Below, one piece after another: positions 1 through 64,000 of a stretch of DNA of 64,000 nt. The notes beneath the pieces were generated by a model that did no database searches, was not told where the DNA came from, and worked only from the letters and a program-made list of their open reading frames with translations. Source of the stretch: Escherichia phage OliverMaurmann_Bas86. Positions within the stretch are counted from its first letter, which is position 1. Each line of letters starts with the position of its first letter. The stretch lies in sequence record PQ850622.1. The stretch is one strand, 5' to 3'. The translations under genes and the position numbers were made by a program.

Positions 1-1542
1 ATGTCATTAGATAAAGAGATTTACGAAGCTCTAACTGGAGATAAATTGAGTGTAGAGGAAAAGAAAGCTTTGCTCAATATGTTAAAAGAAAGGGACCAGT
101 GGAGAAAATATAATAAGATGTTAGCTTTTAAAGCTTACGATTTTCAGAAGAAATTCTATGCAGCAGGGTTGAAGCATCGCTTTCGATTCCTGTGCGCAGC
201 TAACCGTGTTGGTAAATCATACAGCGAGGCATACGAGTTTGCTTGTCATGTCACAGGTCGCTATCCAACTTGGTGGACAGGTTACAGATTTAATCGACCC
301 ATATTGGCTTGGGCGGTAGGGATTACAGGGGACTCTACAAGAAAGGTATTGCAAAAGGAATTGTTTGGAACACCTATCGGAAAGGATATGAATCTAATAG
401 GAACAGGTGTTATTCCTCGTGATGCTATCGTATTGGACACGATAGAACGAGATGGGAACAAATTACAGATTGTACAGATCAAGCATCAAAACGCGAGAGG
501 CGAGTTTGACGGTTTAAGTACACTGGAGTTCCGTTCTACCCAACAGGGTGAACATACATTGATGGGTGCTACGGTTGATTACATTTGGCTGGACGAAGAA
601 GATCCATACGAATCTATGGCAATCTTCTCTCAGTGTGTAACACGTACACTTACAACTAAAGGTTTAGTTACTATTACAGCTACACCAGAAAACGGTTTAA
701 CAGAGCTGGTGGATAAGTTTATGAAAGGTGAAGGAGACGAGAACACAGGTTCTCTGTATTTCCAGAACGCTTCTTGGTGGGATGCTCACGTAGATTTAGG
801 TGGACACATCACTGACCAAGATATTAAAGATATGACTGAAGGTATTCCAGCATGGCAGTTAGAGATGCGTTCAAAAGGTATGCCGTTGCTTGGTTCTGGT
901 TTAATTTATGATGTATCAGATGACATGGTTAAGTGCGATCCTTTCGAAATACCTGATACGTGGAAACGTGTTTGTGCTATTGATATTGGTATTGATCACC
1001 CGACCGCTGCTGTTTGGACAGCATATGATGCTAACACTGATACGATTTATGTTTATGACTGCTATAAAGAAGGTGGGTTTACTCCAGTGTATCATGCACC
1101 AGCTATTAATGGTCGTGGTCAGTGGATTCCAGTTATTCTTCCTCATGATGCCGATAACATTGAGAAGGGAAGTGGTTCATCTGTTGCTCAATTCTACAAG
1201 AATGCAGGAGTTAACGTACAGAGTGAGACCTTCTACAACAAGATTGGAATGGATGGTAAGAAGAACTTCTTTGTAGAGCCGGGAATTACTGATATTCGTG
1301 AACGTATGATGTCAGGTCGTTTCAAAATCTTTAACATTGCTTCGTGTGCTAAGCTCTTTGAAGAGAAAGCTCGCTATCACCGTAAGGTTGGCAAGATTGT
1401 TAAGGAACATGATGACTTGATGGATGCTATGCGATATTCAGCTTGTTCTGTAACACATCGTGGACGTAGTAAGCATGATGCTAGTTATGGTAGTTCATCG
1501 CTTTATCAAGACAATATTAACAGATGGAATCAGACCTACTAA
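1..1542 (+). CDS. terL: Terminase large subunit
   Basis: 513 aa; Walker A-like LCAANRVGKS near N-terminus; immediately upstream of portal-sized gene. ORF begins at window position 1, so the true 5' end may lie upstream. Confidence 0.8.
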   Translation: MSLDKEIYEALTGDKLSVEEKKALLNMLKERDQWRKYNKMLAFKAYDFQKKFYAAGLKHRFRFLCAANRVGKSYSEAYEFACHVTGRYPTWWTGYRFNRPILAWAVGITGDSTRKVLQKELFGTPIGKDMNLIGTGVIPRDAIVLDTIERDGNKLQIVQIKHQNARGEFDGLSTLEFRSTQQGEHTLMGATVDYIWLDEEDPYESMAIFSQCVTRTLTTKGLVTITATPENGLTELVDKFMKGEGDENTGSLYFQNASWWDAHVDLGGHITDQDIKDMTEGIPAWQLEMRSKGMPLLGSGLIYDVSDDMVKCDPFEIPDTWKRVCAIDIGIDHPTAAVWTAYDANTDTIYVYDCYKEGGFTPVYHAPAINGRGQWIPVILPHDADNIEKGSGSSVAQFYKNAGVNVQSETFYNKIGMDGKKNFFVEPGITDIRERMMSGRFKIFNIASCAKLFEEKARYHRKVGKIVKEHDDLMDAMRYSACSVTHRGRSKHDASYGSSSLYQDNINRWNQTY

Positions 1543-1548
1543 AAATAG

Positions 1549-1569
1549 GGGAGGCTTTGTCCTCCCTTT
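1549..1569 (+). terminator. Hairpin (GGGAGG / CCTCCC, 6-nt loop) followed by TTT; possible attenuator between terL and portal
   Basis: Inverted repeat read directly in sequence just after terL stop. Confidence 0.35.
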
Positions 1570-1607
1570 AGTAGTTCCTTCCAAGCTATCACCGAGGGAG
1601 AGATTAG

Positions 1608-3851
1608 ATGGCTAAGAAGAAATTTAGTGAAGATGTTTTGGATGAATTACGCGTTGACCTTCAACGTCGATTCAACTATGCTCAAGGTTATGTAGACTTA
1701 GCTGTAAAAGGCTATGCTCGTGAAGCTTGGGAATACTTCTACGGGAACCTTCCTGCTCCAGTTACTGCTGGTAGCTCTAGTTGGGTAGACCGTACGGTAT
1801 GGGAATCAGTGAATGGTACGCTCCAAGATATCATTAACGTGTTCTGTTCTGGTGACGAAGCGGTAACTTTCGTAGCCGATAACCAAGAAGATAGTGATGC
1901 TGCTGATGTAGCCACTAAACTTGTCAATCAAATTTTGTTACGTGATAATCCGGGATACAATATTATCTCTTCAGCGGCACAAGAGTGTCTGGTTACACGT
2001 AACTCTTTTATTAAATACTATTGGGATGAACAGACTTCTACTCAAACAGAAGAAGCAGAGGGTGTTCCTCCGGAAGCTTTGGCTGCATATGTCCAAGGTT
2101 TAGAAGCTGGTGGGCTTCAAGATTTAGAAATTTTTACCACTGACAATGAAGATGGTACAGTGGACGTTAAAGTAACTTACAAACAAACAGTAAAACGTGT
2201 TAAAGTAGAATATGTTCCTTCAGAGCAGATATTTGTTGATGAACATGCTACCTCTTTTGCAGATGCTCAGTATTTCTGTCATCGCACACGTAAATCTAAA
2301 GAAGATTTGGTTGCTATGGGCTTCCCTAAAGATGAAATCGAAGCTTTTAACGACTGGACTGACACAATGGACACCACTCAGTCTACTGTTGCATGGTCAC
2401 GTACTGACTGGAGACAGGACACTGATGCTGATATCGGTGTTGATACTGATGATATTGCAAGTATGGTATGGGTTTATGAACACTATATCCGTACTGGTGT
2501 ACTTGATAAGAATAAAGAATCAAAACTCTACCAAGTCATTCAAGCAGGTGAGCATATTCTCTCTTGTGAGGAAGTAACTAGTATTCCTTTTGTAACTTTC
2601 TGCCCTTATCCTATTCCGGGTTCATTCTACGGACAGTCGGTTTATGATATTACTAAAGATATTCAGGATTTACGTACCGCTTTGGTCCGTGGTTACATTG
2701 ATAACGTAAATAACGCTAACTATGGTCGATACAAGGCGCTTGTAGGCGCGTATGACCGTCGTTCTTTGCTAGACAACCGTCCGGGTGGTGTAGTAGAAAT
2801 GGAGCGTCAGGATGCGATTGATCTCTTCCCATACCACAATTTACCTCAAGGTATCGATGGCTTGCTGGGAATGTCTGATGAGTTGAAAGAAACTCGTACT
2901 GGTGTTACTAAACTCGGTATGGGTATTAACCCTGATGTGTTTAAGAATGACAACGCGTATGCAACCGTTGGGTTGATGATGAATGCTGCTCAGAACCGTC
3001 TCCGTATGGTCTGTCGTAACATTGCTCACAACGGTATGGTTGAATTGATGCGTGGTATTTATAATTTAGTCCGAGAAAATGGTGAAGTTCCTTTACAGGT
3101 ACAAACCCCTCGTGGTATGGTTCAGGTTCACCCTAAACAATTACCTGCTCGTCATAACTTAGAAGTAGTTGTAGCCATCTCTCCTAGCGAGAAGTCAGAA
3201 CGTGCACAGAAACTCATTAGCCTGAAGCAATTGATTGCTGCTGATGCTCAGTTAGCACCTCTGTTTACTCTGGAACAGGATCGTTATATGACTGCACAGA
3301 TCTTCGAGTTGATGGGAATTAAAGATACTCACAAATACTTGATGCCTCTGGAACAGTATCAACCTCCAGAACCTTCTCCGATGGAAATCCTCCAGCTTGA
3401 GATGACTAAAGCACAGGTTGAGAACGTACAGGCTTCTTCTCAGAAGATGATTGCTGATGCATTCGACCAGCGTGAACGCACTACGTTTGAACAGCAGAAA
3501 GCTGCGGACGAGTTTAGCTTACGTCAAGAAGAACTGCAATTTAAGCAAGAGAATGCTGCTGATCAGATGACTCTGGAGAATCGTAAAGAAGATAACAGTG
3601 CTACACTTGAACAAGCTAAGCATAAGTTGGCTTTACTCCAGCAACAGGTCCGTCAGTATGAATCTGTACTTAAAGAATTGCAGATGACTCTTAATCATCA
3701 GGTCGATGTTGAGAAAGTTGCAAATCAGGCTAAAATTCAAGATAAGACTTTGGAACTCCAAAAGAAAGAAGCAAATGAAACTAAGAAAGAACAGCAAAGT
3801 TCAATCAAAGATTCACGGATTCCTAACCGTCGTCTTGGTAGTAGAAAATAA
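1608..3851 (+). CDS. Portal protein (putative)
   Basis: 747 aa ORF directly after terL and before scaffold/capsid; C-terminal Q/E/K-rich coiled-coil tail. Assignment by gene order and size. Confidence 0.65.
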   Translation: MAKKKFSEDVLDELRVDLQRRFNYAQGYVDLAVKGYAREAWEYFYGNLPAPVTAGSSSWVDRTVWESVNGTLQDIINVFCSGDEAVTFVADNQEDSDAADVATKLVNQILLRDNPGYNIISSAAQECLVTRNSFIKYYWDEQTSTQTEEAEGVPPEALAAYVQGLEAGGLQDLEIFTTDNEDGTVDVKVTYKQTVKRVKVEYVPSEQIFVDEHATSFADAQYFCHRTRKSKEDLVAMGFPKDEIEAFNDWTDTMDTTQSTVAWSRTDWRQDTDADIGVDTDDIASMVWVYEHYIRTGVLDKNKESKLYQVIQAGEHILSCEEVTSIPFVTFCPYPIPGSFYGQSVYDITKDIQDLRTALVRGYIDNVNNANYGRYKALVGAYDRRSLLDNRPGGVVEMERQDAIDLFPYHNLPQGIDGLLGMSDELKETRTGVTKLGMGINPDVFKNDNAYATVGLMMNAAQNRLRMVCRNIAHNGMVELMRGIYNLVRENGEVPLQVQTPRGMVQVHPKQLPARHNLEVVVAISPSEKSERAQKLISLKQLIAADAQLAPLFTLEQDRYMTAQIFELMGIKDTHKYLMPLEQYQPPEPSPMEILQLEMTKAQVENVQASSQKMIADAFDQRERTTFEQQKAADEFSLRQEELQFKQENAADQMTLENRKEDNSATLEQAKHKLALLQQQVRQYESVLKELQMTLNHQVDVEKVANQAKIQDKTLELQKKEANETKKEQQSSIKDSRIPNRRLGSRK

Positions 3852-3860
3852 GGATACTGA

Positions 3861-4097
3861 ATGAATACAAGACAGCAATTCAATAAAGAGCACGCCGCCG
3901 CTTTGGCGGCTCTCAATCACAACGGCATTCTTGACGCAGCATTAGAGGCATTGAAAGAAACCCTCATGAAAGATATCGTACTAACCGAGGCTCATGAGAA
4001 TAAGAAACGCGAAGAGTGTTATCAAAAGTATAAAATGGTTGGTAGCTTAAAAGAGGTCATAAAAGCTGCTATCAATAATGCAGGAGATAATTCCTAA
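3861..4097 (+). CDS. Small hypothetical head-module protein
   Basis: 78 aa ORF with RBS, between portal and scaffold. Confidence 0.4.
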   Translation: MNTRQQFNKEHAAALAALNHNGILDAALEALKETLMKDIVLTEAHENKKREECYQKYKMVGSLKEVIKAAINNAGDNS

Positions 4098-5179
4098 TGG
4101 CAAATGATTATATTGACCCGAACGATTTTAAATCTTTCCTCCAACTAGACGACTTAAAAGGTTCCTTCAAAGAAGAGCTTAGTCAATTAGAATCAGAACG
4201 TGAACCAGAAGTGAACATTGATGATGAATTCCCAGAACAGTCTGAGACTTTTGATCTTGATGCTTCCGACCTTCTCGGTGATGACGATACGTTAGCGTTC
4301 GAAGATGAAGATGGTTGGGAAGATCGTGAAGAGGAAGGCGAAGAAGAAGAGGAAGAGTCTGAGTTCTCTGATGAAGAAGATGAAGAAGATGATTCCGGTG
4401 AAGCAGGTCACGATGAAGCTGCTAACAGTGATGAAGATGGCGAAGAAGGCGAAGTCTTTGACGTAGATTACGAAACTGTTATCACCCTTCCTGATGGTCG
4501 TGAGATGACTATTGAAGAGTTGTCTAATGGCTATCTGACTGGTGCAGAAATGTCCGAACGTGAGACTACTTTGCAGCGTCATGTTGAAGCTTTTGAAGAA
4601 CGTGTTTCTGGTTTGGGTGATGTATTAGAACTAGCTGCCCTAGAAGCAGACCGAGTAATTGAAGATTACAACGGTTTTGATTGGGACAAACTCGCACAAG
4701 AAGATCCTCAAGCTTATGTAGAAAACAAACGTTTCTTAGAAAAGTATACAGCTCGTCGCCAACAGCTTGAACAAGCTCAGCTTAAAATCAAGCAGGAAGC
4801 ACAAGCAAAAGAACAACAGCTCTTCCAAGCTAAATGTACCGAATGTGTAAGCGTACTTAAACGTGAGATTCCTAATTGGGATGACAACTTGTATCAGAAC
4901 CTGATGCAGTATGCAATCGACTTAGGTGCTACAGAAGAAGAAGTGCTGAAAGAGAACCGTCCGTCAATTTTCCTAGCTCTGCACAAAGCATACCAATTTG
5001 ATAAAGGTAAGCAGCAAGTGATGGCTAAGATTAAACGTCCCGGCTCTCCACGCAAGGTTGTGAAGTCCGATGCTTCTAAGTCTCGTTCTTCCAATACGCC
5101 AGACAACGCTAAGGTTGCCAAGGCATTCTCAGAGGGTCGCATTCGTCACGAAGACGCATTTAAGTATCTCGTAGATTAA
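4097..5179 (+). CDS. Scaffolding protein (putative)
   Basis: 360 aa, strongly acidic (long E/D runs), helical/coiled-coil C-terminal half, immediately upstream of major capsid gene. Confidence 0.6.
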   Translation: MANDYIDPNDFKSFLQLDDLKGSFKEELSQLESEREPEVNIDDEFPEQSETFDLDASDLLGDDDTLAFEDEDGWEDREEEGEEEEEESEFSDEEDEEDDSGEAGHDEAANSDEDGEEGEVFDVDYETVITLPDGREMTIEELSNGYLTGAEMSERETTLQRHVEAFEERVSGLGDVLELAALEADRVIEDYNGFDWDKLAQEDPQAYVENKRFLEKYTARRQQLEQAQLKIKQEAQAKEQQLFQAKCTECVSVLKREIPNWDDNLYQNLMQYAIDLGATEEEVLKENRPSIFLALHKAYQFDKGKQQVMAKIKRPGSPRKVVKSDASKSRSSNTPDNAKVAKAFSEGRIRHEDAFKYLVD

Positions 5180-5219
5180 TCGACAAATTTATTTTTAATA
5201 GTATAGGAGCTAATATAAC

Positions 5220-6278
5220 ATGGCAAATCCAACTTTATTTGTATCGTACGACCAGAATGGTAAAAAACTTTCTTTTGCTAACTGGATTTCTGTCCTGTCT
5301 CCGCAAGACACTCCGTTTGTGTCTATGACTGGTAAAGAGTCTATTAACCAGACTATTTTCAGCTGGCAGACCGATGCTCTGGCGAGCGTAGATGCTAACA
5401 ACGCCCACGTCGAAGGCTCTCGTGCTGAAGACGGTGAAATGAAACCGACTGTAATCAAGTCCAACGTTACTCAGATTCTGCGTAAAGTTGTTCGTGTTTC
5501 TGATACTGCTAACACCACCGCTAACTACGGTCGTGGTCGTGAGCTGATGTATCAGCTGGAGAAGAAAGGTAAAGAGATTAAGCGTGACCTCGAGAAAATC
5601 TTGCTGTCCGGTCAGGCTCGTACCGACATTCTGGCAGACCAGTATCTGACTAACTCTGCAACTGATCCTGCTGTTGTAGGTCAGAACGATACTTCAGCTG
5701 CACGTAAGACTGGTGCTTTCCAGTTCCTGTGTGCACACAATGGTGTTGCTGGTGGTGTTGTTAAGAAAGAAGATGGTCCTGCTGACCCGGATACCGGTGC
5801 AGTAACTGTTAAAGTTGCACAGAATGCTTCTAACCCGACTTCTAACATCGGTTTTGATGAAGCTGACATCTTTGATATGACTCTGCAATTGTATACCGCT
5901 GGTTCTGAAGCAGACATCATCATGATTAACCCTGCTCACGCTAATATCTTTGCTAAGCTTCAGGAAAACTCTGTTGGTTCTCGTCAGCGTATCTTTGAGA
6001 ACACCAAACAGTTCATCTATGAAGTTAACAGCATCACTGACCCGCTGGGCCAGAGCTATAAAATCATCGTTAACCGTTGGATGCCTGCTGATGCAGTTTA
6101 CTTCTTCCGCAGCTCTGACTGGACTCAGATGGTTCTTCGTGCTCCGAAACGTACTGAACTGGCGAAAGATGGTTCTTACGAGAAATGGATGATCGAAATG
6201 GAAGTTGGTCTGCGTCACCGCAACCCGTATGCTTCCGGTGTACTGTTCACCGCTGCGGGAAAGGTGGAAGCGGCGTAA
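5220..6278 (+). CDS. Major capsid protein
   Basis: 352 aa ORF following scaffold; strong RBS (TAGGAGC); size and position typical of HK97-fold capsid protein. Confidence 0.8.
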   Translation: MANPTLFVSYDQNGKKLSFANWISVLSPQDTPFVSMTGKESINQTIFSWQTDALASVDANNAHVEGSRAEDGEMKPTVIKSNVTQILRKVVRVSDTANTTANYGRGRELMYQLEKKGKEIKRDLEKILLSGQARTDILADQYLTNSATDPAVVGQNDTSAARKTGAFQFLCAHNGVAGGVVKKEDGPADPDTGAVTVKVAQNASNPTSNIGFDEADIFDMTLQLYTAGSEADIIMINPAHANIFAKLQENSVGSRQRIFENTKQFIYEVNSITDPLGQSYKIIVNRWMPADAVYFFRSSDWTQMVLRAPKRTELAKDGSYEKWMIEMEVGLRHRNPYASGVLFTAAGKVEAA

Positions 6279-7642
6279 CAGTAGATTCCGTAACTGTTAG
6301 TCCTTCGTCGGTTGCAAGCCTTCCGACGGGGGCTACTCAGCAGTTTACAGCTACAGCAGAAATGAGCGACGGCTCCACAAGCACAACCGGATTTAATTGG
6401 TCCGTTGAAGGCGGTGGGGCTGTTTCTGTTTCTGGGCTATATACTGCACCGAGTGCGTCGCAAGAAACCCCAGCAACTATTACGGCAACTAAGGGCAGTA
6501 AAACAGGTACTGCTACAGTTCAATCTGTTTTTGAACCTGCTACTATCGAAGCTAAAGCCAACATCACAGGCAAGGTTGGTGGAAGCACTACAGCCTTTAC
6601 TACAATGTTCACATCAACTAATTCTTCGGCAGAAGATTATTCTTTTGTTGTGTCTCCAACATCAGCAGGAACTGTCAGTGCAGCAGGAGTTTTAACTTTG
6701 AGTAACAATGCAACAGGTACAGTTACTGTTAAAGCTACCCATAAAACTCAATCAGGAGTTGAAGCCACTGTAACCTTTACAGGTGTTGTTGCCAAAGCGG
6801 CTATTACTGGAAAAACAGTCACGGGTAAAATTGGGGGCGATACTGTTGCGTTTGCTGATCTATTTACAGCAACAAACTCTTCCGCAGCCAATTACAACTT
6901 CGTAGCTAACCCTTCTGGGATGACTACCTCTATCAACACTAACACTGGACTTGTTACTTTATCGGCTAATGCTACAGGTGATGTAACAATTACAGCTACC
7001 CACAAAACTCAAACCTCAGTTACTGCTACAGGGACCATCAGTGGTGTAGTCCCTAAAGCCACTATCACAGGTAAATCTCTTACCGGTAAAGTTGGTGGTG
7101 ATGTGATTCCTTTCGCGGACATGTTCACCAGTAACAAACCAGCATCAGAATTCAACTACGTGTTGACTCCGACTGGTGATGTAGGTGAAATTAACACTAC
7201 TACAGGTGCACTGACTCTCTTAGATGCTCCTACAGATGAGCTTATTAGTGTTAAAGCTACCCATAAAACTCAAACTTCTGTAACGGCAACCGCTACAATC
7301 ACAGCTACTCCGAAACTTACGGGCCTCGTTGCTTCTAGTGTTTCTAATACTGTGGTCGTAGGTGCTCCAGAGAACCCTCTTGCTACAGACTCCATCACAA
7401 TCACTGACTCTACTCAACCGGGTGTAGTTCGTTTTGATGGTGTACCTCAGGGTTCAGTAGTTGGTGCTCTGTCTTATGACGCAGAAGGTACTGATGTGGG
7501 TTTGATGGAAGTTGATTTAACAGGTCAGGTGTTGACAATCACTTTATCAGCTCCGATTACCAGTGAAGATACTAAAATCTCAATCAGAACTAACCCAGCC
7601 TCTACAATATTCCGTACTTATGTTGTCAAGTCTGGTGCTTAA
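5220..7642 (+). CDS. Capsid protein with C-terminal Ig-like (Big_2-type) extension, predicted product of -1 programmed ribosomal frameshift at GGGAAAG (6257-6263)
   Basis: Slippery heptamer G_GGA_AAG lies in the capsid frame 5 codons before its stop; the -1 frame is open to 7642 and encodes Ig-like repeats (VTVDSVTVSPSSV...TGATQQFTATAEMSDG...). Confidence 0.5.
6550..7320 (+). repeat. Three tandem coding repeats (~80-87 codons each) inside the Ig-like extension
   Basis: Protein repeats each ending ...ATHKTQ(S/T)(G/S)V(E/T)AT... and beginning (A/P)KA.ITGK...; in-frame, not CRISPR-like. Confidence 0.6.
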
Positions 7643-7647
7643 AACTA

Positions 7648-7675
7648 AGGCTGCCTTCGGGTGGCCTTTTCTCAT
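7648..7675 (+). terminator. Rho-independent terminator (UUCG tetraloop hairpin + T-run)
   Basis: AGGCTGCC-TTCG-GGTGGCCT followed by TTTTCTCATTTT, just after the Ig-extension stop. Confidence 0.55.
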
Positions 7676-7742
7676 TTTAAGACCCTTATAAGGAGATATG
7701 TAATGTATTCTCTTTGTCTATACACAACTAGGAGGACAAGTT

Positions 7743-8255
7743 ATGGCAATGCCTGACTTAAAGGGTGTTTTTACTTATAACCAAGACACTGGACACCTCT
7801 TTTGGTCTATGAGTAATGTTTATAATAAGAAGAAAGGACAGAGAGCTGGTTGCATTAATAACAAAGGCTACAGAGTTCTGACCTTTAAAAATAAATCTTA
7901 TTTAGAGCACAGAATCATTGCAGAGTTATTCTTACCTAAAGTGGAAGGAAAGAATCAGATTAATCATAAGAATGGGATTAAGGATGACAACCGCCTAGAA
8001 AACTTAGAATGGTGCACAGGTAGTGAGAACTGCTTACATGCTATTAGTATAGGTCTTAGAGAAGTGAAAAGTTTAGAGGAAAATCCAAACGCTAAACTTT
8101 CTAAAGAGGATGCTCTATTCTGTCTTCAGAACTATAAGCCTAGAAGCCGTCAGTTCGGAGCTAGAGCATTGGGTCGAAGATTTGGAGTATCTAAAAGTAC
8201 AATCAGCCTTCTTGTGAAAGGCGAAAACTGGAAGGAGTTATTATATGATGCCTGA
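7743..8255 (+). CDS. HNH homing endonuclease (HNH_3-type with N-terminal Y..DTG.L.W motif)
   Basis: 170 aa; motifs GYRVLTF...HRIIAELF...INHKNGIKDDNRLENLEW; preceded ~40 nt upstream by TAATGTATT. Confidence 0.8.
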   Translation: MAMPDLKGVFTYNQDTGHLFWSMSNVYNKKKGQRAGCINNKGYRVLTFKNKSYLEHRIIAELFLPKVEGKNQINHKNGIKDDNRLENLEWCTGSENCLHAISIGLREVKSLEENPNAKLSKEDALFCLQNYKPRSRQFGARALGRRFGVSKSTISLLVKGENWKELLYDA

Positions 8256-8988
8256 TGTTCAATATCCCATCAATACCTACGGATGGCTCAAGAAAGCTGT
8301 GTCCCTCTGGGCTGACAGGGATGATGATGAATTTGTTAATCAGATTCCAAACTTTATTAACTTTGCAGAGAAAGAAATCTATCGTAACTTACGAATTCCT
8401 CCTCTGGAAAAAGAAGTATATTTAGATATTAAAGATGGTGTGGCTTTTATTCCACCAGACTACTTAGAAGCTCAGTGGATGATGAGAGCAAGTAATGGAC
8501 ATATGTTCCGAGTAACTTCTCCAGAAGAGTTAGATTGGCTGAAAAGAAATAACTCAGTAAACCCAACTAACTGGAATCAGGGAGAAGTGAGTTTTACTAG
8601 GTTGGGAAGTCGGTTCCTGTTCTACCCAGCCATCAATGCTGATACTCCGGTCTACCCTGATGATGGAAGCCCTCTTATTCCAGCGGAGAATTCGGTAATT
8701 CTTAGCTATTATGCAGACCCTCCGGAGTTTCATGAGGATTCTGATACAAGTGCAATTTTAACAATAGCTCCAGAGCTTCTTCTATATTTCACATTACGTC
8801 ATGCAAGCTTATTTGTCCAAGATGATAATGGGGTTCAGAAGTGGTCTGCTTTAGGGAAAGCTATTCTAGATGAGGTAGTTGAGCAGAGTAAGAAAGCTGA
8901 ATACTCAGGCTCTCCTCTAGTTATTCCTAGAACTATTGACCGTCTTCACAGCTCTCGTGAGTTGTATGGAATCAAACACTACAGTTAA
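8245..8988 (+). CDS. Virion structural protein (function unassigned)
   Basis: 247 aa ORF with GAAGGAG RBS, between HNH insert and tail fiber genes. Confidence 0.45.
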   Translation: MMPDVQYPINTYGWLKKAVSLWADRDDDEFVNQIPNFINFAEKEIYRNLRIPPLEKEVYLDIKDGVAFIPPDYLEAQWMMRASNGHMFRVTSPEELDWLKRNNSVNPTNWNQGEVSFTRLGSRFLFYPAINADTPVYPDDGSPLIPAENSVILSYYADPPEFHEDSDTSAILTIAPELLLYFTLRHASLFVQDDNGVQKWSALGKAILDEVVEQSKKAEYSGSPLVIPRTIDRLHSSRELYGIKHYS

Positions 8989-8997
8989 GGAGAGATT

Positions 8998-11568
8998 ATG
9001 ATCGTTTATAACAACCAAGCACCAGCTAATCCTAATAATGTTGGTCAGTTTGGTGCTACAGAAGGCTCTATCGGAGCCTATAAACAAGCAGCGGAATATG
9101 CTGCTGATTCTAAATATTGGGCACTTTTAGCAGAATCTAAGTTTGGGACAATTGATGACCTGATTGCACAGGTAGAGCGTCTATACCAACAAGGTGTTTT
9201 ACTCCGAGAAGATATTGAAGATCTGAAGCAGGATTTTGCTGCTCAAGACGTTCGCTTAATGAACCTGATTGCTCAAACAAACGCTGCTGTTGCAGATGCC
9301 AATAACTCAGTTGCACTTATTGATCAAAAGATTGTAGAAGTCCAGAAGCAATTGGATATTCTAATGGATATGAAGGTTACTGTCACTACCCTGCCTCCGG
9401 GTTCTCAAGCTACTGGCTCTTTTGATAACCAAACTGGTGAGATTAAGCTGGGAATTCCTGAGGGTGAAAAAGGTGCAGATGGCTCTGTAACTGACTTATC
9501 AACAGTATCTTCTGGGGTTCCCGAGTTAGGGGATTTAGGTTTTTATGTAGACAAAGATAATAACACTGTACATAAAACCACTCTAGAAAACATTGCTAAC
9601 CTGATTCCTTCTGTTCGCTCTATCTCTGTCAATGGTGGAGAGGCTCAGGATGGTGACGTTGCTTTGGATATTAATAAAACCACAGTGGGTTTAGGTAATG
9701 TTCTTAACGTAGCTCAATACAGTCGTCAAGAGATTAATGATAAGTTTGACAAACCTGTTAAGATTTATCAATCCAAAGCAGAAGCAGATGCAAATGCCCA
9801 ATATCGTCAAGAGGGTGAATCTGTTTTAGTTTGGGAAGATACTCGGTATGTGTTCTACACTGTTGCTGCGAATAAAACCTTAACTCCGGTTAAGTCGGAA
9901 AGTCGTATCTTGACAGTAAACTCAAGATCACCTGACTCTACAGGTAATATTGATATTACAATACCTACAGGGAACCCTTCTCTATATTTGGGTGAAATGG
10001 TAATGTTTCCATATGATCCTAATAAAACTGTATCATACCCCGGTGTGTTACCTGCTGATGGTCGGTTGGTTTCTAAAGAAAACGCCTCTGATTTAGGTCC
10101 ATCTCTTGTCAGTGGACAATTACCAGTAGTTAGCGAGACTGAATGGCAAGCTGGTGCTAAGCAGTATTTCTCTTGGGGTAAATTAGCTGATGGCGTTACT
10201 GATGCGGATTCTACTAACTACATCAATATTCGACTTCCTGATTGGACTGGAGGGGAGGCAATAAGAGCACCAGATTCTGATAAAGATTCTCAGTACAATG
10301 GGGCTGTACAAGCTCAGAAACCTTATGTTGTCACGGTAAATAACCAAACTCCTGATGAGATTACAGGGAACGTAAACCTCTCCAGATCTATCTTAGGAGC
10401 GGCTTCTTCTGGTGCAAACTCCGACATTACATCTTTATCTGGACTCACAACGCCGTTATCCATCTCTCAAGGCGGGACTGGATCTACAACCGTAGACGGG
10501 ATTCGTAATGCTTTAAAAATAACCCCATTTACCAGTGAAAATAATCACGCATTTATCTTCTCACCGAACTTGTTAAACAGGGCTGTGTTGAGGGATGATG
10601 GGTACTTTATCATACAAGAGAGAAGCAGTACCTCATCTGATAGCTGGGAGCCTAATCCGATATCTATAGAAGCGGGTGGTACTGGAGCATCTACAGCCAG
10701 TGAGGCACTTGTTAATCTTGGTTTAGGTCCAACAGCTACTCTCAACGTCATACCGGTTGCCAATGGCGGTACTGGAGCAACTAATGCTGCTGGCGCTCGT
10801 TATAATTTAGGATTGGGGAGCGTTTCTACTCTTGATAATGTACCAATCGCCAGCGGTGGTACAGGTGCTGGGGATGCCGCTGGTGCCCTAGGCAACCTTG
10901 GAGCATTGAGTAACACTCCAGCAAATACAGGTACAGGTGGTACTGGTGCGCGAGTCCAACATGCCGCCGGAAGTGGCCTGTTTACTTTAGACATGTTTAA
11001 CTGCTACTGGTATATGCAGCCAGAGGATACTAACTTCTGGGTTGCCCACGGTGTGTCATATGCAGGAGCTGGTGGCGAAGCCTCAGGTTATGGTCGTATA
11101 TCTTACGCAATAAAGATTGCAGATGGAACAACAAAATATGTCCATTGTCTTACAAACAAAAACACTATTATTGATACAGGCGGGTTTATCAAAGCGGCAT
11201 CTCCGGTAGTTAATATTTATGCCAACGGTCAATATGAAACGAATGATGAATCTGAGGGGGTTAGTGTCATCCGGCAGGGTATTGGTGAATATCTGATTAC
11301 TGGTTGCCTCGGTCTTAACTCTGATGCAAGATGGGGTGGGGTGGATGGTGGGTTTGAAATCCCAACAGATCGCAATAAGCAGCCTAGGATTTGGCTGGAC
11401 TATGAGGTTAAAGAAGATGGTTCTATTTCAGTTAAAACCTATCACAGAACTCACCCAACCTCTCCAGTTTTTGCTAGAAATGAGATAGAAGGTTTTGCTG
11501 ATGGAGACCCTATTGATATTCCAAGTGATGCTTTTATCTCTGTTCGTGTAGAGATGCCATCCAAATAA
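8998..11568 (+). CDS. Tail fiber protein with Gly-rich phage-fiber repeats
   Basis: 856 aa; N-terminal coiled coil; repeated (A/S)xGGTGA..A....NLG(L)G motifs in residues ~470-640. Confidence 0.65.
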   Translation: MIVYNNQAPANPNNVGQFGATEGSIGAYKQAAEYAADSKYWALLAESKFGTIDDLIAQVERLYQQGVLLREDIEDLKQDFAAQDVRLMNLIAQTNAAVADANNSVALIDQKIVEVQKQLDILMDMKVTVTTLPPGSQATGSFDNQTGEIKLGIPEGEKGADGSVTDLSTVSSGVPELGDLGFYVDKDNNTVHKTTLENIANLIPSVRSISVNGGEAQDGDVALDINKTTVGLGNVLNVAQYSRQEINDKFDKPVKIYQSKAEADANAQYRQEGESVLVWEDTRYVFYTVAANKTLTPVKSESRILTVNSRSPDSTGNIDITIPTGNPSLYLGEMVMFPYDPNKTVSYPGVLPADGRLVSKENASDLGPSLVSGQLPVVSETEWQAGAKQYFSWGKLADGVTDADSTNYINIRLPDWTGGEAIRAPDSDKDSQYNGAVQAQKPYVVTVNNQTPDEITGNVNLSRSILGAASSGANSDITSLSGLTTPLSISQGGTGSTTVDGIRNALKITPFTSENNHAFIFSPNLLNRAVLRDDGYFIIQERSSTSSDSWEPNPISIEAGGTGASTASEALVNLGLGPTATLNVIPVANGGTGATNAAGARYNLGLGSVSTLDNVPIASGGTGAGDAAGALGNLGALSNTPANTGTGGTGARVQHAAGSGLFTLDMFNCYWYMQPEDTNFWVAHGVSYAGAGGEASGYGRISYAIKIADGTTKYVHCLTNKNTIIDTGGFIKAASPVVNIYANGQYETNDESEGVSVIRQGIGEYLITGCLGLNSDARWGGVDGGFEIPTDRNKQPRIWLDYEVKEDGSISVKTYHRTHPTSPVFARNEIEGFADGDPIDIPSDAFISVRVEMPSK

Positions 11569-11578
11569 ATTTAAGAAT

Positions 11579-11598
11579 GCCCTCTTCGGAGGGCTTTA
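11579..11598 (+). terminator. Hairpin GCCCTC-TTCG-GAGGGC followed by TTTAT
   Basis: Read directly; lies between tail fiber genes. Confidence 0.5.
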
Positions 11599-11611
11599 TG
11601 GAGGATTATAA

Positions 11612-13759
11612 ATGTCTAGAGAATTAATGCCCAAATCTGGGATAATGATGCCTCACGTGGTAGTTACTAGAGATGCCGCAGTAGTGGGTGTATCTACTGT
11701 AGATGGGGCCGCTGGTGCTATCAACTTAACAGAAAAATACCTTCAGAAATCTGACGCTGAAGCAACCTATCAAACGAAAGCAGAAGGGGCTACTAAGCAA
11801 TATGTAACCGATGCTATTAACCCCATTATGACGAATGCTCTTTTTAAAGATGACCCCTTTGTCAATAATGACACACCTATCCGCTCCGGTGGTGGTAATG
11901 GTGTTGAATCGGTAGATATGATTAAAGTCACCCCTGAGAACACCATCAAACTAGGGAGCTATGCTTCTTCTGTTCAGGGGGTTGAGATTCATTCTGCTGG
12001 TCGTCTTCAGGTTGTTGATCAGAACGATTCTGGAGTCGAAACTAAATATCCGGTATACTCCAAAAGATATCGCCCAGAAGTTGAGGATTTACCTTTCGCT
12101 TCAATCGGTTCCTACGTCAAAGATTCCAAAGGACGCACTATTGGTGTAACTCGTACTGGTATCAACTCTGATATCAAACAGTTTACGCAGAAGGTAACTT
12201 TCCAGCAACCTGTTACTGTTCCTGATGCTGTAGGTGATTATGATGCAGTTACACTGAGACAGCTTCGTAACAGTAGTGGAGGTTCTGGTGGTCCTACCAT
12301 GAGCGGTATCTCCAACTTTGGTATTGGCGATTTCCATCTTCGTGATAGTCGTGCTTTTATCCCAGCTTTTGAAGTTTTGTCTGACGGGCAGCTTCTGAAT
12401 CGTGCTGACTACCCAGATCTGTGGGCTTATGCACAATTATTGTCACCTATAGAGGATTCAGAGTGGGTAGATGACATTTACCAACGAGGTAAATACTCTA
12501 AAGGAGATGGCTCCACTACTTTCCGTGTTCCAGACCGAAATGGTATTCAGCTTAACTCCCTTCCGGCGCTTTATGGACGAGGTGATGGTGGAGCTTCGGC
12601 TGCTAATGGTCTAATATTTGATGCTGCTGCTCCTAATATTTATGGGGATATTGGTGGTGTTGTTGCTTATGGTCAGACTGGAGCTATCGCCAGAGGGCAG
12701 GAAGAAACGGCTCTCGCCCCTCAACCTAGCACTGGTAATGGTGTCTTGAGGGTTAGTTTAAATGCCTCACTAGTCAGTCCTGTTTATGGTCGTTCCACTG
12801 ATGAAATCCTAACCCGTAACTTTGTAGGCGTTTGGACTATTCGTGCGCATGGTGGTTTTACTGCTGCTAATACTTCTTGGTCAGTTATTAATAGTGATGC
12901 AAACCGTCCTGCTGGTGGAACTCGAGCAACTAGTGGTTCTATTATTGCTGAATATAAAATTGGTTCAGAAGTAGAGGCTTCTACTACGCTCCAAACTGAT
13001 GCTTATATCGACGGAGCTTACTATGGGGTTATCAATGTTTATAATAAAACCAAAGGAGTTACCAAGCAACTATCTTTTGACGATTCTGGAACCCTGAACT
13101 CTGATAGATATGCTGCTCGGTTTGGGACATTGATGACTTGGAGCGAAACAGGAAGTCGCAGAGGTACTTTTTCTATAGACAACCAAGGGATAGGGACTAA
13201 CTTCTCCTTCAACTCCATACTAAGTGCCTCTCAAGCAACTAGTGGGGGGTACAAAACTACCACCCATGTTGGCATGATTCACAACGATACTGGATCTTTT
13301 GCTGATTCCTGCTGGCATGTTGCAGGGGATGAAGACAACAAATACGGTTGTCGTTTAACCCTTAGACCAAGCAGGAATGAGATTTATTACTACACTTGGC
13401 AGCCCGGCTCCACTGGAACTTACACTCTTGCTATGAATCCTGTGTCAGATGAAAGGTTGAAACACAACATTCAAGACCTCTCGCCTGATGAAGCAATTCG
13501 TGCGATTAAAGGTTTGGACTTCAAATCGTTTGTGTACAACAATGATAATCAAGGAAGAACTCGTCGTGGTATCATTGCACAGCAGGCAGAGAAAGTTGAA
13601 CCTCTTTATGTTAAAACTCGTAAATTCCATGACAACGATGGGGTAGAGCAGGAACAGAAAGAGTTGGATGCAACTCCAATGCTTTTAGATACCATGCAGG
13701 TTGTTCAAGATCTGCTGAAGCGTATTGAAGTTCTAGAAGCGAAGTTAGCAGAGAAGTGA
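11612..13759 (+). CDS. Tail fiber/spike protein with C-terminal intramolecular chaperone (peptidase S74-like) domain
   Basis: 715 aa; C-terminal ...NPVSDERLKHNIQDL...GLDFKSFVYN...GIIAQQAEKVEPLYV... resembles the auto-cleaving chaperone domain of endosialidase-type fibers. Confidence 0.7.
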   Translation: MSRELMPKSGIMMPHVVVTRDAAVVGVSTVDGAAGAINLTEKYLQKSDAEATYQTKAEGATKQYVTDAINPIMTNALFKDDPFVNNDTPIRSGGGNGVESVDMIKVTPENTIKLGSYASSVQGVEIHSAGRLQVVDQNDSGVETKYPVYSKRYRPEVEDLPFASIGSYVKDSKGRTIGVTRTGINSDIKQFTQKVTFQQPVTVPDAVGDYDAVTLRQLRNSSGGSGGPTMSGISNFGIGDFHLRDSRAFIPAFEVLSDGQLLNRADYPDLWAYAQLLSPIEDSEWVDDIYQRGKYSKGDGSTTFRVPDRNGIQLNSLPALYGRGDGGASAANGLIFDAAAPNIYGDIGGVVAYGQTGAIARGQEETALAPQPSTGNGVLRVSLNASLVSPVYGRSTDEILTRNFVGVWTIRAHGGFTAANTSWSVINSDANRPAGGTRATSGSIIAEYKIGSEVEASTTLQTDAYIDGAYYGVINVYNKTKGVTKQLSFDDSGTLNSDRYAARFGTLMTWSETGSRRGTFSIDNQGIGTNFSFNSILSASQATSGGYKTTTHVGMIHNDTGSFADSCWHVAGDEDNKYGCRLTLRPSRNEIYYYTWQPGSTGTYTLAMNPVSDERLKHNIQDLSPDEAIRAIKGLDFKSFVYNNDNQGRTRRGIIAQQAEKVEPLYVKTRKFHDNDGVEQEQKELDATPMLLDTMQVVQDLLKRIEVLEAKLAEK

Positions 13760-13763
13760 GATA

Positions 13764-13783
13764 AGCCCCTTCGGGGGCTTTTA
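13764..13783 (+). terminator. Rho-independent terminator (GCCCC-TTCG-GGGGC + TTTT)
   Basis: Read directly after tail fiber stop. Confidence 0.6.
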
Positions 13784-13848
13784 GGAGTGAAACTGGTGAA
13801 TAAGTAATGAAACTACTATATCCAAAAGGAAAATGAAAGGAGAAGAAA

Positions 13849-14067
13849 ATGAAAATGATGAAACAGGTAACTTATGGTCTAGCTTGCTTAGGGACAGGTT
13901 TTGTGATTTCCACAGCAGTACCTGTAAATGCAGTAGGCTCTCATTCTATTATAGAAGCTCCTGTAGAGAAGCTTAGTTCTCAATGTAAACAAAGGACCAT
14001 TCAAAATAATTTGGTTGTTATTTGCCCAGACGCTCAATCTTCAGCTCTGAGAAAAATTCTTCCTTAA
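13849..14067 (+). CDS. Small protein with one N-terminal hydrophobic segment; holin candidate or secreted periplasmic protein
   Basis: 72 aa; MKMMKQ then ~20 hydrophobic residues, possible cleavage at VNA/VG; two Cys in C-terminal part; directly upstream of lysozyme gene. Confidence 0.4.
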   Translation: MKMMKQVTYGLACLGTGFVISTAVPVNAVGSHSIIEAPVEKLSSQCKQRTIQNNLVVICPDAQSSALRKILP

Positions 14068-14100
14068 TTGACCTAAAATAACAACAAAAGGAGGTCAAAG

Positions 14101-14592
14101 ATGGACGCTATCGCATTGCCGCCTGTACAGATGAGCCTAAGTCCGGCTGGTATGGAGTTTATCATGAAGCATGAAGGCATGAGAACTAAAGCCTATAAAG
14201 ACTCCGCTGGAATCTGGACTATATGTGTAGGGGCTACGCGCGATATGAATGGGTATCCAGTAAGACAAGGATTAACGTATTCTATAGAGGATTGTCTAGC
14301 TCTGCTAGATAGAGACACACAAGACTCTGTTCGTGCTACTCAGAAAAACATAAGAGTTCCTATGCTAGCTCATGAATTTGATGCTGTCACTTCTTTCAAC
14401 TTTAATGTTGGTGGTGGTGCTTTGTCAGCTTCAAAACTTAGGAAAGTGATCAACGGAGATGTGAAGGGTGATGTTTACTCAGAGTTCTTACGTTGGGATA
14501 AGATAACTGTTAAAGGTGTAAAGCAGCGGAGTCCGGGACTTCACAATCGCAGGGTTGCAGAAGCAAATCTATACACTACAGGAAAATATTAA
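14101..14592 (+). CDS. Endolysin, T4-type lysozyme (GH24-like)
   Basis: 163 aa; FIMKHEGMRTKAYKDSAGIWTICVG matches the E...G...Y.D..G..TIG.G lysozyme signature; no N-terminal hydrophobic segment. Confidence 0.85.
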   Translation: MDAIALPPVQMSLSPAGMEFIMKHEGMRTKAYKDSAGIWTICVGATRDMNGYPVRQGLTYSIEDCLALLDRDTQDSVRATQKNIRVPMLAHEFDAVTSFNFNVGGGALSASKLRKVINGDVKGDVYSEFLRWDKITVKGVKQRSPGLHNRRVAEANLYTTGKY

Positions 14593-14604
14593 TGGAGGTG
14601 CCTT

Positions 14605-15408
14605 TTGGCTATCGAAACAACTGCGGTAGTTACTACCGATTTAAACCCCCTATACCCACGGGACAGGGACTACCTTTATGAAGGGGCTGCCCAGATACGA
14701 CTGGTCAAACAAGTCTTAATTAACACTTTCCCTAACATCACAGAGCCGGTTCAACTTGACTCAGATTCTTTCAACATCCTAGCAAACAAGGTCTCTTTTA
14801 CTGGAGACTCTATGGACGTTGGTGGTTTGATGATTAAGAACCTAACTCCGGGAACTGGTGATAAAGATGCTGTAACCAAAGGTCAGATGGAAGCTTTCAT
14901 GTTGAATTGGATGCAAAATAAACTATACCGTATTGGTTCTTATTACATCACTGAGGAAGATATTAATCCGGGAGACTCCAGCTCTCTTGGCTTCGGTTCT
15001 TGGGCTAAAGTAACTGGTGTTGTTATGGGTACTGGTGTTGTTAACCCTGACGGTTCTGTTCCTAACGCCCAGCGTGTGGAATTCCAAGCAGGTGGTACAG
15101 GAGGTCGTGTATTCAACACAATCCGTGCTGATAATATGCCTCTTACTACAATCAATGGTTCTAGTTTCCAAGTCAGTTCTTATTCCCACTCGCACAACAT
15201 CACGATGGGTCGAGGTGATGCTAGTGGTCACAATAGCAGCCCTAATTGGTATAGTCCGGGTGGTGGTTACACTCAGGTAACTGACACCAACACTCACTCC
15301 CACTCAATCACAGGTTCTGTTAGTTTTGGGCGTGATGATGTATCAAGACAACCTATCAACACTTTGCCGCCTTTCAGAGCAGCGCATATTTGGAGACGTA
15401 TTAGCTAA
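14605..15408 (+). CDS. Tail fiber-like protein with HxH motifs (putative receptor-binding tip)
   Basis: 267 aa; apparent TTG start with GGAGG 7 nt upstream; two HSH motifs (SYSHSHNIT, THSHSITG). Confidence 0.45.
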   Translation: MAIETTAVVTTDLNPLYPRDRDYLYEGAAQIRLVKQVLINTFPNITEPVQLDSDSFNILANKVSFTGDSMDVGGLMIKNLTPGTGDKDAVTKGQMEAFMLNWMQNKLYRIGSYYITEEDINPGDSSSLGFGSWAKVTGVVMGTGVVNPDGSVPNAQRVEFQAGGTGGRVFNTIRADNMPLTTINGSSFQVSSYSHSHNITMGRGDASGHNSSPNWYSPGGGYTQVTDTNTHSHSITGSVSFGRDDVSRQPINTLPPFRAAHIWRRIS

Positions 15409-15417
15409 GGAGGAATC

Positions 15418-18400
15418 ATGGCGCTTTATCCAATAAAATCTTTAGGGGCTGTAGGGGTTATTGCTGACCAAGCTCCAACTGATTTAGCACCTAATGCTTT
15501 CACTAATGCTATCAATGCCCGCTTTGTAGAGCAAAGAGTTTTTAAGACGGGGGGCAATGCCCCTCTTTCTTATGTAGAAGAAGATAAAGAGATTACACCA
15601 CTCTCTTTTATCTCAATGCCTTTTGACTACTACAGTGCAGGTAATAGCTTTCTGGTTGTTGGTACAGACAAAAAGCTATATAAGTTGACAGATGAAAGCT
15701 TGACAGATATCAGCCGTAAGGTTGCCACTGTCACAAAAAGAGCTTCTGCTTCTATTAAGATTTATCCGGTTGTTTCTCAGATTGTTCCTAAAGAGACTTC
15801 CATTTCAATGAATTTCAACCAAACTAAAACTTTGGAAGTTTCTGTTCTTCCGGAAGATGCTAATAATACATCTCTGGTTTGGGAAGTCAGTAATTCCTCT
15901 TATGGTAAGGTAGAGGTTGATCCTAGTAATCCTAAAATTGCAACTCTAACTTCTTATGAAAGAGAGGGGAATTTAGTAGTCACTGTATCAACAGCCGATG
16001 AATCTATCAGCGCTCAGATTGCAGTAAACATTATAGATGGTGATTCTGGTATCTTCTTAAGCCAAGACACAATAACCGTTCGTAAAGGTGGTAACACTAC
16101 AATAACTGCTGTTACTGGAAAAACCCCTGTAACTTGGACTTCTAGTAACAATTCAATCCTCTCCATCACACCGAACACTAACACACTAACGGCATCCTTA
16201 TTTGCAAATGGAGAAGGCAGTGTTACTGTAACAGCGGATAATGGCGTGAAGAGTGCTTCGTGCCAAGTTAATGTTATACCACAGATTGACAGCATCACTC
16301 TAAGTCAGACTGATGTCCAAATGAGCAGAGGTACTCAGTACGTCCTGACTGCTACAGTTAATCCTTCAGATGCTCCTAATAAGACGATAACTTGGACTTC
16401 CTCTAACCCTAATATTGCTACAGTTTCCGGAAACAGTACAGAAGCAGTAATCACTGGACTACTTGCTGGGTTTACTGAAATCACAGCTGTTACCCAAGAA
16501 GGAAATAGAGCAGCAACTTGTACGGTAAGGGTAGACCTAGGTGGAAGAATGATGCGAACTTCTGCAATGTCTTTTTCGGAACCTATGGTTAAGGAGGTAC
16601 AGTCAGAGGTTGACAATACCTATGCCCCTGCTGAAACAGAAGAGGTTTTGTATTTTGTAAGTGAGCCTTCTGGTATAGACACTTCAGGTATGTACGAAGG
16701 GAACAACTTCTACGACTACTCAAACGTCAATGACATGGAAGGTTTTGCACGGGCTGCACTTTTGGCTAACGATGCTCCTTTACAGTCGCTCTCTTTAGAT
16801 ATTATTAATGCATCCCTTGATGTTGGAGAAGACATTGTAATCACAGCTAATGCTTTACCTGAGGGAGAGTATTTCTACCAGTGGACAGTAGACAAAGCAG
16901 GTTATGTTTCAACTACATCTACTACTGGAAAATCTCTAAAACTGACAGCTATTCGTAAAGGTGAGATCAAAGTTACTTGTACTGCTAGTCAAATGACTCA
17001 GAAAGATTATGATGCTTTTGACGACTATCCTTGGTATCACACCATAATCTCTAACTGTGCAGTGGCTACCACTCATTATGAAACACCACAGGTCAAAGAG
17101 TTTGAATCTGAGTATTTCGTAGATCTTCCGGGATGGGGTGAGCAAACAGTCGTTGATAATGATGGCAATCCTTCTGTTAAGAAATTTAACTGGAAGTGTG
17201 AGCGTATTCGTGCATTCAACAACAGACTTTTTGCTCTGAATATGAGGGAATCTAATGCATCTGGTGTAACTACTCACTACCCTCTAAGACTTCGGTGGTC
17301 GAATTTCGCTAACGAAAACAAAGCTCCATCTCTTTGGGATGATTATGCTTATGATCGTTTAACAACTTCAGACCTATCAGCAAACATTGTTGGTCAAACT
17401 GAGGCTTTGGAAAATGGGTACGCTGGGTATATAGATTTAGCAGATTCTAACGGAAGTTTGATTGATGTACTTCCTCTGAAAGATTACCTTTTTGTTTACA
17501 CGGAGTTCGAAACCTACATTGGTTCTCCAACCAATAACACATATCAGCCCCTTATGTTTAAGAAGCTGTTTAATGACTCTGGCATACTTGCTCCTGAGTG
17601 TGCAGTTGAAGTCGAAGGTGGACACTTCGTAGTAACTCAAAATGATGTGATCTTACATAATGGTGCATCTAAAAAATCTATAGCATCTAACCGAGTCAAG
17701 AATCTTCTCATTAATGAGATCTGTCTAGTAAACCCTCTAGCTACTAGAGTTCACCTACACCAAGACAAGAAAGAGGTTTGGGTTTTATATGTAGGTCCGG
17801 GAGAGCCTAAAGAGAGTTTTGCTTGTAATAAAGCCGCTGTTTGGAATTATGAGTTTGACACTTGGTCTTTCCGTACAATACCATATGCTCAGTGTATTGG
17901 GTTAGTCGATCCACCAGTTCTTGAGAGAGGTCCAATCTGGGCAGATTTTCAAGAGATCACTTGGGATGATCCCTCTATTAACCAATTAGTCTGGAGAAAG
18001 GATGCTAATAACTTCCGTCAAAGGATTACAATAGTTGGCTCTTTCCTGAAGGGATTCTATCAAGTGGATGTTGGTGCTCTGGACTACATCTATGATAGAA
18101 CCAATGATAGGATTATAGAAAAACCTTTAGAAATGAGGCTAGAAAGAACTGGTATTGATTTTGATAATGTCACTAATGAGTGGAATCAAAAACATATTAA
18201 TAGATTTAGACCTCAAGTTACTGGTACAGGTACTTATACTTTTGAAGTCGGTGGAAGTCAATTCTCAAACGAGTATGGACACAATCACTCAACTAAAGAG
18301 TTTAGGGTAGGCTCAGATCGTCATGTATCCGTGAGACTGAACCATCCATACCTATTCTATAATGTTATAGATAATGATGTTAACAGTAATGCTTCTATGA

Positions 18401-18441
18401 ATGGTTTAACCATAGAGTTTAGTGTTGGCGGTCGAAGATAA
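15418..18441 (+). CDS. Large tail structural protein with Ig-like (Big_2) domains
   Basis: 1007 aa; residues ~120-370 contain tandem Ig-like segments. Confidence 0.55.
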   Translation: MALYPIKSLGAVGVIADQAPTDLAPNAFTNAINARFVEQRVFKTGGNAPLSYVEEDKEITPLSFISMPFDYYSAGNSFLVVGTDKKLYKLTDESLTDISRKVATVTKRASASIKIYPVVSQIVPKETSISMNFNQTKTLEVSVLPEDANNTSLVWEVSNSSYGKVEVDPSNPKIATLTSYEREGNLVVTVSTADESISAQIAVNIIDGDSGIFLSQDTITVRKGGNTTITAVTGKTPVTWTSSNNSILSITPNTNTLTASLFANGEGSVTVTADNGVKSASCQVNVIPQIDSITLSQTDVQMSRGTQYVLTATVNPSDAPNKTITWTSSNPNIATVSGNSTEAVITGLLAGFTEITAVTQEGNRAATCTVRVDLGGRMMRTSAMSFSEPMVKEVQSEVDNTYAPAETEEVLYFVSEPSGIDTSGMYEGNNFYDYSNVNDMEGFARAALLANDAPLQSLSLDIINASLDVGEDIVITANALPEGEYFYQWTVDKAGYVSTTSTTGKSLKLTAIRKGEIKVTCTASQMTQKDYDAFDDYPWYHTIISNCAVATTHYETPQVKEFESEYFVDLPGWGEQTVVDNDGNPSVKKFNWKCERIRAFNNRLFALNMRESNASGVTTHYPLRLRWSNFANENKAPSLWDDYAYDRLTTSDLSANIVGQTEALENGYAGYIDLADSNGSLIDVLPLKDYLFVYTEFETYIGSPTNNTYQPLMFKKLFNDSGILAPECAVEVEGGHFVVTQNDVILHNGASKKSIASNRVKNLLINEICLVNPLATRVHLHQDKKEVWVLYVGPGEPKESFACNKAAVWNYEFDTWSFRTIPYAQCIGLVDPPVLERGPIWADFQEITWDDPSINQLVWRKDANNFRQRITIVGSFLKGFYQVDVGALDYIYDRTNDRIIEKPLEMRLERTGIDFDNVTNEWNQKHINRFRPQVTGTGTYTFEVGGSQFSNEYGHNHSTKEFRVGSDRHVSVRLNHPYLFYNVIDNDVNSNASMNGLTIEFSVGGRR

Positions 18442-18447
18442 CAAATA

Positions 18448-18475
18448 GGGGCTTCGGCCCCTTTTATTGTTTTTA
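18448..18475 (+). terminator. Rho-independent terminator (GGGGC-TTCG-GCCCC + TTTTATTGTTTTT)
   Basis: Read directly after 1007-aa gene stop. Confidence 0.6.
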
Positions 18476-18488
18476 ATTGGAGGTACTT

Positions 18489-19457
18489 ATGGGTGCTGGA
18501 GGTTTTCGAAAGAATACTGGTAGAAACAACACCACACTTCCGTACAATGTTGGTTTTCTAAACAATGTGCAGGATACAGAAACTTACAACGTTGCCGTCT
18601 ATGATGAACTACAAAAAGTTAGTACAGCAACTAATCAGATGTTTCAAGCCATTGATGAAATACATGAAGAAATTGATGTTAGGATTAAAGCTCTTAATGC
18701 AATGAATCTTCAATTTGATGAACTTGAAAACAGAATTACTACAGAGATCGAAACAGCTATTGCTGACATTCAAACACAGATGGGCAATCTGTCCACTGAA
18801 GATATTTGGGATAATTCAGTACAACCGCCAGTTAAGCTAGAAAGTTCTATGGCAGGGTTTAAAACTTCTATAGAAGGTAATGAGGTTAAGATACAGTCTG
18901 TTGAGGGAATCGTAAACCAGCAGGGAGAGGAAATTGGCTTAGTTCAAACAGAGATCTCCAACATTAACAGCAGTCTATCTTCTTATATGAAGCTATCTGA
19001 CTACGAAGCTACGTGGGGAATTAACTCAAACGTCAACGGCAGGTATGCTGGTGTCAAACTAACTAACAACGGCACGAATAGTCAGTTCCAAGTTACAGCT
19101 GATAAGTTTGTTGTAGGTGATGGTAACTCGGGTAATACACCTTTTGTGTTTGAAGGAGGTCGAGCTAAGATAGAGTTTGCTGATATTAAGAACGTCAATA
19201 TCACAACTGCTCAAATTGCTAATGCTCGTATTCAGTTTGCTCAAATAGATAACGTGTGGATTACTGATGGTCAGATTGCCAATCTTACAGCTAACAAGAT
19301 CACTGCTGGCTCTATGAGTGGTTCAAACTGGAGACTTACTGTTGGTGGGGATTTTGTGATGGGTGGCACAGGTGGGGCACAGCTCTGGATGAATGGTAAT
19401 AGAATTGATTTCTATGATGGGAGCGGTGCACTGAGAATCAGAATAGGGAGTTGGTAA
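18489..19457 (+). CDS. Virion structural protein (putative tail component)
   Basis: ORF track starts at TTG 18477; ATG at 18489 has GGAGG 5 nt upstream, so the ATG start is preferred; N-terminal coiled coil. Confidence 0.5.
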   Translation: MGAGGFRKNTGRNNTTLPYNVGFLNNVQDTETYNVAVYDELQKVSTATNQMFQAIDEIHEEIDVRIKALNAMNLQFDELENRITTEIETAIADIQTQMGNLSTEDIWDNSVQPPVKLESSMAGFKTSIEGNEVKIQSVEGIVNQQGEEIGLVQTEISNINSSLSSYMKLSDYEATWGINSNVNGRYAGVKLTNNGTNSQFQVTADKFVVGDGNSGNTPFVFEGGRAKIEFADIKNVNITTAQIANARIQFAQIDNVWITDGQIANLTANKITAGSMSGSNWRLTVGGDFVMGGTGGAQLWMNGNRIDFYDGSGALRIRIGSW

Positions 19458-19458
19458 T

Positions 19459-20490
19459 ATGGCTTATGGAATATGGTGTCAACCTGTAGGACCGGGACCA
19501 GCTTCCCCAGCTCCTCTCTTTATTGATAGCGGAAGCACTTTTCCTCAAATAAAAAATTCAATAAGTGGGAGTTTCAACTTTAACGGGGCTGGTAGATCTT
19601 TTCCTATTAGTGGGTGGGATGGGAGTGGTCAAATAGTGATTGTACCAACAGGCTCTCTTTGTTGGCAATGGGAGGTTCCTCCTAATTTAGTTCCTGATGT
19701 ATATTGTGTCAACAATATCTATGTAGAGAATAACACATCATTCAGGGTTACATTAAACCAAAACCCGGGAAGCAACCCTTTGTTTGACTGTGGTTTCAAT
19801 GTATATCAAATCTACCCAAGAGCTGATAGGAACTATGGAATAACCTTCTCTAATACAGCTGATTATTTCTCTATCTCAGATGCTGGGATTGTGGGTCAAT
19901 GCATCTGGGCTTGGCAAGGAACTATAAACAACGCTCTACAGATACCTGATATTGGTGGTTTCTATATGCCTAATGCTGTAGTTTTTGCTAACTGGTCTGA
20001 TGGTGGTGTTGGTTTATCTTATACATCAGGAGATAGGGTGATTCGAGTTTATCAAAACAGGTCTTATAACAATGGCAACACTAATGAAGGTGGTTCTGTG
20101 TTTGCTAGGGTTGCTGTATTTTGTAATGGTGCTGGGGTTCCTGAACACAACGGCGGTTTAAATATATACTCTCCCGGAACTACTCAGTGCGTATTCTCTA
20201 CTTATAGGTCTCCTTTTACAGTAGACACTTTCGTAGGCTCAGCAGGTGGAAATACTGGCTTAGCTTATCCTATGATTCCTCTGTCTTCTGGAGTTGGAGC
20301 TATCAGAGGAAGTGGGAGTGGTTGGTATTATCAACAAATGCGTTCTCATACCATGTCAGGGTCTTCAATAGGAACTGGATATGGTAGATATATGTTCCAA
20401 TGGTCTAATAGTTATGACTTAGGTTCTAATGCTGCTGTTAATATCTCCATCCCTGTAATCAACGCTGCTAAGATTTTTGCAGGTTTATGA
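19459..20490 (+). CDS. Virion structural protein, Gly/Ser/Asn-rich
   Basis: 343 aa ORF tightly packed after the previous gene. Confidence 0.45.
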   Translation: MAYGIWCQPVGPGPASPAPLFIDSGSTFPQIKNSISGSFNFNGAGRSFPISGWDGSGQIVIVPTGSLCWQWEVPPNLVPDVYCVNNIYVENNTSFRVTLNQNPGSNPLFDCGFNVYQIYPRADRNYGITFSNTADYFSISDAGIVGQCIWAWQGTINNALQIPDIGGFYMPNAVVFANWSDGGVGLSYTSGDRVIRVYQNRSYNNGNTNEGGSVFARVAVFCNGAGVPEHNGGLNIYSPGTTQCVFSTYRSPFTVDTFVGSAGGNTGLAYPMIPLSSGVGAIRGSGSGWYYQQMRSHTMSGSSIGTGYGRYMFQWSNSYDLGSNAAVNISIPVINAAKIFAGL

Positions 20491-20502
20491 TAAGGAGTTT
20501 TT

Positions 20503-21300
20503 ATGACAAAAATAATGGGAGTGTCAGAGCTTGACCCTTTGGTCCAACAAGCTTCTAAGAAATATGGCATTCCTGCTGCTCTTATACATGCAGTGATTCA
20601 GAGAGAGTCTAATGGAAGACCTTCTGTTGAATCTGGTACAGGACCAGTAGGTTTAATGCAAATCAGTAAGGGGTTGGCTAAAGATTATGGATATAAACTT
20701 GAAGATAGGTTAGACCCTGCAAAGAATATTGACATGGGTGCTAGATATTTAAGAGATAACCTGAAAGCTTTTGATGGTGATGTGAGGAAGGCTTTGGTGG
20801 GGTATTCAGAAGGAACTGGTGGTGCTAAGCAAATGTTTGCTGGTAAGAGAGGGTTTACACCTCAAGCTTTAGATTCAATGAATAATAAGCTGTTCCTACC
20901 ATTCTTTGATAAGAACACAGCAGCGGCACAAGTGGCTAATCCTGTAGGTGCTTTGAAAGCAGTTCAGCCTGTGGACCAGTTTGATTCTAATACGCTGACT
21001 AGAGAAGGTGCTGCAAACGCTCCTACTCAAGCAGAGATAGCTGCAAGCAAGGCTGGAGCTTTAGGTGGTCGTCCTGTAGAGTTTTACTCTGATGAACAAT
21101 CTACTGGGGAAAATCAAAAACCTCAACAGAACTTTGGAAATGCTGTATTGGCAGCTGCTTCTATGCTTGCAGGAAAACAGCCTAACTCTCAAACCGTACA
21201 GAGAGCACATGCCCCTACTCAAGCAGGTTCTCGATACAGTCCACAAACACAAGCCGTGCTGAGACGTTTGTCTAGCATAGGTACTGATATTTACAGATAA
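20503..21300 (+). CDS. Virion-associated lytic transglycosylase (SLT domain) protein
   Basis: 265 aa; RESNGRPSVESGTGPVGLMQI matches the SLT catalytic region (ES...G.MQ). Confidence 0.8.
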   Translation: MTKIMGVSELDPLVQQASKKYGIPAALIHAVIQRESNGRPSVESGTGPVGLMQISKGLAKDYGYKLEDRLDPAKNIDMGARYLRDNLKAFDGDVRKALVGYSEGTGGAKQMFAGKRGFTPQALDSMNNKLFLPFFDKNTAAAQVANPVGALKAVQPVDQFDSNTLTREGAANAPTQAEIAASKAGALGGRPVEFYSDEQSTGENQKPQQNFGNAVLAAASMLAGKQPNSQTVQRAHAPTQAGSRYSPQTQAVLRRLSSIGTDIYR

Positions 21301-21309
21301 GGAGGACGT

Positions 21310-22362
21310 ATGTCTCTTTTCGGTTCTGCTCCTAAATCTAAGACTACGGTAGCTCCGTCTTCTCAGGTTGATGCTCTTCTGAAACAGATTGTAGCAAATG
21401 CTCAGGCTATGAATCAAAACGATCAAGGTTTTATTGGTCGTAACGTAGCGGGTTTTAATGAAAACCAAACAGCAGCTCTTTCTAATTTAGCAAATTCTAA
21501 CACACTCAACCAACTCAGTCAGATGTACACCCCTAGAACTCAACAAGGGTTGGACCAGATGAATGAGTTGGCTCAGAAATATCAAAACCTAGTTAATAAA
21601 GGTGGTATCACTGCTCAGGATGTTAATAATTTTAGCTCTGGATTGAATAGCTCTGCTTTAGCTAAGTCTACAGGTAAAGCTGCTGCTAATGTATCTCTTG
21701 GTAATGGTTCTGATTCAGGTTCTCTTAGACGTGCTGCTGCTCAAGGTGCTGCTCTTTCTTCAGCGAACACTAATCTCTCTCGCTCTATTCAGGGTAAAAA
21801 TATGGGTGTTAACACTCTTCTGAATAACAACTCTTATCAGCAAGGTTTGCTAAACGCTCAATCTGGTTTAGCAGGTCAGAACTTGAATCTAGGTGCTGCT
21901 GGAGTACAAGCTGGTCAACAGGCAATACAGAATCAGCTTACTGCTGGTAATCTTCAACAACAGCAAGATCAACTCCAAGCTAACAACAATTGGGAGAATG
22001 CTATTGGCAATCAACAGTACGGTTGGAATCAGCTTAACAATCAGCTTAATGTATTAAACTCAGTAAGCCCTATGGCTGGATACACTATTACTAATAAAGG
22101 TGCTGCCCCTAGTGCTTCGCAACAAATCCTTGGTGCTGGCGTTACAGGTCTTGGTATTGCTGGTCGTTTAGGTGCTTTTACCCCTAACCAGCAAACTACT
22201 AATGCTTGGAACTCATACAATGCTTCTGGAGGTCAAGCCGGATTGGCTGGTCCTATGATTGGTGGCTCAAACCTGTCTCAACAGAATGGTCAGAGCAACT
22301 GGTTATCTACCGCAGGAAGTAATATCTTAGGTGGTGTTCTAGGAGCCTTTGGAGCAAATTAA
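21310..22362 (+). CDS. Gln/Asn-rich low-complexity virion protein
   Basis: 350 aa, very Q/N/G/S/A-rich; N-terminus MSLFGSAPKSKTT parallels the next gene. Confidence 0.5.
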   Translation: MSLFGSAPKSKTTVAPSSQVDALLKQIVANAQAMNQNDQGFIGRNVAGFNENQTAALSNLANSNTLNQLSQMYTPRTQQGLDQMNELAQKYQNLVNKGGITAQDVNNFSSGLNSSALAKSTGKAAANVSLGNGSDSGSLRRAAAQGAALSSANTNLSRSIQGKNMGVNTLLNNNSYQQGLLNAQSGLAGQNLNLGAAGVQAGQQAIQNQLTAGNLQQQQDQLQANNNWENAIGNQQYGWNQLNNQLNVLNSVSPMAGYTITNKGAAPSASQQILGAGVTGLGIAGRLGAFTPNQQTTNAWNSYNASGGQAGLAGPMIGGSNLSQQNGQSNWLSTAGSNILGGVLGAFGAN

Positions 22363-22371
22363 GGAGGAGCT

Positions 22372-23340
22372 ATGGCTTTATTCGGTGGTGGGAGTAGCAA
22401 GACTACTTCTAAAATGACAAGACCTGACTACATTCAGTCCTATATTGATCAGTTGGTCAATCAGGTTAATAACACTAGTTCAGGCGATTATGTGTATCGA
22501 GAAAATGTTGGACTTAATCAAAACCAGCAAGAAGCTCTGAACAATCTATCACAATCTGGTGCATTAGGTGCACTTTCTTCTCAGTATATGGATGCTGCTC
22601 AATCTGGCTTAGGTTATCTAGATAATGCATACTCTGGATATAACAACCTGTCTAACTCTGGTCAAATCACTGGGGAACAGATTGGTGCTCTTGCAGGCCA
22701 GCTCTATGACGATGAGGCTGTGCAAGCAGCTATTGCAGCGAATAATGAACAAACCCAACAGAGTTTGGCTAGGAATGCACTTCCTCAAATCTCTCAGCAG
22801 TTTGCTGGTCAGCAAGGTTCTGGTGCACGTATGGCTAAATCTTTTGCTCAAGGTGATGCTCTGAACCAGATGCAGAACACAGCAACCAATATTACTAATA
22901 GTGCTTATGACTCCGCTCTAACTCAAGCACAGAACATTCTTTCTGGTAATAGACAAACACAAGCATCTGCTTTGGGTGGTTTATCTAACATTGGCTCCAA
23001 TCTTGCTAATCTAGGAAACCAAGCTGGTCAGTTATCACAACAGCAAATGATGAATCAGTGGAATGCAGGACTGCAACAGCAGCAACAACAGCAGTCTGAT
23101 TTGAACAATGCTTATGAGAATGCTCAGAATGCCGCTAATTGGGGTTGGCAGGATATTAACAATCAACTAGGTGCTGCTGGGGTTCTTAATGGAGCTTTAG
23201 GGACAACCACAACTACTAAAACATCTGGTGGTAGTGGAGGCTTCCTAGGTGGTGCTGCTAGCGGTGCTGCTGCTGGCTCAGCTTTTGGCCCTTGGGGTGC
23301 TTTAGCTGGCGGTGTTATCGGTGGCTTAGCTAGCTCTTAA
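22372..23340 (+). CDS. Gln/Asn-rich low-complexity virion protein (paralog of 21310-22362)
   Basis: 322 aa; N-terminus MALFGGGSSKTTS; Q-rich with a poly-Q stretch; Gly-rich C-terminus. Confidence 0.5.
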   Translation: MALFGGGSSKTTSKMTRPDYIQSYIDQLVNQVNNTSSGDYVYRENVGLNQNQQEALNNLSQSGALGALSSQYMDAAQSGLGYLDNAYSGYNNLSNSGQITGEQIGALAGQLYDDEAVQAAIAANNEQTQQSLARNALPQISQQFAGQQGSGARMAKSFAQGDALNQMQNTATNITNSAYDSALTQAQNILSGNRQTQASALGGLSNIGSNLANLGNQAGQLSQQQMMNQWNAGLQQQQQQQSDLNNAYENAQNAANWGWQDINNQLGAAGVLNGALGTTTTTKTSGGSGGFLGGAASGAAAGSAFGPWGALAGGVIGGLASS

Positions 23341-23354
23341 TTAGGAGAATAATT

Positions 23355-25022
23355 ATGCAACAAACTTCTTATGCGTATCTTCGCAGTCAAGACCCAAGAA
23401 ATCAGATTTATGGTGTTAAACAAGGGGCCGCTTCGGCCTCTCCATACATGGCAAGACCTGCTTACCCAGCTGCTGATGTTTCAATGTATAGTCAGAGACC
23501 TCCTGCCTCTCCTGTAGGTTTATCCTCTCTTGTTGCTACTGCTCAAGAAGACCAAGAAGCTATGTTAAATCCGGGATTTAGGCAGCGCCTTATGGAAGCA
23601 GAGAATCAAGGGACTCCTACAAGCCTTCAGGGTATTGATATTGGCGAACCAGCTCCTGCTATGAATAACCCAGATCTATCCTCTGATGAGGGTCTACAAG
23701 CTGCTGGGTTGATGCCTAGTGACCCACTTCCTGTTACTCCTCCTCGTAAACCTCTGGAAGAAACAGATAAAGAGTTCTCTCCAGTTCAGGTGGAACAGGC
23801 TCAGAATGTTATTAACACTTTAGCTAATAGTAATCCAGCTCCTGAAGGTATGGCTGGTGCAACTCGTGCTAAAGACCAAGAACGTATTAATAATGATATT
23901 ATGGAAGTAGCTAAAGCTAAAGATCCAGCACAAGCTTGGAATGAGCTTCAGAAGCAACCGTTCTACCAGAAGTCTAGTTTCTATACTGGCTTAATGGGTG
24001 TTGGTCTTTCTATCATGTCAGGTAAATCCCCTATTGAAGCTTTCCAGATTGGTTCTGGCTTAGCTGCTCAGGATGAAACTAAACAACAACTAGAAGCCAA
24101 CCGTGATGCTCTGTTAGAACAAGGCTATTCTCAAGATTCAGTTGCTGCTGCAATTGCTTCGGGAGATCCCTCCCTTCTCAAAATGCGTCAGATTAGTCCT
24201 CAGGAGAAGATGGCTCTTGCTGCTCAGGATGAAGAACGTGCTAATCGTGAGTGGGATAGACGTCAACAGATTCAAGAGAATTCGATGCGGGAACGTGCTG
24301 CTGAAACTCGTCGTGCTGCTGAAGAACGTGCTAATGCTCAGTTCGAGAAACAGAAAGAACTTATTGGATATCGTGATCAAGTTAAAGCAGAGCGTGCAGA
24401 GAAGGCTGCTCAGAGCTTTACTTTCAACCCTAAAGAAGTTCGTCTGGCTCAGAACACAGCAGAAGGTACAGTTGCTAAGCAGTGGGCAGAGAAAGCAGGT
24501 CTGTTCAACCAGTCTCATAAGGACTTGGATTTAGCAGACAAAGCTGTTAAGGATAAGGATTACCAAACTGCTCGTTCTGCTTACATGCAGGCTATTATGA
24601 ACTCCGCAAGGGCAGAAATTGGTGCTAACCGTTCTCTCCAAGCTGATGACTTGGCTCACTTTGCAGAAGACCCGTCAATCTTCGTTAAGGTTGGTAATAC
24701 TTGGTCCCTTAAAGCAGGCTATCGTCCTTCTGATGCTGCTCTGTCATATGCTCGTAAGCAGGCAACTGTTGGTGCTACTTCCGCTGAGAAAGGTGTGAAG
24801 GATGCTAAGAAAGCAACAATTGAGGCATATATCGGTTCTGGTATGGATAAGAAAAGAGCTACAGCTCTTGTCAACCGTGCTATCCCATCTGCTGGTTTCT
24901 ATGACCCATTCGGTACGTTTGAGAGTGAAGCTGAAGCAGCTGTTGGTGGAGATACTACAAATCCTCGCTTAACAGGTGCTCTTTCTTCTTCAGCGGCAGA
25001 TACGAGTTGGATGTTCCAGTAA
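23355..25022 (+). CDS. Internal virion protein (putative)
   Basis: 555 aa ORF in late block; Pro/Ala-rich N-terminus, charged helical middle. Confidence 0.45.
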   Translation: MQQTSYAYLRSQDPRNQIYGVKQGAASASPYMARPAYPAADVSMYSQRPPASPVGLSSLVATAQEDQEAMLNPGFRQRLMEAENQGTPTSLQGIDIGEPAPAMNNPDLSSDEGLQAAGLMPSDPLPVTPPRKPLEETDKEFSPVQVEQAQNVINTLANSNPAPEGMAGATRAKDQERINNDIMEVAKAKDPAQAWNELQKQPFYQKSSFYTGLMGVGLSIMSGKSPIEAFQIGSGLAAQDETKQQLEANRDALLEQGYSQDSVAAAIASGDPSLLKMRQISPQEKMALAAQDEERANREWDRRQQIQENSMRERAAETRRAAEERANAQFEKQKELIGYRDQVKAERAEKAAQSFTFNPKEVRLAQNTAEGTVAKQWAEKAGLFNQSHKDLDLADKAVKDKDYQTARSAYMQAIMNSARAEIGANRSLQADDLAHFAEDPSIFVKVGNTWSLKAGYRPSDAALSYARKQATVGATSAEKGVKDAKKATIEAYIGSGMDKKRATALVNRAIPSAGFYDPFGTFESEAEAAVGGDTTNPRLTGALSSSAADTSWMFQ

Positions 25023-25047
25023 TCTAAGACCTAAGTCCTATCTCTTA

Positions 25048-25056
25048 TAATGTATA
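25048..25056 (+). promoter_or_regulatory. TAATGTATA motif, candidate phage sigma-dependent promoter element
   Basis: Exact 9-mer ~37 nt upstream of the 25093 ATG; reverse complement also found upstream of the SSB gene. Confidence 0.35.
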
Positions 25057-25092
25057 TAGGAGGTAGGACATTTTTATTTATAAGGAGACGTT

Positions 25093-28000
25093 ATGGCTAA
25101 TTTAAAATCGTGGGAAGAAGCTTCCAAAGCTCCTGCGTATCTGAATGCCTCTCCAGAGCAACAGGCTCAAATGAGAGAACAATACAAGGCAGCAGGGGGC
25201 ACTATTCCTGAGACTCAACCACAAGAGCAACCACAACAAGAAGAACGAGGTGTTATTGGGGAGTTTGCTCAAGGTGTGTCTAACGCTCTTCAATCAGGTG
25301 GTGCTAACATTGCAGCTAGTGCTGCTAAAGGTTTAGGTGGGCTGGTAGAGATTGGTGAAAACCTAACTGGTTCGGAAACAAGCTATGGTAAGCGCATTCA
25401 AGAGAACTCTAAGCAATTGCTGGAAGAACGCTTATCCAAGATAGAAGATGGTTTTGGTAAAACAGCTGGTCAGTATGCTGGTGTTGCTGCTGATATTGGT
25501 TTGACAGTTGCAAACCCTGCTGTTGCTGCTGCTGTTATCGCAGCTCGTGAAACAGGTCGTGCTTATGCTGATCAAACTCCTAAAGAAGATGAAGATAAGT
25601 CAATCTTAGATGCTGCTCTTGTTGGTGGTGCTAACTACGCTGCTCAGAAGATACTTCCGGGCATGACTGGTACAGCTTCTACTACTCTAGGTCGTGTAGG
25701 ACAAAGCGTAGCCTCTAACGCGGTTGCTGGTGCTAAGGGTGGTGCTATTGTTGGTGCTGCTGAAGCTCAGAACAAATATGGAGATGATACTACTCTAGCT
25801 AATGTCTTAGAAGGGGCTATTGAAGAAGGTGCACTCGGTGCCGCTTATGGTGGGGCGATTGGTGGGGTTCATGGGTTAATAAGTCGTCCTAGTCCTCAAG
25901 TGTTTGATCGTACTCCTGAGCATGTTAAGACTGACATTGCTGCTGAAGATGAGGCTATTCGTAAAGCTGCTAACGCTGATGAACTTCGTGAAGCCTATGC
26001 TAAAGCTGAGAATGCTAATGCTGCCTCTGCTTTAAACCTTCTGGATGAAAATGGTTTCCGAATCACAGATGCAGTTGCTATGGACTCTCCTGCTGTTCAA
26101 CGTATATTAAATACAGATCAAAATCGTGCAGAGAAGGCTGCTACGGTTCAGAAAGATAGTTCTAACGTTCCCGGTCTTAATCCTTTAGCTTCTCCTAAGA
26201 AGACTCAAGGTAAAGCTTTTGCTGACAATGAGTACAACCAGAAACAAGCTGTGGCAATGAAAGATGCAATGGCTGACTACACTAAAGATAACACCAAAGC
26301 CCTTACTGATGTTCTAGACAATCTAGACCGAGAGTTAGTAGCTCTGAGAGCAAGTGGTGATTTTACTGGTAGTGCTATTGACATTAAAAACCGTACTCAA
26401 GCTGATCGTGATTTTATTGATGCTTATAAAACTTTTTACAGTGAAGCTAATCGTTTCAAAGCTCGTGATGGTGAAGACCTAAACAACTTCATTGATAAAG
26501 CTACTCAGTTGCAGAAGCTCTCTGAAAATGTTTCTCCAGAAATGAAGAAGGCCATTGGTGGATTAAAGAAACTAAAAGGTATGCCTGAAGGTTTTAACCC
26601 TATCCAAGATGCTTTCACTCTGAATAATACAGCTAAGTTCATGAGTAACCAAGACCGTGGTTGGACCTCTCTGACTGATGACGGTTTTCGTGAAGCTCCG
26701 GCTCCTGTGTTAGTTAAGAATCCTCTCGGTGCAGCCAAGTATGTACTTAACCGCTTTACTTCCGATCGTGCTCGTGCTCAACGTGAGAAGCAACAGTCAG
26801 CTAATAGCGAAGCTATCCGCTCTTTGGCTAGGGCTGATTTAGAAGTACAACGAGCTAGGACTCAGGCTGAAGAAGCAAGAGCAAAAATGGAAGAAGAACC
26901 AACCACAGAAGACATCAAATTCCGTACTCAAAATGATGCACCTTCCGAACCGGTTCGTGAGGAGCCTTCTGCTACTACTGTGACAGAAGAAATTCCTTCC
27001 TCTCCAGCTCCAACTGAAACACCTCTTACTGCGAGGGATCTAGTTGCTCAAAGACGTGCTCTCCAACAAGCAGAGCTTAGACGTCAAGAAACTGAAGCTG
27101 CTCAGGCTCAAGAAAGTGCTACACCAGAACCTGAACCACAGCAAGAAGCTCTTACAGCTAGAGAATTAGTAGCTCAGCGTAGGGCTGTAGCAGAGGCTAA
27201 GAAACGTCAAGAGGCAGAGGAAGCAGAACGTGCTAAAGAAGCTCCTGAGGAGGCCGTAGAAGAGCCTAAAGAGAAACCTGAGCCATTACCTGCTCGTGCT
27301 CCTAAAGCTCCTGAGAAGGCTCCTGAGCCTGTTAAACCATCACTCGGTGTAGAGCGTCTGGCTTCTATGTCAACTGCTGCCCGTCAGGCAACAAAAGATC
27401 GTGCTGACCGATTTGCTCGTTCTTTGTATTCGGCTGCTGCTAAAGCTAAAGCTACTGCGGAAAACTTCCTTTCTTATAAAGGAGACCCTAAAGAGCTTAT
27501 GCGTCGTATCCGTCAGGAAGACCAAGCAAACAACACACAGCGTCATGAAGAGATGGCTAGAAATCAACTGGCTTCCCAGCAAGGCATTGCTTCTGCTAAA
27601 TCTCAACATGTTCGTGCCTCTTTTGCTGATTGGGTAAAAGAACGTGGGTTGCCTTCTGATATCGCTACTAAAGCCTTACGGGCTGAAGAGAAAGGTTTAG
27701 GTGGGAACGTCACAAGCCTAGATTCACTGAAACGAAGAGCTGAACGTTTATATCAGAAACAGAGAGATGATGAATTTGACCGTCTCTATCGAGAGGCTCT
27801 GGAAGAGAATAAAGCGTTTGACAAGAAAGATGCTCCTAAACTGGTAGATCAGAAGAAAGAACTTCAGGATGAAATTGGTACACTGCTTGATGCAGAACCT
27901 TTACGTCCTGCTCAGAAAGATGCTATGCGTAAGATCATGGAAGACTTTGTGGAGAGTAAGTTTAAATCTTCAGAGAAAGCTGGAAGGGTTGAGGCTTTGG

Positions 28001-29538
28001 AAGTTGGTCAAATGAAGGATGTGTGGGATGGGTTTATTAATACCTATAACCGAGAAGTTAACATGTTCAACAAGGCTAACAAGAACTCTCAATACGAAGC
28101 AGCGGCTAAACACTTGCAAGCACGTCAAGAACGTCTTGAGACGCTCCGTAACAGAGCTAAGGCTCGTAATGATGCCAAGGCAGCTATGGAAGCTGAAAAG
28201 CAGTCATTGGAAGCTATAGCGGCTCAGAAATCCGAGATGGAGAAGATGTTCAAAGAGTTGCCTGAAAGTGTCAGAGAAGCTCAGGAAGGTCGTACTTTGA
28301 AACAGCTTGCTGCTCACCACGATAAAAACTCTCCAGTACCACCAGAGCGTTTCCGTAGTATTATTGAACGTATTCACAACGCTGAGAGTGATTACCTCGA
28401 TCGCAAACGTCGTTTGACCGAAGCAGAGGAAGATGCTCGTGAGGCTAAGTGGAATAGGATGTATGAACAGGCTGAGGAAATGAACCGTAGGTTTGATATT
28501 GATTCTAGAGTGAAGAGAGACAAGGCTCTGAAAGAAGCTCAGGAACGAGAGAATGACCTAATGGCAGTTCAACGTCAACGTGATGACATTCATAAACGTT
28601 TAGTCAACACTCTGGAAGAGAAGGGGGTTTCTAGAGAGGATGCTGAAGCGTATGCTGGTTCTTATATGGACAATCGGTATGCTTTGTTAGAGAAACCTAT
28701 GACTCCAGTGGAACATCAGAATGCTCGTGCTCGTATCGAATCTGACGTAGAGAAGTTTGTTAAGAAGTATGAAACAGCTACTCCAATCGAAAGAGAGATT
28801 GCTAAGGCAACTGGTGATGCAGATGGGAAAGCTTCTGACCTTGATGCAGAAACAGCAAAAGCTATCGAAGATGCTCGTAAAGTTGATTCTGATTTTAAGA
28901 AACTTTTAGATGAAGAGAAAGAAATGGAGAAGATTCGTTCGGCTCTACCTGAGGATGAAAGATCTCAGGCTAACTCTGATATTCTTGAAAGTATTAAGAA
29001 GCAGGAAGATGACTTTGCTAACAAAGCAGAGAAAGCTTTTATTGAAGGGAAAGACTTGCAGGAGTTGGCGAGTGTTGCAGAGGTTCTAGATAGGGTTCAT
29101 GGTGCAGATAAGGCTGGTAACAACCGTCGATTTGTACGTGCTCTACAGACTGCTGCTGAGAACAAGAAACGTTATGGAGATAATCCAGTGGCTTGGTTTA
29201 GTGCTGATGATTATTCTGCTATTGCGAAACTTGGTGCTGCTTCGGCAGGTGGTAACAAATCTCGAGCACTTGAGAAAATCTTTGGTTCTACAGCAGAACA
29301 AGCTAAAGGGAAACTTTTAGGGAGGGATGATGTAGCTAAGATTAGACGTGTGATTGAAGCGAATCCTAATGCTAAGATTCCTTCTTACAAGACAACTACT
29401 CGACAAGAGTATTTACAGTTCTTGGAGAAGTATAATGATGAGGGAGAGTTGAAAGTCAAACGTGGTTCTCTGTCTGACAAGTTAGAAAGGGGTAAGCGTC
29501 AAGCTAAACTTCGTGTTAGAGTTCGAGCTAAGGAGTAA
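25093..29538 (+). CDS. Large internal virion/ejection protein (putative)
   Basis: 1481 aa; Gly/Ala-rich N-terminal region, long E/K/A/R-rich coiled-coil middle; last gene of + strand block. Confidence 0.5.
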   Translation: MANLKSWEEASKAPAYLNASPEQQAQMREQYKAAGGTIPETQPQEQPQQEERGVIGEFAQGVSNALQSGGANIAASAAKGLGGLVEIGENLTGSETSYGKRIQENSKQLLEERLSKIEDGFGKTAGQYAGVAADIGLTVANPAVAAAVIAARETGRAYADQTPKEDEDKSILDAALVGGANYAAQKILPGMTGTASTTLGRVGQSVASNAVAGAKGGAIVGAAEAQNKYGDDTTLANVLEGAIEEGALGAAYGGAIGGVHGLISRPSPQVFDRTPEHVKTDIAAEDEAIRKAANADELREAYAKAENANAASALNLLDENGFRITDAVAMDSPAVQRILNTDQNRAEKAATVQKDSSNVPGLNPLASPKKTQGKAFADNEYNQKQAVAMKDAMADYTKDNTKALTDVLDNLDRELVALRASGDFTGSAIDIKNRTQADRDFIDAYKTFYSEANRFKARDGEDLNNFIDKATQLQKLSENVSPEMKKAIGGLKKLKGMPEGFNPIQDAFTLNNTAKFMSNQDRGWTSLTDDGFREAPAPVLVKNPLGAAKYVLNRFTSDRARAQREKQQSANSEAIRSLARADLEVQRARTQAEEARAKMEEEPTTEDIKFRTQNDAPSEPVREEPSATTVTEEIPSSPAPTETPLTARDLVAQRRALQQAELRRQETEAAQAQESATPEPEPQQEALTARELVAQRRAVAEAKKRQEAEEAERAKEAPEEAVEEPKEKPEPLPARAPKAPEKAPEPVKPSLGVERLASMSTAARQATKDRADRFARSLYSAAAKAKATAENFLSYKGDPKELMRRIRQEDQANNTQRHEEMARNQLASQQGIASAKSQHVRASFADWVKERGLPSDIATKALRAEEKGLGGNVTSLDSLKRRAERLYQKQRDDEFDRLYREALEENKAFDKKDAPKLVDQKKELQDEIGTLLDAEPLRPAQKDAMRKIMEDFVESKFKSSEKAGRVEALEVGQMKDVWDGFINTYNREVNMFNKANKNSQYEAAAKHLQARQERLETLRNRAKARNDAKAAMEAEKQSLEAIAAQKSEMEKMFKELPESVREAQEGRTLKQLAAHHDKNSPVPPERFRSIIERIHNAESDYLDRKRRLTEAEEDAREAKWNRMYEQAEEMNRRFDIDSRVKRDKALKEAQERENDLMAVQRQRDDIHKRLVNTLEEKGVSREDAEAYAGSYMDNRYALLEKPMTPVEHQNARARIESDVEKFVKKYETATPIEREIAKATGDADGKASDLDAETAKAIEDARKVDSDFKKLLDEEKEMEKIRSALPEDERSQANSDILESIKKQEDDFANKAEKAFIEGKDLQELASVAEVLDRVHGADKAGNNRRFVRALQTAAENKKRYGDNPVAWFSADDYSAIAKLGAASAGGNKSRALEKIFGSTAEQAKGKLLGRDDVAKIRRVIEANPNAKIPSYKTTTRQEYLQFLEKYNDEGELKVKRGSLSDKLERGKRQAKLRVRVRAKE

Positions 29539-29546
29539 ACAAGAAA

Positions 29547-29584
29547 AGCCCCCAACCTGAAAAGGAAGGGGGCTTCTTTATTTC
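29547..29584. terminator. Candidate bidirectional terminator between convergent + and - gene blocks
   Basis: GCCCCC ... GGGGGC inverted repeat with T-rich tracts on both strands. Confidence 0.4.
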
Positions 29585-29635
29585 TAGATGTTAGAATCCA
29601 TCGAATTCATCATACATCCCAATTTTCTTCTTCAA

Positions 29636-29902
29636 TCACAAGACCTCCCAATCATCTGCAAACAAATCACCCTGAGATGGAACCCATCCGGGTTGCATAA
29701 TACCCTGAGCATTCTTTAAGTCTAAATGAGGGGCGATGACGAATCGACCAGTGATGCCAGCTTTTTCATAATCAGAACCCGGTCGAGCTTCTTCTACTTC
29801 ATATCCACCTTCTTTGATGATGAACTGATTTGCACCATTCCAACCAGAGCGAGCAATCCTCTTCCCTTCTTTTACTTTAATAAGCGCTGAACTGAAATCC
29901 AT
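29636..29902 (-). CDS. DUF2829-like small protein (possible Tad2-type anti-defense sponge)
   Basis: 88 aa; N-terminal FSSALIKVKEGKRIARSGWNG and C-terminal DWEVL resemble the family as recalled from memory. Confidence 0.4.
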   Translation of the reverse strand: MDFSSALIKVKEGKRIARSGWNGANQFIIKEGGYEVEEARPGSDYEKAGITGRFVIAPHLDLKNAQGIMQPGWVPSQGDLFADDWEVL

Positions 29903-29910
29903 TTGTTCTC

Positions 29911-30213
29911 CTAGATTAAATCGTAATACTTAATAATATCAGAGAGCTTAAACTCTCGAATGTCATTCTTATCATTGTCCCAAGCGGTCATTATCCAACA
30001 AGGTTTGCCCCCATTATGATAACGGGAAGAAGCAACTGAGGTTCGTAAAGGAATAACGGAGCGGTCTGCAATCTCGCCTCTCCAATTACGATAGCTAAAG
30101 CGAAGAACTTGTTTCGTAGATACTTGATCATGTGTGTTTTCCTTGTTCATAGATTCAAAGATTTCCCTTTCTTCAGGAGTCTCTAGATTTTTTAAATTCG
30201 CGTCTTGCATCAT
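29911..30213 (-). CDS. Hypothetical protein
   Basis: 100 aa ORF; no recognised motif. Confidence 0.4.
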   Translation of the reverse strand: MMQDANLKNLETPEEREIFESMNKENTHDQVSTKQVLRFSYRNWRGEIADRSVIPLRTSVASSRYHNGGKPCWIMTAWDNDKNDIREFKLSDIIKYYDLI

Positions 30214-30577
30214 TCTCTTCCTTAGTTTTTATCTTATGGCAAGGCTCTTTGCATAAGACTTGAAAACCATCTTTCTCAACTAAAGCCCTCTCGATGATTT
30301 CATCCCAAGTAGCTTCATGGTCCACTGGGACAATAGGCTCTATATGGTCTACTGCTACGTCTTTAAGAGGAGAATCATTACCACACATAGCACACTTATA
30401 GTGCATTGCCAGTTTGCCAGTTTTAGGGTTGATTTTACGTTCTGTCTGAGCCTCTTTGAGAGAATCAAACATAGGTTTCCATTTCCTAGTCAGAGAACGA
30501 ATCCCTGACTTAATGAAGGAGTTATAACGTGCTTCAGTCCACTGACCAGAGCATCTTGTCTTCTCAGCTTTCGCCAT
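30173..30577 (-). CDS. HNH endonuclease
   Basis: 134 aa; CAMCGN...VDHIEPIVPVDHEATWD...LCKEPCHKIKT. Confidence 0.7.
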   Translation of the reverse strand: MAKAEKTRCSGQWTEARYNSFIKSGIRSLTRKWKPMFDSLKEAQTERKINPKTGKLAMHYKCAMCGNDSPLKDVAVDHIEPIVPVDHEATWDEIIERALVEKDGFQVLCKEPCHKIKTKEENDARREFKKSRDS

Positions 30578-30755
30578 AACCTACATCCATATCAGCGTCT
30601 TCCCAAATGCGTTTATTGACTCGGTGTGATTCTTTATCAGCACGAGGGATACGACCTGTGCGACGATCAAATGCTTGGTGCTTAATCTTTTGATCTTTAC
30701 GAGATTCACGAGTAGAGGAGTTTTCATCATACGAACGATAGTCAAATTTACCCAT
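30564..30755 (-). CDS. Small basic hypothetical protein
   Basis: 63 aa, Arg/Lys-rich. Confidence 0.3.
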   Translation of the reverse strand: MGKFDYRSYDENSSTRESRKDQKIKHQAFDRRTGRIPRADKESHRVNKRIWEDADMDVGYGES

Positions 30756-30768
30756 TATAATATCCTTA

Positions 30769-31587
30769 TTACCAAGTTTTATCTAACCATGACCAATCAA
30801 AGAGGTCACCTTCAGCTTGTCCAACGAAGAGCAATCGAGCATTTTCTAACATCTTAGCTTCTGCTTCTTCCTCGAACCTTTTATAGTATTCCATTCGTAT
30901 AATATGATAAAGAGTCCACTTATCGAATACCTTCTCAATAAGTTTGATTGCAGCCTTACTACCAATGCCTTTACGACGCATTACTAGATTGCCACCCCAC
31001 ATCATTTCAACCTTCTCACCGCATCCGGGAATGTTATCTGTGCTATCCCCGATCAGCATCTGGTAGAAGAAGTTCTGCCATGCTACTTCTTCTGATACAT
31101 AGTGAGGAGGTACTTCTTTCTGTCTCTCCCCGCAAGCCCAACGGTAATGCCATCCGGGAGTGATTAACAAGTCTTTATCACGGGTGCAAATGATAGTGTT
31201 CTTATCACGTCTCTGTCTTTCAGCTAGGGCATCATCCGCCTCTCTCCCAAAAACTTCTACGTATTCGTAATTCTCTTTAATGTAATCACTGACATTTTGC
31301 CAGTGGTGAGGTCTTTCTCCCGGTGGTCGATTAGCTTTATAACCTTGCTGCTTAGCAATATCAAACCGAAAATTACCACCTTCGCTGAAGTAAAAGATTG
31401 TTTTCTCACAACCAGACCTTGCAATGATTACATCTATTTTATGTTGAAGTCGTTCAATCAAGAATCCATAATCAACTGGAACACGACCTGTGTCTAGAAA
31501 AGGATGCTCTTGTGTAAGAGCACCGACTTCATATCGCAGAACATCTGCATCCACAATTGCTACTTCAGGATAGATTACATCAGACAT
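30769..31587 (-). CDS. 5'-3' exonuclease / flap endonuclease
   Basis: H3TH-type motif LIGDSTDNIPG; ORF track begins at TTG 31611, but ATG 31587 (MSDVIYPEVAIVDADVL) has a GGAGAG RBS and is preferred. Confidence 0.8.
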   Translation of the reverse strand: MSDVIYPEVAIVDADVLRYEVGALTQEHPFLDTGRVPVDYGFLIERLQHKIDVIIARSGCEKTIFYFSEGGNFRFDIAKQQGYKANRPPGERPHHWQNVSDYIKENYEYVEVFGREADDALAERQRRDKNTIICTRDKDLLITPGWHYRWACGERQKEVPPHYVSEEVAWQNFFYQMLIGDSTDNIPGCGEKVEMMWGGNLVMRRKGIGSKAAIKLIEKVFDKWTLYHIIRMEYYKRFEEEAEAKMLENARLLFVGQAEGDLFDWSWLDKTW

Positions 31588-32176
31588 AGAGATCTCTCCG
31601 TGTCTCTTCAATAATCCACTCTAAATCATCAACTGCCTCTTCTACAGAACGGTCATTAAAGAGGAGGTAGGTTGGTAGGTTTGTTCCTTCAATATAAGAA
31701 CGGGAGTCCCCTTCAAAGGAGCAGCCATCTCGGAGAATCTGAACTACTCGAACATAGAAGTGTTTCTCTAGTTCTTCAACTTCAGCTTTGAACCCACCAT
31801 CAGAGAAGACGATAACATCATTCTGTGATGGGATACGTTGTTGAATACTGCTAACAGCAAGTTTACCCATGCAGGTCTCACCAAACATAGGTTTCAGATA
31901 ATCCTCACTAGTTGCAATCATCAAGTCTCGAACTGACTTACCGCCCCATTCAGGACGGATATGTTCTTTCCACTCACGGTCGTTGTACAGCTCCATGAAC
32001 TTATAAAGAGGGAGACCTAATGCAGCAGCAGCCACCCGATACATAGGCTCCTTAAAAGCCTTTACATGCGGTCTAAACTCAGTGTTACCAGCGGTCTTCT
32101 CTAACCAAGCATTAGCGATTGTATCTTTACCACAACCCGGAGGTCCATTTAGAATTACTACTAATGGTTTACTCAT
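31580..32176 (-). CDS. P-loop nucleotide kinase (dNMP kinase-like)
   Basis: 198 aa; Walker A VVILNGPPGCGKDT near N-terminus, resembling phage dNMP kinases. Confidence 0.55.
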   Translation of the reverse strand: MSKPLVVILNGPPGCGKDTIANAWLEKTAGNTEFRPHVKAFKEPMYRVAAAALGLPLYKFMELYNDREWKEHIRPEWGGKSVRDLMIATSEDYLKPMFGETCMGKLAVSSIQQRIPSQNDVIVFSDGGFKAEVEELEKHFYVRVVQILRDGCSFEGDSRSYIEGTNLPTYLLFNDRSVEEAVDDLEWIIEETRRDLYV

Positions 32177-32826
32177 TATTGAATCATCCCTTGAAGATCT
32201 TCTTTATCAAAGTGCTTCTCTACTACCGCTTCATACAGATCACGATTCTCCGAATAACGGCGATAGAAGGTTCCGTGTGAAATTCCCAGCTCTTGTTGGA
32301 TGTGATCATGAGGAATACCGAGGAAGAGCATTGAGAACATACTTGCCATCTTGCGGTTTTCCATAATATCACTTAGGTCTTGGAAGAAGAAAAAGATTCT
32401 AGATTCCAAGAATGGGTCTCCAGTAGAATCATGCTTATCCATAGCAATCTCTAAAGGACTTTCCCATGAATTCATCTCGGGAGGTCTAAACATATCAGCC
32501 TCTGGAATAGAATAGATACGTCTGTCTCCAACTGTCTGACGATTAGAACGAATCGACCAGATGATATTCTTCACACGATAAGTCATGTGTTCAATATCTT
32601 TTTCATCGGTAAGCAGTAGTTCTTCTTGCTTTGCAAATACAAAACGCCAAGAGTTCAGTAACACTTCCTGAGCAACATCCTCTGCTTCGTGATAATCTTT
32701 AATGTCGTACATAAAATACTTATGCACAACTTTCCAATTCTCTCGATAGAATTCATCGAAGGTTGGGTAGTACTTAATAGGTATGCCATGAATACGATAG
32801 CGTGTGGGTGTTGTCTTTTTCTTCAT
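32176..32826 (-). CDS. Phage-encoded sigma-70-family sigma factor
   Basis: 216 aa; region-2-like [12 protein letters not shown] and C-terminal HTH-like [16 protein letters not shown]. Confidence 0.7.
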
Positions 32827-32850
32827 AAGTCATCCTTAACTTACTTTACA

Positions 32851-33075
32851 TTAAACTACACAGAATAAATACATTGCTGTTTCAGGGGAAGGTATGTGGT
32901 CACTAGGATATCTAACCCTAATCCACTCATCATCTTCTGCTACATAATAAGCCCAATAAGACCCATTTTCATTAATAAAGAACTTGAAGGTACAACCAAA
33001 GATTTGGTTATTGTGTTCCCATACTGCATGAAACTGAGTAACACCTTCTGGTATTGTAAGTTCCGCTCTGATCAT
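32851..33075 (-). CDS. Hypothetical protein
   Basis: 74 aa ORF. Confidence 0.35.
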   Translation of the reverse strand: MIRAELTIPEGVTQFHAVWEHNNQIFGCTFKFFINENGSYWAYYVAEDDEWIRVRYPSDHIPSPETAMYLFCVV

Positions 33076-33371
33076 TGTATTCCTCTCTCCTTTAGAGCTT
33101 TAAGCAAACCGTTGTGGTTAGCGGCACAGGTTGTATAATTGTCCTGATACCACTCGAGTGTTGTTGCAAGTGCTACTCCCTGTCCACTCTGAAGTAAAGG
33201 GAGGTCTACATCACATTCAGCTTTTAGGTTTGTTGGTAAGGGCATTAGCTGCCTGCTGTTGTCGCTCGTTGAACAAGCCATCAAACTAGAAGCGAGCAAA
33301 ATCACCAAACAACTCTTTTGCTTTTTCTTTGTAAGCATTTTCTGCACCTTCTTGAGTGCTATGATAACCAA
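33072..33371 (-). CDS. Lipoprotein (o-spanin candidate); true start probably the internal Met (MLTKKKQK...)
   Basis: Signal peptide with lipobox L-M-A-C (KKKQKSCLVILLASSLMAC); small mature domain with 3 Cys. Confidence 0.4.
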   Translation of the reverse strand: MVIIALKKVQKMLTKKKQKSCLVILLASSLMACSTSDNSRQLMPLPTNLKAECDVDLPLLQSGQGVALATTLEWYQDNYTTCAANHNGLLKALKERGIQ

Positions 33372-33780
33372 GCCAAATTACTTTGTTTTGATATCCGATA
33401 CGAGCACTCCATTTATTAATATCTGACCTGTATCCTACACCTTTTATTCCAGTTAAAGAGTTCTTTTGAACTATTTTATTGGCATTGTTGAGGACAGGTG
33501 TTGCTTTTCTTAGATTGCTCCAAGAGTTATTAGACTTATCTAAATCTTTATGGTCTATTTGGAAATCGGGAATTTCTCCAGTTTTTATATACCAAGCAAC
33601 TCGGTGAGCTTTGTATGTCTTTCTCTGAAAATTCAATGTTACATAACCAGCTTTTGTTTTACACCCTGCAACCTTTCCTGCGAGTCTTGAGTTCCACTGA
33701 GCGCTCTTATCTTTAGAATGTTTCCAGTACAGAAGACCGGAAGCCTCGTCATAAGACAGATATTTAATTAATTCTTTAAT
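33286..33780 (-). CDS. HNH homing endonuclease (HNH_3 + AP2-like), predicted ATT start
   Basis: ORF track starts at TTG 33636, but the frame stays open upstream and encodes the conserved N-terminal YLSYDEASGLLYW module; only candidate initiator is ATT 33780-33778, 7 nt after GGAGG. Confidence 0.55.
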   Translation of the reverse strand: MKELIKYLSYDEASGLLYWKHSKDKSAQWNSRLAGKVAGCKTKAGYVTLNFQRKTYKAHRVAWYIKTGEIPDFQIDHKDLDKSNNSWSNLRKATPVLNNANKIVQKNSLTGIKGVGYRSDINKWSARIGYQNKVIWLGYHSTQEGAENAYKEKAKELFGDFARF

Positions 33781-34109
33781 TTCAGTGCCTCCGCTGCTTG
33801 TTGTTGTCGTTCATTGAAAAGTCCTACATACTCATCACTAGCACACACATTGTAAAAAACTGGCTTAGTCTTTTCATAATGCATCTCTTTGTAAATAGTT
33901 TCCGTGTTCTTCTTCCAGTTAGATAAACCAGTCAGAACTTTCTGAGCCACTTCATCAGCAGCCTTAGCTCTCTCAACCTCAATCTCTTGCTGTTTCTTCT
34001 CTTGGTCAAGAGCATTACTATCACTTCTGTATTGCTCAAACTTGACACCACCAAAGAAAACCAGAGCTGTGAAGATTAAAAAACCTATATTGTTTTGAAG
34101 CTTTTCCAT
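33768..34109 (-). CDS. Membrane-anchored coiled-coil protein (i-spanin candidate)
   Basis: N-terminal TM segment IGFLIFTALVFFGG then charged coiled coil; ATG 34109 with GGAG RBS preferred over the GTG 34133 of the ORF track, which lies inside a terminator hairpin. Confidence 0.45.
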   Translation of the reverse strand: MEKLQNNIGFLIFTALVFFGGVKFEQYRSDSNALDQEKKQQEIEVERAKAADEVAQKVLTGLSNWKKNTETIYKEMHYEKTKPVFYNVCASDEYVGLFNERQQQAAEALKLKN

Positions 34110-34122
34110 TTTAACTCCAACG

Positions 34123-34145
34123 AAAAAAGCCACCCGAAGGTGGCT
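34123..34145 (-). terminator. Rho-independent terminator after SSB gene (AGCCACC-UUCG-GGUGGCU + U6 on - strand)
   Basis: Read directly; near-identical hairpin recurs at 37031-37054. Confidence 0.6.
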
Positions 34146-34167
34146 AAGCTATTACAAGGAGAGATTC

Positions 34168-34908
34168 TTAGAATGGGCTATCATCTTCTTCAAAGGTTGA
34201 TTGCGGCTCTTCGTTAATGGTAGGAATACTTGGAGTAGCATCTTTCTGTTCAGTGTCAGAAGCTTTAGTAACTTCACGACCAGCCAGAGGGATATTCTTA
34301 GCATCGTTAGCTTGAGTCAAGAGGTTACGTTGGAATGGGAAGATTGCTTGATAAGCAGCTAAGTTAGCGTCAGTCTCAGCATACGGTTCGAAGAAGATCA
34401 ACTCACTACGAGGAGCACCTACCGCGTCACGATATTTAGTCGGGATTGGAGTGATGCTTTTAATGGAGTTTTTCTTCTCACCAGCTTTATTGGTGTAAGA
34501 GTTAACCAGAATGTTAACAGGCTGACCTAACAGCATATCTTTAAACCAACCCAAATCACCTTTCAGTGCTTGAACACTTGGGTCGATCATTTTAATCAGA
34601 TTTAGAATACCAGAGTTCTTAGCTCGTGGGTTTACATCAAAAGATTTAAACTGGCAAGCAGGACGAGGGTCCAGAGGTTTGCCTTCATTATCAGTCCCTG
34701 TTGCATCTACGCCAATCAGCTCAAAAGCTAAGTCCATACGGAAAGCTGGGTTCTTAGGAGTAACTGCTTTGGTTTTAGGGTCAATCCAAGGGTCACGATT
34801 GTGAACACCCAAACCTACAACACGAACAATACGTGCTTCGTACTCACCATCAGGGATTACATCGTAGTTGGATTTACGGGATACAGACAGTTCAGGGATC
34901 ATAGACAT
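34168..34908 (-). CDS. ssb: Single-stranded DNA-binding protein
   Basis: 246 aa; acidic C-terminal tail ending EEDDSPF, like the SSB C-terminal DDDIPF-type interaction tail. Confidence 0.65.
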   Translation of the reverse strand: MSMIPELSVSRKSNYDVIPDGEYEARIVRVVGLGVHNRDPWIDPKTKAVTPKNPAFRMDLAFELIGVDATGTDNEGKPLDPRPACQFKSFDVNPRAKNSGILNLIKMIDPSVQALKGDLGWFKDMLLGQPVNILVNSYTNKAGEKKNSIKSITPIPTKYRDAVGAPRSELIFFEPYAETDANLAAYQAIFPFQRNLLTQANDAKNIPLAGREVTKASDTEQKDATPSIPTINEEPQSTFEEDDSPF

Positions 34909-34967
34909 ATTAATATTTCCTTATATAGATTTAAGATTGTTGCTCTCTTTGAGCGGTTTGTATACTA

Positions 34968-34976
34968 TATACATTA
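34968..34976 (-). promoter_or_regulatory. TAATGTATA motif (on - strand), candidate promoter element for SSB
   Basis: Exact 9-mer in coding orientation ~60 nt upstream of SSB ATG. Confidence 0.35.
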
Positions 34977-35243
34977 CACTTATACAGATAAGGTTCTATT
35001 ATACTATAACCTTTTTGGTAGTAGATAATGACAAGTAGTAATGTATATATGGTATAGCTAGTAAAGCTATTGCAGGCTTGTATATTGGGCAATCATTGTA
35101 ACCCTTGCAAGTACCGAAGGGCAGGAGACACCTGCGAGATAAAAATAGAGAATTAAGGAATCCTTGATTTAGGTTGTGGGGACTCCTAGGGACTTTGATT
35201 CTCTATTAAAATCAAAAGAAAACTTAACTTAAAACAATAACTT

Positions 35244-35882
35244 CTACCATTCTAAAAGACCTTTAAAACTAGTTTGTTCTACTGTTCTCTGATAAGGTAA
35301 GTTAGATTCTGCTTGTTTGCTTAGCATCTCTTGTACTTTATCAGTAATTGGATAATCTTTTTGTAATAAAGAAGCTACCCACTCTTTCCTACTTTCCAGC
35401 TCTTTTCTAATTTCTTGCAGAGACACAGCTCTGTAATCAATTTGTTCCATAGAGGTACAAAAATATCTCCAATCTTTGATAGTAGAATTATGAGTATGAG
35501 CATAGATATTATACTTTCCTCTCATTTCATCAGAGTGAATAGGGATATGAGTTACCCAAAATTCTTTGTATTTATAATCACCACTGATGTGTCTAAAGAC
35601 TTTCATCATATCAGGTAGAAGTTCTAATCTATCATGGTTCCCTAAGACAAGATGTTTCTCTCCCTTTATTTCAGCGATAATATCAAGTGCATACTTCTCA
35701 AACACCCAGTCACCTGTAAAGAAAGTTTTATCACGTTTAGTAACATGATCAAACGCTGCTAAGATAGCTTTATCATGTTCTTCAATACTACTAAACTTCT
35801 TCCTAAAGTTACAGATATTACGATGGCCTAGGTGACCATCACCTGCAAAATAAACTTCAGCCACTTTCGTATGTGTCCTCAT
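35244..35882 (-). CDS. Calcineurin-like metallophosphoesterase
   Basis: 212 aa; motifs GDGHLGH, TGDWV, LGNHD, HTHN. Confidence 0.8.
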   Translation of the reverse strand: MRTHTKVAEVYFAGDGHLGHRNICNFRKKFSSIEEHDKAILAAFDHVTKRDKTFFTGDWVFEKYALDIIAEIKGEKHLVLGNHDRLELLPDMMKVFRHISGDYKYKEFWVTHIPIHSDEMRGKYNIYAHTHNSTIKDWRYFCTSMEQIDYRAVSLQEIRKELESRKEWVASLLQKDYPITDKVQEMLSKQAESNLPYQRTVEQTSFKGLLEW

Positions 35883-36007
35883 AATATGAGTAGTTGAAGG
35901 ATTCAGCTTTCGTTTCAGCCTCCTCCATATCGTCTGTTTCCAGAATCACTCTCCAGCCAGAGCCGTTAGGGTATTCAGCTCCCTCATCTAGCCAGACTTT
36001 GTATCGT

Positions 36008-36211
36008 TTAGATTGTGCAACCATCGCAGATGTAATCTCCACTGAGAGACTCTTGTAGGAGTCGAGATTGCTCATCGGCATACAGAGCATCAATTTCTTC
36101 CTTGAGCTTTGCAAGTTCTACGAAGTTTATCAATTGACCATAATCCGTCGCATCAGTGACGAATTGAAACAAACCTTTACCTTCAGCTTTAATAATATAC
36201 TCTTTAGACAT
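36008..36211 (-). CDS. Hypothetical protein
   Basis: 67 aa ORF. Confidence 0.3.
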   Translation of the reverse strand: MSKEYIIKAEGKGLFQFVTDATDYGQLINFVELAKLKEEIDALYADEQSRLLQESLSGDYICDGCTI

Positions 36212-36435
36212 TATAAGATCTCCCTTTGTTTGCTGTTAATGACTGTCATCGCTGTGACTGGATTGTTTGTTCCAAGATATTCTAGAACAGGGACACCCTT
36301 AGTCGGTTTATCAGCCTCTATGTAATTCTTAACCTTGCCACCAAGAACCGCTAGAGAAGCCTGAGCTTCCGCTTCATCATAATGAATTCGGTCAACTGTT
36401 TTCTTTCCAATCTTATAAGTGTGAACGTAAATCAT
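36211..36435 (-). CDS. Hypothetical protein
   Basis: Start refined to the internal ATG (MIYVHTYKIGKK...) with AAGGA RBS; the longer ORF-track start overlaps the upstream small ORF. Confidence 0.4.
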   Translation of the reverse strand: MIYVHTYKIGKKTVDRIHYDEAEAQASLAVLGGKVKNYIEADKPTKGVPVLEYLGTNNPVTAMTVINSKQREIL

Positions 36436-36446
36436 TTTAATCCTTA

Positions 36447-36626
36447 TTAACGAGTTGTAGTACGACTCCAACCTTCAACATAGCAATGACCGCCTACAAA
36501 CTTAGTAGGTGCATTAAATTCTTTTGATATTCGTGTCTCACAATCTTCTTTGCTGAAGTCTCCAAAAATATCTATTACCCAAAGAAACAAAGCAAAAGCG
36601 ACAGCCCAGCATATAAACTTCTTCAT
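36447..36626 (-). CDS. Small membrane protein (59 aa), absent from ORF track
   Basis: MKKFICWAVAFALFLWVIDIFG... ; start overlaps the stop of the upstream gene in an ATGA arrangement. Confidence 0.35.
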   Translation of the reverse strand: MKKFICWAVAFALFLWVIDIFGDFSKEDCETRISKEFNAPTKFVGGHCYVEGWSRTTTR

Positions 36627-37015
36627 CGTATCACCAGAGGCTCTTCAGAGTACACAGGAGAGGCTATTTCTACCGGAGGTGCTGCTCTAAGGTCATTAAG
36701 CCTTACGCCCTTCAGCATACCATCTAGGTGGTCCATTTTAGGGATACCGACAGGGAAGTCATCAATCCAAACATCCACAAAGAAACCCAAGCTCTGAGTG
36801 ACAGAATCCTTCTGAACACCGTTGCAAAAGATAACAGGAATATCTAGACTTGCTGCATCTGCTAGAAGCTCTTCATTTGAATACCCATTGGGCTGAGCAA
36901 AACGATAAGTGACAATACGAACATCGTGTCCACGAGATTTCATAAGACCTACAATGTGGGTCCACATCTCCTTGTCCACTGTAAAAGTGTCATCATAATC
37001 TAAACCAATATTCAT
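36623..37015 (-). CDS. HAD-like phosphatase (putative)
   Basis: 130 aa; N-terminal IGLDYDDTF (DxDxT-like) and later VWIDDFP. Confidence 0.45.
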   Translation of the reverse strand: MNIGLDYDDTFTVDKEMWTHIVGLMKSRGHDVRIVTYRFAQPNGYSNEELLADAASLDIPVIFCNGVQKDSVTQSLGFFVDVWIDDFPVGIPKMDHLDGMLKGVRLNDLRAAPPVEIASPVYSEEPLVIR

Positions 37016-37030
37016 ACTAGCCTCTTAGAC

Positions 37031-37054
37031 AAGAAAAGCCACCCGAAGGTAGCT
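37031..37054 (-). terminator. Rho-independent terminator (AGCUACC-UUCG-GGUGGCU + U-run on - strand)
   Basis: Read directly. Confidence 0.5.
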
Positions 37055-37296
37055 TATTTATTCTGTGTTTCCAGTTCACTGATACGAACTTTCAAACCAT
37101 TAATTTCAGCCTGAGCGGCTTCTAGCTTAATTAGGGCTTCTTCAGCGTCAGCTTCTGTTTGAAGAACCACAGTAGTTAGTTCATACAAAGCCTGACGTAG
37201 TGAATCTTTGCCCATAGAATGAATCTGTGCAACAAAGAATTGCTTACCTTCAGTTGTTTCTAGAGTCTCTTTCAATTCTTTAGATGTTAAAGTCAT
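37054..37296 (-). CDS. Coiled-coil hypothetical protein
   Basis: 80 aa, helical heptad-like sequence. Confidence 0.4.
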   Translation of the reverse strand: MTLTSKELKETLETTEGKQFFVAQIHSMGKDSLRQALYELTTVVLQTEADAEEALIKLEAAQAEINGLKVRISELETQNK

Positions 37297-37654
37297 TATT
37301 ACTCCCTTTCATAAATTTTGAGAACTGTACCACCATCCGCTTTAATCTGAGCAGCGACTTCATCGCGTTCTTCATTAGAATAAACCAGTTGGTTGTGAAA
37401 TTTTCCTGTAGCATCTTGGAAATATACATTCCATTTTGGAGCAGGTTTACGAATCAAATCCATCATTGATCTTTCTCCTCTCGTTCAACCCATGTATGAA
37501 AAAGCTCCCCATACACTTTGGCATCATCAAAACGTCCTTCTTCCTGTGCGAGTTTTTGTTGCTTCAAGCACCATTCAGAACTTTTTACTTCTTCCACTTC
37601 CTTGTCTCCTTAAAAAGAACTAATCAATAAGACTAGTTCATTTCGTAATACGAT

Positions 37655-37846
37655 TCAGCTCTTCCACGGGAGGTTGATGGTTAAATTCTTAATAGAGAAA
37701 TCTTTATCAGGAAACTCTTCCATTAACTCAGCCGCTTCTTGAATAGCTTTTCTTTCTGTGTTATAGATGCAGAAATGTCCATTACAGCAAACAATTGCAT
37801 CTTTTGCTCCCGTAATGGCCCATGTTTCATGTACATGTCTAGTCAT
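37655..37846 (-). CDS. Hypothetical protein
   Basis: 63 aa ORF immediately upstream of DNA polymerase gene. Confidence 0.4.
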   Translation of the reverse strand: MTRHVHETWAITGAKDAIVCCNGHFCIYNTERKAIQEAAELMEEFPDKDFSIKNLTINLPWKS

Positions 37847-37863
37847 TATTCCTCCACTACAAA

Positions 37864-39708
37864 TTAGTGAGTGTGATTCCAGTTTAACCCAATCTTACAA
37901 TCAGATGCAAGAGGACATTCCATTTTGAGGTATTCACCTGCTTTACGAACACACTCTTCAGTGAGGGTACGAAGTTTGTTAACATCGTCACGATGTACAG
38001 TGAACTGGCCTTCATCATGCATGTCAATAACCTTCGCACAACGAACACCATCACGCTCAATCCATTTATTAAGGAATAGCATTGCATACTTCATAACAAT
38101 CGCCCCAGCGCTCTGTAAGAGAGTGTTTAAGGCTTTATGAACCATAACCTTTCCAGTTGCATCTCTTCTCATTGTAATACGACGTCCATCCACACCGTAG
38201 ATGTATCCACTTTGTGCTTTCTCTGTCATACGTTCAATAAGAATTGCAATACAAGGATTCTCTGCTAAGAATCTTGCCCTCATGACAGCCCCTTCATCAG
38301 AGCCACCACCTACGATGCTTCCTAACTTAGCGTCACCAGCTCCGTAGTTGAATGCATAGATAAACGTTTTAGCATTATCACGAGTAGGAAGGCCAGCAAG
38401 TTTTTGGTTATGTGAGTGAATATCTCCTTCTAAAAGAATATCTCTGTACATAACAGCAGAAGCTAGACCGCGTTCAGCTTCTCGTTTCTTAGCTGGGTTG
38501 TTTTCCTGCTCTGCTTCAGCGAGCATCTCACGACATTCTTTGATAAGGTAATGAGCAAGCATCCTCAGCTCAAGACCAGAGCCATCGTAACCTAAGAAGA
38601 TTTCACGACCAGCAGGTACATAAAATTTATAAGCACCTATTGGTTTGTCTTTCTTGCCCGGTTTTCCCATTTCGTAGATAATGTTAGTACCCTTTCGTAC
38701 GTAACACCCATCAGGGATATGGTTGGTAATGATGAAAGGATGGTTATGACTATCGTCTGAGGAATAGTCAGATTGAAAAAGACTGCGGCACTCGTGACCA
38801 AACAAACCGCGAGAAGGAATATTAACAACAATGCGATGTTTAAAACGAAATGTCGGAGTAGCGCAGCTATTAGCTTCGGCGGACAACTTACCATCTTTAC
38901 GTTCCTTGTCGATAAGCCCGCTAATCAAACCTAGCCTGTGAGCCGCTACAACGCGTCTCTTAAGCAAACTTCCTACACCCCCTAGCTCACCCCCAAGCCC
39001 CTCTTCAAGAGTCTCCTCAAGGTTTGTAGGGGCTGTAGGCCACTTGTTTGATGTAGCCAAAGCTTTTTTGATTTCATCAAAGGTTACAGGCTTCTTCCTA
39101 TTAGGGTTGAGACCTAAACCGCTGACATAGGCTTTCATATAATTGACAGTGTGATAACGGAAGTGCTTATCCAAAAACCTTCGGATATCAGCATCTATCA
39201 TCTCTGCTGTCTGTTTCTCTTTAGCGTTACCTCGAATCCAAGCAGAATACCATGCAGAGTATGTACCATACTTCTTCATAGCTTTACGAATTTCAAAAGT
39301 ATTCCAAGGTTTCTTAGAATAATTCCACTCTGGAGGTATAAAACCTTCATCCATCAAGGCTTCTTTGATACGTGCATCTTTTGATGGGTCAAAGTCTACA
39401 TACTCAACGCAAGTAAACGCCCCACCGATATCTTCTCTTTTAAGACCAACCCTATCACAATAGAGTTGAGGCCACTTCTGCAAAGCACCGGACTTCTTAA
39501 AAGGTTTAGAATAAGTTGAACCATCCACCCGCATTTTGGGGAGGAGAGGAATCAGTTCTTTATCAATATTGACAATAATCTCTTTGAGAAGATGAACAAA
39601 CCACCGAGCGTTTCTTCTGTTGAAGTTGACTCCATGCTTCGCCTGTTTTGAGATTATATCAGCGACTGTCATCTCCGTTATGAAAGGTAACTTATCAGGG
39701 TTATCCAT
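37864..39708 (-). CDS. DNA polymerase, family A
   Basis: Motif A DGSGLELRMLAH, motif B RDNAKTFIYAFNYGAG, motif C MHDEGQF; ATG 39708 with GGAG RBS preferred over the GTG 39711 of the ORF track. Confidence 0.9.
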   Translation of the reverse strand: MDNPDKLPFITEMTVADIISKQAKHGVNFNRRNARWFVHLLKEIIVNIDKELIPLLPKMRVDGSTYSKPFKKSGALQKWPQLYCDRVGLKREDIGGAFTCVEYVDFDPSKDARIKEALMDEGFIPPEWNYSKKPWNTFEIRKAMKKYGTYSAWYSAWIRGNAKEKQTAEMIDADIRRFLDKHFRYHTVNYMKAYVSGLGLNPNRKKPVTFDEIKKALATSNKWPTAPTNLEETLEEGLGGELGGVGSLLKRRVVAAHRLGLISGLIDKERKDGKLSAEANSCATPTFRFKHRIVVNIPSRGLFGHECRSLFQSDYSSDDSHNHPFIITNHIPDGCYVRKGTNIIYEMGKPGKKDKPIGAYKFYVPAGREIFLGYDGSGLELRMLAHYLIKECREMLAEAEQENNPAKKREAERGLASAVMYRDILLEGDIHSHNQKLAGLPTRDNAKTFIYAFNYGAGDAKLGSIVGGGSDEGAVMRARFLAENPCIAILIERMTEKAQSGYIYGVDGRRITMRRDATGKVMVHKALNTLLQSAGAIVMKYAMLFLNKWIERDGVRCAKVIDMHDEGQFTVHRDDVNKLRTLTEECVRKAGEYLKMECPLASDCKIGLNWNHTH

Positions 39709-39724
39709 CACCCACTCCTTATAG

Positions 39725-40078
39725 TTATTGGTATATTAAATCTGTGAATGCTTGGTTGTCTTCAACAATATCTAAAGCTTCATATGAATCAGCCAATTCA
39801 TCCACATAAAAGACTGCTGGAACATCTTCTGCTCGCTGTCTACGAGCTTCTCTCTGTTCATTACTATCCCTCTGAACCTGTGCTAGTTTCATCCCCCACA
39901 CCTGCTCATACAGCTCTGGATACTTATCGCTAACCACCACAAAGTTTCGAGCTGGTTGGTTTCGGTTAATCTTCGCTGTCAATTCGATAAACTGACGAAA
40001 CTCTTGAATAGAGAGGTTATCATGGATATTGTCCCACTTGAGAACGCAGTGTCGTTCTAGGCGTTGAGGTACTGGCAT
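39725..40078 (-). CDS. Hypothetical protein
   Basis: 117 aa ORF. Confidence 0.45.
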   Translation of the reverse strand: MPVPQRLERHCVLKWDNIHDNLSIQEFRQFIELTAKINRNQPARNFVVVSDKYPELYEQVWGMKLAQVQRDSNEQREARRQRAEDVPAVFYVDELADSYEALDIVEDNQAFTDLIYQ

Positions 40079-40081
40079 AAC

Positions 40082-40351
40082 TTACTCCACTGTCGGGAAA
40101 GGTTTCAAATTATTCATAGCTGTACGAACAATAGCACAGATTTCAGGGTCACGATAAGAGAGGAATTTTCCATCCTTGCCACGAATCATTACATTAGTTC
40201 GCGCTGTTTTGTTAGGTAATAAAGAGATCCCTCCAAGCAGGTGGTTGGTAGGATGTTGTCCTTGATTAACTTTGTAATCATGAGTGTGAGCCTCACCATT
40301 AAAGAGATGATCACGGATTTGAATTAAACTGATTTTCATATTATGCACCAA
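40082..40351 (-). CDS. Small protein, paralog pair member (shared TARTNV..RG..GKF.S.RD...NLKPFP)
   Basis: 89 aa; clear similarity to the adjacent 83-aa ORF. Confidence 0.5.
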   Translation of the reverse strand: MVHNMKISLIQIRDHLFNGEAHTHDYKVNQGQHPTNHLLGGISLLPNKTARTNVMIRGKDGKFLSYRDPEICAIVRTAMNNLKPFPTVE

Positions 40352-40592
40352 AGTTAGGGAAAGGTTTCAGGTTTTCAATGGACTTAGCGATACGCTTAGG
40401 GACACTCTTATCGCGGAAGGAGATGAATTTGCCATTAGCACCACGAAGGGCTACGTTAGTACGAGCTGTTGTTGGATTAAACTGAATCATCTCAACAGAG
40501 CCTGTAATGTTTTCTACAGGGAAAGTGTAGCTCTCAGTTGCATTCATAGAAGGAAGGAAATCAGTTACAGTGATATAAGTTACTTTAGACAT
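40341..40592 (-). CDS. Small protein, paralog pair member
   Basis: 83 aa; see 40082-40351. Confidence 0.5.
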   Translation of the reverse strand: MSKVTYITVTDFLPSMNATESYTFPVENITGSVEMIQFNPTTARTNVALRGANGKFISFRDKSVPKRIAKSIENLKPFPNFGA

Positions 40593-40612
40593 ATTTATTA
40601 CCTTAGATTATA

Positions 40613-40643
40613 TAAAAGAAAAGGCCACCCGAAATGGGTAGCC
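40613..40643 (-). terminator. Rho-independent terminator (8-bp stem + UUUUCUUUU on - strand)
   Basis: Read directly. Confidence 0.5.
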
Positions 40644-40648
40644 TTATA

Positions 40649-40963
40649 TTAACTAGAGCTTAAAGCTCCTTTGCGACCGCCTGCTGATTTTCCAGCACGA
40701 TCTCCACTTTTGCCGCCGTTCGAGCGATTTCGAGAGACTGATTCAACACGTAAGTTACTTGACGCATTAGAACCTCCCGACTTGATTGATCGTTTATGTC
40801 CAACGTCTTTACCTCGGACAGCAGCTTTTCCATCGCGCTTTTCAACGATGCGACGTGCACGGTGGCGCTGAGCATCTCCGCTCTTGCTACCAACACCTGT
40901 CTCCCCACGTTTGATTGCGGTACGTCTTTCTTGCTCATAATCTCTTTTCGCCTTATCCGTCAT
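40649..40963 (-). CDS. Highly basic Gly/Ser/Lys/Arg-rich small protein
   Basis: 104 aa; GAGGA RBS 9 nt upstream of ATG. A 92-aa helical ORF (40660-40938) overlaps on the same strand in another frame. Confidence 0.4.
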   Translation of the reverse strand: MTDKAKRDYEQERRTAIKRGETGVGSKSGDAQRHRARRIVEKRDGKAAVRGKDVGHKRSIKSGGSNASSNLRVESVSRNRSNGGKSGDRAGKSAGGRKGALSSS

Positions 40964-41333
40964 TGTTAGTTATCCTCTGATTGAAAGTGTGAATTGCGTG
41001 GCAGTTAGCGCAGAGGATTCTGCACTTCTTCATCTCTGCCTTCACTTGAGAAATTGATCTCGTGTGACCTTGAGATAGCTCAAAGGATTTTTCAGAGGGG
41101 TTAATATGGTCAAACTGGAGAGCAGAAGCGTGTTCTTTATAGCCACACAGAGAGCATCCGTAAAAGGTTTTAACTCTTCTGATGAATACTAATTGTCGAT
41201 TTCTTCTCTCTTCATTGTAAAGCCTACGCTTCTCCCTATTAGCTGGGTCCGCGTACCTGCACCTGTCTGAACAGTATTTTTGAAATACAAACCTCTTCTC
41301 AAATACTTCTTGACAAGTAGGACAAACATCCAT
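40953..41333 (-). CDS. HNH endonuclease (zinc-binding)
   Basis: 126 aa; CPTC...C..C, then FDHINPSEK...CANCHAIH; preceded ~45 nt upstream by TAATGTACT. Confidence 0.7.
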   Translation of the reverse strand: MDVCPTCQEVFEKRFVFQKYCSDRCRYADPANREKRRLYNEERRNRQLVFIRRVKTFYGCSLCGYKEHASALQFDHINPSEKSFELSQGHTRSISQVKAEMKKCRILCANCHAIHTFNQRITNNDG

Positions 41334-41408
41334 GTTACTAACTCCTCCTTAAAATCCTTATAGGTAAGTACATTACATAGCATCAAGCACAGCTATCATA
41401 TGCTACTT

Positions 41409-42146
41409 TCATGATTTTTCAGATTCCATTGCTTTAACAATAGCTTTACAGAAACCTGAACGAACAATATCGTCTGATTCACCATCTACTAGAGCGGCAA
41501 ATTCAAATAAATTGTGACGGTATATGAAATCAGTAGCCCAATCTAGACCACTCTCACCACGCATGTCGTGCTGATTAGTGTCCCCCATACAGAACATCTG
41601 AGAGGTTTCACCAAGACGTGTCATGATTGAATATGCTTCATCAGGAGTAGTATTCTGGAACTCATCAACAATTACAATAGAATCGTTGAATGAGCGACCA
41701 CGGAGATATTCCAGAGGTACGAACTCAATGTTACCGTTGCCAATTTGACACTCATAGAAGCCTTTACCATAACGCTGAGTGATAACATCAACAATAGGCA
41801 TTAAGTATGGTTCAAACTTCTCACGAAGCCCACCGGGAAGTAATCCAAGACTGTTACCCATACCAACAGCAGGTCGGCTTAGGATAATCTTCTCAATCTT
41901 CCCACTTTTCAGAGCATCAATAACAGTTGTTGTGATAACATAAGTCTTACCACAGCCAGCAGGAGCATCTGTGAATACAACCTGTTTGGTTTTAATTGCA
42001 TCAAGCAGCTCACTCTGGAATTGGTTCTGAGGTACTACCGGCTTAGCAAGAACTACTTCTTCAAATTCCCGCTTTCCTTTCTTGGTGACGAGAGCTTCAC
42101 GACGTAATTCTCTCCGTGATGCTTTCCGAGATTCTCTACGACTCAT
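41409..42146 (-). CDS. phoH: PhoH-like ATPase
   Basis: 245 aa; Walker A FTDAPAGCGKTYV; strong GGAGG RBS. Confidence 0.85.
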   Translation of the reverse strand: MSRRESRKASRRELRREALVTKKGKREFEEVVLAKPVVPQNQFQSELLDAIKTKQVVFTDAPAGCGKTYVITTTVIDALKSGKIEKIILSRPAVGMGNSLGLLPGGLREKFEPYLMPIVDVITQRYGKGFYECQIGNGNIEFVPLEYLRGRSFNDSIVIVDEFQNTTPDEAYSIMTRLGETSQMFCMGDTNQHDMRGESGLDWATDFIYRHNLFEFAALVDGESDDIVRSGFCKAIVKAMESEKS

Positions 42147-42324
42147 TTCCTACCTCCGTGTTCTTCATATAAGAAGCTACAGGATTTACACTCTGAGCAA
42201 TGGATACCTATAACCTTAATTTCGACAAACTTCTTATTCTTCCCTTTAGTCGGGGAGCCTTTGGCAAGCTCCCGTATTACTTTCGAGTCCAAATGGAGAA
42301 GAGTTGATTCACATTTAAAACATT

Positions 42325-42645
42325 TCAGATTGATTTGTCCTTATGTAAACGGTATACTTCAGTAGTCATACAAGCTATACGCTCGTCATGTGGGAGATGC
42401 ATACCAGTAGAGCCGTTCCATCCTTCGAACTCTGAATCAAAGAATCCAATAGGCTCGGGATACATCTCTTGCAAGGTGGTTAAGTCATCAGCCACTTGTT
42501 GCCACTTATCGTCAGACCAGATTGGGTCATCCAACCAATAATACAAATAGGAGTGGATAAGCATCTGTGTTCTGTGTCGTTTAATCACTTCAGCAGGACT
42601 GATTTCATTTCCGTTACCAGTCCTAAATGTACTATCGTTGATCAT
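42325..42645 (-). CDS. Small protein resembling the N-terminal Ia domain of NAD-dependent DNA ligase
   Basis: 106 aa; HSYLYYWLDDPIWSDDKWQQVADDLTTLQEMYPE parallels E. coli LigA [35 protein letters not shown] (from memory). Confidence 0.4.
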   Translation of the reverse strand: MINDSTFRTGNGNEISPAEVIKRHRTQMLIHSYLYYWLDDPIWSDDKWQQVADDLTTLQEMYPEPIGFFDSEFEGWNGSTGMHLPHDERIACMTTEVYRLHKDKSI

Positions 42646-42831
42646 TTAGATAACCTTGTGCTCGTAGATGCTGGGGTTGAAATAATGCAACCAGTTTATA
42701 TATTGTTTCTGTTCAAGGTAGTGTCTGCAATCATGACAAAAAGCATGACCCAAACCTGTTTCCTCGTTCAGCTTGAAGTTGATAAGAAGCTTCTGCTTTT
42801 GACAGAAGCTACATGTTTTGTATAAGTCCAC
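42646..42831 (-). CDS. Small zinc-ribbon protein
   Basis: 61 aa; CSFC ... CHDC. Confidence 0.4.
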   Translation of the reverse strand: MDLYKTCSFCQKQKLLINFKLNEETGLGHAFCHDCRHYLEQKQYINWLHYFNPSIYEHKVI

Positions 42832-42976
42832 AGTTTTACCTATTCATCTGAATTGTGACTACAACAATACTCACAAACTCCGCAGCAAGGACAAATCTCT
42901 ACTGTAGGGTCGTAAGCATCATCAACTGTCATACCGCACCGTGTACAGAAAACATCATCATCGTTTTCTTCCAAAA

Positions 42977-43624
42977 TTAACTCTCCAAAGTTTTCTTCAA
43001 AGCTGCCCATGAGATTGGATAGAGTTTAGCCATCTCTTCATCTAATGACTGAGCAAATAGTCGAACTTCATATTGAGCATGGGATGATAGTCGTTGACGA
43101 CACAATTCAAACCAGCCATACAAGCTACCAGTCCAGTACCAAGTAGTTACCATACCTTGAGGTAAAACAAATCTAGCTTGTTCAGGAGCTACGAACTTAA
43201 TCAATTCGTCATAACTAGCAAGAGATGCCTCGTACGCAGAGTTAAACAAAGCTAAAGCTTTTGCCTCTTCCTCCCCTTCAAGAAGTATTCCAGAACCAGA
43301 ATGTAGATCATCTGGACGGGAGAAGATTTCTTTAGGTATGAAAATATCCACTGCTCCATCTTTATATCTACGACTCATCTCGTTCCAAGAAAAACCAACT
43401 TGATGCTTCTGTAACTGTCGTGCAATTGCTATAGGAGCTTCGCATCTGAAGCTCGCTTGTGGGTGACGAAAAGGACTTACGTGTCGTTCCCGAGCTAGAA
43501 AATTTATTAGACGAGTGTCACTTTCTTTTAATTCTTCCCTTTCTACCCCCATAGTTACACGAGCAGCATTGACTACTGTAAGATCTGAACCGAAGTTATC
43601 AATTAATGAAGCTTTGATTGTCAT
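42977..43624 (-). CDS. thyX: Flavin-dependent thymidylate synthase (ThyX)-like protein, divergent signature
   Basis: 215 aa; collinear with ThyX but the RHR....S motif reads KHQVGFSWNEMSRRY. Confidence 0.7.
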   Translation of the reverse strand: MTIKASLIDNFGSDLTVVNAARVTMGVEREELKESDTRLINFLARERHVSPFRHPQASFRCEAPIAIARQLQKHQVGFSWNEMSRRYKDGAVDIFIPKEIFSRPDDLHSGSGILLEGEEEAKALALFNSAYEASLASYDELIKFVAPEQARFVLPQGMVTTWYWTGSLYGWFELCRQRLSSHAQYEVRLFAQSLDEEMAKLYPISWAALKKTLES

Positions 43625-44090
43625 TTATGTAAGTCTCCTTGACTTTATTATATTCCCTAGAGGCTTCTTCTATGGTTGAGAAGAGTCCTATGTGCTTAGA
43701 TTTAAATACCGCCCGGTAAGCAATAGAGCCACTTTTCCTTCTATGGACAGTCACTCCAATCACTCCGGTTGATAAATTATTACTCTGAGCTACTTTGTTT
43801 AGGCCATTTCCTGATCTAGTAGTCCCCCTAAGATTCTCTCTTTTGTTGTTTATCCTGTTGCGGTCTATGTGATCTACTTCTTCAGGAAGCAATCCAGTGT
43901 CCCACCAGTAAGCAAGTCGATGAGCGTAGTATCTAGCACCTTTATAAACGATTCTCAAATACCCATTGGTATTTACAGAACCAGCTATAGACCCTTTGTG
44001 TCCTTTTCCATAAGTTTTAACCCATCGGAAATCTCCAGTCAAAGGGTCGTAATCAAGAGCTTCTTTTATTGACGGGTCAATATCATTCAT
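43599..44090 (-). CDS. HNH homing endonuclease (HNH_3 + AP2-like)
   Basis: 163 aa; YDPLTGDFRW, GYLRIVYKGARYYAHRLAYWW...VDHIDRNRINN. Confidence 0.75.
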   Translation of the reverse strand: MNDIDPSIKEALDYDPLTGDFRWVKTYGKGHKGSIAGSVNTNGYLRIVYKGARYYAHRLAYWWDTGLLPEEVDHIDRNRINNKRENLRGTTRSGNGLNKVAQSNNLSTGVIGVTVHRRKSGSIAYRAVFKSKHIGLFSTIEEASREYNKVKETYINDNQSFIN

Positions 44091-44105
44091 CCGTGAATAC
44101 CCTTA

Positions 44106-44381
44106 TTATTTATTGCCTAGAGCTGTATCCAAAAATGCTTTCAGGTTTGCTTCAGTCTGCATACCGGAGAGGCTGTAGTGTGCACCACTGTTACGGTCAG
44201 GCACAACGAAAGCAGGGATACTTCGTACACCATACTTAACAGCTTGTTCACGACCATCACCTTCAAGGATGTTAATCTCTTCCACTTCTACATCAAACTC
44301 CTTAACAACCTTCTCAAAGGTAGGAGCCATTGCTTTACATGGAGCACATGAATTACTATAAAATTTAATTACTTTACTCAT
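44106..44381 (-). CDS. Thioredoxin/glutaredoxin-like protein (CAPC active site)
   Basis: Start refined to the internal ATG (MSKVIKFYSNSCAPCK) with AAGGA RBS; CxxC in thioredoxin-fold context. Confidence 0.65.
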   Translation of the reverse strand: MSKVIKFYSNSCAPCKAMAPTFEKVVKEFDVEVEEINILEGDGREQAVKYGVRSIPAFVVPDRNSGAHYSLSGMQTEANLKAFLDTALGNK

Positions 44382-44571
44382 TCTATTCCTTGTTAATAAA
44401 CAGATTGATATGGCGCTGAGTAGCAGGGACAACAATAAAAGATTTATACTGCCCTTTTGCTAAATCATGAGCAATCTTCTTTGTCTGACCAAGACCCATT
44501 ACACAGCCACTAACAATAATGGCATGTGCTTGTAATTCTTCAGGGAGGTTTAATTTCACTCTTTGGATTCC

Positions 44572-44757
44572 TTACAGCATAACAAGAACGATAATAAGAG
44601 GTAGTGTTATAGCAAAATGTACCAGAACAACACTACCTAGCTTGATAGCTTTAACATCCTCTTCTGCTGGGTTTTCTTTAATTGCTAAATTTCGAGCTTT
44701 ATAGATAATAGTACCAACTATTAACGACCACACGGCCCACACAACCAATGAAATCAT
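44572..44757 (-). CDS. Small two-TM membrane protein
   Basis: 61 aa; two hydrophobic segments separated by a charged loop. Confidence 0.45.
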   Translation of the reverse strand: MISLVVWAVWSLIVGTIIYKARNLAIKENPAEEDVKAIKLGSVVLVHFAITLPLIIVLVML

Positions 44758-44766
44758 ATCAAACCC

Positions 44767-44946
44767 TTATGCAGTCAGAAGGTGAAGCAGGAATGGGATA
44801 ACAACAGCTACGACAACCATGATGGTTGATGCTGTTTGAATCTCACCTTTCTTGTCAGGGGTTTCTTCAATAAGCTTACCAGAAGCCCAATAGATACCAC
44901 CGCCAATAAAGATAGCCCAAATACCCCATACGATTGCTGATAACAT
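44767..44946 (-). CDS. Small two-TM membrane protein (59 aa), paralog of 44572-44757; absent from ORF track
   Basis: MLSAIVWGIWAIFIGGGIYWASGK... parallels MISLVVWAVWSLIVGTIIYKARN... Confidence 0.4.
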   Translation of the reverse strand: MLSAIVWGIWAIFIGGGIYWASGKLIEETPDKKGEIQTASTIMVVVAVVIPFLLHLLTA

Positions 44947-45007
44947 ATATCTATATCCTTATAAATGAGTTCGCCCCACCTCGGGTTAGGAGACAGGGCG
45001 GAGGTTT

Positions 45008-45583
45008 TTAGTAAGACACATCACCACTTGAGTGGGACATGTTGCTCTTGACGAAGTAACAGAACTTGCCAAGACCTTCATTAATTTCTTGAAGCATACT
45101 CTGGTCCACTGGATAGGTGCACAAGTCTGAATCAAACTCATCCATCTTCTCAATGATACACATAAGAGTCATGCACATGTCGGAAAGCATACCGTCCATG
45201 TCGAGATCAGCGTTACCTTCTCGGAACCAAGCATGGCCTAAATAATTACTAGCAGTAGCATCCACTTTAACACAATGAAAGCGCATACGCTCTGCTATTC
45301 GGTCGCCTGCCTCACGAGCATAATCTTCTAGTTCATCGAACATACCATGAACACCTTGGAAACCAGCTCCAGAGACGTTCCAGTGGTAGTTCTTTGCTTT
45401 GATGTGTAGAAGTTCAAGGTTAGCTTGCACACCACACAAGATGTGTTCTAAGCTGTTACCGCTAATCAGTTTATTCATTCCCTCAAGACGAGAGATAGAA
45501 GAGTCAGTAGTAGAGAATGGGTTGCTAGAACCCACTCGTGTTAGTTCTGGTAAGTCGAAGACATTATTATGCATTAGGTGCAT
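45008..45583 (-). CDS. Dps/ferritin-like protein
   Basis: 191 aa; KNYHWNVSGAGFQGVHGMFDELEDYAREAGDRIAERM matches the Dps ferroxidase-region pattern. Confidence 0.5.
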   Translation of the reverse strand: MHLMHNNVFDLPELTRVGSSNPFSTTDSSISRLEGMNKLISGNSLEHILCGVQANLELLHIKAKNYHWNVSGAGFQGVHGMFDELEDYAREAGDRIAERMRFHCVKVDATASNYLGHAWFREGNADLDMDGMLSDMCMTLMCIIEKMDEFDSDLCTYPVDQSMLQEINEGLGKFCYFVKSNMSHSSGDVSY

Positions 45584-45914
45584 CCCCTTCTAAGTTAGTT
45601 GAATTAGCTACATTACGAGCAATGTTATCCATGACCTGCTGGGTAATAACAATGCAATTCTGTGGGTCTACAGACTTAGAACGCCCCATTTCAGGGTCAT
45701 AAACCTTAACACGCTTGGCTGTTGAGCCAGTAACTTGCAACACTTTGAGAAGATAACCTTGGTTTCCAATAGACCATGCAACAACATCACGATTCTTGAT
45801 ATAACGACCAAGCATATCACGATGATAGAACTGCTGCATAACTTTAGCTTTGCTAATCTCTTCAGATGGCGGGGCCACTTTACTCAAATCTAACATAACT
45901 CTCTCCTGTTTCAT
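45567..45914 (-). CDS. Hypothetical protein
   Basis: 115 aa ORF. Confidence 0.4.
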   Translation of the reverse strand: MKQERVMLDLSKVAPPSEEISKAKVMQQFYHRDMLGRYIKNRDVVAWSIGNQGYLLKVLQVTGSTAKRVKVYDPEMGRSKSVDPQNCIVITQQVMDNIARNVANSTNLEGDAPNA

Positions 45915-45966
45915 ACAATATTCTTATACTGTATATACATTTGAGAGTTATCATATCTACTACCAA

Positions 45967-46173
45967 CTAGTAGTGGACCTTGCTAGTCAAGGACCCAGCA
46001 CTGTTATTATCATTTTGAAACCAGCGATGAATCTCCACTTTTTCAGCGAGTCCTAAAGCTTTTGTAGCTTTCTTAGCAAGACGAGCTTCTTGTCGTGTGT
46101 CGAATAATTTAAGACAGTCACCACCGAGATCTTTGTTAGCCCATTTAACACGAACTGCCCATAATTTAACCAT
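45967..46173 (-). CDS. Small protein, paralog pair member (W.VRV.W...TRQEAR..KK...KVHY)
   Basis: 68 aa; similar to the adjacent 71-aa ORF. Confidence 0.45.
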   Translation of the reverse strand: MVKLWAVRVKWANKDLGGDCLKLFDTRQEARLAKKATKALGLAEKVEIHRWFQNDNNSAGSLTSKVHY

Positions 46174-46388
46174 TAGTAATGTACCTTTCCGCTGATATAG
46201 AAACGACCTGATTTAAAGTCCTGAGCTTTGTGGATAGTGATCTTGTCAATAGTACTTTCGCAGCTTAATAAGAACTTCTTATGAGCGCGAGCTTCTTGAC
46301 GAGTGTTTCTGATACCCATTGACTCTGTACCACTGCTCCAGTGAACGCGGACTACCCAACGTCTTTTCATTGTTCCAAACTCCATCAA
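46173..46388 (-). CDS. Small protein, paralog pair member
   Basis: 71 aa; see 45967-46173. Confidence 0.45.
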   Translation of the reverse strand: MMEFGTMKRRWVVRVHWSSGTESMGIRNTRQEARAHKKFLLSCESTIDKITIHKAQDFKSGRFYISGKVHY

Positions 46389-46922
46389 TTATACGCCTTT
46401 AGAAGCAACAACCCCATCAGAGTTATTGTAACGACCCTTCACTGCATAGGAATCATCACCAGCGTGAGAGTGTTCAAACATAACCATTTGACCAACACGC
46501 ATCCCAGCACGAACTCGTAAGCTGTGATTGTGGGTAACGTTATGGAACTCAAAGGTTAGCTTACTGCTGTTAAACCCTGCATCAGCCCACCCAGCATGTA
46601 AGTGGTTCAAACCACAACGAGCCATTGAGGAGCGAAGTACAAACAGACTTGAGATGTTATCTGGAAGGTTAAACTCTTCCATTGAGTGCGCTAAGAAGAA
46701 TTGTCCCGGAGTGATGACAATACCATCTTCAGGGATTTTCACCTCTTTCCACTTGAGGTTTTCTTTAGCATCAATGTCAACAATGCCGTCAGCCTGTTCT
46801 TCAACAAGGATAGTATCACCAATACGGATATCCACACTAGCAGCGTTAACATATTTATGCTCCGCATCTAAAAAGCCATTATCAATAACACTGTGTAATT
46901 CTTGAGAACCTAAAAGACTCAT
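46389..46922 (-). CDS. dcd: dCTP deaminase family protein
   Basis: 177 aa; AGWADAGFNSSKLTFEFHN resembles the Dcd/dUTPase-fold GW.D.GF.G....E motif. Confidence 0.75.
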   Translation of the reverse strand: MSLLGSQELHSVIDNGFLDAEHKYVNAASVDIRIGDTILVEEQADGIVDIDAKENLKWKEVKIPEDGIVITPGQFFLAHSMEEFNLPDNISSLFVLRSSMARCGLNHLHAGWADAGFNSSKLTFEFHNVTHNHSLRVRAGMRVGQMVMFEHSHAGDDSYAVKGRYNNSDGVVASKGV

Positions 46923-48367
46923 GAGTTTCTGTTTCCTTGTACAGATGATGCCAAATTGTTAATCATGTTACGAGCTGTTTCACGAGTCAGCGTAACACCT
47001 GCTAAGTTACTATCAAGTTCACCAACTAATTCACGAGCTGTTGCTCGGAGTTCTGCACCAAGTGTAGTGTTAGAATGAGCCAGACCATTACGACGACCGA
47101 CAGGTCGAGGAGTATTGTTAGCATCATTAGCTAAAGATGCAAAACCAATACGAGCAGCTTCACGAGCGGCTATAGCTGCTACCCGATCTTCCGTAGGGGT
47201 TGGCAAATCACCAACTTCTACACGTTCTATATCACTAGAACGTAGACCCTGAACAACAGAGCTAACTGTTTCCCATGAACGACGGGAGCGCTGCAAATCA
47301 CCCATAGATGGAGAAGAAGCAGGTCGAACAGTTACTCCACCTGTATCATGAGTGACGTGCCATGTACGAGTACCCATTCCAGAAGAACGGGCACTACCAA
47401 AACTACCAGTGAAAGTATCACGAGGTGCCTCTGTAGCAGGTGCTGCGAATCTTGTCTGTTGCCAAGAGTCACGTCTGTCAGTTCCCGGAGTCCAAGGCTG
47501 CGTAATTGCTTCAGCACCTATAGTGGTTAATCCGCTAGACCATTCTGTCTGTAGATTAACTTCCTCGTCCAGATAACTACGACCCCTTTCCTGAGGAATG
47601 TTTAATATAGTTTCCATCATCTTCAGGGTATAATGATGACGCTGATTCTGATATAAATTTACACCAGCCATAGGTCCAACTAAATCACTAATCAGGTGAA
47701 CTTCTGGCTCACCGAAAGCTCCCATTGCAAGGTGCATGTATTCAGTAGAACTGCTATAAACTGCAACAGTTGCTTCAGGCCACTTCTTGTGAACATACTT
47801 CATTTCACGACTAGATACCACAGGAATGTCACGAGTGTATGACATTGCAAACAAACCTTCGTTTGACACATACAGATTACCAAGAGTCATAAACCCTTGA
47901 CAGATCATAGGAAAGCGACGGCTTAAAGTATCCATATCCAAAGGTAGATTAATCATCATCTGGATTTTAACTTGATCAATCTCAATTTCCAGAATCTCTT
48001 GGAAAGTGAAAAGCGCTTCAGCATAGGTTGTCCCGTTAACAGGCTGAATTAGTCGAGATGTAACCTGAAGCCCCTTACTTTCTGTCCAAGATAAGAAGTT
48101 GTCAAGGAATAGTGCAGCATTACCTACGTTAGCAGGGCTGTTTTCTTGACGAGTGTTCCAACGAAGCCCTCCTTGAACTAGGAAGATATCAACATCATTC
48201 GGAGTTCTATTTTGAAAGAACGTATCACGGATAGCACCACCTGCAATAACAGGATAGATGCCATCAGGGACTACGTTATCTCTGATCAAATTACGAATCA
48301 GGTCAAGCCCTACACTGAGGGCTTCTCCTTCTTGAAGGTTCAATTCAGATAGTGGAATCTTAATCAT
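46919..48367 (-). CDS. Pol-beta superfamily nucleotidyltransferase (CCA-adding/poly(A) polymerase-like head motif) with Arg/Ser/Thr-rich C-terminal tail
   Basis: 482 aa; VIAGGAIRDTFFQNRTPNDVDIF matches the GG.(V/I)RD...D.D motif; last ~200 aa low-complexity. Confidence 0.55.
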   Translation of the reverse strand: MIKIPLSELNLQEGEALSVGLDLIRNLIRDNVVPDGIYPVIAGGAIRDTFFQNRTPNDVDIFLVQGGLRWNTRQENSPANVGNAALFLDNFLSWTESKGLQVTSRLIQPVNGTTYAEALFTFQEILEIEIDQVKIQMMINLPLDMDTLSRRFPMICQGFMTLGNLYVSNEGLFAMSYTRDIPVVSSREMKYVHKKWPEATVAVYSSSTEYMHLAMGAFGEPEVHLISDLVGPMAGVNLYQNQRHHYTLKMMETILNIPQERGRSYLDEEVNLQTEWSSGLTTIGAEAITQPWTPGTDRRDSWQQTRFAAPATEAPRDTFTGSFGSARSSGMGTRTWHVTHDTGGVTVRPASSPSMGDLQRSRRSWETVSSVVQGLRSSDIERVEVGDLPTPTEDRVAAIAAREAARIGFASLANDANNTPRPVGRRNGLAHSNTTLGAELRATARELVGELDSNLAGVTLTRETARNMINNLASSVQGNRNS

Positions 48368-48369
48368 TT

Positions 48370-48918
48370 CTACATTTTCCAGTTGAGAGATGGGGGATTC
48401 TTATAATCAAATCCAGCCATTTGGCAAAGACACATGTAAACCTTAACTGTCAAGTTAACGTCTTGTTCACAATACGTGAACATGTCTTCAGTGAAAGCAT
48501 CCCATGCTTCTTCCTGTTCACCATAGTCACCCTTCAGCTCTCCCAGAAATTCGCCCCATTGCTTGAGGCCATGACCGCGAGGTCCGTGTCTAGGGTCGCC
48601 TTTGGGATATTCTGGACTGTCACCAATACGGTCAGGCTTGAGGTATCGACTCAGGCACAGGGTATCAAAGACATTAAAACGAAAAGGTATCACATGAGAG
48701 TAGAATTTAAACAAAGCAGGAAGGTCAAAATCAATAATATTGTGACCTATTACTACATCAGCTTCTTTCAGTTTGTGTAGTGCTTCTTCAATTTGGTGAG
48801 GGCGATACCCCCACCGTTCTCCAGACAGTACATCAAATATCCATATACACCAGACATTCTGAATACCATCATAGAGGTTATCACCTTCAATATCAAACGC
48901 ATACAGTTTCTTTACCAC
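48370..48918 (-). CDS. DnaQ-like 3'-5' exonuclease (stand-alone)
   Basis: 182 aa; Exo I FDIEGDN, Exo II HNIIDFD, Exo III YCEQDV; GTG start with AAGGGGAGG RBS. Confidence 0.75.
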
Positions 48919-50702
48919 GGACGTGCCTCCCCTTCTTGTGAAAGTAAGGAAGCTGCATCTTCTCCGTTGGTGACTGTAAACGGATTATCTTCATCAACTT
49001 CATGATCTTCTCGTTCCACAAGACGACCTGTTTCGTTAATGTATTTGGTATAGCAAACCCCTGTCTGTCCATAGTTACGCTCTTTGAGCAGACGTATGAT
49101 TGACAAGTTTTTACCTAACCCATCCGCTTGTTTATTACGTTCGAAACCGATAATACATTGACACCAGCGCATTAATGAACGTGAGCCAGTAAACTGTACT
49201 TCTTTAACCTGACCACCTTCTTCGTGAGGGGCACCGCCCGCCGGAGCATTCAAGTGAGATAACACAAAAGCAGTGAAGTCTAATTCCTTACACATACCAG
49301 CAAGCTCTGAAGCAATCTTACTGATTTCTGTATTCACTTCGGATGGAGTTAAGTGAGATACCAATGCAGTGATGTTATCAAGAATGATAAATTTACACTG
49401 ATTCTCAACTACCCAAAAGCGAATACACTGCTTAATGTCTTCCCATTCGTTCTGCCCAAAGTTGTCATACAAGAAAAACTTATCAGCGTATCGAAGTGCT
49501 TCATCTCGTAGCTGGCTTTCTTCGTACTCAACATCTGGTCGGTGGAAAGGTACAGATGCTGACTTACCTGCAATGTTCTTAACAGACATGCCTACCTTCT
49601 CTTCCAAGAAGAAGCCACCACCATTAAAACCATGCTCAAGGCAAAGCCATGCTACCAGTTCGTGTGCGATTAAGGTTTTACCTGAACCAACACCACCGCC
49701 GATTGCAACCATCTCTCCCCAACGAATACCGAAAGTCATGTCGTTAAGAGTTTTCCACGGATAAGGGATACCCCACTCCGCTTTCTTCAGAGCATCTTCA
49801 AGGCAATCAAAAACTGTAACAGCGCCGGCAGGAGATTCCCGCTTAGCTGAATATTTCAGATTGTTGAAAAGCTCTTGACCTCTCCCTGCAAGTAACATGT
49901 CGTTTGCATCTTTGATTTCCTTTTCTTGTCCGTTATAAGTGAACGTACCTTTTGGAATTCTTGCAAACTTGACATGTGGGTACAGAGAACGACCTTTAGT
50001 CAATGCAATCTCTCCTGCATCATCATTGTCCATGCAGAGTACAATCTCCTCGAAACCATTAATAAAATCACGATTTCTTGACAACACAGAAGAGATTGAA
50101 CCTGCACCGAACGGAAGAGAGACACAAGCAGGTTTGATATTAGTTGCGTTTGTGAACGCAGTAAGTACGTGGAATCCAGACATACAAGAGAGTGGGTCTT
50201 CGAAGATGAAGAGCTTCTTATTGTAAACATCGCCACGTTGTGCTTGAGCCATACCAAATAAGTCGGCTTCTTTCACATTACCTACATAATAGAACTTCTT
50301 GCTGTCTAGAAGTTTTACTTCATATCCAACAATATTCCCATCACGTTCACGAGGGAAGAAGTAGCTGTCAGGAGTTTGACCGTCTGTTTGACTTAAACCA
50401 ATACGGCATCCATAACGTTCAGATACAGCTTTAGGAATTAAGCGACGAGTCAATTCTCCCTGAGGAAGCTCTAAGCAATCGTCTAAGACTTCTCGGAGTT
50501 CTTCAGGGGACAGCTCTTTCTTTTCATTAGGGGTGGGCGTCGTTCCTTTCTCGAAGATTTCATACGCACCACATCTGTTACATGAACCCCACTCCTCACC
50601 GGACTCTTCATTTCGGAAGAGAATCATGTGATTGCGGGTCTTATCACGACCATGAGAGATACACTCTTTACAGCCCGTGTCTCCCAAAATGATCTTTGAC
50701 AT
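48912..50702 (-). CDS. Primase-helicase (zinc-finger + TOPRIM primase + DnaB-like helicase)
   Basis: 596 aa; N-terminal Cys4 finger, C-terminal Walker [10 protein letters not shown]; GGAGG RBS. Confidence 0.9.
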
Positions 50703-50737
50703 GCTCTATCCTCCTTGGAATTCCTTGAGCAATCTTC

Positions 50738-50944
50738 TTAGTAAAACGATCGTATTTCTTCCCACACATCATCTTGCAAGTTTCTAAAACCCTGCAAGGT
50801 TTGCTTTGTTCTGTGAATAAATTCTTCAGAGTGCTTATCAGGTGTGAGCATACTGACAAACTTTTCATAGCGATTAATCTTCCACCGCATCTTCAAGTAG
50901 TCAGATTCCAGCTTTCTTAACTTCTGCCTGTCAGTTACTGTCAT
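50738..50944 (-). CDS. Hypothetical small protein
   Basis: Start refined to the internal ATG (MTVTDRQ...) just after the upstream stop. Confidence 0.3.
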   Translation of the reverse strand: MTVTDRQKLRKLESDYLKMRWKINRYEKFVSMLTPDKHSEEFIHRTKQTLQGFRNLQDDVWEEIRSFY

Positions 50945-51362
50945 CCTTCTCACCTGCCAGATATGCTGTCCAGTCACCAGATTCAACCAGAACATCTTGT
51001 TCTTCGTCGATGTGATAAATCCACGCTTCCACAGTTTCACCGCTGTCCAATAATACTGGAATCAGCGTACGCTTATAAAAGGTGTATGGGTTATCATTGC
51101 CACGGTGACCTTCCAGACCGTCATATGGGCCTTCCAGACCAGCTTGGGTTGTTTCAAAGACTTCTACACGAACAGGCTTACCATTGCTGTCATGCTCCAA
51201 AGATACACTTGGGAAGTATGCTGTGCAATACTGATACAGGTTACAGTTGTTTACTGTCCACCCTTCACCAATAGACACACCACCTGCACGAGCATTGATA
51301 GCATGGTTGTGTTGACCTTTTCTCAAGCTTCCGTAAGTTGCAACTAGTACTTTATCAGACAT
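50931..51362 (-). CDS. Gamma-glutamyl cyclotransferase-like (AIG2/GGCT fold) protein
   Basis: 143 aa; N-terminal VATYGSLRKG (YGSL hallmark) and later acidic residues. Confidence 0.65.
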   Translation of the reverse strand: MSDKVLVATYGSLRKGQHNHAINARAGGVSIGEGWTVNNCNLYQYCTAYFPSVSLEHDSNGKPVRVEVFETTQAGLEGPYDGLEGHRGNDNPYTFYKRTLIPVLLDSGETVEAWIYHIDEEQDVLVESGDWTAYLAGEKDDSN

Positions 51363-51428
51363 TATATTACCTTTTAGTGTTTCAGTTAAATTCGAACTAG
51401 CCTCCTCTTTCGAAGAGGCTAAAGCAAA

Positions 51429-51614
51429 TTATTCTACTTCGAAGTGTTTGATCACACCAGTCAACACATCAGATTGGAATGTACCCACTAGCTCTGTACC
51501 TCGGAAGAAGTTAACACTTGTTCCAAGTGATTCAAAGCGATCTGCTTGAATGTCCAGAGATTGAATATTTCCTTCTGCTGACATTGTACGAAACATGATT
51601 GTGTATTTATTCAC
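51429..51614 (-). CDS. Hypothetical small protein
   Basis: 61 aa ORF. Confidence 0.3.
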   Translation of the reverse strand: MNKYTIMFRTMSAEGNIQSLDIQADRFESLGTSVNFFRGTELVGTFQSDVLTGVIKHFEVE

Positions 51615-51853
51615 AGACTTGTTACTCCCTTATCTGCTTGTGCAATTGCGATGATACGCTCAGCACATTCCATTGAATATTTATCACCTCGTTTGAGGAA
51701 GGTGATGATTGCAGAGAACTGATTACCAATCATTCTCTTATTTGTGATACCGAACTCTTCACAGAGTTGGTTGATAGCTTTACGAGAGCCTACAATCAGA
51801 GGCTCTTTTTCTTCGGTCATTCCACGGCTGATCAAATCTTCGATAGACAACAT
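51611..51853 (-). CDS. Hypothetical protein
   Basis: 80 aa ORF. Confidence 0.4.
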   Translation of the reverse strand: MLSIEDLISRGMTEEKEPLIVGSRKAINQLCEEFGITNKRMIGNQFSAIITFLKRGDKYSMECAERIIAIAQADKGVTSL

Positions 51854-51879
51854 TACAAATTCCTTTTTGTTTAATTTAA

Positions 51880-53115
51880 TTACAGAGTTACTGCTACTTC
51901 GCTACCTTCAACATTGACAGACTCTAACTTGCGAGGGTTATGAATCTGTACCGGATTAACCGGAACGTTCCAACCACTACGGTAGAAGTTACGACCATCA
52001 CAGAACAAAATGACATTGGCAGACATTGCATTCGGTTGCAGGTTGTTATGGACATGACGGATATCTGCAATCCAATAACCACGAGACAAAGTGTAACCAG
52101 TAGGTGCATTACGAATAGTTTGAGTATTCATCTGACCTTCCAGTTGCATCTCTTCAGGAACTACATCTACCGAATCAACTGGCTGTGCTACCTGATCTTC
52201 CAGTGCAAAGTTTTCATCATTAGCGCTTTCGCTGTCATCTACCAACTCACCGTCTCCATCTTCAATCGGAGTCTGGTAAACCACTTTATACTGAGGAGTA
52301 TAGAGAGGGTTCTGAGCTTTAACAAACTCAAGGATGTTATGGCGGTAGGTATCCAGAGTTGTACCAGTCAGGCCCGGTGCTGTATTAACTTCCAGTACCC
52401 ACGCTTCTTGACCTTTGGTGATAATATCAACTGCACCGAAATCCAGACCCATTGATTCAACAGCTTTCACCGCATTGATCAGAGAGGCGTCATTCGGAGC
52501 ATCTGTGAAGGAGCTTGAGTAAACCCAGCCAGTGTGGTGATTACGAATATCTTCACGATAGTTAGGGTCTTCGCGATAACCATTGCGACGAATCTTCTTC
52601 TGAACATAGGTGATTACACCTTTGAACACATGAACACGCCACTCACGACGTGGGCCTTGAATGCCTTTAGTGTACAGTTCAGCTCGACCAAGACCATCAC
52701 CCGGTTCTACAACAACAATACCCGAACCAGAGTGACCAGTCAGCTCATGGCGCTCATACACAATATTACCAGTGTTTGACCACTCCTGAGCAGTCTCTTG
52801 AACATCTGTGTATTCCACAGTTTTAACACCTGCTTGGTCCATCACACTGAAAGCACGACGTTTGTTCGCTGCCATATATAAGGCTGCGGTACGGTTAAGG
52901 ACGGTTGCAGAACCAAAGAATGATTCAGGATAGCGACGGTTCCCGTAGTTAACAACCACATCACCTTCACGAGAACGCCAGCGGCTATTCTCTGAAAGAA
53001 GACCCATCACGTTAGCATTGATGCGTTCATCACGGATAGTATCACTGATAGCAGATACTAGAGCGTTAACAGAATCAGACGGGCCATACGGAAGAACACG
53101 GATACGAGTAGTCAT
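51880..53115 (-). CDS. ATP-grasp enzyme (RimK-like ligase) with extra C-terminal domain
   Basis: 411 aa; ELTGHSGSGIVVV, EWRVHVFKG, WVLEVNTAPGL; acidic linker then ~120-aa C-terminal region. Confidence 0.85.
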   Translation of the reverse strand: MTTRIRVLPYGPSDSVNALVSAISDTIRDERINANVMGLLSENSRWRSREGDVVVNYGNRRYPESFFGSATVLNRTAALYMAANKRRAFSVMDQAGVKTVEYTDVQETAQEWSNTGNIVYERHELTGHSGSGIVVVEPGDGLGRAELYTKGIQGPRREWRVHVFKGVITYVQKKIRRNGYREDPNYREDIRNHHTGWVYSSSFTDAPNDASLINAVKAVESMGLDFGAVDIITKGQEAWVLEVNTAPGLTGTTLDTYRHNILEFVKAQNPLYTPQYKVVYQTPIEDGDGELVDDSESANDENFALEDQVAQPVDSVDVVPEEMQLEGQMNTQTIRNAPTGYTLSRGYWIADIRHVHNNLQPNAMSANVILFCDGRNFYRSGWNVPVNPVQIHNPRKLESVNVEGSEVAVTL

Positions 53116-53117
53116 TT

Positions 53118-53348
53118 TTAGATACCTTTTAGTTTAAGAATTTCGTTACGACAGGATTGAATTTTAGCTTCGATTGCCCAATACTCAGCGAACATTTCGT
53201 CTTCTTGGGCATCGCTTGGAGAGTCAATTAAGTTAAAAGCAAACGGATACAGCTTTCGCTGCTCCGTTACCAGTTGTTGAAGTCGGAGTTGTTGATACTC
53301 CAGCATTGTCAGGTGAGGCTTAGCTCCCTTGCTTGACATGAGGCTCAA
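53118..53348 (-). CDS. Hypothetical small protein
   Basis: 76 aa ORF. Confidence 0.35.
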   Translation of the reverse strand: MSLMSSKGAKPHLTMLEYQQLRLQQLVTEQRKLYPFAFNLIDSPSDAQEDEMFAEYWAIEAKIQSCRNEILKLKGI

Positions 53349-53553
53349 CTTTAATCCCCTTCATTTTAACATAGTCAGCCAACACGTTATTGATAACGGT
53401 TGGAAAAGGGATTTCTACTGGAGAGTCAACCAGCTTCCCAATACCTTCTTGCATCCACTTCTGGATTGCTCGGAGGTTATCACATCCTGTGCTTGTCATC
53501 GGAATACGGCGGGTAGTTACCACGTTATCCAACATCAGTTTACGAACTTCCAT
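53320..53553 (-). CDS. Hypothetical small protein
   Basis: 77 aa ORF. Confidence 0.35.
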   Translation of the reverse strand: MEVRKLMLDNVVTTRRIPMTSTGCDNLRAIQKWMQEGIGKLVDSPVEIPFPTVINNVLADYVKMKGIKVEPHVKQGS

Positions 53554-53564
53554 AACTATACCTC

Positions 53565-55598
53565 TTAGTGTTTACCTTTACAGTAATCTGAATTACAGAT
53601 CACCCTGTTTTCTTTGTTCAGTGAGCAAGTTTCTGCATCACGCCACGGAATTTGTTTATAACAGACTGCACAAAACCCAATTGAAGTCCAGAGGGCTTTT
53701 GTAAACTCAGCTGTTCGTTGTCCATCGTAACTGACAACTGTTTTTCGGAGAGAGGTTGACTTTTCTGGAAATGTCTCCGCTTTCTCAGCGGGTACCTCCT
53801 TTGGGGCATTCTTTGGACCATAAACAGAGATGGCATAAGTATCACCACCACGTTTTTCCAAATACGAATTAGGAACATCTGCAAGTGTGATGTCCCCTGA
53901 ACGTTTTGCTGAGCTGACCATTACAATCATACGGCTAAGCATACGTTCATCAACACGAACAGCTACTTCAGGACGACGTGGGTTGGTTGTGTCTACTGCT
54001 TTAGTCCAAATATAACCTTCAGATAGAGTAACATTCTTTACTTTATCTTTGATTTCTTTGGAGCAGATATAACAAACGTCTTCACCACGAAGTTTACTCA
54101 TTTCGTTGTCAAACTCGAAATCAGTCTTGACTTCACCACAGATAGCACATACACCCAAAGGCACATCTTCTTCCTCTTCAGAGGTTTTAGATAACGCTTC
54201 GAAGCATTCTGGATGCCAGTATGCCTGATAAGCAAACACAGCCTTACGAGCATCTTTCCAGTCAATGTGCTTATCACAACCACCACAGTCACCATGAGAG
54301 TGAGATTCCCAGAACTTACGAGTGACTTCTACACCATTCTTAGTGATGAAGGAGTCCTCTGCATCAAAAGGGATATCATCATCAAAATCAGCAGTAGTGC
54401 TTTGAGGCTCCTTATCTGTAGCATCAACAAACAGCCCTGAAGTTAGTACGAGGCGAATCATACTGTCCACTTCGGAGATACAAGCGATTGTCCCGCGATA
54501 TACTACCTTTGGGTTTTCAAGAGCCTTAAGATATTCATCTTTGGCTACGTTGTGAACATCCCCTTCGACATACTCTTGGGCTTTATCATCGTAGATGTAA
54601 CCAACCATCTTACCACGATCTGTGTTGTTATAAGCATGGAACTCGTGAGGAGTAATATCCACACGACCATCACGACGATAAGGAAGACCACGATCGGCAG
54701 CCAGTTTGTTCTGGTCTTCAATCGCTTTACGACGACGAATGTCTCCGCTTGTCACGCCGGGCTTGTCGTCTTTGTTTCCGTAAATGTCGCTTGTGCTGCT
54801 GCTTGGTTTGTTTGTCTGTTGGTTCTGATAAAGAGAGGAGTTCGAGTAATAGCCGCCCCAGCGACTCGTTACCGTAAAAACCGGAAGCTTGTGCTCCACC
54901 TCTTGAACCAGAGTCATACGACTGTTAGACACATCAAAGATATACTCAGTTCCCACTTTACACTCGAAGTGGTCATTGATACGGTTCTTGTGGGATTTAG
55001 AACGCTCTAAAATCCACATAAGCATAGCTTCTTCAGAAGCCCCAAACCAATCCAAACCACAGCGGGCTAGGTGGAAAGGACGCTCATCATTACGGATAAT
55101 GTGAAGCGTGTTGTCTTTAGCATCATGCCAAATCAAAGTGAATGCACCATCCAGTTTTTGGATAGTCTCTGCTGCTCCAATGGTGTTAATTGAGTGGCAG
55201 ATGTTTTCACTATCAACTTCGAAACGCTTACTGTCAGGAAGGAGATCTTGATCTAACAGGGTTCCATTATGAACCAGAGTAATATCCCCGTGAGTAAATG
55301 GGTGAGCATTTCGAGCATTGACAGCCCCACGAGTGGCATGTCGGCTGTGACCAACAATCCACGAAGGAGGAACTACGTAGTTCGTAAGCCCTTTGGTAAT
55401 ATTTGTATATTCTGTCTGGAGCATAAAAGCATAAGAAGGAAGAGCTTCTTTATAAGAGAAGACTTGCTTTTCACCTTTACGCTGACCAAACACACCAGTT
55501 GAGTGCTGTCCACGGAAAACACCAGCATACAGAAGTTGGTTGAAAATGTCCAAATCTGCTGAGGTCATGTTGCCGCCAGCTAATACGATACCACAAAT
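53565..55598 (-). CDS. Class-II (Ntn-type) glutamine amidotransferase domain protein with Cys-rich C-terminal region; predicted ATT start
   Basis: IVGHSRHATRGAVNARNAHPF resembles the GlmS-type motif. Frame is open 10 codons upstream of the ATG, encoding (start)-CGIVLAGGN; ATT at 55598-55596 sits 7 nt after AGGTGGA. Confidence 0.75.
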   Translation of the reverse strand: MCGIVLAGGNMTSADLDIFNQLLYAGVFRGQHSTGVFGQRKGEKQVFSYKEALPSYAFMLQTEYTNITKGLTNYVVPPSWIVGHSRHATRGAVNARNAHPFTHGDITLVHNGTLLDQDLLPDSKRFEVDSENICHSINTIGAAETIQKLDGAFTLIWHDAKDNTLHIIRNDERPFHLARCGLDWFGASEEAMLMWILERSKSHKNRINDHFECKVGTEYIFDVSNSRMTLVQEVEHKLPVFTVTSRWGGYYSNSSLYQNQQTNKPSSSTSDIYGNKDDKPGVTSGDIRRRKAIEDQNKLAADRGLPYRRDGRVDITPHEFHAYNNTDRGKMVGYIYDDKAQEYVEGDVHNVAKDEYLKALENPKVVYRGTIACISEVDSMIRLVLTSGLFVDATDKEPQSTTADFDDDIPFDAEDSFITKNGVEVTRKFWESHSHGDCGGCDKHIDWKDARKAVFAYQAYWHPECFEALSKTSEEEEDVPLGVCAICGEVKTDFEFDNEMSKLRGEDVCYICSKEIKDKVKNVTLSEGYIWTKAVDTTNPRRPEVAVRVDERMLSRMIVMVSSAKRSGDITLADVPNSYLEKRGGDTYAISVYGPKNAPKEVPAEKAETFPEKSTSLRKTVVSYDGQRTAEFTKALWTSIGFCAVCYKQIPWRDAETCSLNKENRVICNSDYCKGKH

Positions 55599-55675
55599 TT
55601 TCTAATCCACCTGAAGGGTAAACCCTTTCATCTAATTAACCTTTAAATGCGCCCTGTATAAGAGCGCCCGTTGTG

Positions 55676-56776
55676 TTACAGCAGTCGTTCTAATTGCATT
55701 TCCAGAAGGTCTGGAATATAACCAGTGACGTTATCATCACTGCTACCTGATTCACGCATCAATGCAAACATGTGACGAATTTCACGAACCGTTGCGATTC
55801 GAGTGCTTTCAATCTGAGGGGTGTAGTAGGTCATGATCTCTTCGTAGACACTGTTGGCATTACCGCGCACATATCCCAAGAAACCATAGAAGTCATTCAT
55901 ATCACGTAAGTTGATAAGGACTTCACCATCAGGGCCAGTCTGTTGCACACGAACACGACCAACCAAAGTCACAGATTGCTCACGACAGAAGAGAATATCA
56001 CGAGCAAGACGATACCCTTCAGTGAGATCACTGTCTCTTGGAGTATAGTCTAGGGGTAGATGTTGAATCATAGGAGCGAAGCGCAGCTCATTCAACTTCT
56101 CAACATAAGCTTCATTGTCTAAATCTGCATATTCAACAGCCAGTTTCTTGAGAACCAAGAAGCGGTTGACCAGATTCAGAAGTTGGCTCTTTTTCCACTT
56201 CGGCTCTGAGATACGGAACTCAACAGAACCAAATTGAGATAGAGGCAAAAGATTAAGGGAGGTATATTTATCCCAGCTATTAACAAGAGAGTGGAAGAAA
56301 GCTTCCCCGTCTCGGTTGAACGCTGACGAAGCATTCATAACTTGTGCTTGAACGACAGCAAAAGCTGGACAGAAGTTGCTACGATAGCGATGGTATCCAG
56401 AACATTTGAACATCATCTTTTCATAGAACGTCCATCCAAGAATAACTTTCTTAAGGATGTTACTATCAGCGTCACGCATATCCATATGAACATGAGTGGA
56501 GCAGCGCCAAGTTCCCTCGGCTCCAGAATCCTGTACTGCTTCACTCAGATTGTTAATAGCACGAAGTAATTCTTCACCGTTGTAAGGTCGTGCACATACT
56601 AATTCACAACCATCACGAAGAGAGCCATCTTCAGTACAAACCCACATATCAGCGTCAATGTCAGTTGTACCTTCGACTTCTAACTCAATACCAACACCAC
56701 ACTGAAAAGCAATACTTGGATGCGGTTCAGATAAGCGAGGGTTACGGTATCCAAAAACTTGTGCTACGGTTGTCAT
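55676..56776 (-). CDS. Glutamine synthetase-like amidoligase (carboxylate-amine ligase)
   Basis: 366 aa; GIELEVEG, STHVHMDM, GSVEFRISEP. Confidence 0.55.
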   Translation of the reverse strand: MTTVAQVFGYRNPRLSEPHPSIAFQCGVGIELEVEGTTDIDADMWVCTEDGSLRDGCELVCARPYNGEELLRAINNLSEAVQDSGAEGTWRCSTHVHMDMRDADSNILKKVILGWTFYEKMMFKCSGYHRYRSNFCPAFAVVQAQVMNASSAFNRDGEAFFHSLVNSWDKYTSLNLLPLSQFGSVEFRISEPKWKKSQLLNLVNRFLVLKKLAVEYADLDNEAYVEKLNELRFAPMIQHLPLDYTPRDSDLTEGYRLARDILFCREQSVTLVGRVRVQQTGPDGEVLINLRDMNDFYGFLGYVRGNANSVYEEIMTYYTPQIESTRIATVREIRHMFALMRESGSSDDNVTGYIPDLLEMQLERLL

Positions 56777-57399
56777 AATGATTCCACCAACTCTACATTA
56801 TATGATGACAGGTCTGAAGAAATATGCTTGAACTTCTCCAGAAGGTTTAAAGATTGACGACCATTGTCGCCATAACCAGCTTCAAGAAGCACGTTTCCAA
56901 CGTAAGCCCCTTTGTAATAAACTTTTCCATCGACAGGATTGATATAGATGAAACGAGTAACCAACCCTTCAAACTCTGGATTAAACAGGTTGTACACCAA
57001 TTCACCCGGAATCGAACGACCGAGAGAAGGAGGTGCACCGCGAAGTTTGTTTCCCATCAAACCTTTAGCTCTCTGACGAACAGGGTTGATATGGGTCCAG
57101 CTCACCATGTTATTGCCATGCTGAAGGTATCCTACATCTGGAGATTCCAGAATAAGGCTGTGATCAAACACTGGTATATTGCTAACAATCTGACGTTCAA
57201 ACTGACCTTCAGAGTTTTTAGTCCAACGTTCTGCCTCAAACACTAAAGACATTTCAGCGTCGTGTGAGTAGTCGTCGATATCAAAGTTACCTTGCTGACG
57301 AACATCAAGCACATATAGAGGGAGGTTTTTACCATCAGGTGATCGCTGAGCAATCCATGTTCCACAATAATAGTGTTGAAAATCTCTTAACAAGCTCAC
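56773..57399 (-). CDS. Hypothetical protein within amidoligase cluster
   Basis: 208 aa; GTG start with AAGGTGA RBS. Confidence 0.45.
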   Translation of the reverse strand: MSLLRDFQHYYCGTWIAQRSPDGKNLPLYVLDVRQQGNFDIDDYSHDAEMSLVFEAERWTKNSEGQFERQIVSNIPVFDHSLILESPDVGYLQHGNNMVSWTHINPVRQRAKGLMGNKLRGAPPSLGRSIPGELVYNLFNPEFEGLVTRFIYINPVDGKVYYKGAYVGNVLLEAGYGDNGRQSLNLLEKFKHISSDLSSYNVELVESL

Positions 57400-57408
57400 A
57401 ATATCACC

Positions 57409-58218
57409 TTATACAATCTGGAGTTTAGAGGAGAATTTATCCGCTTCTTTAACATCGTTGCTGTTGATGATGTTATGAAGCTTTTCGATTGGAAGACGAG
57501 AGTGAAGTGACATCAACACTTCCATATCACAGCCTTGAACAACCTTATCCACTTGCTCATAAACAAACTTGCGGGTTGACTTCTCACCAATCCAGAAGTT
57601 AGAAAGAGAACGATATTCAATACCGTAGTCCTTGTAACGAATAGCAGAAGCCTTTCCGTACAACTCTTTACGACGAGTGTCTTTATCCATGATTACAGCT
57701 GGCAAGGACAGGAAGTAATCACACAGCACACCCAACATCATTTGAGTTTGTCGATTGATCTCCAAAGTTCCAGAGACACCGAGGTGCACATGGCCCCCAG
57801 CAGTACGCAAACCTTTATCGGTTGCGACTGGTGAAGGGTTCTTTTGTCCAGTGAAGGCGTTGAAATCAGGAGTACAGCCAAATACAAAAGCTGACGGATG
57901 GAATGATTCAAGCTCTTCTGAAGTGAACACATGAGAGCTAATCCCAAGCGCTGCTTCCAGACCACGATCATTCAGGATTTTGTTAGTCAGATCAATACCG
58001 CGCTGAATATTATCATCAAACGCTTCAAACCCTTTCTGTGGGTTAATATCAAACTCAGCCAGAACGTTGTCTTCTTGAAGACGAACATCAGGAGCCAGAT
58101 CAATTTTGTTATCTTTAGAACATCCCAGCTTACCAGCCACAGAGGTGATAATACCGGAAGCAGTACGAACAAACATTTCCGGATCCGACCCTATTAAGAA
58201 TTTACGTTTAGTAGTCAT
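57409..58218 (-). CDS. Second GS-like COOH-NH2 ligase (phage amidoligase type)
   Basis: 269 aa; GSDPEMF and GGHVHLG. Confidence 0.5.
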   Translation of the reverse strand: MTTKRKFLIGSDPEMFVRTASGIITSVAGKLGCSKDNKIDLAPDVRLQEDNVLAEFDINPQKGFEAFDDNIQRGIDLTNKILNDRGLEAALGISSHVFTSEELESFHPSAFVFGCTPDFNAFTGQKNPSPVATDKGLRTAGGHVHLGVSGTLEINRQTQMMLGVLCDYFLSLPAVIMDKDTRRKELYGKASAIRYKDYGIEYRSLSNFWIGEKSTRKFVYEQVDKVVQGCDMEVLMSLHSRLPIEKLHNIINSNDVKEADKFSSKLQIV

Positions 58219-58685
58219 GCTTTAGTCCAACCTTTATGAGATAGATAGTTTTTAAATCTGCCACTGTGCACAGCGCCCATGTGGCCTTGATGTAAGTCGT
58301 TGCTTCTACAGAAGTCTCTAAGATTGTATATTGTTACAACCTCGCCATCTGGAGATCTAAACTTCCAAAATCTAGCATTCCCTTTCACAGCGTTTTCTTC
58401 ACTGGTCAGAAGTTGGAAATTACTTGGGTGGTTATTAAGTTTATCGCCATCGATGTGATCAACAGTCATACCATCCGGAATAGGCCCAATAAACAATTCA
58501 TACATAAGTCTATGTAATAAAAAGTTCCTTGTTATCTTTTCAGGAGCCTGAACTGTTGTAAACTTAAGATAACCATCTTTATCAGGAAACAGTTTCCTCT
58601 GTTTCCCTGTTCTTGCATGGAATATACTACCGTCTTCGAACACCAAGAAGGTAGCAACTCCGACTACTAACTCCCTAAATTCCAT
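58215..58685 (-). CDS. HNH homing endonuclease inserted in amidoligase cluster
   Basis: 156 aa; HRLMYELFIGPIPDGMTVDHIDGDKLNNHPSNFQLLTSEEN. Confidence 0.75.
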   Translation of the reverse strand: MEFRELVVGVATFLVFEDGSIFHARTGKQRKLFPDKDGYLKFTTVQAPEKITRNFLLHRLMYELFIGPIPDGMTVDHIDGDKLNNHPSNFQLLTSEENAVKGNARFWKFRSPDGEVVTIYNLRDFCRSNDLHQGHMGAVHSGRFKNYLSHKGWTKA

Positions 58686-58709
58686 AGAGAGCCAATAAGG
58701 AAAGCACGC

Positions 58710-59660
58710 TTAGTCATTGTAATACTCCACGAGTTCATCAAAAAGGGAAACAACACGAGCACCAGCTTCTTCTGGTGTCATTGAGGAAGGTACTGCTTGC
58801 ATCAGTCGTTCGATAAAACTGCGAACAGTGATTCTGTCCATACGCTGATCTAATACTTCTCGCTTGTGACCTGCACAAGTTGACCAGAGACGCAACCACT
58901 CACTCATACTTTCATAATGGTCAGGGTCTTGGTCACGACGGCGTGCCATACGACGGAGAACTCCATCATTATGGTTTCGTACATAACCATCTCGGTTATC
59001 ATCAACACCGAACACATTCTGAACCCATACGTTTTCAGAAAATTCATCAGTGGTGCAAATTAGTGGCAGAAATGCAATTGCACTCATGTCACCATCAAAA
59101 TAAGTCGCTGCTGACTCATCGGTTGAGTCTACGTCATTACTATAACACCAGCGACCAAAGAAGTTACGACTTAAACCAGCTAAGCGTAGAGCTAAACCGA
59201 TTCGTTGTCGCTTAAGCAACTCTTCCTTGTCTTGTACGCCTTCCTGAAGGAACTCCATTCCATTAAAATCACCATCCAAATAGCTACGGATGGTCATTAG
59301 TCCAGTAAACACCTTGTCTGCTGGATGGTTTCGAAGGTTCACGGCAATGGAGTTCACCGAAGTGACAGAGAACATATCTTTATAGCAAGACATTGAGTTA
59401 AAAATGTCTGTTGCTTCAACTAAAGCTCTTTCGATATCTTTAGCCGGCACGCCATAAAAATTGTGAGGCCAGAAGTTAATAACTTCAATTTCTGAAGTTC
59501 TGTCACGAAGGCTTGTTCGGTTACGACTTTCACCGTTAATGTCTGTAACAGAATACATGTGCATACAGTTAAAAGTACCAAAGCAAGCTCTTCCTTTGAA
59601 CACTGACTCACCGAAATCCTCTGCCGGTGTTACCGGAGCAATCGATGCGGAGATTGACAT
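58710..59660 (-). CDS. Hypothetical protein within amidoligase cluster
   Basis: 316 aa ORF. Confidence 0.45.
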   Translation of the reverse strand: MSISASIAPVTPAEDFGESVFKGRACFGTFNCMHMYSVTDINGESRNRTSLRDRTSEIEVINFWPHNFYGVPAKDIERALVEATDIFNSMSCYKDMFSVTSVNSIAVNLRNHPADKVFTGLMTIRSYLDGDFNGMEFLQEGVQDKEELLKRQRIGLALRLAGLSRNFFGRWCYSNDVDSTDESAATYFDGDMSAIAFLPLICTTDEFSENVWVQNVFGVDDNRDGYVRNHNDGVLRRMARRRDQDPDHYESMSEWLRLWSTCAGHKREVLDQRMDRITVRSFIERLMQAVPSSMTPEEAGARVVSLFDELVEYYND

Positions 59661-59668
59661 ATTCGCCT

Positions 59669-60886
59669 CTATTTATTAAAGAATAATTTTTCCATAATGG
59701 TTTCCCACTCTTCTGAGGGGAGGGTTGAGAACCCGTTTCCGTGAAGCCTGTTTGTCATGCAACTAATAATATTGTACATGTTGTAGCTTCGGGTGGATTC
59801 TGTTCCATTGTTCCAGTTATAACCGAAAACAATTTTATCGAAGGAGGTTTTATCCGTAGTTACTTCTCGGATGAACTCAACCAAGAGCGATTTCTCTGTG
59901 ATGACCGCACGTTCACCATCTGGCAGATTACAATACTGAGGAAGAAGGATTGGTAAGAACATCGAATTGTTCACTCGACAATCGCGCACACCTTCACTGC
60001 GATAGATTAGGCTTGAGAAGTCTTCATCACGCAGGTGTCCTTCACCTTCAGTGTATTCACACTGTCGCCATTTGGTCTGGCGAGGTTCAACCATTGTACT
60101 ACCAACGCCTACTGTATACAGAGACGCTTGGAAGATACATGAATCGTAATCATTCCCTGTTAAAGCAACTTGCTCATTGCCGAACACATCCACTGAAGAG
60201 TTGATCAGTCGGCTGAATGCAAGAGAGGCTAAAGGGGACCAACCTTTCTTATACATCTTGTTCAACATTTCATACACAGCAGATTTTTCATCATCTGTAT
60301 AGAATGTACGATTCAGCATCAGATAGAACAGAGCGCGATCAGCAGGACAACCATCAGTACAAACACCCATGAATCCTACTTCATGCCATACCAGACATGA
60401 GTCAGAATCCTTATCCATGAATGCTTCAAAGGCTTCCATTACAGCCCTGTCAGTAACATCAGGACGGTTGTTTTCTTCTGCCCATGTTTCTACATGAGAA
60501 GGAGGACGAGGGTCTCCATTCTCCACCCCTTCGCGGAAATATTGAGTGGTAATAGGCTTTTTATCACCATAACGTTTTACACCATAAGCGGGAAGGTGTG
60601 TACCAGAGTTCCAGATGTACTTAATTTCGGACATAGGCATCATGTTTTCAAGAACGTTCTCTTCAGCAGTGCCTTGACGAACCATCATATTTTCACTCCA
60701 CACCTTAATGCGGATATTCCAGCCGTAGTTGCTGTCATACGTGTTATAATAATCAGGATCACCATCTTCATCTTCATCATAATCACCACCCTGATAGTAA
60801 CCTGCTTTCAGGAAACCATAACAAGGAGGCCAGATGGTTACAACATCATCTGATTCTTTCCAGCTTTGAAGTGTTACAGGGAACAT
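59669..60886 (-). CDS. Hypothetical protein within amidoligase cluster
   Basis: 405 aa; acidic DYDEDEDGDPDYY stretch near N-terminus. Confidence 0.45.
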   Translation of the reverse strand: MFPVTLQSWKESDDVVTIWPPCYGFLKAGYYQGGDYDEDEDGDPDYYNTYDSNYGWNIRIKVWSENMMVRQGTAEENVLENMMPMSEIKYIWNSGTHLPAYGVKRYGDKKPITTQYFREGVENGDPRPPSHVETWAEENNRPDVTDRAVMEAFEAFMDKDSDSCLVWHEVGFMGVCTDGCPADRALFYLMLNRTFYTDDEKSAVYEMLNKMYKKGWSPLASLAFSRLINSSVDVFGNEQVALTGNDYDSCIFQASLYTVGVGSTMVEPRQTKWRQCEYTEGEGHLRDEDFSSLIYRSEGVRDCRVNNSMFLPILLPQYCNLPDGERAVITEKSLLVEFIREVTTDKTSFDKIVFGYNWNNGTESTRSYNMYNIISCMTNRLHGNGFSTLPSEEWETIMEKLFFNK

Positions 60887-60897
60887 CTTTTACCTCT

Positions 60898-61260
60898 TTA
60901 CTCTGCTACCAAAAGGCTCAGAGATTTGCGAATGTAGTCAATACTACGGAAGTTTCGATAGTTCTCTTGGAAGCGCATTTTTTCAAACTCTGCTTCCTGA
61001 AGCTCTACCTCTGCTGCTTTATATCCTGATAAAGCTAAACTTACCACATCCTGAGGTAAGGTATTACGACGGCGAATAAGATATTTATTCGCTTTTAGTT
61101 TACCTTGTGCACGAGCCATTTTGGCCTTTGCCGCCTTGATACCATGAGAAATCCAAAGCAGTTGCTGTTTCAGATCTTCCTCATCCATACCACCTAAATC
61201 ATTTGCTACTTTATGAAGCGTAGACAGGTTCACATGGCCTTTAATGGGGCGTAGGTTCAT
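60898..61260 (-). CDS. Hypothetical protein
   Basis: 120 aa, helical/basic. Confidence 0.45.
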   Translation of the reverse strand: MNLRPIKGHVNLSTLHKVANDLGGMDEEDLKQQLLWISHGIKAAKAKMARAQGKLKANKYLIRRRNTLPQDVVSLALSGYKAAEVELQEAEFEKMRFQENYRNFRSIDYIRKSLSLLVAE

Positions 61261-61424
61261 AACTTCTCCTGTTTGTCACATTGATTGGTTAGCCAGTTGT
61301 AAGACCCTCTGTTATTCTTGCTTAACTCGCAAGATGCAAAAGAGTACATCCTGACAAACCCCACAGTGGCTAAGCAAATAAAGATTGCTGCCAATAAGAA
61401 TTTAGCTTTCAACTTATTATCCAT
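61257..61424 (-). CDS. Small membrane/lipoprotein-like protein (55 aa), absent from ORF track
   Basis: MDNKLKAKFLLAAIFICLATVGF...; stop overlaps the next gene's ATG (ATGA); GAAGAGG RBS. Confidence 0.3.
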   Translation of the reverse strand: MDNKLKAKFLLAAIFICLATVGFVRMYSFASCELSKNNRGSYNWLTNQCDKQEKL

Positions 61425-61448
61425 ACAACCTCTTCTTTGAACTTAAAA

Positions 61449-61472
61449 AAGGACTCTCATAAGAGAGCCAAG
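61449..61472 (-). terminator. Hairpin + U6 on - strand (early-region terminator); shares a 16-nt motif with 63535-63555
   Basis: Read directly. Confidence 0.45.
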
Positions 61473-61665
61473 CTTTAAGGCCAATTAAATAGATATCACC
61501 CAATATCTGTGGATAACCTGCTCTTAAAATATTCTATCCGACGGATGTTCGAGGATTATTCCTCTCCCTAGCATCGGCCCCATACGGGAAAGATTAAATT
61601 AAGATTAGGTTAGTTGAGCCAGAATAGCTCACATAGCCCTCTGATACTCACGAGGGCTATAGATG

Positions 61666-61917
61666 TTACTCTGTATCTCCGTCGAAGCGGAGGATTGCTG
61701 TCGGAACAGGAATAACTGCCATGTCAATCTCTAAACGGAAGAGATGACCTGTGCTCAACTGAACTGCTGTTACCGGCTTAGCGATACCAGCAACAGAGGC
61801 AGAAGGGATTCGGATAAAGAATTCCCCCGGATATTCAACCGAACGAAACACATCTCCCGGTGTCATATCTTTTACTTGAACAGTAGGCTCAGGAGGTGTT
61901 TTATTGGAAATTTGCAT
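61666..61917 (-). CDS. Small early hypothetical protein
   Basis: 83 aa ORF; loosely resembles the ORFs at 62770 and 63037. Confidence 0.4.
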   Translation of the reverse strand: MQISNKTPPEPTVQVKDMTPGDVFRSVEYPGEFFIRIPSASVAGIAKPVTAVQLSTGHLFRLEIDMAVIPVPTAILRFDGDTE

Positions 61918-62150
61918 TACAAACCTTTCTTAGCACGATCTTTGGCAGTCTTGCCAGTGCGAATACGGTGGGAAACATTAACCAGTTCGCCGCCTTCGAC
62001 GATGGTTACGCTTTTATTTTTCGCAATATCGAATACAGTCTTCTCTGTACCGCCCAGACGAATCTGTTTAGGTTCGCTGTGGGTCTGAGTTGATTTAGAC
62101 TGGAACTGGAACGGCTGACGGATGGCATCAATTGCGCTAACTTTAGACAT
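61917..62150 (-). CDS. Small basic early hypothetical protein
   Basis: 77 aa ORF. Confidence 0.4.
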   Translation of the reverse strand: MSKVSAIDAIRQPFQFQSKSTQTHSEPKQIRLGGTEKTVFDIAKNKSVTIVEGGELVNVSHRIRTGKTAKDRAKKGL

Positions 62151-62177
62151 GCTTTATTACCTTACATTAAAGAGAGA

Positions 62178-62606
62178 TTAAACAACAAATTGGAACGCTT
62201 CGTATCCAAACTTGTATGAGAAGTCATGCTTGAATTTCACTACACGACCACGATCACGGAAAGATTTCAGACGACTAATAAAGCCAGCCATCGGCTCAGG
62301 GTCAATAGGGCTACGAATCTTCATAGCTACAGAGTGCAGCTTGAAGCGTTTACCAGTGCTACAGGCCATCATCACATACTCCATACGAGTAGTCCAGATG
62401 TTGAGCACCATGCTTGTTTTCTCCGCTGACCAACCAGTCTTGCGGGCGATTTCTTTATGGACATTAAGCTCCAAAGGAAGAGGGAATTGCTTGTTGAATG
62501 AAGCCGGATATAGCTTGACCAGAAGGTCAATGTTTTCTTTATACGTTAAGTAAGCCAATTTCTTGCTTACGTTAGGGAATTTCCCAGACATTTTTTGAAG
62601 CTCCAA
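62178..62606 (-). CDS. ProQ/FinO-domain-like protein (possible RNA chaperone)
   Basis: 142 aa; LVKLYPASFNKQFPLPLEL...GWS...VLNIWT...GKRFKL loosely follows the ProQ N-terminal pattern as recalled. Confidence 0.35.
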   Translation of the reverse strand: MELQKMSGKFPNVSKKLAYLTYKENIDLLVKLYPASFNKQFPLPLELNVHKEIARKTGWSAEKTSMVLNIWTTRMEYVMMACSTGKRFKLHSVAMKIRSPIDPEPMAGFISRLKSFRDRGRVVKFKHDFSYKFGYEAFQFVV

Positions 62607-62769
62607 AACAGCGCCGAAAAGAGAGGCGTCATAGTAGCTAAAGGGAGGAGAGAAGAGGGCTTATTTACTTGCCTTTTTCTGTCCGTTAATGTACCAGAGA
62701 ACTGAGCCATCAGGCTGTCGCTGACCGAAGCCTTTCAGGTTAACCATTTCTTCTTCAGAGTAGGCACGT

Positions 62770-63033
62770 TTATTCACTGATCTTCTCCACTAAATCCAGA
62801 GTTGCCGATTCAAACACAACACCAACTGGCATACTAGGTGCCATATTACGAACGTATCCACTCTGCATAGACACGGCTCGAGAGTATTCAGAACCGTTAG
62901 AGCTTTTGTTTACCTTCATGTAAAGGGTTTGTTCTTTATCTTCTTTCAGAGTAAAGAAAGAGCCGGGAAGAAGCCCCTGAACAGTCAGAGGGATATCTGC
63001 AACATGAGTCTTATTGATAGTAAGAACTGTCAT
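62770..63033 (-). CDS. Small early hypothetical protein
   Basis: 87 aa ORF. Confidence 0.4.
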   Translation of the reverse strand: MTVLTINKTHVADIPLTVQGLLPGSFFTLKEDKEQTLYMKVNKSSNGSEYSRAVSMQSGYVRNMAPSMPVGVVFESATLDLVEKISE

Positions 63034-63036
63034 TGC

Positions 63037-63291
63037 TTATTCCTTAATAGTTGCTTCAGCTTTAATAGGAATAACAGCAACATCTTTACGAGGTGCTGTC
63101 GCTCGGCCCGTATTAAGACAGGCTACAAGTCTGTGCTCATCCGCACCCTTAATACAGAGTCGAGTAGAGAACTCGGTAGACAATAAGATGTACAAATCAT
63201 CATCTTCACTATTAGGGAACATGAAGCAATCCCCGAGTCGTAAAGCACTGAGAGGTATTGCATTCTTACCTGCTGGTTTGTTAACTTTCAT
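63037..63291 (-). CDS. Small early hypothetical protein
   Basis: 84 aa; AAGGTGG RBS. Confidence 0.4.
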   Translation of the reverse strand: MKVNKPAGKNAIPLSALRLGDCFMFPNSEDDDLYILLSTEFSTRLCIKGADEHRLVACLNTGRATAPRKDVAVIPIKAEATIKE

Positions 63292-63534
63292 TTAACCACC
63301 TTTAGTTATGGACCGATTTATGAGAGAACTCTTGGAAGAATGCTTTCATAAATAGGGGGAGGGGACGAATCCTCCCATATCCTATTAATTAATATTGCAT
63401 GTAAGATCTAACAATTCGATGCTGTAGTGGATAGCGTAAAACGCTTACCGGCATTAAACCCAGCCCATGAGGGGCTTATGTGAATAAAATGCTCAACATT
63501 GAGCGGTTAGTTGATAGGAGATCTGAAGTCCTAT

Positions 63535-63555
63535 CTCAAAGGACTCTCGTAAGAA
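63535..63555 (-). terminator. Hairpin (7-bp stem, 4-nt loop) + UUU on - strand
   Basis: Read directly; shares AAGGACTCTC(G/A)TAAGA with 61449-61465. Confidence 0.35.
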
Positions 63556-63567
63556 TCCTTCACGATA

Positions 63568-63834
63568 TTACTTAGTAACAAAGACTGTCACCTTATCCAT
63601 TACCCAGCCTATCAACATAAGTAAAGGTAAGAAGAGGATAAAGATCAGCATAAAAGGCCAGAAGAATATCACCGTCCAAATAGAGTATTCATCAGGCTTA
63701 CCACTCCACGAGGAATGGAAGAAGTTGTAGAGTGTATTGGTTTTGAAGCACCACTTAACTACAATGGCTGCCAACCACCAACCAATAACATAAATCAGGA
63801 GGACATACGCTGCTGTAACCATTGACCGTTCCAT
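63568..63834 (-). CDS. Small two-TM membrane protein
   Basis: 88 aa with two long hydrophobic segments. Confidence 0.4.
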   Translation of the reverse strand: MERSMVTAAYVLLIYVIGWWLAAIVVKWCFKTNTLYNFFHSSWSGKPDEYSIWTVIFFWPFMLIFILFLPLLMLIGWVMDKVTVFVTK

Positions 63835-64000
63835 TGATAGTTGCGAGTGACCACGTTTCCGTGGATAAGAAAGTGCTGTCGACGAAGGGTATCTTTAACG
63901 TTGTAATAGGCAGCGTTTCCAAGATGGCCTTCTTTGATAAGCCAACGCAGGTTGCGAATACCAACTAACAACATAAGTACTTGTTGCTTGTATGAAGTTT

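What the first reader, a model, noticed from the sequence alone, without database searches (positions are those of the whole stretch)
13849..14592. Holin-like gene and endolysin embedded in the tail gene block
A canonical T4-type lysozyme with no signal sequence is immediately preceded by a 72-aa ORF with a single N-terminal hydrophobic segment and a short Cys-containing C-terminal domain. The pair sits between tail fiber genes, while the spanin-like pair is on the other strand near SSB. The small ORF could instead be a cleaved periplasmic protein.
Basis: inference. Interest (0 to 1): 0.4.

Follow-up and report, generated by a model that had tools for sequence, protein, structure and literature searches.

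The report
Known Kuravirus putative holin plus endolysin
The two genes are real, but they are the long-annotated "putative holin + lysozyme" pair of phiEco32-like E. coli phages; the only open point is whether the small protein is truly a holin or an exported periplasmic mini-protein.

Summary
ORF 13849-14067 (72 aa) and ORF 14101-14592 (163 aa) are real, conserved genes lying between tail genes of a Gordonclarkvirinae (phiEco32/SU7-like) coliphage. The best DNA match is phage Bas87 at 96%.

The 163-aa protein is a GH24 lysozyme (Pfam PF00959, 107 bits). It has the E25/D34/T40 catalytic triad and no signal or SAR domain.

The 72-aa protein matches PHROG 11161, labelled "holin". It is the same gene as phiEco32 phi32_16 "putative holin", deposited in 2008. 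Published Kuravirus papers already describe a holin-endolysin pair inside the morphogenesis genes, so the finding is already known.

No experimental test of the holin role turned up, and no curated holin family is matched. The sequence evidence is split:
- An invariant P-V-x-A motif looks like a signal-peptidase site, as in the cleaved T4 antiholin RI.
- Y9, G10, C13 and G17 inside the hydrophobic core are invariant down to 39% identity, which argues for a working membrane helix.

The gene is present in all 98 related phage records. It is always next to the lysozyme and is the only membrane-targeted small protein in the late gene block. My best reading is a single-helix holin-like lysis protein (about 0.5). 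The main rival is an exported periplasmic lysis regulator (about 0.3). Interest is low.

The parts
13764..13783 (+). G+C-rich hairpin (AGCCCC-TTCG-GGGGCT followed by TTTT) directly after the tail-fibre stop codon. It could be a terminator, an attenuator or an RNA-stabilising element.
   Evidence: Read. The stem-loop is conserved in phiEco32 and in the distant metagenomic lineage L005 (alignment A4). It did not pass the simple terminator scan because the T-run is short.
13802..13822 (+). Conserved intergenic motif AAGTAATGAA..TA..TATAT. It may be a variant of the phage-sigma (gp36) middle/late promoter consensus tAATGTAtA.
   Evidence: The motif is invariant across window, phiEco32 and L005, although synonymous sites in the adjacent genes are saturated. 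The consensus comes from PMC8948821 and PMC4281155. GTAATGWA is not enriched window-wide, so promoter function is an inference.
13849..14067 (+). 72-aa putative holin, homologue of phiEco32 phi32_16 (PHROG 11161). It has a basic N-terminus (residues 1-6), a hydrophobic segment at residues 7-28 (nt 13867-13932) ending in P-V-N-A, a variable linker (29-40) and a conserved C-terminal domain (41-72, nt 13969-14064) with C46 and C59.
14101..14592 (+). Soluble GH24 endolysin (163 aa) with catalytic residues E25 (nt 14173-14175), D34 (nt 14200-14202) and T40 (nt 14218-14220). It has no signal or SAR domain.
   Evidence: PF00959 at 107 bits against a cut-off of 22.3. phrog_7 endolysin. PDB endolysins 8app and 7m5i, and P22 and P21 lysozymes. 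Hydropathy and triad.
33768..34112 (-). i-spanin (Rz-like; one N-terminal membrane helix). It is part of the same lysis system but lies in the oppositely transcribed middle/early gene region (exact temporal class not checked).
   Evidence: phrog_1152 'Rz-like spanin' at E 3.4e-33. ORF. phiEco32 spanins are catalogued in PMC6139136.
33072..33338 (-). o-spanin lipoprotein (signal plus lipobox ...SSLMAC|S). It is separated from the i-spanin by an HNH endonuclease cassette.
   Evidence: ORF. phrog_2425 and a weak phrog_456 Rz-like spanin match. SU7 annotates the homologue as O-spanin.

Best explanation
The two genes form the lysis cassette of a phiEco32-like podophage. It is a small late transcription unit placed between tail genes.

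The 163-aa GH24 lysozyme accumulates, folded and active, in the cytoplasm. The 72-aa protein inserts into the inner membrane, with its basic N-terminus most likely inside and its C-terminus most likely outside. Its hydrophobic helix packs through the invariant Y9/G10/C13/G17/S21 positions. Its conserved periplasmic domain, probably a C46-C59 disulfide-stapled beta-hairpin followed by a short helix, helps the protein oligomerise.

At a critical concentration the protein permeabilises the membrane and releases the lysozyme to the cell wall. The Rz/Rz1-type spanins encoded at 33-34 kb then disrupt the outer membrane. In this reading it acts as a miniature holin with the topology of T4 T (one helix, N-in/C-out), without being homologous to T.

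Shown here: gene reality, the lysozyme's identity and lack of an export signal, the invariable linkage of the two genes, and the conservation pattern. Inferred: topology, disulfide, oligomerisation, hole formation and timing.
For: - The small gene is present in 98/98 related phage records. In all eight fully readable contexts it lies immediately upstream of the PF00959 lysozyme: four GenBank records and four metagenomic loci of the P0025 lineage. In the most distant lineage, P0026/L009, the downstream gene is cut by the contig end and was not identified.
- The lysozyme has no signal or SAR domain and therefore needs a membrane lesion to reach the wall.
- It is the only small membrane-targeted protein in the late (+ strand) gene block. 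The + strand cluster is the late class in phiEco32 (PMC8948821).
- Y9, G10, C13 and G17 are invariant, and S21 and A23 nearly so, inside the hydrophobic segment down to 39% identity. The linker has no invariant position. That is more constraint than a disposable signal peptide needs.
- There is strong purifying selection.
- The flank charges (N +2, C-flank -1) and an invariant Cys pair favour N-in/C-out.
- The virion's own wall-degrading enzyme is a different protein, the SLT transglycosylase (SU10 gp20, PMC9509320). The GH24 enzyme is therefore the endolysin.
Against: - I found no experimental test of holin function. Every label traces back to annotation.
- No Pfam or NCBIfam holin family is matched, there are no PDB relatives, and the AlphaFold model has low confidence (pLDDT 52).
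- The hydrophobic segment ends in a conserved P-V-x-A motif with a never-Pro +1 residue, which is a textbook signal-peptidase I site. If it is cleaved, the product is soluble and cannot be a holin.
- No validated holin that I know of has this N-in/C-out form with a 44-residue periplasmic tail.
- Counting K+R over the whole C-terminal tail (5, against 2 at the N-terminus) leaves the opposite topology possible. The most distant homologue has no N-terminal positive charge.
- Other small membrane proteins exist elsewhere in the genome.
Confidence: 0.5

Rival explanations
1. The 72-aa product is a Sec-exported precursor cleaved by signal peptidase I after A28. Cleavage yields a 44-residue, disulfide-stapled periplasmic mini-protein that regulates lysis rather than causing it. 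It would be a functional analogue of the T4 antiholin RI, or another modulator of holin or endolysin. The true holin would then be another small membrane protein: the tandem two-helix phrog_9296 proteins at 44572-44946, or the bitopic phrog_14089 protein at 36447-36626.
For: - The architecture is n-region MKMMKQ, an 18-residue h-region and a c-region P-V-N-A. A at -1 is invariant and V (once T) at -3 is kept across all homologues.
- T4 RI has the same architecture and an aliphatic -3 residue. It was shown experimentally to be cleaved and released (PMC8385771).
- The invariant Cys pair implies a periplasmic location.
- Alternative membrane proteins with stronger hydrophobic helices exist.
Against: - The invariant Y9/G10/C13/G17 inside the h-region are unexpected for a discarded signal peptide.
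- No T-like holin or other recognised holin family was found among the window's membrane proteins or in the rest of the Bas87 genome.
- The phrog_9296 proteins lack a charged C-terminal tail and sit among replication genes. phrog_14089 is detected in only 68 of 98 records and evolves fast (59% identity to Bas87, whose DNA is about 96% identical over the region of this finding).
- There is no sequence similarity to RI (no Pfam hit).
Confidence: 0.3
2. The small protein is exported but has no role in lysis. It could be a periplasmic superinfection-exclusion or lysozyme-inhibitor protein in the manner of T4 Spackle, or a host-envelope modifier that simply travels with the lysozyme gene.
For: The signal-peptide-like N-terminus and small Cys-containing periplasmic domain. 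The genome encodes several other small exported or bitopic two-Cys proteins of unknown function. The Spackle analogy comes from my own knowledge of T4 and was not tested here.
Against: Exclusion genes are typically early and variable. This gene lies in the late cluster, is universal (98/98), is highly conserved in its C-terminal domain (pN 0.044) and is always adjacent to the endolysin. The phage's own entry enzyme is an SLT transglycosylase rather than a GH24 enzyme.
Confidence: 0.08

Closest known systems
phiEco32 phi32_16 ('putative holin') and phi32_17 ('lysis protein'), with their orthologues in SU10, SU7, NJ01, YF01 and Bas87
   Same: These are orthologous genes. The small protein is 78% identical to phiEco32's and 100% identical to those of SU7, Bas87 and MLP3. 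The order (tail fibre, small gene, GH24 lysozyme, Gp10_C tail protein) is the same. The pair is described as lying within the morphogenesis genes in PMC7881722 and PMC9965538.
   Different: Nothing substantive. Only strain-level sequence differences.
Phage T4 holin T (class III: one membrane helix, N-in/C-out, periplasmic domain with a disulfide)
   Same: The predicted topology and the presence of a periplasmic Cys pair. It also works with a soluble GH24 lysozyme. The description of T comes from my own knowledge and from the abstracts listed.
   Different: There is no sequence similarity and no Pfam hit. The protein is 72 aa against 218 aa, with a 6-residue cytoplasmic N-terminus and a 44-residue periplasmic part. 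A signal-peptidase-like site follows the helix.
Phage T4 antiholin RI
   Same: A small protein with an N-terminal Sec-type hydrophobic domain that ends in aliphatic-x-Ala, followed by a small periplasmic domain. RI is experimentally cleaved (PMC8385771).
   Different: There is no homology. No T-type holin partner is present in this genome. RI is not encoded next to the endolysin (my own knowledge). Here the h-region carries invariant residues.
P22 gp19, P21 R and other lambdoid GH24 endolysins
   Same: The 163-aa enzyme shares the fold family and the E-8-D-5-T triad. PDB hits include 2anv (P22), 3hde (P21 R) and 4zpu (RrrD).
   Different: Unlike P21 R, it has no N-terminal SAR domain.

Membership tests
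GH24 phage lysozyme (Pfam PF00959) | Profile match above the curated threshold | tested here: met
   107.2 bits against a cut-off of 22.3, E 9.6e-31, covering residues 23-154. PDB endolysin relatives at E up to 1.3e-27.
GH24 phage lysozyme (Pfam PF00959) | Catalytic Glu-8 residues-Asp-5 residues-Thr triad | tested here: met
   E25, D34 and T40 within HEGMRTKAYKDSAGIWTICVG. They align to the equivalent motif of 8app.
Canonical (holin-dependent, cytoplasmic) endolysin | No signal peptide or SAR domain | tested here: met
   The highest 19-residue Kyte-Doolittle mean is 1.0, and there are three Pro in the first 15 residues.
Holin (functional class) | Small protein with at least one membrane helix, encoded next to the endolysin | tested here: met
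   72 aa, with a hydrophobic segment at residues 7-28 and 33 nt between the two genes. The linkage is kept in all eight fully readable contexts; in L009 the downstream gene is cut by the contig end.
Holin (functional class) | Homology to an experimentally validated holin family | tested here: not met
   No Pfam or NCBIfam holin model is matched at E <= 0.1. The only match is PHROG 11161, whose 'holin' label I take to derive from database annotation, since no experimental study turned up. A profile search of 1.84 billion representatives found 5 hits, of which only two are full-length small homologues from phages of the same type; the other three match a fragment or repeats of longer proteins.
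Holin (functional class) | Stays membrane-integrated (not cleaved), and forms lethal, energy-poison-triggerable lesions that release endolysin | not testable with these tools
   This needs expression, fractionation and lysis assays. The sequence shows a conserved signal-peptidase-like site, so integration is uncertain.
Holin (functional class) | Late expression | not tested
   Inferred from its position in the + strand late cluster (PMC8948821) and from a conserved promoter-like motif upstream.
T4 T holin family (class III) | Sequence membership in the T family | tested here: not met
   The Pfam scan, the PDB profile search and the deep HMM search gave no hit to any T-like protein.
T4 RI-type secreted antiholin | Cleavable Sec signal peptide | tested here: inconclusive
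   P(-4) V(-3) x A(-1) is conserved in all homologues. No SignalP-type predictor was available, and the h-region has invariant residues.
T4 RI-type secreted antiholin | A partner holin with a periplasmic domain encoded in the same genome | tested here: not met
   No T-like protein is present. The only other bitopic small proteins are phrog_14089 and phrog_13048, both of unknown function.
Bacterial lipoprotein / o-spanin reading of the 72-aa ORF | Lipobox [LVI][ASTVI][GAS]C after a signal sequence | tested here: not met
   The residues before C13 are Y-G-L-A. Homologues have I, L or V at -1, and C13 lies only 13 residues from the start.
Two-component spanin (Rz/Rz1 type) | An i-spanin with an N-terminal membrane helix, plus an o-spanin lipoprotein | tested here: met
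   phrog_1152 at E 3.4e-33 for 33768-34133. The o-spanin has the lipobox LMAC|S. The phiEco32 spanins are catalogued in PMC6139136.

The most novel reading that the evidence does not exclude
The universally annotated 'holin' of phiEco32-like phages is not a holin. It is a Sec-exported, signal-peptidase-processed 44-residue periplasmic mini-protein, stapled by a C46-C59 disulfide, that regulates lysis as a functional analogue of T4 RI, possibly with slow processing of an unusually constrained signal peptide acting as part of the clock. The real holin of this subfamily would then be unidentified. Candidates are the tandem two-helix phrog_9296 proteins at 44572-44946 and the bitopic protein at 36447-36626.
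Probability: 0.3. Interest if true: 0.45.

Novelty: already known. Interest (0 to 1): 0.15.

Why it matters
As it stands, it matters little. The gene pair and its odd position inside the tail-gene block are already recorded in GenBank (phiEco32, 2008) and in several Kuravirus papers.

The residual value is a caution. The 'holin' label carried by about a hundred phage genomes and by PHROG 11161 rests on position and on one predicted hydrophobic segment, and that segment looks at least as much like a cleavable signal peptide.

Kuraviruses are being developed as therapeutic and biocontrol phages, and their lysis timing is uncharacterised. A simple expression and fractionation experiment would either validate an unusually small T-topology holin or show that the true holin of the subfamily is still unknown.

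Tried and rejected
1. Lipoprotein or u-spanin reading of the 72-aa ORF. Rejected: there is no lipobox, homologues have I/L/V at -1, and the Cys is too close to the N-terminus.

2. Hydrophobicity as a discriminator. A crude sum of Hessa-scale values gave +4.6 kcal/mol for the best 19-mer. The same measure gives similar values for Sec signal peptides and for genuine holin helices of lambda S and T7 gp17.5. The scale values and the reference sequences were recalled from memory. Hydrophobicity is therefore uninformative here.

3. AlphaFold2 on the 19-sequence alignment. Mean pLDDT was 52 and pTM 0.18. This is too poor for a fold search, and only a tentative helix 7-18 / hairpin 47-58 / helix 61-67 pattern can be read.

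4. Profile search of the PDB gave 0 hits at E <= 10.

5. Deep HMM search of 1.84 billion representatives gave only 5 hits. Two (P0025, P0026) are full-length small homologues from syntenic phage contigs, and a third small protein (P0029) matches only the N-terminal 33 residues. Two long proteins matched in many short stretches and were not looked at further.

6. Dual-start motif. MKMMK resembles the Met-Lys-Met start of lambda S, but it is not conserved: homologues start MKILK, MKTLK, MIIK or MILQ. I treat it as incidental.

7. Helical periodicity of conservation in residues 7-28. It peaks at 90 degrees, but the shuffle p-value is 0.10 at 100 degrees. This is suggestive only.

8. Phyletic pattern as a way to choose between holin candidates. 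Both the 72-aa gene and phrog_9296 are confined to the same roughly 92-98 phage records, so the pattern gives no discrimination.

9. The original phiEco32 paper (PubMed 18294652, PMC2587145) is not held in the library. I could not check the basis of the first 'putative holin' call.

10. Group I intron in the spanin locus. There was no Rfam match.

Full report
**What is there**

The window is most of the genome of a Gordonclarkvirinae podophage of E. coli, the phiEco32 / SU10 / SU7 group. A 2.5-kb query around the finding matches 98 phage records. The best is Escherichia phage Bas87 at 96.2%, followed by SU7 and IME267 at about 95%.

At the stated coordinates there are two + strand ORFs: 13849-14067 (72 aa) and 14101-14592 (163 aa). 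Each is preceded by a strong ribosome-binding site.

Upstream is a 715-aa tail fibre with a C-terminal Peptidase_S74 chaperone domain. Downstream are a 267-aa Gp10_C-type tail protein and a 1007-aa Big_2 protein.

**The lysozyme**

The 163-aa protein hits Pfam PF00959 at 107 bits against a cut-off of 22.3. It also hits PHROG 7 'endolysin' and solved endolysins and lysozymes, including those of P22 and P21.

It carries the family's Glu-8-Asp-5-Thr triad (E25, D34, T40). Its N-terminus is not hydrophobic: the highest 19-residue Kyte-Doolittle mean is 1.0. It is therefore a soluble cytoplasmic enzyme that needs a membrane lesion to reach the wall.

It is not the virion's entry enzyme. A separate SLT-domain protein at about 20.5-21.3 kb corresponds to the SU10 ejection protein gp20, which has transglycosylase activity (PMC9509320).

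**The 72-aa protein is a real gene**

tblastn finds it in all 98 related phage records. The protein database adds 24 clusters.

Against phiEco32, synonymous sites are saturated (pS 0.73). Non-synonymous change is low and regionally structured: pN is 0.044 in the C-terminal domain, 0.18 in the hydrophobic segment and 0.46 in the linker.

A profile search of 1.84 billion representative proteins found only five hits. Two are full-length small homologues at 39-49% identity. A third small protein matches only the N-terminal 33 residues, and two are long proteins that matched in many short stretches.

The contigs that encode the two full-length homologues are syntenic phage tail-gene blocks. In the four loci of the closer lineage the next gene is again a PF00959 lysozyme. 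In the single locus of the more distant lineage the next gene is cut by the contig end and was not identified. The family is therefore narrow, and in all eight contexts where the downstream gene could be read (four GenBank records and four metagenomic loci) it lies next to this lysozyme.

**Already known**

phiEco32 (EU330206, deposited with the 2008 genome paper) annotates the orthologues as phi32_16 'putative holin' and phi32_17 'lysis protein'. PHROG 11161 is labelled 'holin'.

Three papers mention the pair:
[quoted passage not shown] - The YF01 paper says the same.

None of the papers I could read reports an experiment on the small protein. The original phiEco32 paper is not held in the library.

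**Is it really a holin?**

No curated holin family is matched in Pfam or NCBIfam. The PDB has no relatives, and the AlphaFold model is poor (pLDDT 52). The argument therefore rests on anatomy. The protein has four parts:
- a basic N-terminus (MKMMKQ);
- an uncharged segment, residues 7-28, ending in P-V-N-A;
- a variable linker of conserved length, residues 29-40;
- a very conserved C-terminal domain, KLSSQCKQRTIQNNLVVICPD..LR, with invariant C46 and C59 flanking what is probably a beta-hairpin.

The charge difference across the flanks (N +2, C-flank -1) and the invariant Cys pair favour N-in/C-out with a periplasmic disulfide. Even so, the total K+R count of the tail, and the uncharged N-terminus of the most distant homologue, leave the opposite topology possible.

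Two features point in opposite directions.

First, the end of the hydrophobic segment is a textbook signal-peptidase I site. A at -1 is invariant, V (once T) sits at -3, P sits at -4 in all but the two most distant homologues, and +1 is never Pro. T4 RI has the same architecture and an aliphatic -3 residue. It was long thought to be an uncleaved anchor, but has since been shown experimentally to be cleaved and released (PMC8385771). If the 72-aa protein is cleaved, it is soluble and cannot be a holin.

Second, Y9, G10, C13 and G17 inside the hydrophobic core are invariant, and S21 and A23 nearly so, down to 39% identity. The linker meanwhile has no invariant position. That is more constraint than a disposable signal peptide needs, and the i/i+4 spacing of C13, G17 and S21 suggests a helix-packing face. 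The periodicity test is not significant, however (p = 0.10).

Hydrophobicity does not help. By the same crude measure, the helices of genuine holins are as weakly hydrophobic as Sec signal peptides.

**Context**

In the late + strand block this is the only small membrane-targeted protein. The + strand cluster is the late class in phiEco32.

Upstream of the gene there is a hairpin followed by a motif, AAGTAATGAA..TATAT. Both are conserved even in the distant lineage L005. The motif resembles the gp36 promoter consensus tAATGTAtA, so the cassette may have its own late promoter. This is an inference.

Alternative holin candidates exist on the other strand:
- Tandem paralogous two-helix proteins of 59 and 61 aa at 44572-44946 (phrog_9296, unknown function).
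- A 59-aa bitopic two-Cys protein at 36447-36626 (phrog_14089).
- Further small membrane proteins in the early region.

The phrog_9296 proteins have no charged C-terminal tail and sit among replication genes. phrog_14089 is detectable in only 68 of 98 records and is only 59% identical to its Bas87 counterpart, although Bas87 is 96% identical in DNA over the region of this finding. None of these is a better candidate than the 72-aa gene.

**Verdict**

The most likely reading (about 0.5) is that the annotation is functionally right. The protein would be a one-helix, N-in/C-out, miniature holin-like protein that releases the soluble GH24 endolysin, with the Rz/Rz1-type spanins finishing the job.

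The main rival (about 0.3) is a cleaved periplasmic lysis regulator, in which case the real holin is unidentified. A role unrelated to lysis is unlikely (about 0.08).

Membership in any validated holin family was tested and not met, so 'works like a holin' is a hypothesis and 'is a member of family X' cannot be claimed. As a finding it is already known and of low interest. The only point worth carrying forward is that the 'holin' label is untested and sequence-ambiguous.

**Seen in passing**

In this phage, and in SU7, PAS59 and Bas87, an HNH_3-AP2 endonuclease cassette of about 545 bp sits exactly at the junction of the i- and o-spanin genes. In relatives without the insertion, such as 101114BS3, the two spanin genes overlap; phiEco32 matches this query in two pieces consistent with the same arrangement, though its region was not read. 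The cassette brings its own recoded i-spanin C-terminus and a new o-spanin signal peptide and lipobox, so both genes stay intact. No group I intron was detected.

Noticed in passing
window 33072-34133 (- strand); compare L011 (101114BS3) and L012 (SU7): An HNH_3+AP2 homing-endonuclease cassette of about 545 bp (ORF 33286-33636) sits exactly at the junction of the i-spanin and o-spanin genes. These genes overlap in relatives that lack the insertion. The insertion carries a recoded copy of the i-spanin C-terminus (GLFNERQQQAAEALKLKN*). A new o-spanin signal peptide and lipobox (MLTKKKQKSCLVILLASSLMAC) is encoded within the 3' end of the endonuclease gene. The original i-spanin 3' end persists downstream. 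An overlapped spanin pair is thus converted into a separated one with both genes intact. Bas87 annotates this as a two-piece (intron-like) spanin, but Rfam finds no group I intron.
   Followed up: partly
window 44572-44757 and 44767-44946 (- strand): Tandem paralogous small proteins (61 and 59 aa), each with two strongly hydrophobic helices and a charged loop. They match phrog_9296 (unknown function) and are confined to the same phage group. Bas87 has three small ORFs of similar size (59-61 aa) at the corresponding position. They are possible alternative holins or membrane effectors.
   Followed up: partly
window 36447-36626 and 61257-61424 (- strand): Two more small bitopic proteins (59 and 55 aa), each with an N-terminal helix and a short C-terminal tail holding two Cys. 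This is the same overall architecture as the 72-aa protein. The first (phrog_14089) is only 59% identical to its Bas87 counterpart, although Bas87 is about 96% identical in DNA over the region of this finding. That suggests diversifying selection.
   Followed up: partly
The SSB label is unverified.
   Followed up: partly
window about 20500-21300 (+ strand): A second peptidoglycan-degrading enzyme: an SLT-domain transglycosylase in the ejection-protein block. It corresponds to SU10 gp20, the virion enzyme used at entry. The neighbouring 343-aa DUF6453 protein (19459-20490) has a C-terminal hydrophobic segment.
   Followed up: partly
window 13849-13863: The start MKMMK resembles the Met-Lys-Met dual-start (holin/antiholin) motif of lambda S. 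The second Met is not conserved in homologues (MKILK, MKTLK, MIIK, MILQ), so it is probably incidental.
   Followed up: yes

Follow-up and report, generated by a model that had tools for sequence, protein, structure and literature searches.

A Tad2 (DUF2829) family gene carried as an accessory cassette by Escherichia phage OliverMaurmann_Bas86

The nearest known systems to the gene reported here include four Tad2 proteins of solved structure. SPO1 Tad2 (Gp34.65; 8SME/8SMF/8SMG) is the founding anti-Thoeris sponge for 1''-3'/1''-2' gcADPR. It grips 1''-3' gcADPR through W25, N26, W73 and D79 of two protomers (Yirmiya et al., bioRxiv 2023.05.01.538930). HgmTad2/AcrIIA7 (8KBI-8KBM) and SptTad2 (8WJD) are two-pocket sponges which take up gcADPR and cyclic dinucleotides (CDNs). 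In HgmTad2, W21, N22 and G23 contact the diphosphate and W87, L88 and D93 the riboses (Li et al., bioRxiv 2023.11.15.567273). The adenine is held by a hydrogen bond from T92, hydrophobic contacts with M76, A78 and V84, and a water-mediated contact with T82, and the W21A/N22A and S90A/T92A/D93A mutants lose binding (bioRxiv 2023.11.15.567273). The CDN pocket of HgmTad2 and SptTad2 needs an insertion of 35-41 residues after beta2 (bioRxiv 2023.11.15.567273). ModTad2 (8V3E, 9EIB) is a sponge for His-ADPR (type II Thoeris) and cUMP (Pycsar) and does not inhibit type I Thoeris.

The family is functionally diverse, with activities against Thoeris I, II and IV, CBASS and Pycsar (PMC12393519). A single protein, Tad2_71, acts on Thoeris types I, II and IV together and binds N7-cADPR, and 19 of 84 tested sponges (Acb2, Tad1 and Tad2 pooled) inhibited none of seven systems (PMC12393519). 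Ligand specificity within the Tad2 family is not predictable from membership. The family is also very large: clustering at 90% identity gives at least 8,000 clusters, and a search of sequences clustered at 50% identity found 8,631 representatives with E values up to 0.001.

The window analysed here is a stretch of 64,000 nucleotides from Escherichia phage OliverMaurmann_Bas86 (PQ850622.1). The region is 95-98% identical to the Gordonclarkvirinae (Kuravirus/Suseptimavirus) phages PAS59, SU7 and AnnaHegner_Bas87. These relatives are phiEco32-like podoviruses of C3 morphotype, with genomes of ~77 kb and an ECF-type sigma factor. Plus-strand virion genes occupy positions 1-29538, and a minus-strand block runs from ~62600 down to 29636. 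A preliminary description made from the DNA letters had proposed that the gene at the lower end of this block encodes a Tad2-like protein. The gene and its ribosome-binding site (RBS) are located as follows.

29636..29902, minus strand: tad2-like gene of the Tad2/DUF2829 family, 88 aa (ORF, PF11195, PDB sequence matches, AF2 model and Foldseek, dN/dS)
29908..29911, minus strand: ribosome-binding site GGAG, read from the sequence, 5 nt before the tad2-like ATG

In the ORF list the gene is an 88-aa frame with an ATG start, and its coordinates include the stop codon. Position 29902 is the earliest start codon past the in-frame upstream stop. The translation, MDFSSALIKVKEGKRIARSGWNGANQFIIKEGGYEVEEARPGSDYEKAGITGRFVIAPHLDLKNAQGIMQPGWVPSQGDLFADDWEVL, carries MDFSSALIKVKEGKRIARSGWNGANQ at its N-terminus and GDLFADDWEVL at its C-terminus; the length, the N-terminal motif and the DWEVL ending quoted beforehand were all seen in it. 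The GGAG overlaps the TAG stop codon (29911-29913) of the upstream WYL-like gene, which makes translational coupling plausible.

The proposed assignment was checked against the family profile and gave a strong, full-length match. Residues 1-88 aligned to positions 1-73 of the 73-position PF11195 profile (Tad2-like, formerly DUF2829) with 81.7 bits against a cut-off of 25 (E = 5.6e-23), a result that places the ORF far beyond chance. PF11195 was present in all 75 closest homologs too, and PHROGs 1048 and 872, both groups of unknown function, also matched. A phmmer search of PDB sequences detected SptTad2 (E 4.6e-10) and, at ~1e-8 (up to 2e-8), HgmTad2/AcrIIA7, SPO1 Tad2 (Gp34.65) and ModTad2. 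Identity to each of the four solved proteins was 32-35%, making the phage protein roughly equidistant from them. PADLOC and NCBIfam scans of the protein gave no match, which is uninformative because counter-defence families are outside these libraries of defence and bacterial naming models.

The AF2 model (monomer, built from 47 homologs) had a mean pLDDT of 95.4 and a pTM of 0.81. Its predicted topology is that of Tad2, alpha1-beta1-beta2-insert(alpha2)-beta3-beta4-alpha3-beta5, with the first two strands flanking the GWNG loop. The modelled elements (H3-11, E16-18, E27-31, then E34-36, H44-47 and E54-56 in the insert, E59-63, E69-71, H77-80, E85-87) comprise the N-terminal helix, the five-stranded antiparallel sheet and the helix-bearing beta2-beta3 and beta4-beta5 loops of the Tad2 fold. 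The best 24 Foldseek matches in the PDB were all Tad2 (ModTad2, SptTad2, HgmTad2, SPO1 Tad2; TM 0.64-0.79), and the 25th had an E value of ~1. Comparison of a predicted structure with Tad2, suggested beforehand as a second check, thus rested on a high-confidence model and returned Tad2 structures as its sole PDB matches. Judged by the profile match, the sequence matches to all four solved Tad2 proteins and the modelled fold, the claimed membership in the Tad2 (DUF2829) family is secure. The gene is an added member of a known family, not a new kind of system.

Ligand contacts were mapped onto the protein with MAFFT and hmmalign, two independent alignments which agree. SPO1 W25, N26, W73 and D79 correspond to W21, N22, W73 and D79, and HgmTad2 W21, N22, G23, W87, L88, S90 and D93 correspond to W21, N22, G23, W73, V74, S76 and D79. 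W21, N22, G23, W73, S76 and D79 are invariant with respect to the four solved Tad2 proteins and kept in 141-148 of 148 family representatives; in the one-profile alignment of these representatives they are near-universal together with W85. As aligned, the whole ribose/diphosphate grip is conserved. Residues F3, A6, K11 and G13 of alpha1 are conserved in the alignment with solved Tad2 as well; this is compatible with a tetramer and proves nothing.

The protein probably acts as a sponge that takes up an ADPR-type signal of TIR origin; the default ligand is 3'cADPR/2'cADPR (1''-3'/1''-2' gcADPR, type I Thoeris). By analogy with solved Tad2, four 88-residue copies would assemble into a homotetramer. 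Its inter-dimer pockets at the protomer interfaces would bind an ADP-ribose-derived alarm molecule and hide it without degrading it. The molecule would be made by a bacterial TIR-domain sensor (Thoeris ThsB-type), the Thoeris effector would never be switched on, and the phage would complete its cycle. Family membership and the conserved contacts point to sequestration of a Thoeris signal by this protein, and the same analogy suggests that it may form the tetramer, bind the ligand and inhibit Thoeris. A search of the literature found no published test of sequestration or Thoeris inhibition for this protein or a near relative. Thoeris systems are present in E. coli (PMC12922286).

The adenine side of the pocket is altered. 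Compared with HgmTad2, L62 replaces M76, N64 replaces A78, I68 replaces T82, Q70 replaces V84 and G78 replaces T92. Among the four positions of the HgmTad2-type adenine sub-site (M76, A78, V84, T92), three are different (N64, Q70, G78), and these are fixed in the sub-family. As read from the alignment, the adenine sub-site matches no solved Tad2 structure. This lowers confidence in an identical specificity but leaves confidence in family membership unaffected.

It is possible, if doubtful, that the fold and the sponge mechanism are the same and the ligand is different or broader. The rebuilt adenine site, with the ribose/diphosphate grip kept, would then accept a TIR-derived signal instead of or besides 3'cADPR. 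Such a signal might be N7-cADPR (type IV Thoeris), canonical cADPR, His-ADPR or an undiscovered molecule. The positions of N64, Q70 and G78 on the HgmTad2 adenine contacts A78, V84 and T92 speak for such a change, while the ribose and diphosphate contacts, which are the same as in canonical Tad2, speak against it. Tad2_71 provides a precedent for a Tad2 protein binding N7-cADPR. A suitable target also exists in the host species: E. coli 328 natively carries type IV Thoeris, which neither SPO1 Tad2 nor ModTad2 inhibits. TadIV-1 (PMC13243611) was considered as a relative and set aside as irrelevant, being a structurally distinct T4 protein.

The altered residues belong to a recognisable sub-family in Enterobacterales. 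The 75 closest homologs (40-94% identity) come from phage-sized contigs (~40-77 kb) and from genomes of Yersinia, Klebsiella, Pectobacterium, Xenorhabdus, Moellerella and Cronobacter. They share a near-invariant motif, GWNGxxQ followed by KNAQGxMQPGWVPSQGDLFAxDW. The signature Q26-N64-Q66-Q70-P71-G78-F81 is fixed in this clade and found in none of the four solved Tad2 proteins, which have M26, A/T/S64, D/S66 and T/S78; this, too, favours a changed ligand. A profile search built from a five-sequence alignment was dropped because its output was biased, consisting mostly of HgmTad2-like Bacteroidales sequences, and a search of representatives clustered at 50% was used instead. Among the 148 representatives, Thr (81) is the usual residue at position 78, ahead of Ser (24), Ala (16) and Gly (10), and the resulting ~7% for Gly78 is an upper estimate because the profile contained clade members and the sample therefore over-represents the clade of the window protein. 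All ten Gly78 sequences have Gln26, and nearly all have Asn64 and Gln66, a co-occurrence in line with a distinct specificity. The occurrence of Thr, Ser, Ala and Gly at this position across the family argues the other way, as the site may merely tolerate small residues.

Four sub-family members (P0047, P0271, P0297, P0331) are fused to the Sequestin domain (PF21825), and both domain orders occur. All four carry Q26-N64-Q66-Q70-P71. P0271 was 71% identical over the aligned Tad2 domain and P0047 70% in a BLASTP comparison; the latter is encoded in a lambdoid phage between the lysis genes and the terminase. Ten of 13 tested Sequestin members block type I Thoeris, for which they sequester 3'cADPR, and leave the other tested systems unaffected, and an Acb4-Tad2 fusion blocks two different systems (PMC12265669). 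The fusions place the sub-family firmly among sponges. The fusion of Acb4 and Tad2, with its two specificities, hints that the Tad2 and Sequestin halves may be complementary, not redundant. A Tad2 specificity other than or besides 3'cADPR would explain the frequent fusion to a 3'cADPR-specific Sequestin. Fusion was found in 3 of 10 Gly78 representatives and 3 of 138 others (Fisher p = 0.004), an enrichment biased by the use of these same fusions to build the Sequestin HMM. The recurrence of fusion, the restriction of Sequestin to type I Thoeris and the pairing of unlike specificities in Acb4-Tad2 (PMC12265669) all lend some weight to a changed ligand. Against this stand the bias of the HMM, which derives from the sub-family's own fusions, and the simpler option that fusion adds capacity for the same ligand.

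The second pocket of the two-pocket Tad2 proteins (HgmTad2/SptTad2 type) is absent. The beta2-beta3 insert of the phage protein has 27 residues, and the 35-41-residue insertion with R31, S47, F70 and N85 was not found. The sites at which mutation abolishes CDN binding in HgmTad2 (R31/N85, S47, F70) are E31/P71, P41 and I56 here, with none kept. Comparison of the window, Bas87 and Bas88 copies places most of their substitutions in the insert, the part of the protein that varies most, and ~13 of its residues are deleted in ShigP1 and P0051. A CBASS or Pycsar cyclic (di)nucleotide bound in a second intra-dimer pocket, as in HgmTad2 and SptTad2 (cGG, cGAMP) or ModTad2 (cUMP), is for these reasons an unlikely target. 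The HgmTad2 CDN residues are all replaced, the insert is shorter than an HgmTad2-type pocket needs, and its variability within Gordonclarkvirinae and the deletions in ShigP1 and P0051 count further against a conserved binding site there. In favour of such a target, some Tad2 proteins do bind these signals, and CBASS is commoner than Thoeris (bioRxiv 2023.11.15.567273).

AcrIIA7, a DUF2829 protein, was first reported as a Cas9 inhibitor, and the phage protein shares its Pfam family and has 8kbi and 9kzr among its PDB matches. An anti-CRISPR role of this type is nonetheless scarcely credible. The CRISPR systems of E. coli are of type I, and type II-A is not known from this species. HgmTad2/AcrIIA7 itself fails to inhibit SpyCas9 in vitro and in vivo (Li et al., bioRxiv 2023.11.15.567273).

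The tad2-like gene is the 3'-most gene of the minus-strand block, with the plus-strand genes ending at 29538; it is the last gene of the block, as had been noted. Upstream of it lie genes for a 100-aa WYL-domain protein, an HNH endonuclease, a 63-aa ORF, an exonuclease, a dNMP kinase and an ECF-type sigma factor. The earlier view of the neighbours as small unknown ORFs applies to the 63-aa ORF, but the WYL-domain, HNH, exonuclease, kinase and sigma genes are recognisable. Two features delimit this group.

29537..29583, both strands: bidirectional intrinsic terminator (RNA fold), common to the tad2-like gene and the convergent 1481-aa plus-strand gene
32847..32875, minus strand: two tandem AATGTA elements, a phiEco32 gp36-type middle/late -10-like motif, directly upstream of the sigma-factor gene; candidate operon promoter

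The terminator lies ~50 nt past the tad2-like stop codon and closes the minus-strand operon. On the minus strand its hairpin folds with -28.8 kcal/mol (z = -4.64) and is followed by the U-rich tail UUUUCUUGUUU; on the plus strand the values are -22.9 kcal/mol and z = -3.35. Because the hairpin folds on both strands, the terminator is bidirectional and serves the 1481-aa plus-strand gene too. The SU7 record has an annotated terminator on both strands at the homologous place. No convincing terminator was found between the sigma-factor gene and the tad2-like gene. AATGTA occurs only three times on the minus strand between 29600 and 36500 (32847, 32870, 34970), each time in an intergenic region, and the elements at 32847 and 32870 are those directly upstream of the sigma gene. 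In phiEco32, early genes are transcribed via the host sigma-70, and middle and late genes via the phage sigma factor gp36 and the AATGTA element; gp36 itself is made in the middle phase (PMC12276001). The genes therefore probably form a middle-class operon in the order sigma factor, dNMP kinase, exonuclease, 63-aa ORF, HNH, WYL-like, tad2, terminator, with the timing of tad2-like expression read from a single 6-nt motif.

The gene had been placed at the start of an early block. By coordinates alone this holds, but in the order of transcription the gene is at the distal end, and the promoter elements suggest the middle class; early expression is not supported. A scan for sigma-70 promoters returned 26 sites against 17.2 +/- 4.1 in shuffled sequences, each a 9/12 match, a result of no use for timing. 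One such site upstream of the 63-aa gene was considered as a promoter and found unconvincing, as it ends 1 nt before the ATG of that gene.

The presence of the gene is patchy. A tblastn search found it in ~8 of 98 records with the surrounding 5 kb in common. The copies in Bas87, EK010 and E20-1 are 95.5% identical to the window copy, those in NC-B, Bas88 and TH43 83-84%, and that in ShigP1 63%. The slot is empty in SU7 and 101114UKE3. Alignment of filled and empty sites identified the exchanged unit.

29644..29913, minus strand: single-gene indel of ~264 bp (DNA alignment of filled sites in the window, Bas87 and Bas88 with empty sites in SU7 and UKE3)

Microhomology resembling an RBS borders the indel on both sides: GGGAGG (29644-29649) lies within the 3'-terminal part of the tad2-like gene and TAGGAG (29908-29913) at its RBS. 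In PAS59 the slot is occupied by a 167-aa HNH homing endonuclease. Whether this cargo could be another counter-defence gene was considered; since it is an HNH homing endonuclease, an "anti-defence island" is not demonstrable. Neither a further Tad2 nor a stand-alone Sequestin was detected when the window was scanned.

Outside Gordonclarkvirinae, copies with the full signature (68-78% identity) are found in the unrelated Murrayvirus IME_EC2 and Schitoviridae phage TR2. In both it closes, or nearly closes, the recombination/replication block on its 3' side, near convergent virion genes. Enterobacterial genomes contain homologs at 66-75% identity, and the sub-family is present in enterobacterial prophages. 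When 5,426 complete E. coli genomes were searched at the DNA level, the gene had no match, which indicates that E. coli prophages do not carry it at or above 65-70% nucleotide identity. The suggestion that TR2, a Salmonella phage, has two Tad2 paralogs, one of each type, was discarded, as RefSeq gp90, although labelled DUF2829, fails to align to the Tad2 profile. The tad2-like gene is small and stand-alone, variable among close relatives and spread across mobile elements, as a counter-defence accessory gene should be. It is an accessory cassette of one gene that moves horizontally between Enterobacterales phages which are not related to each other.

Annotation of these copies is uneven. GenBank labels the near relatives Bas87_0021 and Bas88_0021 "hypothetical protein", and homologs in RefSeq and UniRef are already named "DUF2829 domain-containing" or "Thoeris anti-defense 2-like". 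These phages, which include the carrier of the 95.5%-identical Bas87 gene, are covered by the BASEL paper, which never mentions Thoeris; of the defence systems tried there, the phages were sensitive to Fun/Z only.

The tad2-like gene is under purifying selection. For the window, Bas87 and Bas88 copies a dN/dS of 0.14-0.16 was obtained. Residues 62-86 contain one substitution in the three copies (M69I), and 13 of the 14 amino-acid differences from Bas88 lie outside this segment. A decaying or neutral passenger gene, having no present counter-defence role in this phage, would fit the dispensability seen in near relatives that lack it and the zero matches in 5,426 complete E. coli genomes. Such a status is highly improbable given a dN/dS of ~0.15 with the core motif nearly untouched, the intact RBS and terminator, and the full signature kept across three phage lineages.

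Gordonclarkvirinae are common E. coli podoviruses considered for therapy, and their counter-defence repertoire is essentially undescribed. A swappable Tad2 cassette in a minority of them offers a natural experiment in which tad2-plus phages can be compared with relatives having an empty site. Knowledge of the cassette could aid host-range prediction on Thoeris-carrying clinical strains. The altered adenine site and the repeated fusion to Sequestin make the sub-family a reasonable candidate for specificity beyond that of the solved Tad2 structures. If the specificity has indeed changed, the protein could be used to capture an immune signal that is new or poorly covered; several times already, new immune signals have come to light through phage sponges.

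Set beside the known systems, the protein resembles SPO1 Tad2 in length (88 vs 89 aa), in its short beta2-beta3 insert, in structure (Foldseek TM 0.64-0.72), in all four ligand contacts and in being encoded by a stand-alone accessory phage gene. It differs in overall sequence (34% identity) and at SPO1 M26, T64, D66, H70, A71, T78 and L81, which are Q, N, Q, Q, P, G and F here. SPO1 is a Bacillus myovirus, whereas the present host of the gene is an E. coli podovirus. HgmTad2 and SptTad2 give the best structural matches by TM score (0.77-0.79), SptTad2 is the top sequence match (E 4.6e-10), and the gcADPR core is identical. Unlike these two proteins, the phage protein lacks the CDN insertion and R31, S47, F70 and N85, and has N64, Q70 and G78 in place of A78, V84 and T92.

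ModTad2 is the top Foldseek match (E 6.4e-8, TM 0.75), is of comparable length and shares the GWNG and S..D...DW motifs. It is 33% identical, has V77 and S78 ('SVSD') and is without Q26, N64, Q66, Q70 and P71. The Tad2-Sequestin fusions (PF11195 + PF21825) are the remaining point of comparison: their Tad2 halves belong to the same sub-family as the window protein, which is a stand-alone domain.

The gene directly upstream of tad2 and the one before it are closely packed on the minus strand:

29911..30213, minus strand: minimal WYL-domain protein of 100 aa, adjoining tad2 on its upstream side
30173..30577, minus strand: HNH endonuclease of 134 aa (PHROGs phrog_3106, E 2e-37)

The stop codon of the WYL-like gene overlaps the tad2 RBS, and its other end shares 41 nt with the HNH gene. 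The 100-aa protein scored 26.7 bits against Pfam PF13280 (cut-off 21.8), 7e-8 against the PADLOC WYL model and 2e-22 against phrog_3715; no related solved structure was found by sequence. All relatives examined kept this gene, whereas tad2 is variably present. As a stand-alone phage WYL, a ligand-sensing domain beside a sponge gene, it might itself be related to counter-defence. The records of SU7, PAS59 and 101114UKE3 call the homologue of the 134-aa HNH gene "terminase small subunit", probably a propagated misannotation.

AATGTA, the promoter motif of the phiEco32 gp36 type, occurs only three times on the minus strand within 29600-36500, each time between genes:

32847-32852, minus strand: directly upstream of the sigma-factor gene
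32870-32875, minus strand: directly upstream of the sigma-factor gene, in tandem with the preceding element
34970-34975, minus strand: intergenic

The placement of the tandem pair suggests that the sigma gene, along with those that follow it downstream, would be autoregulated and expressed as a middle class.

The candidate operon of the relative PAS59 contains two additional HNH homing-endonuclease genes (coordinates in L003, the PAS59 locus):

2612..3115: 167 aa, exactly occupying the tad2 slot
3992..4507: 171 aa, flanked by the genes for the 63-aa protein and the exonuclease

Given these two genes, the 3′ part of the operon is a hotspot for small mobile insertions, and one that is not specific to counter-defence genes.

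The 3′ end of tad2 itself overlaps a short reading frame:

29610..29639, minus strand: 9-codon ORF with a GTG start (MIEEENWDV), overlapping the tad2 stop codon

Two homologs, that of Shigella phage ShigP1 and the metagenomic P0001, have a Tad2 C-terminus extended by an in-frame ...NWDV tail. Where the site is empty, in SU7 and UKE3 (101114UKE3), a remnant of the ORF is still present, MIEE*.

Convergent to the minus-strand block lies a long plus-strand gene:

25093..29538, plus strand: protein of 1481 aa

This protein is of low complexity and highly charged, with abundant Ala, Glu, Lys and Arg, and is labeled "hypothetical" in all relatives.

One annotation in other phages looks wrong: gp90 of the Salmonella phage TR2 (1520..1903 of L010, the TR2 locus) is labeled "DUF2829 domain-containing protein" in RefSeq, yet gave no alignment at all to the Tad2 profile. 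Across three unrelated phage lineages (Murrayvirus IME_EC2, TR2, ShigP1 and the window), tad2 sits at, or not far from, the 3′ end of a recombination/replication block, and convergent virion genes lie close to it in all four phages. Such an operon tail is a recurrent insertion position of tad2.

Follow-up and report, generated by a model that had tools for sequence, protein, structure and literature searches.

A phiEco32 gp36-type sigma factor, its co-factor and their predicted promoters in a phiEco32-like Escherichia phage

The gp36/gp79 transcription system of phage phiEco32 was reportedly described, together with the primary mapping of its promoters, by Pavlova et al. in 2012. Gp36 is also reported to co-purify with the host polymerase when infected cells are analysed. 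In this phage, gp36 forms a holoenzyme with the Escherichia coli RNA polymerase core and initiates transcription at promoters with the consensus tAATGTAtA (PMC8948821; PMC4331800; PMC12276001). Six mapped promoters precede genes 6, 13, 26, 40, 58 and 68 (P6 to P68), and their starts lie 6–8 bp downstream of the consensus (PMC8948821; PMC4331800; PMC4281155). Cryo-EM structures of the phiEco32 gp36/gp79 system are available (PDB 9M7Y and 9M7Z; Xu et al. 2025), of which 9M7Y contains E. coli RNA polymerase with gp36, gp79 and promoter P68 (PMC12276001). In the structural work, gp36 showed sigma2-like and sigma4-like folds; AATGTA spanned positions -14 to -9, centred at -11.5, and base contacts were found at -37G and -34A, the latter base being contacted by the C-terminal domain of the sigma factor (PMC12276001). 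In phiEco32, gp79 displaces region 4 of the host sigma factor and co-activates gp36 (PMC12276001). Both the sigma factor and the small regulator are part of the group's core proteome (PMC9965538).

The DNA analysed here (hereafter the window) is a stretch of 64,000 nucleotides from Escherichia phage OliverMaurmann_Bas86 (PQ850622.1), in which late genes occupy the + strand up to ~30 kb and - strand genes lie beyond (Table 1). The 4-kb neighbourhood of its sigma factor gene was 96%–97% identical in DNA to Escherichia phages PAS59, SU7 and Bas87 and matched 98 phiEco32-like records (Gordonclarkvirinae). Judged by its sequence, the window is that of a phiEco32-like coliphage of the Gordonclarkvirinae near SU7, PAS59 and Bas87. 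We consider it about 95% probable that an ortholog of gp36 acts as a sigma factor on the host polymerase, is assisted by an ortholog of gp79 and starts transcription at five sites in the window. This reading builds on homology, on the conservation of contact residues and on the placement and conservation of the sites, all of which were observed directly.

Table 1. Sigma factor gene, co-factor gene, predicted promoters and non-coding element in the window
Feature	Position	Strand	Details
Predicted late promoter, P13 ortholog	7678..7709	+	TAAGAC-N18-AATGTA; 9-mer TAATGTATT at 7701-7709; predicted +1 ~7716
Predicted late promoter, P26 ortholog	25025..25056	+	TAAGAC-N18-AATGTA; 9-mer TAATGTATA; predicted +1 ~25063
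Sigma factor gene, phiEco32 gp36 ortholog	32176..32826	-	ATG start, 216 aa
Predicted middle promoter, P40 ortholog	34968..34998	-	TAGAAC-N17-AATGTA; 9-mer TAATGTATA; predicted +1 ~34961
Seventh promoter-like site	35016..35047	+	TGGTAG-N18-AATGTA; 9-mer TAATGTATA at 35039-35047; predicted +1 ~35054
Conserved non-coding element following the seventh site	35052..35207	+	5' hairpin, 35052-35059 with 35065-35073
Small hairpin in the non-coding element	35121-35125 with 35131-35135	+	
Long hairpin in the non-coding element	35144-35207		T-run after the hairpin only on the - strand
Candidate promoter, P58 position	41367..41398	-	TGATAG-N18-AATGTA; 9-mer TAATGTACT at 41367-41375; predicted +1 ~41360
Predicted middle promoter, P68 ortholog	45934..45965	-	TGGTAG-N18-AATGTA; 9-mer AAATGTATA at 45934-45942; predicted +1 ~45927
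phiEco32 gp79 ortholog	51611..51853	-	80 aa; 76% identity; PDB 9M7Y_G, E = 5e-37

The open reading frame at 32176–32826 had been read in the initial annotation as a 216-aa phage sigma factor with segments resembling regions 2 and 4 of sigma-70, and its limits, length, strand and start codon were confirmed exactly. The protein had a full-length match in PDB 9M7Y, chain F (residues 1–215, E = 2.8e-117), and 171 of 214 aligned residues (80%) were identical to those of phiEco32 gp36, which bears out the kinship with phiEco32-like phages that had been suggested for it. PHROG 1740, 'RNA polymerase sigma factor', matched as well (E = 9e-43). When the published list of gp36 contact residues (PMC12276001) was compared with the window protein, 22 of the 23 were identical. 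These included all contacts of the -10-like element (E79, H80, Y83, R84, W90, S91, S94 and N95), the -35 contacts Y186 and R187 (Y188 and R189 by window-protein numbering) and the complete acidic patch for the clamp helices (D44, E47, E49, D50 and E54; 5/5). The sole change, M138 to L, is in the hydrophobic groove for the flap-tip helix, of which four of five residues were identical. The proposed resemblance to sigma-70 regions held for the fold and not for the Pfam profiles. Sigma70_r2 stayed below its gathering score (15.9 bits vs a cut-off of 24, E = 0.011, residues 26–61 only) and Sigma70_r4 gave no match in the protein, yet the solved ortholog has sigma2-like and sigma4-like folds. Thus, the kinship with sigma-70 is structural and distant, and the weak scores are in keeping with the literature, where gp36 is described as a distant sigma homolog.

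The gp36 family is narrow: in a database of 5.8 billion proteins, clustering at 90% identity gave 20 clusters, the most distant at 45% identity; in IMG/VR, one locus was found by a single-protein scan and eight by an alignment-based scan. The Bas87 record annotates the sigma gene as 'RNA polymerase sigma factor', and SU7 and PAS59 are among several close GenBank records that name the sigma and co-factor genes 'hypothetical'. The 13 published contact residues of gp79 were all identical or conservatively replaced in the window ortholog. A divergent clade of relatives (L009–L011) carries a sigma factor that is ~53% identical, with the changes H80N and R84Q, and lacks AATGTA at the syntenic promoter positions. 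As for expression of the sigma gene itself, a scan for sigma70-type promoters near it found nothing exceeding the shuffle expectation, and a terminator-like hairpin that follows the gp40 homolog, at 34128–34145 (-), speaks against simple co-transcription of the gene from P40. The copy of TAATGTAAA at 32845 (-), 18 nt before the sigma ATG, was rejected as a promoter: it has G at -34, and its phiEco32 counterpart reads AATGTT at a different distance.

The 9-mer TAATGTATA is the published gp36 promoter consensus tAATGTAtA. Three exact copies were found in the window, of which those at 25048–25056 (+) and 34968–34976 (-) had already been listed in the initial annotation and that at 35039–35047 (+) had not. 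In the phiEco32 record, the six promoter sites are at 1677, 9101, 26014, 36640 (-), 42945 (-) and 46870 (-). When the six were aligned in register, a weak upstream element T-R-R-N-A-S emerged at positions -38 to -33, in which the A (-34) was invariant. The window opens with the start codon of the terminase large-subunit gene, and P6 is therefore outside it; sites at the positions of the other five were present. The 7701 site aligned with P13 without gaps, with homologous sequence on both flanks, and is an intergenic match to the bipartite pattern of upstream element and AATGTA. The P26 equivalent, likewise an ungapped and bipartite match, precedes the gene of the large virion protein (1481 aa, start at 25093), as had been proposed for this copy. 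Similarly, the P40 equivalent aligned without gaps with phiEco32 P40 and precedes the gp40 homolog (start at 34908). The label 'SSB' given earlier to this gene (34168–34908) did not hold, as the protein matched PHROG 6599 (unknown function) and had no Pfam or PDB sequence match. The P58-position site precedes an inserted HNH gene (40953–41333) and then the gp58 homolog (40649–40963); its flanks are non-homologous to P58 of the relatives, and C-T replaces T-A after the hexamer. The P68 equivalent (45934–45942, -), which the earlier promoter list had missed, is near-identical to phiEco32 P68, keeps -37G and -34A and matches the bipartite pattern. The four sites that the list had named are at the P13, P26, P40 and P58 positions; together with the gp36 orthology and the published consensus, this supports the original proposal of a phage sigma factor redirecting host RNA polymerase.

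Conservation was assessed in the window and up to five relatives with sigma factors at least 79% identical, and about 12 of the ~98 related genomes were inspected at base level. AATGTA was invariant at P26 in five genomes (the window and four relatives) and at P40 and P58 in six each, with flanks that vary or have been replaced; at P40, every close relative retained the hexamer, including those with replaced upstream DNA. With AATGTA taken as -14 to -9, the predicted leaders are 27–53 nt long. Three further near-matches were rejected as promoters. The copy of TAATGTATT at 22047 (+) is inside the gene 23 homolog and is kept in phiEco32 and also in the divergent clade without intergenic promoters, so that its conservation reflects coding constraint. 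The other two, at 56792 (-) and 62168 (-), do not have A at -34, and phiEco32 has no equivalent of either.

The third exact 9-mer belongs to a seventh promoter-like site. Its upstream element (TGGTAGTAGAT) is the same as that of P68, and the site is a bipartite match; it stands back-to-back with P40, with 62 bp between the 9-mers, and is oriented against the middle genes. Phage phiEco32 has this site too (36681–36712). In 10 diverse genomes, including some with large insertions nearby, both elements were invariant and the 18-nt spacer was variable. The 335-nt intergenic region was matched in 98/98 related records, 90 of them over at least 80% of its length. The site and the element downstream were unannotated in the records inspected among the 98, a few of which annotate other features under the match. 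The site is absent from the six-promoter lists of PMC8948821, PMC4331800 and PMC4281155, a comparison outside which the primary mapping (Pavlova 2012) lies. As a feature outside the described six-promoter set, it may be new.

Downstream of this site, the 3' ~95 nt of the non-coding element (about 35113–35207) were almost invariant across relatives. An RNAalifold consensus, based on nine sequences only, showed covariation at two pairs of the 5' hairpin (UA/GC and CG/UA/AU), which starts at the predicted +1 and contains several G-U pairs valid on the + strand only. Fold z-scores were -2.7 (+) and -2.8 (-). The near-invariance of helices 2 to 4 makes them uninformative on RNA structure, and the divergent clade added no covariation because it has no counterpart of 35052–35207. 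Covariance models of Rfam 15 gave no match at E ≤ 1 in 34800–35400; the whole window had no Rfam match at the gathering score, and its tRNA scan was empty. No + strand 3' end was evident downstream of the site. On the - strand, the long hairpin looks like the terminator of the upstream operon.

Plain counts of the promoter motif were not convincingly above chance and are weak evidence. The exact 9-mer occurred 3 times vs 0.69 expected, with at least three copies in 5 of 100 shuffles; with one mismatch allowed, TAATGTATA gave 26 matches vs 18 expected, and the core hexamer AATGTA showed no enrichment in the window (38 observed vs 43 expected). These figures, along with near-matches that are clearly no promoters (22047, 32845, 56792 and 62168), are what would be seen if the matches were chance copies of an AT-rich 9-mer and the protein annotation alone were meaningful. 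Since frequency alone is weak, the promoter case is carried by the -35-like element together with position and orthology. Of the 38 AATGTA copies, seven were intergenic, although such DNA makes up 4.2% of the window (binomial P = 9e-4; P = 0.016 in a composition-aware shuffle within gaps). The pattern TRRNAS-N18-AATGTA, built from the six mapped phiEco32 promoters and thus independently of the window, matched five times vs 0.42 expected, a count reached in 0 of 100 shuffles (maximum 2); the N17 version added the P40 equivalent. On the question of motif frequency raised at the outset, plain counts were not clearly above chance; position gives a clearer answer, and the bipartite pattern is the strongest test. 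Of the six bipartite matches, all of them intergenic, the five with a base-for-base alignment to experimentally mapped promoters were co-oriented with the downstream genes. In the ungapped alignment of window sites with phiEco32 promoters, AATGTA and the -34 A were invariant in 13/13 sequences. Given, in addition, the conservation of the sites across relatives despite varying flanks, an origin of the matches by chance is highly improbable. Still more improbable is a protein that serves as an ordinary helix-turn-helix regulator and not as a polymerase-bound sigma factor. The C-terminal helix-turn-helix matched only DUF1492 (E = 0.028) and TetR_N (E = 0.065) in Pfam, both sub-threshold as was Sigma70_r2, and a DUF1492-like or TetR-like role could be read from this. 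Against it, the protein shares 80% full-length identity with one that cryo-EM located at the sigma2 and sigma4 positions on E. coli RNA polymerase (PMC12276001), and it keeps the clamp-helix contacts and, bar M138 to L, the flap-tip groove.

The balance is different for the seventh site. It could be an active gp36-type promoter in phiEco32-like phages that makes a conserved, structured non-coding RNA of at least ~155 nt (35054–35207), a proposal we make tentatively, with some doubt. The chances are about even that 35016–35047 is no working promoter. It could be a relic duplicate of P68, or one of the two arms of a 12-bp inverted repeat (GTAATGTATATA) whose conservation has another cause, for instance a role as a protein-binding site, as part of an origin or in the - strand terminator region. 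A site without function as a promoter would fit the lack of a coding gene downstream on the + strand, the T-run that follows the long hairpin on the - strand only, as expected of a terminator of the upstream operon, the silence of the near-invariant helices 2 to 4 on RNA structure and the absence of the site from the published lists. It is harder to reconcile with promoter elements that stay invariant in 10 genomes while the spacer between them varies freely, with a -35-like element, -37G and -34A shared with the structurally characterised P68, and with a hairpin at the predicted +1 that has compensatory changes and G-U pairs working on the + strand only. If transcribed, the putative + strand RNA would be antisense to the upstream middle operon at its terminator region and 3' end. 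Its role could be that of an antisense or insulating RNA; alternatively, it could prime or activate a replication origin. Should the seventh site be active, a system that six promoters are thought to describe completely would gain an RNA component or an origin.

For the gp36-type reading of the sigma factor and its five sites, we infer polymerase binding, transcription starts and timing from the phiEco32 literature. Early genes would be transcribed by the host sigma70 holoenzyme. The gp79 ortholog would then bind the clamp and push sigma region 4 from the RNA exit channel, and this displacement would shut off transcription by sigma70 and sigmaS. The gp36 ortholog is predicted to bind the core polymerase, with its N-terminal sigma2-like domain on the clamp helices, where it would read and melt the -10-like AATGTA (-14 to -9); W90 and Y83 would stack at the upstream fork junction, and A-14, A-13, T-12 and G-11 would be read. 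The C-terminal sigma4-like domain would sit on the beta flap tip and read a weak -35-like element (a purine at -37 and A at -34), probably clamped in place by helix 1 of gp79. Middle and late genes would then be transcribed by the gp36-ortholog holoenzyme, from two presumptive late starts at the promoters 7701 (P13) and 25048 (P26) and three presumptive middle starts at 34976 (P40), 41375 (P58 position) and 45942 (P68).

Two of the five sites, at 7701 and 41375, are directly followed by HNH genes. The near-matches that had been noted upstream of two such genes proved real, each 33 nt before the ATG (7743 and 41333), and the HNH identity of both downstream frames was upheld by matches to Pfam HNH_3 (E = 1.3e-12) and PHROG 2255 (E = 1.4e-28). 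The gene at 7743–8255 is fused in frame to codons 1–5 of gene 13; it would thus use P13 together with the gene 13 ribosome-binding site and ATG, and its 3' end rebuilds the gene 13 start together with a new ribosome-binding site. Among 50,697 phage records, no near-identical DNA was found for the body of this gene and no megablast match for the HNH gene at 40953–41333 with its promoter region. With both genes directly behind gp36 promoters, these appear to be mobile genes exploiting the transcription signals of the phage. Separately, the capsid gene contains the known -1 frameshift site GGGAAAG at 6257–6263, which leads to a long Ig-like extension.

Among other described systems, Salmonella phage 7-11 also has a phage sigma factor, SaPh711_gp47, that acts on the host polymerase, with promoters at the same relative positions (PMC8948821). 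In contrast, SaPh711_gp47 is only ~15% identical to gp36, its promoters have the bipartite form GTAAtg-N16-aCTA, and phage 7-11 has no gp79 homolog, no middle gene class and no host shut-off (PMC8948821). The different sigma factor and promoter and the lack of gp79 there rule out a system of the 7-11 type for the window phage. In T4, AsiA and MotA divide the task in a comparable way, in that a small protein disables region 4 of sigma70 and a second protein supplies promoter specificity (PMC12276001). The proteins are non-homologous, however, and a host sigma70 is remodelled there, whereas a complete replacement sigma would be used here. The T4 late sigma factor gp55 likewise relies mainly on a -10-like element. 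The two-domain layout of sigma2 and sigma4 is shared with group IV (ECF) sigma factors, and 'ECF sigma factor' is the label in several GenBank records and in the PDB entry. The window protein differs from ECF sigma factors in falling under the Sigma70_r2 threshold and in lacking Sigma70_r4 by sequence. Moreover, helix alpha1 of gp36 is rotated, its C-terminal alpha4 is short, and it binds the flap-tip helix differently (PMC12276001).

The closest match is thus the gp36/gp79 system of phiEco32 itself, with which the window shares 80% identity in the sigma factor, 76% in the co-factor, identical DNA-contact and clamp-contact residues, the promoter consensus and the genome positions of P13, P26, P40, P58 and P68. 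The differences consist of two HNH genes, one separating P13 from gene 13 and the other separating the P58-position promoter from gene 58, the flanking DNA at the P58 position, a P40 spacer of 17 nt instead of 18 nt, and small sequence differences. By every feature tested, all of them read from DNA and protein sequence, the window sigma factor is a member of the phiEco32 gp36/gp79 system. Because that system has been solved, the finding is already known; its value for the window is an annotation with the sigma factor, the co-factor and five predicted promoters that divide it into late and middle transcription units.

Beyond the six promoters mapped in phiEco32, a seventh promoter-like site of the type recognised by gp36, the phiEco32 sigma factor, was found in the orientation opposed to that of the middle genes. 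This site was unchanged across 10 diverse relatives, including phiEco32 itself (36681-36712), and was followed on its 3' side by a conserved structured element consisting of a 5' hairpin, a small hairpin and then a long hairpin, with covariation in the 5' hairpin. The element had no match in Rfam, and no mention of the site or the element was found in the literature searched, which did not include the primary mapping paper (Pavlova 2012).

Coordinates of the features identified in the window
Feature	Position	Strand	Remark
Seventh gp36-type promoter-like site and structured element	35016-35207	+	TGGTAGTAGAT-N-TAATGTATATA
Long hairpin of the conserved element	35144-35207	+	
Terminator-like hairpin (strong)	34128-34145	-	AGCCACCTTCGGGTGGCT then TTTTTT
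HNH endonuclease gene	7743-8255	+	In-frame insertion at gene 13 homolog
Second HNH gene	40953-41333	-	Cassette region 40940-41420
Promoter region before second HNH gene	41334-41408	-	
Major capsid gene	5220-6278	+	Stops just past GGGAAAG
Slippery site GGGAAAG	6257-6263	+	

The terminator-like hairpin lies directly 3' of the gp40 homolog (34168-34908, -); therefore, most transcripts from its promoter, P40, may end short of the sigma gene. The initial annotation had labelled this homolog SSB, an assignment for which Pfam, PHROG function and PDB sequence comparisons yielded no supporting match. Its C-terminal tail is acidic and finishes on Phe (...EEDDSPF), a feature of many SSB proteins from phages and bacteria.

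A shift in promoter specificity is possible in a divergent clade of three IMG/VR contigs (L009, L010 and L011; 82-90 kb), in which the sigma factor is ~53% identical to the window protein and has the substitutions H80N and R84Q at residues that contact DNA. AATGTA was absent before the gp26, gp40 and gp58 homologs of this clade, and a different conserved block (CTATATAATGGATAAAGCATATAGC...) preceded its gp40 homolog. Even this clade, which lacks the intergenic AATGTA promoters, retained the promoter-like TTGGAATC-N-TAATGTATT within the gene 23 homolog (22025-22055, +; phiEco32 23006-23036). This sequence encodes the peptide WNQLNNQLNV. Coding constraint is the simpler explanation for its retention, and it was rejected as a promoter.

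Two HNH genes occupy promoter-proximal positions. The first is inserted behind the fifth codon of the gene 13 homolog, whose promoter (P13), ribosome-binding site and ATG (MAMPD...) it has taken over. At its 3' end it overlaps a reconstituted start for gene 13 (ATGATGCCTGAT; 8245-8260, +) with a new ribosome-binding site, GGAAGGAG. The body of this gene had no megablast matches among 50,697 phage records; likewise, the second HNH gene and its promoter region had none in the phage collection. The second cassette stands in place of the P58 sequence seen in relatives, and the bipartite gp36 promoter pattern (TRRNAS-N18-AATGTA) still fits there. This mobile gene may have carried in its own gp36-type promoter or selected for one.

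A 485-aa ORF with many Ig-like repeats overlaps the major capsid gene in the -1 frame and runs to 7642 (+); the extension is long in this phage. The slippery site is that of the -1 frameshift already known from Kuravirus-like phages, where it yields a longer isoform of the capsid protein (PMC9965538).

Follow-up and report, generated by a model that had tools for sequence, protein, structure and literature searches.

Catalogued spanin pairs and split spanin loci

The spanins of phiEco32, ECBP2, KBNP1711 and NJ01 have been catalogued as overlapped i-/o-spanin families, the i-spanins in the 'JH2' family and the o-spanins in a group of four (Kongari et al. 2018, Tables 3 and 4; PMC6139136). Within this group the two genes share a 116-nt overlap, and the o-spanin signal peptide (MKRLSQFF…MSAC) is encoded +1 relative to the i-spanin gene. 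A homing-endonuclease gene between the spanins of an otherwise overlapped family was 'caught in the act' in the comparison of T5 with Shivani (Kongari et al. 2018; PMC6139136), and this study was the sole relevant match in our literature search for spanins together with homing endonucleases; experimental reports on the phiEco32-like spanin family were looked for and not found. Free-standing HNH_3/AP2 enzymes of the T5 hegI type, about 165 aa long and associated with neither intron nor intein, have ordinary ATG starts and are intergenic.

We analysed a 64,000-nt stretch of DNA from Escherichia phage OliverMaurmann_Bas86 (PQ850622.1; hereafter the window). It comes from a Gordonclarkvirinae (phiEco32-like) phage, and the region considered here has 79-97% DNA identity to ECBP2, KBNP1711 and other Gordonclarkvirinae. 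The minus strand of the window carries an i-spanin gene, an HNH gene and an o-spanin gene, a locus that is very probably a two-component spanin pair into which a free-standing cassette with an HNH homing endonuclease has been inserted. Whereas the genes of the phiEco32 group overlap, those of the window lie 429 nt apart with the HNH gene as the sole gene between them, and they fall into the 'separated' class, as in Shivani. Judged by sequence, both spanin ORFs are direct orthologues of the phiEco32/ECBP2/KBNP1711/NJ01 pair: the i-spanins are 72-94% identical, and the mature o-spanins are near-identical and have the same invariant Cys. The neighbourhood is likewise common to both, with a 246-aa gene on one side, sigma-factor and dNMP-kinase genes on the other, and the endolysin far away. 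Upstream of the neighbouring 246-aa gene, at 34976..34968, there is an exact match to TAATGTATA, the phiEco32 late-promoter motif; this match says nothing direct on spanin timing. The window has a flap-endonuclease gene besides its dNMP-kinase gene, and a T5-like assignment suggested by these two genes was rejected on the DNA matches to Gordonclarkvirinae.

The endolysin gene (14101..14592, plus strand; Pfam Phage_lysozyme, E=9.6e-31) lies about 18.5 kb away and on the opposite strand, so that neither spanin gene adjoins it, as a sequence-only reading of the window had noted; holin and endolysin are annotated at the homologous place in Bas87. Spanins far from the endolysin are the norm in the phiEco32-like spanin family, and the T4 spanins are also located away from the endolysin (PMC6139136). 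Already on record are the overlapped pair (Kongari et al. 2018), the published T5-like precedent and the labels in RefSeq SU7, where these three genes are called Rz-like spanin, HNH endonuclease and O-spanin; the SU7 genome paper mentions neither spanins nor HNH genes nor lysis genes.

The i-spanin and the o-spanin

The i-spanin gene (34109..33768, minus strand) starts with ATG and encodes a protein of 113 aa that matches phrog_1152 'Rz-like spanin' (E=3.4e-33); a terminator-like hairpin with a T-run (34123..34145, minus strand) stands directly upstream of its ribosome-binding site. The protein is predicted to comprise an N-terminal TM segment, a long helix, a linker with the invariant Cys89 and a second helix. 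The TM segment is predicted at codons 8-22 (IGFLIFTALVFFGGV; 34044..34088, minus strand), where mean Kyte-Doolittle hydropathy is 2.4 over 15 residues, and the same measure gave no second hydrophobic stretch in the 113-aa protein, which bears out the N-terminal TM segment of the earlier reading as a single one. The AlphaFold2 model, built on a 26-sequence alignment, is all-helical (helix 2-79, linker 80-91, helix 92-111) at low confidence (pLDDT 62.5) and supports a helical i-spanin; the coiled coil suggested earlier appears in it just as helical. Cys89, invariant in the 26-sequence alignment, would offer a periplasmic Cys for intermolecular disulfides, as would C21 and C50 of the mature o-spanin. 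Pfam and NCBIfam scans gave only sub-threshold noise for the i-spanin and likewise for the o-spanin.

The o-spanin gene (33072..33338, minus strand) encodes an 88-aa precursor with a 67-aa mature lipoprotein and matches phrog_2425 (E=2.4e-23), a family labelled 'unknown function'. The earlier reading had taken the longer frame 33371..33072 (99 aa, from TTG). The ORF itself exists, and its start is most likely ATG 33338, which follows AAGGTG by 6 nt and is kept in all alleles with variant A of the cassette described below; RefSeq SU7 uses this start too and gives its O-spanin an identical extent. TTG 33371 was rejected because L019 lacks it and the Shine-Dalgarno motif belongs to ATG 33338. The signal peptide is MLTKKKQKSCLVILLASSLMAC, followed by STSD. 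Its lipobox, LMAC, conforms to the pattern applied ([ILMFTV][^REKD][GAS]C), and residue +2 is Ser, not Asp, a pattern match that agrees with the o-spanin-like lipoprotein read earlier and with sorting to the outer membrane. A possible lipobox in a 72-aa 'holin' (…YGLAC…) did not fit the pattern and was rejected. The three Cys reported for the mature domain are present, at positions 1, 21 and 50, if the lipidated Cys at position 1 is counted among them. The non-lipidated C21 and C50 are invariant in 7/7 aligned sequences, as are most other mature residues across the alignment, and all three full-length sequences among these seven have the lipobox Cys; one HNH-carrying allele has an o-spanin just 72% identical to that of the window. 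Automatic gene callers often give a 57-aa fragment without signal peptide, which most records carry; the o-spanin should be annotated as the 88-aa lipoprotein instead.

PHROG matches, orthology, TM segment, lipobox and Cys together support the reading of 33072-34109 as a spanin pair, an annotation supported by architecture and by homology to other predicted spanins. Given the PHROG E-values (E=3e-33 and E=2e-23) and the conservation of both ORFs in every relative examined, they are not chance ORFs. Like lambda Rz/Rz1, the predicted products are a type II inner-membrane protein, modelled as helix-linker-helix, and a small outer-membrane lipoprotein, with periplasmic Cys in both, and in the ancestral state the o-spanin gene was encoded +1 relative to the i-spanin gene. 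However, there is no detectable sequence similarity to Rz/Rz1, and no Pfam model for Rz/Rz1 or other families was matched at threshold; the o-spanin of the window has 67 aa with 3 Pro, whereas lambda Rz1 is a 40-aa Pro-rich peptide, and the ancestral layout was overlapped, not embedded, in a pair unlinked to holin and endolysin. Following the spanin paradigm, the i-spanin would anchor in the inner membrane by its N-terminal TM segment, and the o-spanin, carrying a lipid on its lipobox Cys, would be sorted to the outer membrane. The two would bridge the periplasm, with disulfides to stabilise them, and would disrupt the outer membrane after cleavage of the peptidoglycan by the endolysin. This locus leaves current views of spanin action unchanged, and the case is tidy and instructive rather than surprising.

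The inserted cassette and the ancestral overlap

The earlier reading had proposed to check adjacency in HNH-free relatives. In 8/8 such relatives examined, the o-spanin begins in the +1 frame within the i-spanin gene, with an overlap of 116-131 nt and a signal peptide of the form M[KR][RK]L..QFF...MSAC; the HNH gene therefore split a formerly overlapping pair, and from these eight sequences the direction of the event, an insertion, is clear. The split as such was read correctly, but it was not a simple intergenic insertion, since the cassette swaps the C-terminus of the i-spanin and the signal peptide of the o-spanin. Alignments with HNH-free UKE3 and VTCC211 and with HNH-carrying SU7, E20-1, KM01 and EK010 place a cassette of about 547 nt at 33279..33825 (minus strand), after i-spanin codon 95 and two codons ahead of the o-spanin lipobox Cys. 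HNH-free relatives have 2 nt (CA) in its place, and the boundaries are ambiguous by about 2 nt. Across the junction the HNH-free site reads GATGAGTATGT|CAGCTTGTTCAACGAGCG, and the putative HNH target in the HNH-free allele is …GATGAGTATGTCAGCTTGTTCAACGAGCG….

The cassette consists of a new i-spanin tail, the HNH gene and a new o-spanin 5' end. Its own 5' end is a synonymously recoded remainder of i-spanin helix 2 with a stop codon, and at its 3' end the last ~18 HNH codons, read in +1, give the o-spanin an ATG and a lipoprotein signal peptide, preceded by a Shine-Dalgarno motif. Despite the cassette, neither spanin ORF needs splicing to be complete; the last 18 i-spanin residues and the entire o-spanin signal peptide come from the cassette. 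The new C-terminus of the i-spanin (GLFNERQQQAAEALKLKN, then stop; 33768..33824, minus strand), delimited by comparison with the old tail, makes up most of helix 2. Over the first 14 codons new and old tails are identical at 13/14 residues with 9 synonymous and 1 non-synonymous differences, and on this count the new tail is protein-coding and evidently under purifying selection; the i-spanin gene ends at 33768 and is not spliced. P0007, P0017 and L020 share this replacement tail.

The new o-spanin signal peptide (MLTKKKQKSCLVILLASSLMA; 33276..33338, minus strand, from frame analysis) is followed directly by the lipobox Cys codon (33275..33273), and 53 nt of its coding sequence (33338..33286) lie within the HNH ORF in the +1 frame. 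It is intact, with the start codon 21 codons before the Cys, in 14/14 HNH-carrying alleles, and this retention in two cassette variants only 72% identical in nucleotides indicates that it is real. The +1 frame of four HNH homologues in other genomic contexts holds no signal peptide. The former arrangement is still legible on either side of the cassette. The vestigial ORF of the ancestral o-spanin signal peptide (MKRLSQFFTMCVLVMSM, +1 within the i-spanin gene; 33824..33877, minus strand, by direct reading) is now stopped by a TAG (33826..33824) made at the insertion junction, while intact ancestral signal peptides ending in the lipobox MSAC are found in L002-L008. What remains of the ancestral i-spanin tail (GLFNERQQQAANALTNKPKS, with its old-frame stop; 33217..33279, minus strand) is now read solely in the o-spanin frame, as the mature N-terminus.

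As in Shivani, whose phage family is unrelated to that of the window, changes to the i-spanin are confined to its extreme C-terminus and those to the o-spanin to its signal sequence, and the 3' end of the i-spanin gene overlaps the start of the endonuclease gene. The endonuclease of the window is of the HNH_3/AP2 type, whereas that of Shivani is GIY-YIG according to Kongari et al. 2018 (PMC6139136) and a hypothetical protein in the Shivani record. The o-spanin and endonuclease ORFs overlap by 13 nt in Shivani but by 53 nt in the window, where the shared stretch takes in the o-spanin Shine-Dalgarno motif and start codon as well as the n- and h-regions of its signal peptide. Unlike in Shivani, two diverged cassette versions occur at this one site and the direction of the event is clear. 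The locus provides a second, better-resolved case, after the one published example of T5 vs Shivani, of a homing endonuclease turning overlapped spanins into separated ones; it lets one see how the two genes were rescued, and it settles the locus annotation for Gordonclarkvirinae genomes.

The HNH gene and the probable spread of the cassette

The HNH gene (33286..33780, minus strand) encodes 164 aa if it starts at ATT 33780, with an HNH_3 and an AP2-like domain, the layout and approximate length of the T5 hegI type. Pfam HNH_3 scored 52.6 bits against a cut-off of 24.8; AP2 stayed below its cut-off of 33.3, the 116-aa TTG-start ORF reaching 30.0 and the 164-aa protein 28.0, and the protein matches phrog_99 (E=1.7e-44). 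The frame is open over 33810..33286, and its first canonical start is TTG 33636. This start was rejected, as it would drop 48 residues that align with full-length homologues from residue 1; tblastn alignments to T5 hegI and others run over the full length (41-43% identity), beginning at residue 1 or 2. A GGAGG Shine-Dalgarno motif (33788..33792, minus strand) lies 7 nt upstream of ATT 33780, within the codons of the new i-spanin tail, and variant B has GAGGG, 7 nt and then ATC at the homologous position. The aligned upstream codons and the GGAGG make the ATT start proposed earlier plausible; the presence of the HNH gene between the spanins was plain. For annotation, the gene probably has a non-canonical start, ATT or ATC, unlike the T5 hegI type, and each of its two ends also encodes part of a host-phage gene.

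The cassette was found in 6 distinct phages (10 records) among 98 phage records matching the locus, always at the same junction, and an IMG/VR search returned only six related loci. Its two variants (72% nucleotide identity) occupy one site in different phage lineages, both tail types are found on both i-spanin backgrounds, and the HNH gene is present in every variant-tail allele sampled. Between the window and Bas87 there are 0 mismatches over 33300-33799, with 6-23 per 100 nt in the flanks, and E20-1 and KM01 are 91-98% identical across the cassette but mostly 70-85% upstream. An HNH domain, presence or absence at one precise site and a signature of co-conversion were thus all found. The identity tracts look like gene conversion typical of homing, and their sharp edges, together with the mixed combinations of tail and background, indicate recent lateral spread.

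Alternative explanations

Since there is no canonical start at the homology-supported N-terminus, the HNH gene could be poorly expressed or decaying. It might even be an inactive relic, a fixed and domesticated spacer that serves only to encode the o-spanin 5' end, although we consider this unlikely. The missing ATG, GTG or TTG at the full-length N-terminus, with a first canonical start that truncates 48 residues, and the AP2 domain under the Pfam threshold would fit such a relic, and the dependence of the o-spanin on the 3' end of the ORF would keep the DNA even without nuclease activity. Yet the full frame of 164-175 codons is open in 14/14 alleles, a Shine-Dalgarno motif, 7 nt and AT[T/C] recur at the homologous position in both variants, and the identity tracts surround the cassette in otherwise diverged genomes, with both cassette types on both i-spanin backgrounds.

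It is improbable that the insertion crippled one or both spanin genes, leaving decaying remnants in phages that lyse their hosts without spanin or by another route. The original o-spanin signal peptide was indeed lost, the frequently called 57-aa o-spanin would lack one, and the spanin genes are far from holin and endolysin; but this distance is normal for the family and known from the T4 spanins (PMC6139136), both spanin ORFs are intact in 14/14 HNH-carrying alleles from two diverged variants and several backgrounds, C21, C50 and most other mature o-spanin residues are invariant, and the replacement tail shows purifying selection.

HNH genes occur inside phage group I introns, the curated Bas87 GenBank record joins its Rz-like spanin in two pieces across the HNH gene, and the old tail persists downstream, joinable in frame; nevertheless, a self-splicing (group I-type) intron with an HNH gene, whose splicing would rejoin i-spanin codon ~95 to 33279..33217 and restore the overlapping pair, is highly improbable. 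Rfam (4227 families) gave no intron match in 32900-34300 even at E<=10 and only spurious snoRNA/sRNA matches. Just ~45 + 7 nt of the 547-nt insert lie outside the HNH ORF that homology supports, too little for a ribozyme core, and the RNA of the insert shows no unusual degree of structure (fold z = -1.25). In both cassette variants the 5' 45 nt evolve under selection on the i-spanin protein (9 synonymous : 1 non-synonymous) and close with a stop in that frame. The ancestral o-spanin frame meets the TAG at 33826..33824, and after most in-frame joins the o-spanin would still lack the signal peptide it once had, whereas a complete alternative one with Shine-Dalgarno motif and start codon is conserved in 14 alleles. 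Neither a ribozyme core nor a host gene that is non-functional unless spliced was found. With no group I intron detectable, the 'joined CDS' annotation of Bas87, for which the BASEL paper neither discusses nor cites evidence, is probably wrong.

Putative homing and possible entrenchment

On the preferred reading, a spanin pair interrupted by a free-standing homing cassette, the HNH protein has a putative endonuclease activity and a putative cleavage site. During co-infection the enzyme, made at low level from its ATT start, would cut HNH-free alleles in the highly conserved dual-coding overlap, and repair would copy the entire cassette and flanks into the cut allele.

The cassette may, and we lean slightly towards this, have become entrenched because the phage depends on the gene ends it provides. 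Its target would be the dual-coding overlap of two lysis genes, a stretch conserved because it is constrained in two frames. The ribosome-binding site, start codon and signal peptide of the o-spanin are overprinted on the C-terminal codons of the HNH gene (…ENAYKEKAKELFGDFARF, read in +1 as MLTKKKQKSCLVILLASS…), so that a clean deletion of the selfish gene would destroy the o-spanin, and loss could occur only by conversion from an HNH-free allele, which the element cuts. This overprinting, together with a lysis gene that depends on the selfish element, gives a small, clean illustration of the entanglement of a mobile endonuclease with host genes. If entrenchment is true, the locus would show in compact natural form how a signal peptide can arise by overprinting, and how a selfish element can be hard to lose through dependency rather than through a toxin.

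A predicted spanin pair split by an HNH gene

The sequence-only reading proposed that a candidate spanin gene pair (33072-34109) is divided by a homing endonuclease gene; every element of that observation stands, with the i-spanin coiled coil supported as helical structure, and sequence comparison supports its interpretation as essentially right. The ORF of the i-spanin, the inner-membrane partner (34109..33768, minus strand, 113 aa), has the predicted N-terminal transmembrane segment claimed for it, a single strongly hydrophobic stretch (residues 8-22), and matches PHROG 1152 'Rz-like spanin' (E=3.4e-33). A low-confidence AlphaFold2 model (26-sequence alignment; pLDDT 62.5) has helices at residues 2-79 and 92-111, joined by a linker (80-91) that contains Cys89, invariant in the alignment. 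The ORF of the o-spanin, the outer-membrane lipoprotein partner (33371..33072, minus strand), is open from a TTG, and its ATG at 33338, 6 nt after AAGGTG, is kept in all alleles with the window-type cassette (variant A) and is the RefSeq start for SU7. In the 88-aa product, which begins MLTKKKQKSCLVILLASSLMAC followed by STSD, a basic n-region precedes a hydrophobic core, LMAC serves as lipobox and residue +2 is Ser; the mature part (67 aa) has Cys at positions 1, 21 and 50, as expected of the o-spanin-like lipoprotein with three cysteines that had been described. C21 and C50 are invariant in 7/7 aligned sequences; the three that are full-length also have the lipobox Cys.

The gene between them is an HNH gene (HNH_3, 52.6 bits; AP2-like, 30 bits, slightly below threshold), as claimed. 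Its frame is open on the minus strand from 33810 to 33286, with the first ATG/GTG/TTG at 33636. Since the 48 codons 5' of TTG 33636 align with full-length homologues, e.g., T5 hegI, from residue 1, and since ATT 33780 stands 7 nt after GGAGG, we reasonably infer that translation starts at this ATT. Just 5' of the HNH motif, a hypervariable patch (33630-33690, minus strand) encodes GCKTKAGYVTLNFQRKTYKAHRV in the window but GCKATDGYTVITYQYKQYKAHRI in SU7; identity between the two is 65-81% there, against more than 90% elsewhere in the cassette, and the patch may be related to specificity.

Ancestral overlap and anatomy of the cassette

The phages phiEco32, ECBP2, KBNP1711 and NJ01 have been catalogued with overlapped spanins, their i-spanins assigned to the 'JH2' family and their o-spanins to a four-member family (Kongari et al. 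2018, PMC6139136); the window pair is orthologous to these. The suggested check of adjacency in HNH-free relatives was positive: in 8/8 (these four, plus two contigs and two GenBank phages) the o-spanin gene begins inside the i-spanin gene in the +1 frame, with an overlap of 116-131 nt and a signal peptide of the form M[KR][RK]L[SN]QFF…M(S/N)(M/L)S(A/S)C, which shows that the ancestral state was overlap, beyond mere adjacency.

Aligned to HNH-free alleles, the insert (33825..33279, ~547 nt) replaces 2 nt after i-spanin codon 95, within helix 2, two codons 5' of the lipobox Cys in the o-spanin frame. A plain insertion at this site would cut short both spanins; the cassette provides both lost ends. 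At its 5' end, the first 57 nt extend the i-spanin frame as GLFNERQQQAAEALKLKN-stop, and these codons include the GGAGG and ATT of the HNH gene; over 14 codons the new tail differs from the old one, which persists at 33279..33217, at 12/42 nt but by one amino acid only (nine synonymous changes, one non-synonymous). At the 3' end, reading the final ~18 HNH codons (…ENAYKEKAKELFGDFARF-stop) in the +1 frame gives MLTKKKQKSCLVILLASS, which continues directly into LMAC and the unaltered mature o-spanin. Of the old signal-peptide ORF a stump remains (33877..33824), which stops at a TAG formed at the insertion junction. In the +1 frame of four HNH homologues elsewhere (T5 hegI, phiEB49 gp51, S147 and a Vibrio phage), nothing resembling a signal peptide was found.

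A second cassette version (variant B), held by E20-1, EK010 and KM01, has an HNH gene that shares 67% protein and 72% DNA identity with that of the window, with an identical junction and the same logic: the i-spanin tail is SLFNQRQEEAKRVLKSKE-stop, GAGGG is followed after 7 nt by ATC at the homologous place, and the +1-frame signal peptide is (GTG)HIKKKLLSCTGILLAFSLSAC.

Distribution, mobility and the intron reading

Matches to 32800-34400 were found in 98 phage records; every one is from the phiEco32 group (Gordonclarkvirinae) and is a coliphage or Shigella phage, with SU7, Bas87 and PAS59 as best matches (~94-95% identity). Among these records only six distinct phages carry the cassette. In a search of 5.8 billion proteins, a cassette-type tail of either type occurred in 12/26 i-spanin clusters, each type was seen with both of the main i-spanin backgrounds, MEKLQNN… and MQNTLSDN…, and the HNH gene was in place in 7/7 metagenomic loci retrieved for such alleles. 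All 14 HNH-carrying alleles, including a contig whose mature o-spanin is just 72% identical to that of the window, keep the HNH frame and the signal-peptide-bearing o-spanin ORF intact, as is the i-spanin tail in the 13 whose sequence extends that far.

Window and Bas87 show no mismatches over 33300-33799 and one in each adjoining 100-nt bin, against 6-23 per 100 nt at 32800-33199 and 8-15 at 33900-34099; between E20-1 and KM01, identity is 91-98% from the middle of the i-spanin gene through the o-spanin end and mostly 70-85% upstream. Homing with co-conversion is expected to leave such tracts. Two reading frames constrain the target, which is near-invariant in HNH-free relatives, the kind of conserved sequence that homing endonucleases would favour.

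In GenBank the Rz-like spanin CDS of Bas87 is joined from two pieces, one on either side of the HNH gene, implying that the insert is a spliced intron, although the BASEL paper leaves the join undiscussed. We consider this very improbable: an Rfam search of the locus gave no intron match even at E<=10, the fold energy of the insert is unremarkable (z = -1.25), just ~52 nt lie outside the HNH ORF and these show protein-level selection in the i-spanin frame, and the independent, conserved o-spanin start makes splicing unnecessary. The spliced CDS looks like an annotation error, as do two treatments of the o-spanin: most public records (E20-1, KM01, EK010, UKE3 and Bas87 were looked at) give it as a 57-aa 'hypothetical protein' whose first residue is an internal Met (MPLPTNLK…), so that signal peptide and lipobox are lost, and KM01 labels it 'Appr-1-p processing enzyme family protein'.

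Proposed working and known analogues

Gene structures, conservation and cassette polymorphism at the locus were observed directly. If it follows the known spanin model (lambda Rz/Rz1; Kongari et al. 2018), the pair would consist of a type II inner-membrane i-spanin and an o-spanin that is lipidated at precursor Cys22 and, with Ser at +2, directed to the outer membrane; the two would join via their periplasmic domains and conserved Cys residues and disrupt the outer membrane after the endolysin clears the peptidoglycan. The HNH enzyme, presumably translated weakly from ATT, would cleave HNH-free alleles in co-infection, and the cut allele would be repaired from the HNH-carrying one.

The finding was largely anticipated, both by existing annotation (RefSeq SU7 already names both spanins and the HNH gene) and by a single published analogue. 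In this closest precedent, T5 compared with Shivani/phiR201, a putative GIY-YIG endonuclease parts otherwise overlapping spanins and the new o-spanin N-terminus in Shivani/phiR201 must still encode the lipoylation signal (Kongari et al. 2018, PMC6139136). The locus in the window has a clearer polarity (insertion) and an endonuclease of another family; two versions of its cassette share one site, and the o-spanin signal peptide is overprinted on the HNH gene. The o-spanin overlaps the endonuclease ORF by 53 nt here, whereas a direct check of Shivani gave only 13 nt. The remaining interest of the locus is evolutionary (overprinting and possible selfish-gene entrenchment) rather than mechanistic.

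Genome context

The spanin and HNH genes lie on the minus strand within the replication/nucleotide-metabolism arm, between a 246-aa gene without known function and a phosphoesterase gene upstream and a 74-aa ORF, phage sigma factor, dNMP kinase and 5'-exonuclease downstream. In Shivani (23630-25827, compared with window 31580-34109) the pair likewise lies in a nucleotide-metabolism region, near a deoxynucleoside monophosphate kinase gene and not near holin/endolysin; the phages are unrelated (T5-like and phiEco32-like), and the shared location is possibly coincidence.

A strong terminator-like hairpin (AGCCACCTTCGGGTGGCT plus T-run; 34123-34145, minus strand) ends 2 nt 5' of the i-spanin ribosome-binding site, and an exact TAATGTATA, the phiEco32 phage-sigma promoter motif, lies at 34968-34976 (minus strand), ~60 nt 5' of the 246-aa gene and at the position of a promoter annotated in the SU7 record. 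Because the hairpin precedes the i-spanin and the motif is upstream of the 246-aa gene, spanin transcription may depend on read-through of the hairpin.

Neither spanin gene adjoins the endolysin, as had been noted: this gene (14101..14592, plus strand; Phage_lysozyme, E=1e-30) is ~18.5 kb away on the opposite strand. Directly 5' of it, a 72-aa ORF (13849-14067, plus strand), annotated 'holin' in Bas87, matched no Pfam or NCBIfam family; with one hydrophobic, N-terminal segment, it resembles a signal-anchor or secreted protein more closely than it does a typical multi-TM holin.

A 170-aa HNH-type ORF (7743-8255, plus strand) shares 31% identity with the first 90 residues of the spanin-locus HNH; it is flanked by an Ig-domain head-decoration-like gene (6185..7642) and, on the other side, by the next virion gene at 8245..8988. 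Since Bas87 has only ~100 nt of intergenic DNA there, the ORF looks like a further, window-specific homing-endonuclease insertion. Another paralogue (43629-44057, minus strand), which aligns to residues 8-158 of the spanin-locus HNH at 33% identity, probably adjoins the thymidylate synthase gene, judging from the Bas87 annotation.
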